A stretch of DNA of 24,000 bases from Promethearchaeati archaeon (GTDB lineage: Archaea > Asgardarchaeota > Heimdallarchaeia > Heimdallarchaeales > Heimdallarchaeaceae). The notes beneath the pieces were generated by a model. It was not told where the DNA came from and ran no database searches. It saw only the letters and a list, made by a program, of their open reading frames with translations. The stretch spans positions 111-24,110 of the forward strand of contig JABLTJ010000025.1 in assembly GCA_013166775.1 (NCBI GenBank). The letters are read 5' to 3'. How positions within the stretch are numbered: the stretch's first letter is position 1; the number at the start of each line of letters is the position of its first letter. Shown here piece by piece: positions 1-24,000 of this stretch. Position numbers and translations under genes: made by a program.

Positions 1-14
1 GTGCTCAATAGTAT

Positions 15-689
15 TTAATCTTTGAAAGCTCTGTTTCTTCGTTTCCTTTTAAGATATGCTCGAACTAAGAACAGAAGGGAAAAGACATAAAACGGTATTT
101 CGAAATCTGCCACTTCTATAGTTTGTGTAGGAGAAACAACTCTGGTATCGTTATTATACTCAAAAAAGTAGATGATGGTTGTTTCACTAACATCAATAAT
201 CAGCTTTTCTGTCACTACAGGAACAGGACAAGTACTGCAATTTGTGTAATCAAACCACAATTCATACCTGCCTAGAGGAAGACTCTTGTTTAGGTGATAC
301 CATATCTCGAAATAGAAGTTGTAAGTTTCTTTCTTAATGCCAGGACGAAATGTATGCTGCCCCATTACCCATTCAACACTAAAAGCTTGATAAACCTCGA
401 GAGTCTTATTCACTAAATTGGTTTTCAATCTAGGAAAAGGGTAAGGAGCACATACAAAGTCTATTGTTATCCAAGATTGTGTAGGATTCTCAATCTGATA
501 ATCCACAGTAAAACCAAAAAGAGTATAATTCCGTTTTTCATCCACACCCATTAATGGAGGAAAACTCGCATCCACCACTCTAACAATAAGATAATCCTCC
601 GCAGCAGAAATTTTTACTGATGGGTAAAAAGTGATCGATAAGATGCGGAGTGCAATTAATTGCCATTTTAAACGTTGAAGCGAATACAT
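15..689 (-). CDS. Hypothetical secreted / type-I membrane-anchored protein (probable surface glycoprotein)
   Basis: 224-aa ORF with an ATG start. The N-terminus looks like a signal peptide (MYSLQRLKWQLIALRILSITFYPSVKISA|AE). The C-terminus has a hydrophobic stretch followed by a basic tail (FYVFSLLFLVRAYLKRKRRNR). There are five N-X-S/T sequons (NYT, NKT, NKS, NCS, NDT). I recognise no family. Confidence 0.55.
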   Translation of the reverse strand: MYSLQRLKWQLIALRILSITFYPSVKISAAEDYLIVRVVDASFPPLMGVDEKRNYTLFGFTVDYQIENPTQSWITIDFVCAPYPFPRLKTNLVNKTLEVYQAFSVEWVMGQHTFRPGIKKETYNFYFEIWYHLNKSLPLGRYELWFDYTNCSTCPVPVVTEKLIIDVSETTIIYFFEYNNDTRVVSPTQTIEVADFEIPFYVFSLLFLVRAYLKRKRRNRAFKD

Positions 690-787
690 GCAGACAACTT
701 TCCATCTGTTTTTGAAATTAAAAAGTTTCTCCCAAATTCTTATTTTTTATTTTTTTATCTCTGAGTTAGTAGATAAAGTGAAAGTAA

Positions 788-1606
788 TCAAAAAGATAAG
801 CTATCACTCAGTTCAATACAAAAAGTGATATCAAATAATATGGTTGAAAATAGAATCAATTTTCTATCAATAACATTTTCTTCATCTAACACATTAGAAT
901 TTTGAAGAAGAGAAGAATAGAAATTCACTAGAGCACGAAGTAGATTTCTAGCTAGCTCTTCTTGCTCCCAATTATTAAAATCTCTATGTTCAAAATCAAA
1001 ATATTTATTGTAAACTTCCGCTACTAGACTGAAGGATATTCCTACTTCTGGGAAGGATTGGAGAAATTCTCCAGAATTTACTTTCTTATTTAAGTTTTCT
1101 ACTGTTTTTCTTATCTTTTCTTCAATATTATATTCTTTAGTTAAACCATATTTTGATAGAAATAATTCAGAAGCGTTATCAGAAAGAATGTACTTTGCTG
1201 TAGGGAGATATTTAAGTTCCTCATCCACAATTTCAAAAAGATCAAACAACTCCCAATCAATGAAACCAGTGAATGTATCAAATCCCTTTAATCCGTATTC
1301 ATTCATTATATTTTCTCTAGACCTTTTTCCATAAATAATATCAATGAATCTTTCTTTTTCTTTTTTGTAAAAATTCTTAAAATTAACAAAAACGGTAATT
1401 TTCTCCTTAATAGTAAAATCACAGTAATCGCATTTTTCTTTATCAACACTTAGAGGATTTTTGCAATTTGAACATAGCTTTTTGTCACCATGTAAAAAGA
1501 CACCACACTTGGCACATAAATCATTATTTGAATTATTGAAAGTATTACAGTTAACACATGGGTAAACGGAAAAAACAGTTTCTTCAGCAGCCATTTTTAC
1601 TTCCAT
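788..1606 (-). CDS. Double zinc-ribbon protein with a C-terminal helical domain (hypothetical)
   Basis: 272-aa ORF. The N-terminus carries four CxxC pairs (CVNC...CAKC, then CSNC...CDYC), which fits two tandem zinc ribbons. The rest is predicted helical. It lies on the same strand as, and about 100 nt downstream of, the Rab-like GTPase gene. Confidence 0.6.
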   Translation of the reverse strand: MEVKMAAEETVFSVYPCVNCNTFNNSNNDLCAKCGVFLHGDKKLCSNCKNPLSVDKEKCDYCDFTIKEKITVFVNFKNFYKKEKERFIDIIYGKRSRENIMNEYGLKGFDTFTGFIDWELFDLFEIVDEELKYLPTAKYILSDNASELFLSKYGLTKEYNIEEKIRKTVENLNKKVNSGEFLQSFPEVGISFSLVAEVYNKYFDFEHRDFNNWEQEELARNLLRALVNFYSSLLQNSNVLDEENVIDRKLILFSTILFDITFCIELSDSLSF

Positions 1607-1663
1607 TTAACATACTTAACTGTACATTTAAGCTTTGCGAGGCAAAAATAAAGCAGATGAATG

Positions 1664-1685
1664 AAAATGAAAGAGAAAAGAAAAA
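1664..1685 (-). terminator. Oligo-T tract cluster (candidate archaeal terminator) downstream of the Rab-like GTPase gene
   Basis: Read on the minus strand, runs of T5, T4 and T4 (tttgaTTTTTcTTTTctctttcaTTTTc) begin about 23 nt after the GTPase stop codon (1708-1710). Archaeal termination commonly uses oligo-T. The AT-rich background makes this call weak. Confidence 0.3.
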
Positions 1686-1707
1686 TCAAAGTAAATGGAA
1701 TTATGAA

Positions 1708-2295
1708 TTAGATGATATATTCTTCTCGGAATTTCATGTGCTCATTACTGAATTGATGAGAGAGGCGACTGGCATGATAAAAGAGTTTGTCAACGTTGTG
1801 AGAGGAAAGAGCAGAGGTTTCAACGTAATCAAAACGACGGAGACGAACATAGTCGAGAATAGCATCTTTGTCAACAGAACGAGCATCAACAAGATCGAAT
1901 TTGTTACCACAGATGACGATAGGGATGTCGGGGCATTTACCAATAACCTCATTGACCCAAATTTCGACATCGTCGAAGGAGTTCTGGTTGGTGATGTCGA
2001 AAATGATAACGGCGCAGGTAGCACCAGCATAGTATTTGGGGCGGAGATAGGTAAACATCTCTTGGCCTCCCGTGTCCCATAGACTCAGCCTTAAAGTCTC
2101 TGGTTCACTATATAATTTCTTTGTTAAATTTTCATTTAGTTGTTCTTCTGTTAATGTTATTGTTTTTGTCAGCCATGATACACCTAATGTTGGTATGTAG
2201 CTGTGTATGAAAGTGTTTAACGTGAATCTTCTTGCTAAGCTTGTTTTTCCCACAAATGCTGATCCTACACAAATTATTTTTTGTAGTTGATTCAT
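1708..2295 (-). CDS. Rab-like small GTPase (Ras superfamily)
   Basis: 195 aa. G1 is GSAFVGKT, switch I is YIPTLGVSW (compare Rab YxxTIGVDF), G3 is WDTGGQE, G4 is GNKFD and G5 is ETSAL. The segment WDTGGQEMF...YYAGATCAVIIFDITNQNSF aligns by eye with Rab WDTAGQERF...YYRGAHGIIVVYDVT. There is no C-terminal Cys prenylation motif (the protein ends REEYII). A GGAGA Shine-Dalgarno-like motif sits inside the 3' end of the upstream gene. Confidence 0.9.
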   Translation of the reverse strand: MNQLQKIICVGSAFVGKTSLARRFTLNTFIHSYIPTLGVSWLTKTITLTEEQLNENLTKKLYSEPETLRLSLWDTGGQEMFTYLRPKYYAGATCAVIIFDITNQNSFDDVEIWVNEVIGKCPDIPIVICGNKFDLVDARSVDKDAILDYVRLRRFDYVETSALSSHNVDKLFYHASRLSHQFSNEHMKFREEYII

Positions 2296-2299
2296 TTTT

Positions 2300-3148
2300 C
2301 TATCTCCACACTATTGTTAAAACATCCTGTACTAAACTTAATCCGAGCATTCTTTCCCATTCTCTTTTCATTATCGTTGGTAATTTGTACGAAATTATTT
2401 GTCTCAGACCTTCTTTTCCGAATTGTTCATCCAGATATTCAATTATATTCTTCATCAGAAGTATGAATTCTCTTTTTACTTCTGTTGTTGTCCCTTTCTG
2501 TATATCCACTTCACAGAAATCAAATCCTTCTTCTTCTTCAATTTTGAACTCTTCTTTCAAATGGTAAGTATTACTCTCAATATAATTTCGGAAATTCTCT
2601 ATTATTGATTCAATAGTTACTTCTTTCTCTGCTGCGCTTTCCACTATGTACATCCTTATACCAAGCCATACAGAGTTAAGTATATTTTCAAAAACTTCTA
2701 TCATGTTTCTCTTATCTATATCTTCAATATGCAGATCTAAAACATTCCACAGCATAAAGGAGTGTGCGAGAGACTCTGATACTTCTCTCCTCTTTATTCC
2801 TTCTAGTTCTAACAGAAACTCATTTGTGCTTTCTTCATCCGTTATTTCAAAAGCGTTTAGAAATAATTTCATGAAGAAGAATAATTGTGAGGAAACCATA
2901 TCTGTTGAATAATTAGGTGGGCTTAAAAGAACAAACAGAAAGGAGTACTTACTCATGAATAAAATTTTGGAGTTCTTAAATTTCAAAACCTGTAATTCGT
3001 TAAGAGTTGGTTGTTCTTCTGTTTCTTTGTAAAATGAAAGTAGTAATCGAATGATAGCATCTACTTCTGTTTCATCAGTACTTATCTTTAATGGCCTGCA
3101 AAATAGCACGTCCATCTTTTCTTTATTTATGATGTAGAATCCCATCAT
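2300..3148 (-). CDS. Hypothetical protein with an N-terminal longin-like module plus a helical C-terminal domain; candidate partner or regulator of the Rab-like GTPase
   Basis: 282-aa ORF. Its TAG stop (2300-2302) is only 4 nt from the GTPase ATG (2293-2295). Residues 1 to about 110 show a beta-beta-alpha-beta-beta-beta-alpha hydrophobicity pattern (GFYIINKE / DVLFCRPL / EVDAIIRLLLSFYKE / LQVLKF-SKILFMS-FLFVLLS / MVSSQLFFFMKLFLNAF). The fold call is an inference from residue patterns, not a database hit. Confidence 0.65.
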   Translation of the reverse strand: MMGFYIINKEKMDVLFCRPLKISTDETEVDAIIRLLLSFYKETEEQPTLNELQVLKFKNSKILFMSKYSFLFVLLSPPNYSTDMVSSQLFFFMKLFLNAFEITDEESTNEFLLELEGIKRREVSESLAHSFMLWNVLDLHIEDIDKRNMIEVFENILNSVWLGIRMYIVESAAEKEVTIESIIENFRNYIESNTYHLKEEFKIEEEEGFDFCEVDIQKGTTTEVKREFILLMKNIIEYLDEQFGKEGLRQIISYKLPTIMKREWERMLGLSLVQDVLTIVWR

Positions 3149-3275
3149 TATTCGAGCAACTCTTCAAGGATTAATGTGAGAAATTTATCTCTTGATTATA
3201 TATTTAAAATAACATATAGGCAACATTAATCTCGAAACATGAAAAAGAAGTTTGATGGTTTTACTTTATCAATTT

Positions 3276-5489
<2,214 letters not shown>

Positions 5490-5625
5490 TTATTTTACGC
5501 TTATTTTCCGATTATCTTTGAGCTTTATAATGGTTTGTTTTATGTCGTTCTATCACACTTATACCTTCAGAAAAATCATATATAAACTGGTCTTAATCAC
5601 GAATAATTTTAGTTTTTCTTAAGAT

Positions 5626-5632
5626 AAAAAAA
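5626..5632 (-). terminator. T7 tract immediately after the stop of the polyferredoxin-like gene (candidate terminator)
   Basis: The minus strand reads TAA-tgcag-TTTTTTT directly after the stop codon at 5638-5640. Confidence 0.35.
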
Positions 5633-5637
5633 CTGCA

Positions 5638-6561
5638 TTAAAACCTGAAGGTTAGTTTTAATGCACCCTCCTTACAAGCATCGATACAATCACCACAATT
5701 CGTACACATTTTATCTGTTACATCCCGATCAAAAGTTAAAATCGGAATTTGTACAGGGCACGCTTGTTCACAATCATTACAACCACTTAAACAACGGTTT
5801 TTATTCAAACGAATACCTAAAAGACTAAATCTGCTGAAGATGCCTAGGAGTGCTCCAGTTGGGCAGAACCATCTACAATAAGCTCTGGGATATAATGTAA
5901 TAAGTACTAAAACAACTATGAATATGATTATTCTTAGAAAGAAGATAAATCTCCAATCACCCATTTCAGCACCAAGAGTAGTTCCTTGAATTCCCCATCG
6001 TAAATAATAGTAGAGTGAAGCGAAAAGTGTTGATGCGGGATCTATTGTACTAAACGGCATATCTTTTCCTGTCCCAAAAGCACTTTTTGCTCCGCTTCTC
6101 ATGTAAGTTAAACCAATGATAAAAGACATCAATAATACAAAAATCACAATACCTATTCCAATTCTGCTAAGATTTTTATTTGTAGGTTTCGAAACTTTCT
6201 TCTTTTTGATTGGAATAATTCTGAAAATATCTTGAAATAAACCAAAGGGACAAACCCAACCACAAGTAGTTTTACCAAAAATGGTACCAAACAATGCAAA
6301 TATAGAAATTGCTAGGTATGGAAAAATCCAGAAAGTCATTGCATACTGTAATGCTTCAAAAGCATTCCAAGTAGTACCAAATTGAGCACCTGTTGGAAAT
6401 TCAATTGGCAATAGTACACTTACTCTGCCCAAACCAAAGATAGCTCCATTCAGTAGACCAAATGATATGATTTGAACAATTACTCGGATAATCTTAATTC
6501 GGTGTTCACTTATTGGACGTAAAGCAGTAGTTATTTTTGTTTTGATCTCCTTTGTTGCCAT
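5638..6561 (-). CDS. Integral-membrane 4Fe-4S binding protein, NapH/MauN-like polyferredoxin family
   Basis: 307 aa with multiple hydrophobic segments. It has two CxxxCPxG motifs (CGWVCPFG and CRWFCPTG) and C-terminal ferredoxin-type cysteine clusters (CLSGCNDCEQACP and CTNCGDCIDAC). Confidence 0.85.
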   Translation of the reverse strand: MATKEIKTKITTALRPISEHRIKIIRVIVQIISFGLLNGAIFGLGRVSVLLPIEFPTGAQFGTTWNAFEALQYAMTFWIFPYLAISIFALFGTIFGKTTCGWVCPFGLFQDIFRIIPIKKKKVSKPTNKNLSRIGIGIVIFVLLMSFIIGLTYMRSGAKSAFGTGKDMPFSTIDPASTLFASLYYYLRWGIQGTTLGAEMGDWRFIFFLRIIIFIVVLVLITLYPRAYCRWFCPTGALLGIFSRFSLLGIRLNKNRCLSGCNDCEQACPVQIPILTFDRDVTDKMCTNCGDCIDACKEGALKLTFRF

Positions 6562-6582
6562 GATATCACTCTTCCTTTTCTC

Positions 6583-6762
6583 CTAAGCCCATGGACGTGG
6601 AAAACCCGCTACATAAGTATTCAAGAAATCTTGTACTTGAGTTTCTGTAAAAGTACTAATTGTTTCATAAAGATTAGCTTGTTGATGTACAAATGCAATT
6701 AATAAGAAAATTATTCCTATTGAGAGGAAGAATATTAGATATATTCGTGCTCGGGTATTCAT
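6583..6762 (-). CDS. Small single-pass membrane protein, probably co-transcribed with the NapH-like gene
   Basis: The ORF-track start at 6780 is a TTG codon. The first ATG (6760-6762) gives MNTRARIYLIFFLSIGIIFLLIAFV..., which is a basic N-terminus followed by one TM helix. The stop is 21 nt upstream of the NapH-like ATG, and that spacer contains GGAG. No family recognised. Confidence 0.45.
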   Translation of the reverse strand: MNTRARIYLIFFLSIGIIFLLIAFVHQQANLYETISTFTETQVQDFLNTYVAGFPRPWA

Positions 6763-6967
6763 GATGACTGAAGACTTCAAAAAACTTACTTATTAAAAGT
6801 TTTACTTTAAGAAATCTATTTTCCTAAATTGATATCATTCTCATAGTTAATTGAGAGAGAGCTAAAAATTAGGGCGATTTTATCCAATATTAGAACAAAA
6901 CTATCTTCTCGCAATCATAATGCATTTAAACTGTTGAAATTAAACACTATACAGGAGTTCAAGTGAA

Positions 6968-7219
6968 ATGTGGAAAGTTACACCACTAAAGTCATGCATT
7001 CTGGCAATTTTAGAAAAACGAGGCGGAATTCTTTTAGAGAACGATTTAGAAAATCCTTTGAAAGAGATGTATGGTGATTTCAGTGAATCAGAATTAAATA
7101 AAGCACTAATGACACTCGAAAATCAAGGATTAGTTCATGTAACTTGGATTTCAAAAACAAGAAGAAGAATTCAGAAAATGACAAAGGATATGGGATTTCT
7201 AGCTATTGGTGAAGACTAG
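6968..7219 (+). CDS. Small hypothetical protein, possibly winged-helix-like
   Basis: 83-aa ORF with AGGAG about 10 nt upstream of the ATG. The pattern ILAILEKRGG...ELNKALMTLENQGLVHV...KTRRR resembles helix-turn-helix plus wing. This is a weak, pattern-only call. Confidence 0.45.
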   Translation: MWKVTPLKSCILAILEKRGGILLENDLENPLKEMYGDFSESELNKALMTLENQGLVHVTWISKTRRRIQKMTKDMGFLAIGED

Positions 7220-7255
7220 TTTGGAAATGATTTTTCACAATATCTTAGCACACAT

Positions 7256-8509
7256 TTACTTGGTATAAATCACAAGTTTTCTGTTTATTATATTGTGCTT
7301 TCTCCCAATCTGAACAGGTAGTTTTACATTGAATAATGTACTTTTAGTTTGAAACTCTAATTTGCAGTTTTTAGCAATCTTTTGATAATCAGGATATATT
7401 GAATAATCTTGCGAATATCTATATTCAGGAATGATTAGGATAACCCGATGACCTGTCTTTAGATATTCCACACTTTTTTGTAAAACCTTTGTATAGAGTT
7501 TTTCCAGCATGGTCATTGTATCCTTAGCTTTTTCTTTGGTTGGTAGTTCCTTGATGAAAGGACCAAGATATGGTTCAGTTACCAGTCCTCCAATTTTAAT
7601 ATCAATTACTTCGTTGAGATTTTGAGAATCAAGAAGGTATATCGACCACTTGTCTTTCATTCGTTCCTTAGAAGGAAATTTCATTGAGAAATGATTTAAA
7701 TTAGCTTTACTTGCCCTAACACTTTTTGGATCTCTATCTATTCCTATTGCTTGTAAGTTTTGTTTAAGTCCTTCCAGTAAAATTGTTCCTGTTCCACAAA
7801 AAGGATCAAACAAAACATCTCCTTCCTGTATTTTTGAGAGATTCACTAGAGTCCTAGCTAATTTTATTGAAGTACCATGAGTAAAGAGCCGAACTGGTCT
7901 TTCTTCATCTTGTTTTATGTCCTTAAGTGGATTAGTTACCCACTTTAGATGTCCAATAAAAATTGTTGATTTTATAACCAAGCAAGTTATTTCAATTCCT
8001 CGCTTATGAAAATTTTCTTTGAAAAATTGATATGGGGATAATTCAGATGTCTCTTTTTTTGGGGAACGGATTTTTGATTCAAAAAGTAAATCAGATGATG
8101 TTTGATATATAGATTTCTTGATTATACTATTGAGTTGTTTTCTAATTGTAATTGTAGAAGTTTGGATATTTATTGAAAACTTAATTTTTCTTGTTTTCTG
8201 AATTGGTAAAGTTTGAAGTGTTTTTTTAAGATAAGCAATAATTTTAGGTTTCAACTCATTTAAGTCATTCACTTTTTCTTCAAGCTCAATAAAACCTGCT
8301 TTAATTATACTCCCAGATTTTTCCAGAGATTTGATCAATTTGGTCTGTTGTTCTTTACTCAATTCCAGTAAAAGATATTTTTTCCATTCCTGGAACTTTA
8401 ACTCCGTTATCGAAAATTCTTCCAAAATCGACGATAACTCTAGCTTAGACAATTCACCGTTAGCTCCTAGTTTTATAAAAGTGTTGAAAGAGAGTGACAT
8501 TTTAATCAT
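7256..8509 (-). CDS. Class I SAM-dependent RNA methyltransferase, Trm11/Trm-G10 (UPF0020)-like
   Basis: 417 aa. SAM motif I is VLFDPFCGTGTILLEG, followed by AIGIDRD. The N-terminus (KLGANGELSKLELSSILEEF) resembles the N-terminal ferredoxin-like domain seen before THUMP in Trm11-type enzymes. Motif IV reads VTEPYLG instead of the canonical (D/N)PP(Y/F). The start codon overlaps the FEN1 stop (TAATG). Confidence 0.7.
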   Translation of the reverse strand: MIKMSLSFNTFIKLGANGELSKLELSSILEEFSITELKFQEWKKYLLLELSKEQQTKLIKSLEKSGSIIKAGFIELEEKVNDLNELKPKIIAYLKKTLQTLPIQKTRKIKFSINIQTSTITIRKQLNSIIKKSIYQTSSDLLFESKIRSPKKETSELSPYQFFKENFHKRGIEITCLVIKSTIFIGHLKWVTNPLKDIKQDEERPVRLFTHGTSIKLARTLVNLSKIQEGDVLFDPFCGTGTILLEGLKQNLQAIGIDRDPKSVRASKANLNHFSMKFPSKERMKDKWSIYLLDSQNLNEVIDIKIGGLVTEPYLGPFIKELPTKEKAKDTMTMLEKLYTKVLQKSVEYLKTGHRVILIIPEYRYSQDYSIYPDYQKIAKNCKLEFQTKSTLFNVKLPVQIGRKHNIINRKLVIYTK

Positions 8510-9546
8510 TAACCAAAAAAAGCATCGAGACTCTTCTGCTTAAGAGCTGTATCTTGTCCTTTCTTTGCTTTTTGCAAAGTGCTGGCTACTCGTTCTTTGT
8601 TAAAACCTCTTTCTTCACACAAGAATTGGATGATGCCATCCACATCAAGGGATTTAAAAATTAGGCTATAATCTTCAGTAACAACTGGATTGAGAAATAC
8701 ATTTCGTATTTCTCCAAAATCCTCATCAACGATAATTTTTTCTTCTTTCTCTATAACATCTTCTAAACTTCCGTGTTCTTTTATGAGTTTGAAAGCCGTT
8801 TTAGGTCCTACTCCTTTTACTCCCCCAGGATTAAAATCTGTACCTATCAAAATAGACATATCAATTAGCTGTTCTCTAGTAATATCTAATGTTCGTAATA
8901 ACTCATTCTGATGAAATTCTTCAACGTTAACTGTAACGGTTCTTGTGGATCTTGGGAGTTTTCTTTGACCAGAAAGAGTAAGATTTCTTATTAGAACAGG
9001 GGAACCGAATAATAAACTGTCATAATCTTGAGACGCAACAGCCCACACTTTTTTCTGGTTTACTAGATGAGCAGCTTGAGCTTCACCTTCTTGAGGTGCT
9101 TCAATCACTGGGATACCCATTAATTCCAATAATCTTTTGCTATCATTTATCATGTTTGTTGTTACAGCGCTTGTTCTTTGTGCAACTACTCGTGCCCGTG
9201 CCATATCTCCTCGTTCTAGTGCTTCTTCATACTCTTCCCTCGCTTTTCTTTTAACTTCACCCCTTCGTTTAATTTCTTCTCTCTTCAGCACTGAAGGTTT
9301 TCCATCAAAAACATAAGCTAGCTGGATTCCTTTTTCAATAAGTCTAGCATTTCTGTATAACAAACCTGATAAATGACTAGTCACGGTACCTTCAGAATCC
9401 GAGAGCAGACTGCCATCATAACCTCTTATAGAGGCTAGGAACTGGTATATGATATTATATGCATCAATAGCAAGTTTTTTTTGTCTAAGTTGATCTAATT
9501 CAATAGGAGTACCCTTAAACAGCTCACTTATTTTTTTGACACCCAT
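8509..9546 (-). CDS. fen: Flap endonuclease 1 (FEN1)
   Basis: There is strong by-eye similarity to archaeal FEN-1: MGVK..., IDAYNIIYQFL, TSHLSGL, VFDG, EGEAQAA, SQDYDSLLFG and GTDFNPGG.KG.GPKTA. A C-terminal PIP box is present (QKSLDAFF). I place the start at the MGV methionine (9546) rather than the upstream ATG at 9564, because FEN1 N-termini conventionally start MG. Confidence 0.95.
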   Translation of the reverse strand: MGVKKISELFKGTPIELDQLRQKKLAIDAYNIIYQFLASIRGYDGSLLSDSEGTVTSHLSGLLYRNARLIEKGIQLAYVFDGKPSVLKREEIKRRGEVKRKAREEYEEALERGDMARARVVAQRTSAVTTNMINDSKRLLELMGIPVIEAPQEGEAQAAHLVNQKKVWAVASQDYDSLLFGSPVLIRNLTLSGQRKLPRSTRTVTVNVEEFHQNELLRTLDITREQLIDMSILIGTDFNPGGVKGVGPKTAFKLIKEHGSLEDVIEKEEKIIVDEDFGEIRNVFLNPVVTEDYSLIFKSLDVDGIIQFLCEERGFNKERVASTLQKAKKGQDTALKQKSLDAFFG

Positions 9547-9611
9547 CGACGATCTACCTATCATTTGTTATATTTAATTTGAAATTAAAAACTTGTCTAA
9601 AATGAGAAAAT

Positions 9612-10292
9612 CTATCCATATTTCCCAGTTAAAGGAACAAAAGCTACTCCACCCATGCTTCTTTCATTAAAATCTTTTTCAGATTTTTTTTCAATAATTA
9701 CTAACTCTTGGTAAAACATTCTTCCAACTGGAATTATGAGCTTTCCATTAATTTTGAGTTGTTCCAGCAAAGGAGGTGGAATTTGTTTACTAGCTGCTGC
9801 TACTGAGATTATATCATATGGCCCTTCTGATGGATGACCTATTCCTCCATCTCCTTGAATAATTGTTACACGATCAGAATAACCCGTTCGTTCAATATTA
9901 TTTTTTGCAAATTCTACAAGCTCTGGGATTATCTCGACAGCATAAACATGACCTGGATTGTCAACTCCTTCAGGAGCAACCATTTCTGCAAACATAGCAG
10001 CATTGTAACCACTACCTGCTCCTACTTCAAGGATCTTGTTCCCAATCTGCGGATCTGAACATGAAGAGGAGATGTAAATCATTACCATGTGAATAGCACT
10101 GATTGTTTGTCCAGATAGAATTGGAAGAGGAGTATCAATGTAAGCCCTTTCCTTGTATTTTTCAAGAACAAATTCTTCTCTTGGTACGTTTAGAAAAGCT
10201 TGCTTCATCTGTTCAGTGACATTTATCCTATGAGTACGTAATCTTGATAAAACATCAATTTTTGTTTTCAGTAATTCTTCTTCTATGGACAT
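9612..10292 (-). CDS. pcm: Protein-L-isoaspartate O-methyltransferase
   Basis: 226 aa. The SAM motif is ILEVGAGSGYNAAMFAEMV. The conserved pre-region is PLPILSGQTISAIHMV, and the C-terminus has FVPLTG. Confidence 0.93.
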   Translation of the reverse strand: MSIEEELLKTKIDVLSRLRTHRINVTEQMKQAFLNVPREEFVLEKYKERAYIDTPLPILSGQTISAIHMVMIYISSSCSDPQIGNKILEVGAGSGYNAAMFAEMVAPEGVDNPGHVYAVEIIPELVEFAKNNIERTGYSDRVTIIQGDGGIGHPSEGPYDIISVAAASKQIPPPLLEQLKINGKLIIPVGRMFYQELVIIEKKSEKDFNERSMGGVAFVPLTGKYG

Positions 10293-17563: not shown

Positions 17564-18778
17564 ATGTCACTAGAAAAAAACCTAGATGAAACACTAGAGT
17601 GGTTTAAAGAAAAGATATCATCGAATGTCTCTAGTTATAGAAACAATGCGATGAAGCAAATTAGAGCAATAAGTGATAGAATCGAAGAAGTTAAGACGGC
17701 AGCTCATCGATTTGATTACTCGGATTTAAAGGATCCTGATGTTTACCAGAATTATGCAACAACCATTTATGATAAAACATTAGAAGTTTTTGAACAAATT
17801 CAAGCTCCAGAAATTATTACATATAATAATCTAGATAATTTTGCTAGAGATACAAACAATAAAATCAATACATACATGAATATTCTATCTAAATATCTAT
17901 CTTGGTTAAAGAGAGATCGTTCTTACAAAACCAAAGTTAAGACTCTTGATAGAGCTCTAACCAGACTAAAAGAAGAGCTTCACATTTTTGAAAATAAAAC
18001 TATGCTCTCCTACTCTGAAATTATAAATTTTGAAAAAGTTTGTGATGATATAACCTCTTTAATAGGATTAGTAGATAGGATCCAGTTCCTAGAAAAGGAG
18101 ATTGAATCTCACAAAGATGATATCGAAAAACTTACACAAACAATCGAAAAGAACGAGAAAGATCTAATTGAACTAAAAAATCATCCTGGTTTTCAACAAT
18201 TGGAGAAAAACAAGAAGGAACTAGAACATATCGAAATTTCCATTTCTAATAAAGTATCAGAGATTAAAAAATTAAGCAGTAAAGTTCTAAGAGCAGCAGA
18301 TTCCAGAAAAATTGAACTCAATGAGTATGATAAAGAGTTGATGAAGAATTTAACAAAAGATCCACTTGGAGTATTCGTGAAGGAAAATGAAGGTTATAGA
18401 GGAGTTAAAGCAATGCTCAATACCTTAAAAGAAATTAGTAAAGAACCCGCAATTCAGATGAAAAAAGAAAAACTGCAAAGAGCTTACGAGAATATTGATG
18501 AGATACTAAATGATGAAATCTTGGAAATACAGATTAGAGCCCAATTTTTAGTTCAGCAAAGTGAGGCAATTAATGATAAATTCAAAGAAATGCAATTAGA
18601 TATCAAAATCAAAAAGCTTGAAGATGAAATAGACAATTTAAAAATAGATAGGAATCGTATAACCCTCCCACTTAGGAGAGAAAAAGAAGAAAAGGGTAAA
18701 GAAATAGATACAATATCAAAATCAGTAGAAGAAAGAATCGAGGAATTTACGAGTAAAGTTGTGAAACTAATTCTATAA
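17564..18778 (+). CDS. Long coiled-coil / all-helical hypothetical protein
   Basis: 404 aa, rich in Lys, Glu, Leu and Ile, with heptad-like stretches (for example LEKEIESHKDDIEKLTQTIEKNEKDLIELK and MQLDIKIKKLEDEIDNLKIDRNR). No enzymatic motif and no TM segment. Confidence 0.65.
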   Translation: MSLEKNLDETLEWFKEKISSNVSSYRNNAMKQIRAISDRIEEVKTAAHRFDYSDLKDPDVYQNYATTIYDKTLEVFEQIQAPEIITYNNLDNFARDTNNKINTYMNILSKYLSWLKRDRSYKTKVKTLDRALTRLKEELHIFENKTMLSYSEIINFEKVCDDITSLIGLVDRIQFLEKEIESHKDDIEKLTQTIEKNEKDLIELKNHPGFQQLEKNKKELEHIEISISNKVSEIKKLSSKVLRAADSRKIELNEYDKELMKNLTKDPLGVFVKENEGYRGVKAMLNTLKEISKEPAIQMKKEKLQRAYENIDEILNDEILEIQIRAQFLVQQSEAINDKFKEMQLDIKIKKLEDEIDNLKIDRNRITLPLRREKEEKGKEIDTISKSVEERIEEFTSKVVKLIL

Positions 18779-18835
18779 AATCCGAATTTTCTCACTAAAA
18801 CAAATCTTAAATTTCGTTTTATAGATGTTTTTAAT

Positions 18836-20038
18836 ATGGAACAGATAAAGAAATGGATAGCTACTGAAGAGGAAATTGCTGAGGGAAAAACTACTGATGT
18901 TTATTTTGTTCGAACCAAACAATGTTTAGACAAAGATAATCTGAGTGACACAAAAGTTTGGACTGAAGTAACCACAGGAGGGATACCTAGGGAAGGGAAA
19001 CAATTTCTATTCCTGGGTTTATATGATGTATTAAATTTATTCTCAAAAGCAAACTTGGATGTAAATGTTTATTCGATAAAGGAAGGAACCATTCTTCCTA
19101 ATAATGACGTCAACGGTGTTAGAATACCTTTCTTAATAGTCGAAGGCATGTATGGTGATTTCGCTATATATGAAACACCAATGCTCGGTTATTTATGCTT
19201 TCAATCTGGAGTAGGTACAGCAGCTACACGACTAAGAATAGCAGCTCAAGATAAAACCTTGCTCTCATTTGGAATTAGAAGAATGCCTCCAGAAATAGCA
19301 CCTACTATTGATAGAGCTTGTTATATTGCAGGATTTGATGGTATATCTTGCGTATTAAGTGCAGATAAACTAGGTATTCCTGCAACAGGAACAGTCCCAC
19401 ACGCTTTAATTATGATAGAAGGTGGGATAACACAAGCAGTTCAATCATTTGATAGACACATTGATAGCGATATCTCAAGAGTTGCGCTTGCTGATACATT
19501 TAATGATGAAAGAGTTGAGGTTCTTCAAGCACTGGAAGCTTTAGGGGATAAACTCTCGGGGATTCGATTGGATACACCTAGTTCAAGAAAAGGAAGTTTT
19601 AAAGACATTGTTCAAGAGATAAAATGGGAACTAAAACTAAGAGGAAGAGAAGATATTAAGATTTTTCTAAGTGGTGGCTTAACAGAAGATACTGTTAAAG
19701 AATATCGAAGCTTTGCAGATGGTTTTGGTGTTGGTACCTTTGTTTCAAACAGTCCAACAGTAGATTTTGCATTCGATATTGTTGAAATTGAAGGAAAATC
19801 CATTGCAAAAAGAGGAAAATTCGCTGGCAAAAAACAAGTTGGTTTTTGTAATCAATGTCAAATTTATCTTTGTGAAGAATTTCATAAATCAGCCATTAAA
19901 TGCCCTTCTTGTGCAAAACCCATGGATAAAATGATCGATCTAGTAATGGAGAGAGGTAAAATTCTAAATGCGATTCCTACTGAACTTGAACTTAGAGATT
20001 ATGTAAAAAAACAGTTAAATGGAAAATTGGAGATTTAA
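18836..20038 (+). CDS. pncB: Nicotinate phosphoribosyltransferase (archaeal type) with a C-terminal zinc ribbon
   Basis: 400 aa. Motifs are TTDVYFVRT, FGIRR, GTVPHALI, IRLDTPSS, LSGGL and FGVGT, which are type II PRTase signatures. The C-terminus has CNQC...CPSC. Confidence 0.85.
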   Translation: MEQIKKWIATEEEIAEGKTTDVYFVRTKQCLDKDNLSDTKVWTEVTTGGIPREGKQFLFLGLYDVLNLFSKANLDVNVYSIKEGTILPNNDVNGVRIPFLIVEGMYGDFAIYETPMLGYLCFQSGVGTAATRLRIAAQDKTLLSFGIRRMPPEIAPTIDRACYIAGFDGISCVLSADKLGIPATGTVPHALIMIEGGITQAVQSFDRHIDSDISRVALADTFNDERVEVLQALEALGDKLSGIRLDTPSSRKGSFKDIVQEIKWELKLRGREDIKIFLSGGLTEDTVKEYRSFADGFGVGTFVSNSPTVDFAFDIVEIEGKSIAKRGKFAGKKQVGFCNQCQIYLCEEFHKSAIKCPSCAKPMDKMIDLVMERGKILNAIPTELELRDYVKKQLNGKLEI

Positions 20039-20139
20039 CTCCTTCCTTCTATTTTGCCCAACCAAATAAATTTAAAAGTGATGTTGAGAAAAATGTACCA
20101 GCAATAGCTGGATTTATAAGTAAAATTCAGCATTCAACA

Positions 20140-20544
20140 ATGCGGGTTATCCACATGGCATTTGGCATAACTTTTGAGAATAAAACAGCGGAATTAAAAT
20201 CCACGTTAAGTGATTTAAAGATAAAAGTACCAGAGATAGAAAGTGCAGCGATTGTTTCAATCGAAGGATTACCTATAGCATCTGTTCTACCTCAAGAAAT
20301 CGAAGAGGCAAGGTTAGCAGCGATGACTGCAGCGATGCTTTCATTGGGAGAGAGAGTAGCTCAAGAAATGCAAAGGGGAGAGTTAGAGAAGATTTTCATT
20401 GAGGGGGCATATGGATATATTATAACGATTGCTGCAGGACAAAATGCCGTATTGACAGTTTCTGCGAGGAAAGAAGCAAAACTGGGTCTAGTCTTTCTAG
20501 ATATGGCAAGAGCTGGACAGGAAGTCGAAAGGCAGCTGAGTTAA
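20140..20544 (+). CDS. Roadblock/LC7 domain protein (second copy)
   Basis: 134 aa. Signature: VPEIESAAIVSIEGLPIASVLP ... AAMTAAMLSLGERVAQEM..GELEKIFIEG..GYIITIAAG.NAVLTV. An alternative start is at 20155 (MAFGI...). Confidence 0.88.
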   Translation: MRVIHMAFGITFENKTAELKSTLSDLKIKVPEIESAAIVSIEGLPIASVLPQEIEEARLAAMTAAMLSLGERVAQEMQRGELEKIFIEGAYGYIITIAAGQNAVLTVSARKEAKLGLVFLDMARAGQEVERQLS

Positions 20545-20665
20545 CTATATCTTCCTCTAATTATTTTTATTTTGCTTTTACAAATTCTAGTTATTCCATA
20601 ATTTTTGTTCTCTTAATACGAAAAATCTTTAAAATCCGATACTTCTTCAACACTTGTGCTAATGT

Positions 20666-21574
20666 ATGGAAATTACTACTGAAAGACATAGAAGAAACGA
20701 AGATTTAGTCGTTAGACTAGGAAAACTGGAAGAAGAAATTAGTTTTTTTAAGAAGAAAAGAGATGAACATAACCAATTGACAAAGGAAGTTTTAACCAAA
20801 CGAAACGAATTCAATGAGCAAATTAATGAAGATTTAGCAAAAGCAAAAGATTATACAGCTAAAAGAGATGATTTAAACTCCCAAGTAAAACAATCAAAGC
20901 AAAAACGAAAAATACTACAAGATAAGGTTAAGGAAAATAAAAAGGTTCTAGAAGAAGTAGTAGAAAAAGATCAAGCACTAAAAAAGGACAATATAAGAAG
21001 AAAACGAAGAAGTATGCGTAGTCTTAATGAGAATATTAATAAAATAGAATGGGATTTACAGACAAGTGTTTTAACTTCAGAGAAAGAAAAGGAAATGGTA
21101 CAACTTCTTGAAAAACTTTCAGAACAATTAAATAAAATAGCAGAAGAAGTTCATATAACTTCTCAACAGACACAAATGTGGAAGGAGATTTCTGTAGCAC
21201 AAAGGGAGATTAATATATTACATATTCAGATTATTGATGCAGCAAAAGAATCACAAATTTACCATAATTTAATGAATCAAAATTATCACCAAATAAATGA
21301 ATTAAGAAAGCAAGCAAATGATAACCATAAAAAATTCTTGAGTTTCAAAAAGCAATCGGATACTTTTCACCGTGATTTCTTATCGAAAGTAGCAGAAAAA
21401 AATGAATTGAAAGGTGAATTGAGGGAAAGCAAACAAAAAATCAGAGCCGAGATACGAGAAAAGAAGCAAGCAAATCTAGAAGAAAATACACAAAAAGCAT
21501 ACGAGAAATACGAGAGGGGAGAAAATCTCTCACTAGATGAATTTAGATTGCTTGTGGAAAAGGGAATGATTTAG
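20666..21574 (+). CDS. Archaeal coiled-coil protein (COG1340-like)
   Basis: 302 aa, almost entirely heptad-like Lys/Glu/Asn-rich helix. Recurring KRDE.N / KRNEFNEQI / KRDDLNSQV segments resemble the uncharacterised archaeal coiled-coil family COG1340. The family assignment is from memory, not a search. Confidence 0.65.
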   Translation: MEITTERHRRNEDLVVRLGKLEEEISFFKKKRDEHNQLTKEVLTKRNEFNEQINEDLAKAKDYTAKRDDLNSQVKQSKQKRKILQDKVKENKKVLEEVVEKDQALKKDNIRRKRRSMRSLNENINKIEWDLQTSVLTSEKEKEMVQLLEKLSEQLNKIAEEVHITSQQTQMWKEISVAQREINILHIQIIDAAKESQIYHNLMNQNYHQINELRKQANDNHKKFLSFKKQSDTFHRDFLSKVAEKNELKGELRESKQKIRAEIREKKQANLEENTQKAYEKYERGENLSLDEFRLLVEKGMI

Positions 21575-21622
21575 ATTTTTAATGAAAACCATATACTGTA
21601 AAAACAGCTCCAATAGATGTTT

Positions 21623-22066
21623 TTACAATTCATCAAGTGATATAATATAATCTGAGTAAGGCAAATAGCTTTTTGCTATTGTTTTTGTTGGACTTATAAG
21701 TAAGATATCAATTGTTTCCCTCAATTTTATAACAACAGGAAGTAAAGAATCATCTTTTACACCTATGCAGATAATATCTACTTGTTGCGAATTCGCAACA
21801 TCAAGGCTTTCAAGTGTTATGTTAACATCCTTATCTGAAGGGACTATTTTTGGAGAAAATCCTCTACTTAAGTACATCTCATAAACCTCTGGAGCCAACT
21901 GACTATCAAAGAAAACAATAGATTTTCTTATGCTCCCTAGTTGTTTAATCTGTTCCAATAGCAGCTTAATACTCAAAGGAGAAAGGGATTCTAATATTGC
22001 TCCATCAATTAAGCAGAAAACTCTTTTTGTTTGCTTTCTAAGTATTTTCATAATTTTTTCAGACAT
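21623..22066 (-). CDS. Hypothetical protein, weak NYN/LabA-like pattern with substituted catalytic positions
   Basis: 147 aa. RVFCLIDGAIL compares with NYN ..iDg.N.. The segment VDIICIGVKDDSLLPVVIKLRE.IDILLIS compares with d.vvlvSgDsDf.pl...lr..G..v.v. The pattern match is weak. Confidence 0.45.
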   Translation of the reverse strand: MSEKIMKILRKQTKRVFCLIDGAILESLSPLSIKLLLEQIKQLGSIRKSIVFFDSQLAPEVYEMYLSRGFSPKIVPSDKDVNITLESLDVANSQQVDIICIGVKDDSLLPVVIKLRETIDILLISPTKTIAKSYLPYSDYIISLDEL

Positions 22067-22273
22067 CTTTCAAAAGAACATAGGGTTTTACTTTTTAAAT
22101 ATTTTTTACCATTATTAGTCTAGGATGTAAAAAAATAATTGCAATTGATTATATTAGCTGTTCTGTTTTTTAAAAATATTATTTAAATCATAAAAACAAG
22201 TATTAATAAACTTAAACAAAAAACTTCTATTGAAAATATTAAATAAACTATTAGAAATCTTTGAGGTAATCAA

Positions 22274-23044
22274 ATGCAATGGTTTATGCCTGGTCTTATT
22301 TATCGTATCTATGAAAAGAAGCTTTCATCTGAGATAAAAAATCAACCTATTCCAAAACATATTGGGGTTATTCTAGATGGAAATAGGAGAGCAAGTGAAA
22401 AACTAGGTTTAGGTTATAAAGATGGATACAGACTAGGTGCAAAAAAACTCGAAGAAGTTTTAGGTTGGTGTTGGGATCTTGGTGTTAAGGTTGTAACCTG
22501 CTGGGTTTTCTCAACAGAAAATTTCTCTCGTCCAAAGGATCAAGTAGATACAATTATGAATCTAGCTACTATGTATTTACAAAGATTGAGAGAGGATAAG
22601 CGGATAATCAAGAACAAGGTTCAAGTAAAAGTTCTTGGAAGATTAAACCTATTGCCTGAAAAAGTTCAAAAGGAAATTAAAAAAACTGAAAAAGCAACAG
22701 AAGAATTCTCCAACTATCGCTTGAACGTATGTATGGCTTATGGCGGAAGAGCAGAGATAGTTGATGCTTTAAAGCAAATTTTGAAGAAAGCAAATAGTGG
22801 TCATATCAACTTAGATGAGGTAGATGAAGAATTAATAAGTAATCACTTATACACTGATGGTGTTCCAGATCCTGATTTGATTATCAGAACTTCTGGTGAA
22901 GAAAGATTATCTGGATTCCTTTTATGGCAATCTGCTTACTCTGAATATTACTTTGTTGATGTTCATTGGCCTCTGTTCCGAAAAATAGATTTGTGGCGTG
23001 CAGTAAGAACTTATCAACGAAGACAAAGAAGATTTGGACAATAA
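22274..23044 (+). CDS. uppS: Undecaprenyl-diphosphate synthase (cis-prenyltransferase, archaeal UppS)
   Basis: 256 aa. Motifs are HIGVILDGNRR, FSTENFSRP, IRTSGEERLSGFLLWQSAYSEYYF and RRFG. GAGGT lies upstream of the ATG. Confidence 0.95.
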   Translation: MQWFMPGLIYRIYEKKLSSEIKNQPIPKHIGVILDGNRRASEKLGLGYKDGYRLGAKKLEEVLGWCWDLGVKVVTCWVFSTENFSRPKDQVDTIMNLATMYLQRLREDKRIIKNKVQVKVLGRLNLLPEKVQKEIKKTEKATEEFSNYRLNVCMAYGGRAEIVDALKQILKKANSGHINLDEVDEELISNHLYTDGVPDPDLIIRTSGEERLSGFLLWQSAYSEYYFVDVHWPLFRKIDLWRAVRTYQRRQRRFGQ

Positions 23045-23067
23045 CGCATTAGTTTCCCAGATTTCTA

Positions 23068-23847
23068 TTACTCGTAAAAATCATCTCTTTCTCCCCAATC
23101 TCTTTCCATTTGTCCAATTAATGTGTCAATGTTGTGTCCTGTATTTGCACTTATAGGTATTAAATCACCTGTAGTTTTGAATTGTTCCAGTATCTCCATT
23201 ATACTCAAGCCAAGTTGTTGAGACAAGGAAGTTTGTCCAACGCTCTGAATATCTGCTACTAGAGAATCTGGGGATTCTATCCAATTTTCCAAATTTTCCA
23301 TTTGCTCTTTTTCTATAATATCATCTTTTGATATTGCGACAATCTGAGGAAGTGAAAGCTGAAAAGCAACTGATATACTTAGCAGTAAGATACTTGAGAA
23401 ACCTTCAGGTCGCATTGCTAAAGAAGGATCTATAAGAAAAACCGAAGTAGGCTGACTTTCGTCAGATATAACAGAAGAAACTAAACGACCACTACTTCTA
23501 TACGCAAACAATTCAATTTGCCCTGGGGTATCAACTAGCAAATATTCTGGGCCGATGTAATCAATTTCTGCTTTTATTTCGTCGATTTTAGTTGCAATTA
23601 AATCCATACTTGCAATCATAGCACCATTTGGTCCTAGATCCAGTTTCTCAGTAAGATTATCTATATTAACCAAATCACGAACATCAATATCAGGATTATA
23701 AGGTAATCTCCTAACTCCTGCATCAAGATTTAGTGTAGCTACATCCAGATGTTTTTCATTGAACCAATCATACAAGGTTCTGGTAAGTACTGTTTTTCCA
23801 CTCCCCGCTGTACCCAACATAAATATTACATAAGACCTTTGAGCCAC
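23068..23847 (-). CDS. GPN-loop GTPase (Npa3/XAB1-like)
   Basis: 259 aa. P-loop GTAGSGKT, eponymous GPNG (LDLGPNGAMI), and DTPGQIELF. The start codon is GTG (23845-23847). Confidence 0.93.
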   Translation of the reverse strand: MAQRSYVIFMLGTAGSGKTVLTRTLYDWFNEKHLDVATLNLDAGVRRLPYNPDIDVRDLVNIDNLTEKLDLGPNGAMIASMDLIATKIDEIKAEIDYIGPEYLLVDTPGQIELFAYRSSGRLVSSVISDESQPTSVFLIDPSLAMRPEGFSSILLLSISVAFQLSLPQIVAISKDDIIEKEQMENLENWIESPDSLVADIQSVGQTSLSQQLGLSIMEILEQFKTTGDLIPISANTGHNIDTLIGQMERDWGERDDFYE

Positions 23848-23853
23848 TTTTCA

Positions 23854-24000
23854 TCAATCCTTCATTTCTTGAATATTAATCGAAGATAAATTGGAAAGAA
23901 AAACTTCTTGAAGCATTTTCTTTGCGTTAACAACTTCTTCTTTTCCCTTTTCTCCTGTGCCTGAGATATGTATAACAATTCCTTTTTTATCTTTATAGGC
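23854..24000 (-). CDS. Partial CDS (3' end only), unknown product
   Basis: The open frame runs in from the window edge and reads ...AYKDKKGIVIHISGTGEKGKEEVVNAKKMLQEVFLSNLSSINIQEMKD*. Its TGA stop is at 23854-23856, 6 nt upstream of the GPN GTPase GTG start. The fragment is too short to identify. Confidence 0.4.
   Translation of the reverse strand, partial: AYKDKKGIVIHISGTGEKGKEEVVNAKKMLQEVFLSNLSSINIQEMKD

Follow-up and report, generated by a model that had tools for sequence, protein, structure and literature searches.

A tandem longin-domain protein and Rab-like GTPase in Heimdallarchaeaceae: a candidate two-protein GTPase module

Results

Organization of the locus

The window, i.e., the whole stretch of 24,000 nucleotides that was analyzed, carries two tightly spaced genes on its minus strand. 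The upstream open reading frame (positions 2300-3148) encodes a protein of 282 amino acids and, as read from the sequence, ends with the stop codon TAG at 2300-2302. It is followed by an open reading frame for a 195-residue Rab-like small GTPase (1708-2295, minus strand), the ATG of which lies at 2293-2295. Read along the minus strand, the junction is GGAGA-TAG-AAAA-ATG, with a 4-nt intergenic spacer (AAAA, 2296-2299). The Shine-Dalgarno-like GGAGA (2303-2307; 2300-2307 including the stop codon) is located 8 nt 5' of the ATG and is spelled by the final two codons (Trp-Arg) of the upstream frame. An earlier note on this DNA had pointed out both the TAG 4 nt from the GTPase start codon and the motif embedded in the last codons of the 282-residue frame, and both are present in the sequence.

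An A/T-rich, TATA-box-like element (TTTTAAATATATAA; 3196-3209, minus strand) was found 48-61 nt 5' of the start codon of the 282-residue protein, on the 3' side of a T5 run downstream of the stop codon of the preceding gene. Most of the 26 related loci have a similar A/T box about 40-60 nt 5' of this start codon, and we infer that the element may be the promoter of a two-gene unit. A T-rich tract with two T5 runs (1644-1685, minus strand), 25-66 nt past the GTPase stop codon, is a candidate archaeal terminator of the same unit; runs of T5 or longer occur at most 90 nt past the GTPase gene in most related loci. Because a TATA-like box precedes the first gene and T-runs follow the second, the pair looks like a single transcription unit. 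The co-expression of both genes, which had been anticipated in the earlier note, is well supported by the gap of 2-6 nt, the conserved Shine-Dalgarno-like motif, and the TATA-like box and T-runs seen in most genomes.

The preceding gene, on the same strand, encodes a CDC48-family AAA ATPase (3276-5462; NCBIfam TIGR01243, 1092 bits). Between this gene and the pair lie 127 nt that hold the T-run and the TATA-like box, and the CDC48 gene probably belongs to another transcription unit. Of the 26 related loci, 25 have the CDC48 gene upstream of the pair, and only locus L021 does not. Its product is 84-95% identical across the examined genomes, and it belongs to a block of generally conserved gene order, which extends broadly over more than 20 kb among the carriers of the pair.

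Conservation and distribution of the gene pair

The two genes are adjacent in all 27 genomes examined, and the gap between them is always 2-6 nt when the GTPase starts are anchored after the stop codon of the upstream gene. The junction contains GGAG(A/G/T) in 25 of these genomes and GGTGA overlapping the stop codon in the other two. The adjacency, the conservation of which had been named as a check on the proposed pairing, is thus kept across the entire sequence range of the family, even where the 282-residue protein is only 28-33% identical, and the pair is retained in L021, where the upstream neighbor differs. The 2-6-nt spacing and the Shine-Dalgarno-like motif are likewise preserved at loci with different flanking genes (L021, L022, L024, and L025). 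Such a recurrent junction across 27 genomes is more than chance.

Both protein families are confined to Heimdallarchaeaceae. An exhaustive profile search of 1.84 billion representatives retrieved only 11 clusters of the longin-protein family, a single gene of which is present per locus. The GTPase orthologs are at least 55% identical within Heimdallarchaeaceae, the next matches being 38% and 34% identical. No relative, eukaryotic or other, was detected outside this archaeal family.

The Rab-like GTPase

The assignment of the downstream protein as Rab-like, made before from its sequence, was borne out by a Pfam Ras match (E = 1.7e-42), Rab relatives in the PDB, and a complete set of G1-G5 motifs: GSAFVGKTS (G1), T36 (G2), WDTGGQE with the catalytic Gln Q78 (G3), GNKFD (G4), and ETSAL (G5). 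Its top PDB relatives were Rab6, Ypt1, Rab5, and Rab22, together with Ran, and its orthologs are labeled 'Rab family GTPase' by NCBI. Rab-family-specific motifs are kept only in part (YYAGA, IIFDIT). None of the 27 orthologs has a prenylation Cys at the C-terminus, which here reads ...KFREEYII. A PADLOC search returned nothing for the GTPase. Switch I (Y33-I34-P35-T36) is YIPT in 26 of the 27 orthologs and YMPT in the remaining one.

A family-specific insert of 15 residues (46-60, ITLTEEQLNENLTKK; 2116-2160, minus strand) is located in the beta2-beta3 interswitch hairpin and corresponds to a gap in HMMER alignments with Rab6 and Ypt1. It is found in 27/27 orthologs with the motif LNxN(L/M)xK, of which the Leu, the second Asn, and the Lys are invariant.

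The N-terminal longin domain of the 282-residue protein

Residues 1-103 (2840-3148, minus strand), with helix alpha3 running on to residue 115, were assigned as a longin domain from AlphaFold2 (AF2) modeling, Foldseek, and sub-threshold Pfam matches. In the AF2 model, residues 1-115 follow the order beta-beta-alpha-beta-beta-beta-alpha-alpha (DSSP: E3-8, E13-19, H26-43, E53-56, E61-67, E70-76, H82-99, and H105-115), and the N-terminal helix of Roadblock proteins is absent. Foldseek searches against the PDB retrieved adaptor protein (AP) sigma and mu subunits, zeta-COP, Sec22b, VAMP7, and MON1A-CCZ1 with a probability of 1.00 and E-values of 3e-4 to 1e-2, all longin matches covering only the N-terminal part of the protein. 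The AP/COPI longin subunits were the best of them (E of 3e-4 to 3e-3; 19-21% identity to mu N-terminal domains), Sec22b superposed with an rmsd of 2.4 Å over 99 columns, and Roadblock proteins ranked below the longins. The scores are so close among longin subfamilies (E of 3e-4 to 1e-2) that the subfamily is not separable by score. A longin pattern had been suspected in the first ~110 residues; with the predicted order of elements and the matches to solved longins, a longin fold of residues 1-115 is supported at the level of the model.

At the sequence level, Fuz_longin_1 was the sole recurrent Pfam match (15.3 bits vs. a cut-off of 26.1). It was seen in 12 of 18 family members at E ≤ 1 (best 4e-4), every time below threshold, and no longin family of Pfam matched above its curated profile threshold. 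Profiles of the full-length protein and of its N- and C-terminal parts found no significant match in the PDB. The invariant residues of the longin domain occupy hydrophobic core positions. Conservation within the domain is lowest in helix alpha1 (residues 21-50), the face by which longin/roadblock platforms hold GTPases: 13% of the alpha1 positions are at least 83% conserved, compared with 52% in alpha2.

The C-terminal helical domain

The remainder of the protein (residues 104-282; 2303-2839, minus strand) was characterized by AF2 and by fold and sequence searches. It contains a pair of ~45-residue helices (128-171 and 221-262), predicted to pack as an intramolecular bundle, and a beta-hairpin (202-210); modeled alone, the domain reached a pLDDT of 83.7 and a pTM of 0.73. 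Most of the invariant polar residues of the protein reside here: E114, S124, H140, N148, E151, N155, E263, W264, R266, and W281. Invariant positions of this domain are polar and share a single helical face, a pattern that would suit a surface for interaction or catalysis.

No Pfam, NCBIfam, or PDB-sequence match was obtained for this domain, and no PDB fold matched it in Foldseek (best E of 1.1, probability below 0.1); NCBIfam and PADLOC also returned nothing for the 282-residue protein as a whole. A weak 14-3-3-like match (E of 0.14, motif RN(L/M)xEV..N) was dismissed, the phosphate-binding positions being unmatched and Foldseek giving no 14-3-3 match, and ferritin-like helical bundles were regarded as noise (TM of ~0.2). 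The ~170 residues had been described as helical, without a known motif, and as uncharacterized, and this description holds, apart from the hairpin at 202-210. The helical domain is previously undescribed.

Comparison with known longin-based systems

In solved complexes, the longin fold repeatedly binds small GTPases (Mon1-Ccz1-Rab7, TRAPP-Ypt1, SRX-SRbeta, and GATOR1/folliculin-Rag; PMC10933270, PMC12383261). With the tri-longin RabGEFs (Mon1/Ccz1, Fuzzy/Inturned, and HPS1/HPS4), the pair has in common the match to Fuz_longin_1, the first longin of these proteins, the Foldseek match to MON1A-CCZ1-RAB7A, and a Rab-like partner. The protein was nevertheless not assigned to them, as it contains one longin domain rather than three and its residues 104-282 are helical. 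Tri-longin GEFs are heterodimers of two paralogous subunits. No paralogous second subunit was detected here, each locus having a single gene of this family, and a 323-residue Fuz_longin_1-like protein encoded at 14937-15908 showed no significant similarity in BLASTP or in profile-profile comparison (hhalign probability of 0.1). Their mechanism needs a Tyr and a basic residue in switch I of the GTPase (Y37-K38 in Ypt7; PMC12383261), whereas in the YIPT of the present GTPase the basic residue is absent.

Other assignments were discarded in a similar way. Longin-domain GAPs (FLCN, NPRL2, and SMCR8/C9orf72) possess a GP motif and an Arg finger in the beta1-beta2 region (PMC12290439); here, beta1-loop-beta2 reads GFYIINKEKMDVLFCRPL with no GP, and divergent members have K, D, or other residues in place of R18. 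For a DENN/folliculin-type architecture (an alpha/beta DENN core and a helical d-DENN behind the longin domain), there was no Pfam DENN match, and the model of the C-terminal domain matched no solved structure (best E of 1.1). Longin SNAREs (Ykt6, Sec22, and VAMP7), which combine a SNARE motif with a transmembrane or lipid anchor, were rejected because no SNARE or synaptobrevin match was obtained at E ≤ 1; the protein ends with ...LTIVWR, with neither a hydrophobic tail nor a Cys. In the complex of SRX, the longin-like domain of SRalpha, with SRbeta, a single domain of longin fold pairs one-to-one with a small GTPase. SRX, however, serves as effector of an Arf-like GTPase and is part of a fusion with the NG domain of the SRP receptor, whereas the 282-residue protein has no NG domain. 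AP/COPI sigma, mu N-terminal domain, and zeta-COP are longin-only or combine longin with a mu-homology domain and work in heterotetramers with alpha-solenoid subunits, whereas the protein described here joins a longin domain to a helical bundle and its gene partner is a GTPase.

The earlier note had seen in this pair an ancestor-like version of eukaryotic regulation. This view was not supported, since both families are limited to Heimdallarchaeaceae, no relative was found outside, and the pair lacks the specific hallmarks of longin GEFs and GAPs in eukaryotes (tri-longin architecture, DENN core, switch-I Tyr-Lys, and GP/Arg finger). The pair is lineage-specific and hence not demonstrably ancestral.

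Discussion

We propose, with a probability of roughly 0.6, that the pair is a bicistronic operon with translational coupling and that its two products constitute a dedicated GTPase module specific to Heimdallarchaeaceae, in which the longin protein binds and controls the GTPase. Given its fold, synteny, and shared distribution, the 282-residue protein is most likely a dedicated stoichiometric partner of the GTPase and probably a regulator of its nucleotide cycle. It would bind the co-produced GTPase directly and in fixed stoichiometry, an argument by guilt by association, and would set its nucleotide state. As to the direction of this regulation, a GEF-like role is favored because the GTPase retains the catalytic Gln and should need help with nucleotide release; the protein could also act as a GAP or bind the GTP state specifically as an effector or scaffold. 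The likely functional surface would be the polar stripe of the first long helix (H140, R147, N148, E151, N155, and N158) together with E263, W264, and R266, while the beta2-beta3 insert of the GTPase may determine specificity. Several observations count against this proposal: conservation within the longin domain is lowest at the alpha1 platform face; features that mark the known longin GEFs and GAPs (switch-I Tyr-Lys/Arg, GP motif, and invariant beta1-beta2 Arg) are missing; longin platforms usually work as dimers, whereas each locus has one gene of the family; and adjacency kept within a single family, the members of which are fairly closely related, carries less weight than conservation across phyla would.

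A more far-reaching possibility, which we regard as speculative, is that the helical domain is a new catalytic or switch-reading domain mounted on a longin platform. It would then be a GEF or GAP fold unrelated to Sec7, Vps9, DENN, TBC, TRAPP, and the tri-longin GEFs, acting through H140/R147/N148/E151/N155 and E263/W264/R266 and reading the interswitch insert, and the switch might even be coupled to the neighboring CDC48 unfoldase.

The longin protein may instead be an effector or coat adaptor that is recruited by the GTP-bound GTPase, with the helical domain carrying the output. SRX, which binds SRbeta-GTP, and the AP/COPI subcomplexes with longin subunits, which are recruited by Arf1, are models for such an arrangement. 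It agrees with AP sigma/mu and zeta-COP as the top Foldseek matches, with a longin domain devoid of a GEF or GAP signature, and with the location of the conserved polar surface, which is in the helical domain and not on alpha1, the canonical platform. Yet the longin subfamilies score closely in Foldseek, the AP/COPI longin subunits bind alpha-solenoid large subunits and not the GTPase, no large-subunit gene adjoins the pair, and obligate partners or regulators are more typically coupled in translation strictly one to one than effectors are; on balance, we find this reading unlikely. That the adjacency is just inherited gene order, the 282-residue protein having a role unrelated to the GTPase, appears more doubtful again. 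All carriers do belong to one archaeal family with a conserved regional order over more than 20 kb, but the tight spacing and the Shine-Dalgarno-like motif outlast changes of the flanking genes, both families share the same narrow distribution, and longin folds are well known to pair with GTPases. Least probable of all seems a module linked to CDC48, for which the longin/helical protein would be, e.g., a GTPase-controlled adaptor or substrate-targeting factor; eukaryotic NSF, a CDC48 relative, with SNAP and longin-SNAREs offers a loose parallel. CDC48 directly precedes the pair in 25/26 related loci, including those with a longin protein of 28-33% identity, L022 and L023 have a weak SNAP-like/TPR gene at a distance of a few kb from the pair, and a faint TPR gene adjoins it in L025 and L026. 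However, the 127-nt spacer with its T5 run and TATA-like box separates the genes, CDC48 is a highly conserved protein in a generally conserved block, the pair persists without it in L021, and the longin protein, ending in WR, matches no SNARE, UBX, SHP, or other CDC48-adaptor family.

The proposed regulatory module would be of interest since small GTPases and longin/roadblock proteins each number in the dozens in Asgard archaea, and few of the regulator-GTPase pairs among them have been worked out. Heimdallarchaeaceae belongs to the class that has been proposed to include the nearest relatives of eukaryotes. Partners are hard to match in the cultured Lokiarchaeon MK-D1 because GTPase genes generally lie outside operons with longin/roadblock genes (Tran et al. 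2024, PMC10933270). The pair thus offers a naturally matched, bench-sized two-protein system for asking whether and how an archaeal longin protein acts on a Rab-like GTPase, and two uncharacterized elements of the pair, the helical domain and the insert of the GTPase, might bring to light a mode of regulation unlike any seen in eukaryotes. What limits its value is that the pair is narrowly distributed and that no orthology to a eukaryotic GEF or GAP can be demonstrated.

We class the pair as a new variant of the known pairing of GTPases with roadblock/longin proteins. A predicted Asgard operon of this world combines a LAMTOR1-like Roadblock protein, a Rab-like GTPase, and a DENN protein, and is proposed to act as a GEF (Liu et al., bioRxiv 10.1101/2020.10.19.343400). 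The present pair resembles it in joining a Rab-like GTPase to roadblock/longin-related proteins, but has two genes, occurs in Heimdallarchaeaceae only, and has a C-terminal domain that matches neither a solved fold nor a Pfam family, DENN among them. In the MglB-MglA operons of bacteria and archaea, which combine a Roadblock/LC7 protein with a Ras-like GTPase, the gene directly upstream of that for the GTPase likewise encodes a small alpha/beta protein from the roadblock/longin superfamily. The partner described here differs in having the longin order of elements, no N-terminal helix, and an extra helical domain of 180 residues. An MglA/MglB assignment was rejected, as no Robl_LC7 match was obtained, the partner is longin-type, and the GTPase has DTGGQE with the catalytic Gln; the partner-first gene order is shared. 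The window itself contains a classical pair of this kind at 10555-11476, a Roadblock gene followed by an MglA-like GTPase gene that reads TVAGQ at the corresponding site, and its parallel partner-first order counts in favor of the proposed module.

The Rab-like GTPase and its junction with the upstream gene

The 195-aa protein encoded at 1708-2295 (-) is a Ras-superfamily small GTPase (Pfam Ras, E = 1.7e-42; Roc, 1e-27; Arf, 7e-10), the best solved relatives of which are Rab6, Ypt1, Rab5, Rab22, and Ran (E about 1e-28), and its orthologues carry the NCBI label 'Rab family GTPase'. The G1 to G5 motifs are all intact, and the catalytic glutamine is present (GSAFVGKTS, T36, WDTGGQ78E, GNKFD, and ETSAL). 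Compared with Rab6 and Ypt1, the protein has a 15-residue insert (residues 46-60) in the beta2-beta3 interswitch hairpin, which was found in 27 of 27 orthologues, with LNxN(L/M)xK as a conserved motif. There is no C-terminal cysteine, and eukaryote-style prenylation is therefore excluded. In one related locus (L010), tblastn detected residues 127-195, the C-terminal third of the GTPase, a second time at 7608-7814 (75% identity), about 170 nt 3' of the intact gene; this stretch is possibly a partial duplication or a gene remnant.

The 282-aa ORF (2300-3148 (-)) ends in GTG TGG AGA TAG, and the ATG of the GTPase follows its stop codon after four bases (AAAA). A GGAGA motif, formed by the terminal Trp-Arg codons of the upstream ORF, is located 8 nt ahead of this ATG. 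Both ORFs, the 4-nt gap, and the motif are where the earlier note had placed them. Re-analysis of all 27 junctions (the window and 26 related loci) revealed gaps of 2-6 nt, and GGAG(A/G/T) was present within the last codons of the longin gene in 25 genomes, the remaining two having GGTGA over the stop codon. In these two loci (L016 and L018, junction at about 6850), the longin gene has CGG as its last Arg codon and thereby loses GGAG; GGTGA spans the stop TGA, and GTG replaces ATG as the start codon of the GTPase. Judging by the sequence, this is an alternative route to retaining a putative Shine-Dalgarno-like signal. Most loci also have a TATA-like A/T-rich box about 40-60 nt 5' of the longin start (48-61 nt in the window) and runs of at least five T 3' of the GTPase gene, and in many a GGTTG/GGTGA motif occurs near the longin start codon. 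The simplest reading is that the two genes would be transcribed as one unit and their translation coupled.

Predicted architecture of the 282-aa protein

No curated family matched the 282-aa protein above threshold. Its sole Pfam match was Fuz_longin_1 (15.3 bits vs a cut-off of 26.1), the first longin domain of Fuzzy/Mon1/HPS1, which was also the only recurrent match across the family (12 of 18 members at E ≤ 1, best 4e-4). In a full-length AlphaFold2 model (27-sequence alignment, pLDDT 79), residues 3-115 show the beta-beta-alpha-beta-beta-beta-alpha-alpha order of longins, and the N-terminal helix characteristic of Roadblock proteins is absent. When the model was compared with the PDB using Foldseek, only the longin part was matched, namely by the AP-1/2/3 sigma and mu N-terminal domains, zeta-COP, VAMP7, MON1A-CCZ1, and GATOR1; the match to Sec22b covered 99 columns (2.4 A), and Roadblock proteins (LAMTOR, LC7) ranked below the longins. 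Because of this order and these matches, the modeling supports a longin domain in the N-terminal part, at the level of fold and not of subfamily, as the earlier note had proposed for approximately the first 110 residues.

The rest of the protein had been described there as helical and free of recognizable motifs, and this description agrees with our data. Modeled alone, residues 104-282 (pLDDT 83.7, pTM 0.73) are predicted to form a helical bundle of two about 45-residue helices and one beta-hairpin, for which neither a significant sequence match nor a PDB fold match (best E 1.1, probability <0.1) was found. A likeness of residues 145-158 (within 2300-2839 (-)) to 14-3-3 proteins (conserved DKRNMIEVFENILN vs the signature (E)RNLLSVAYKNVVG) was rejected, the profile E being 0.14-0.36 and the fold search giving no support; it is probably a chance likeness of amphipathic helices.

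In the family, which spans 28-100% identity, invariance within the longin domain is limited to positions of the hydrophobic core and S87, and the invariant polar residues are found mostly in the C-terminal part (E114, S124, H140, N148, E151, N155, E263, W264, R266, and W281). The conserved polar residues H140, R147, N148, E151, N155, and N158 share one face of the first long helix. Within the longin domain, conservation is lowest in helix alpha1, which provides the platform for GTPase binding in known longin/roadblock complexes. This pattern suggests that the functional core might be the helical domain, not the canonical alpha1 platform.

Distribution of the pair

Among 5.8 billion proteins searched with a word index, 55 relatives of the longin protein were found, and all those with an organism name come from MAGs labeled Heimdallarchaeaceae, Heimdallarchaeota, or 'Asgard group'. 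When 1.84 billion cluster representatives were searched exhaustively with a profile, only 11 clusters were hit. The orthologue group of the GTPase is equally narrow (at least 55% identity within, then 38% and 34%). The most divergent named carrier, Ca. Heimdallarchaeum, is a member of Heimdallarchaeaceae. An adjacency scan with one genome per GTDB species gave 20 loci, in all of which the GTPase gene comes directly after the longin gene, and four divergent members of the longin family (28-33% identity) led to six more contigs with the same arrangement.

A candidate dedicated partner of the GTPase

The best-supported reading casts the 282-aa protein as a partner dedicated to the Rab-like GTPase and co-produced with it in stoichiometric amounts. 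This reading is favored by the strict adjacency of the two genes, their putative translational coupling, the same narrow distribution of both families, and the repeated use of the longin fold as a GTPase-binding module, as well as by the partner-first order also seen in the window's classical Roadblock/MglA-like pair (10555-11476). The GTPase-regulator module put forward in the earlier note holds as a candidate. We estimate the probability of direct binding between the two proteins at roughly 0.7, and the chances that the 282-aa protein acts in the nucleotide cycle of the GTPase are about even. A GEF role would be somewhat more likely than a GAP role, because the GTPase retains its catalytic Gln and the longin domain has no conserved arginine. 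The insert of the GTPase would be the obvious candidate for partner specificity.

The pair would work like the MglB/MglA and longin-GEF/GAP systems, yet it falls outside every specific family by that family's own membership tests. A tri-longin GEF is ruled out, as the 282-aa protein has one longin domain and a paralogous subunit was not detected. Mon1-Ccz1-type catalysis requires a Tyr and then a Lys or Arg in the GTPase (PMC12383261), whereas the GTPase of the pair has YIPT at that position. Also ruled out are a DENN or folliculin-like protein (no DENN core and no GP/Arg-finger motif), a SNARE (no SNARE motif and no anchor), and MglB, given the longin topology of the 282-aa protein and its DTGGQ-type GTPase. 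From the Roadblock/Rab-like GTPase/DENN operon reported in most Asgard archaea (Liu et al., bioRxiv 10.1101/2020.10.19.343400), the pair differs in composition and distribution, and no account of this particular pair was found in the literature searched. The ancestor-like significance that the earlier note had attached to the pair was not supported. Since it is limited to one archaeal family and lacks eukaryotic hallmarks, the pair offers no evidence of an ancestral eukaryotic GEF; it belongs to an already known general type, in which a prokaryotic GTPase is paired with a member of the roadblock/longin superfamily. The locus would offer a matched GTPase/partner pair in Asgard archaea, where such matching is otherwise hard (PMC10933270), and its usefulness is increased by the uncharacterized helical domain and GTPase insert.

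Neighboring genes

A CDC48 AAA ATPase gene (3276-5462 (-) in the window) is the same-strand upstream neighbor of the pair in 25 of the 26 related loci, the most divergent genomes included, and the spacer between them contains a T-run and a TATA-like box. In the remaining locus (L021), CDC48 is absent from that position and another small GTPase gene, of the TVAGQ/Arf/MglA-like type, lies directly upstream of the retained pair. Because Heimdallarchaeaceae largely share the gene order of this region, the link to CDC48 may be plain synteny. About 240-aa proteins with a weak match to SNAP (soluble NSF attachment protein; L022 9748-10470 and L023 8653-9375) or faint TPR matches (L025/L026 6485-7204) are encoded in variable positions, adjoining the CDC48/longin/GTPase block or a few kb from it, which, NSF being a relative of CDC48, is suggestive at the level of weak matches. 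The gene directly downstream of the GTPase (788-1606 (-)) encodes 272 aa, with a double zinc ribbon at the N-terminus and a C-terminal region that has no family assignment. Among the related loci it recurs in L004 only, on the opposite strand, and is therefore outside the conserved module.

The window also encodes a 323-aa protein (14937-15908 (-)) that matches Fuz_longin_1 (E = 4e-5; 24.3 bits, slightly below the 26.1 cut-off) and, judged by eye, resembles two longin/roadblock-like alpha/beta modules. Its family (43 relatives) was found only in Heimdallarchaeaceae/Heimdallarchaeota MAGs. Its similarity to the 282-aa protein was not significant by BLASTP or hhalign; it could still be a dimerization partner.

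In the classical pair, the genes for a 99-aa Roadblock/LC7 protein (10555-10854 (+); Pfam 6e-21) and a 190-aa Arf/MglA-like GTPase (10904-11476 (+)) with TVAGQ, not DxxGQ, in its G3 region stand in this order, 49 nt apart, and they are adjacent in L022 and L027 as well. The window has more genes of this kind, namely those for a 134-aa Roadblock/LC7 protein (20140-20544 (+)), a DUF7121 protein beside it (20666-21574 (+)), and a GPN-loop GTPase (ATP_bind_1; 23068-23847 (-)), an arrangement repeated in L027.
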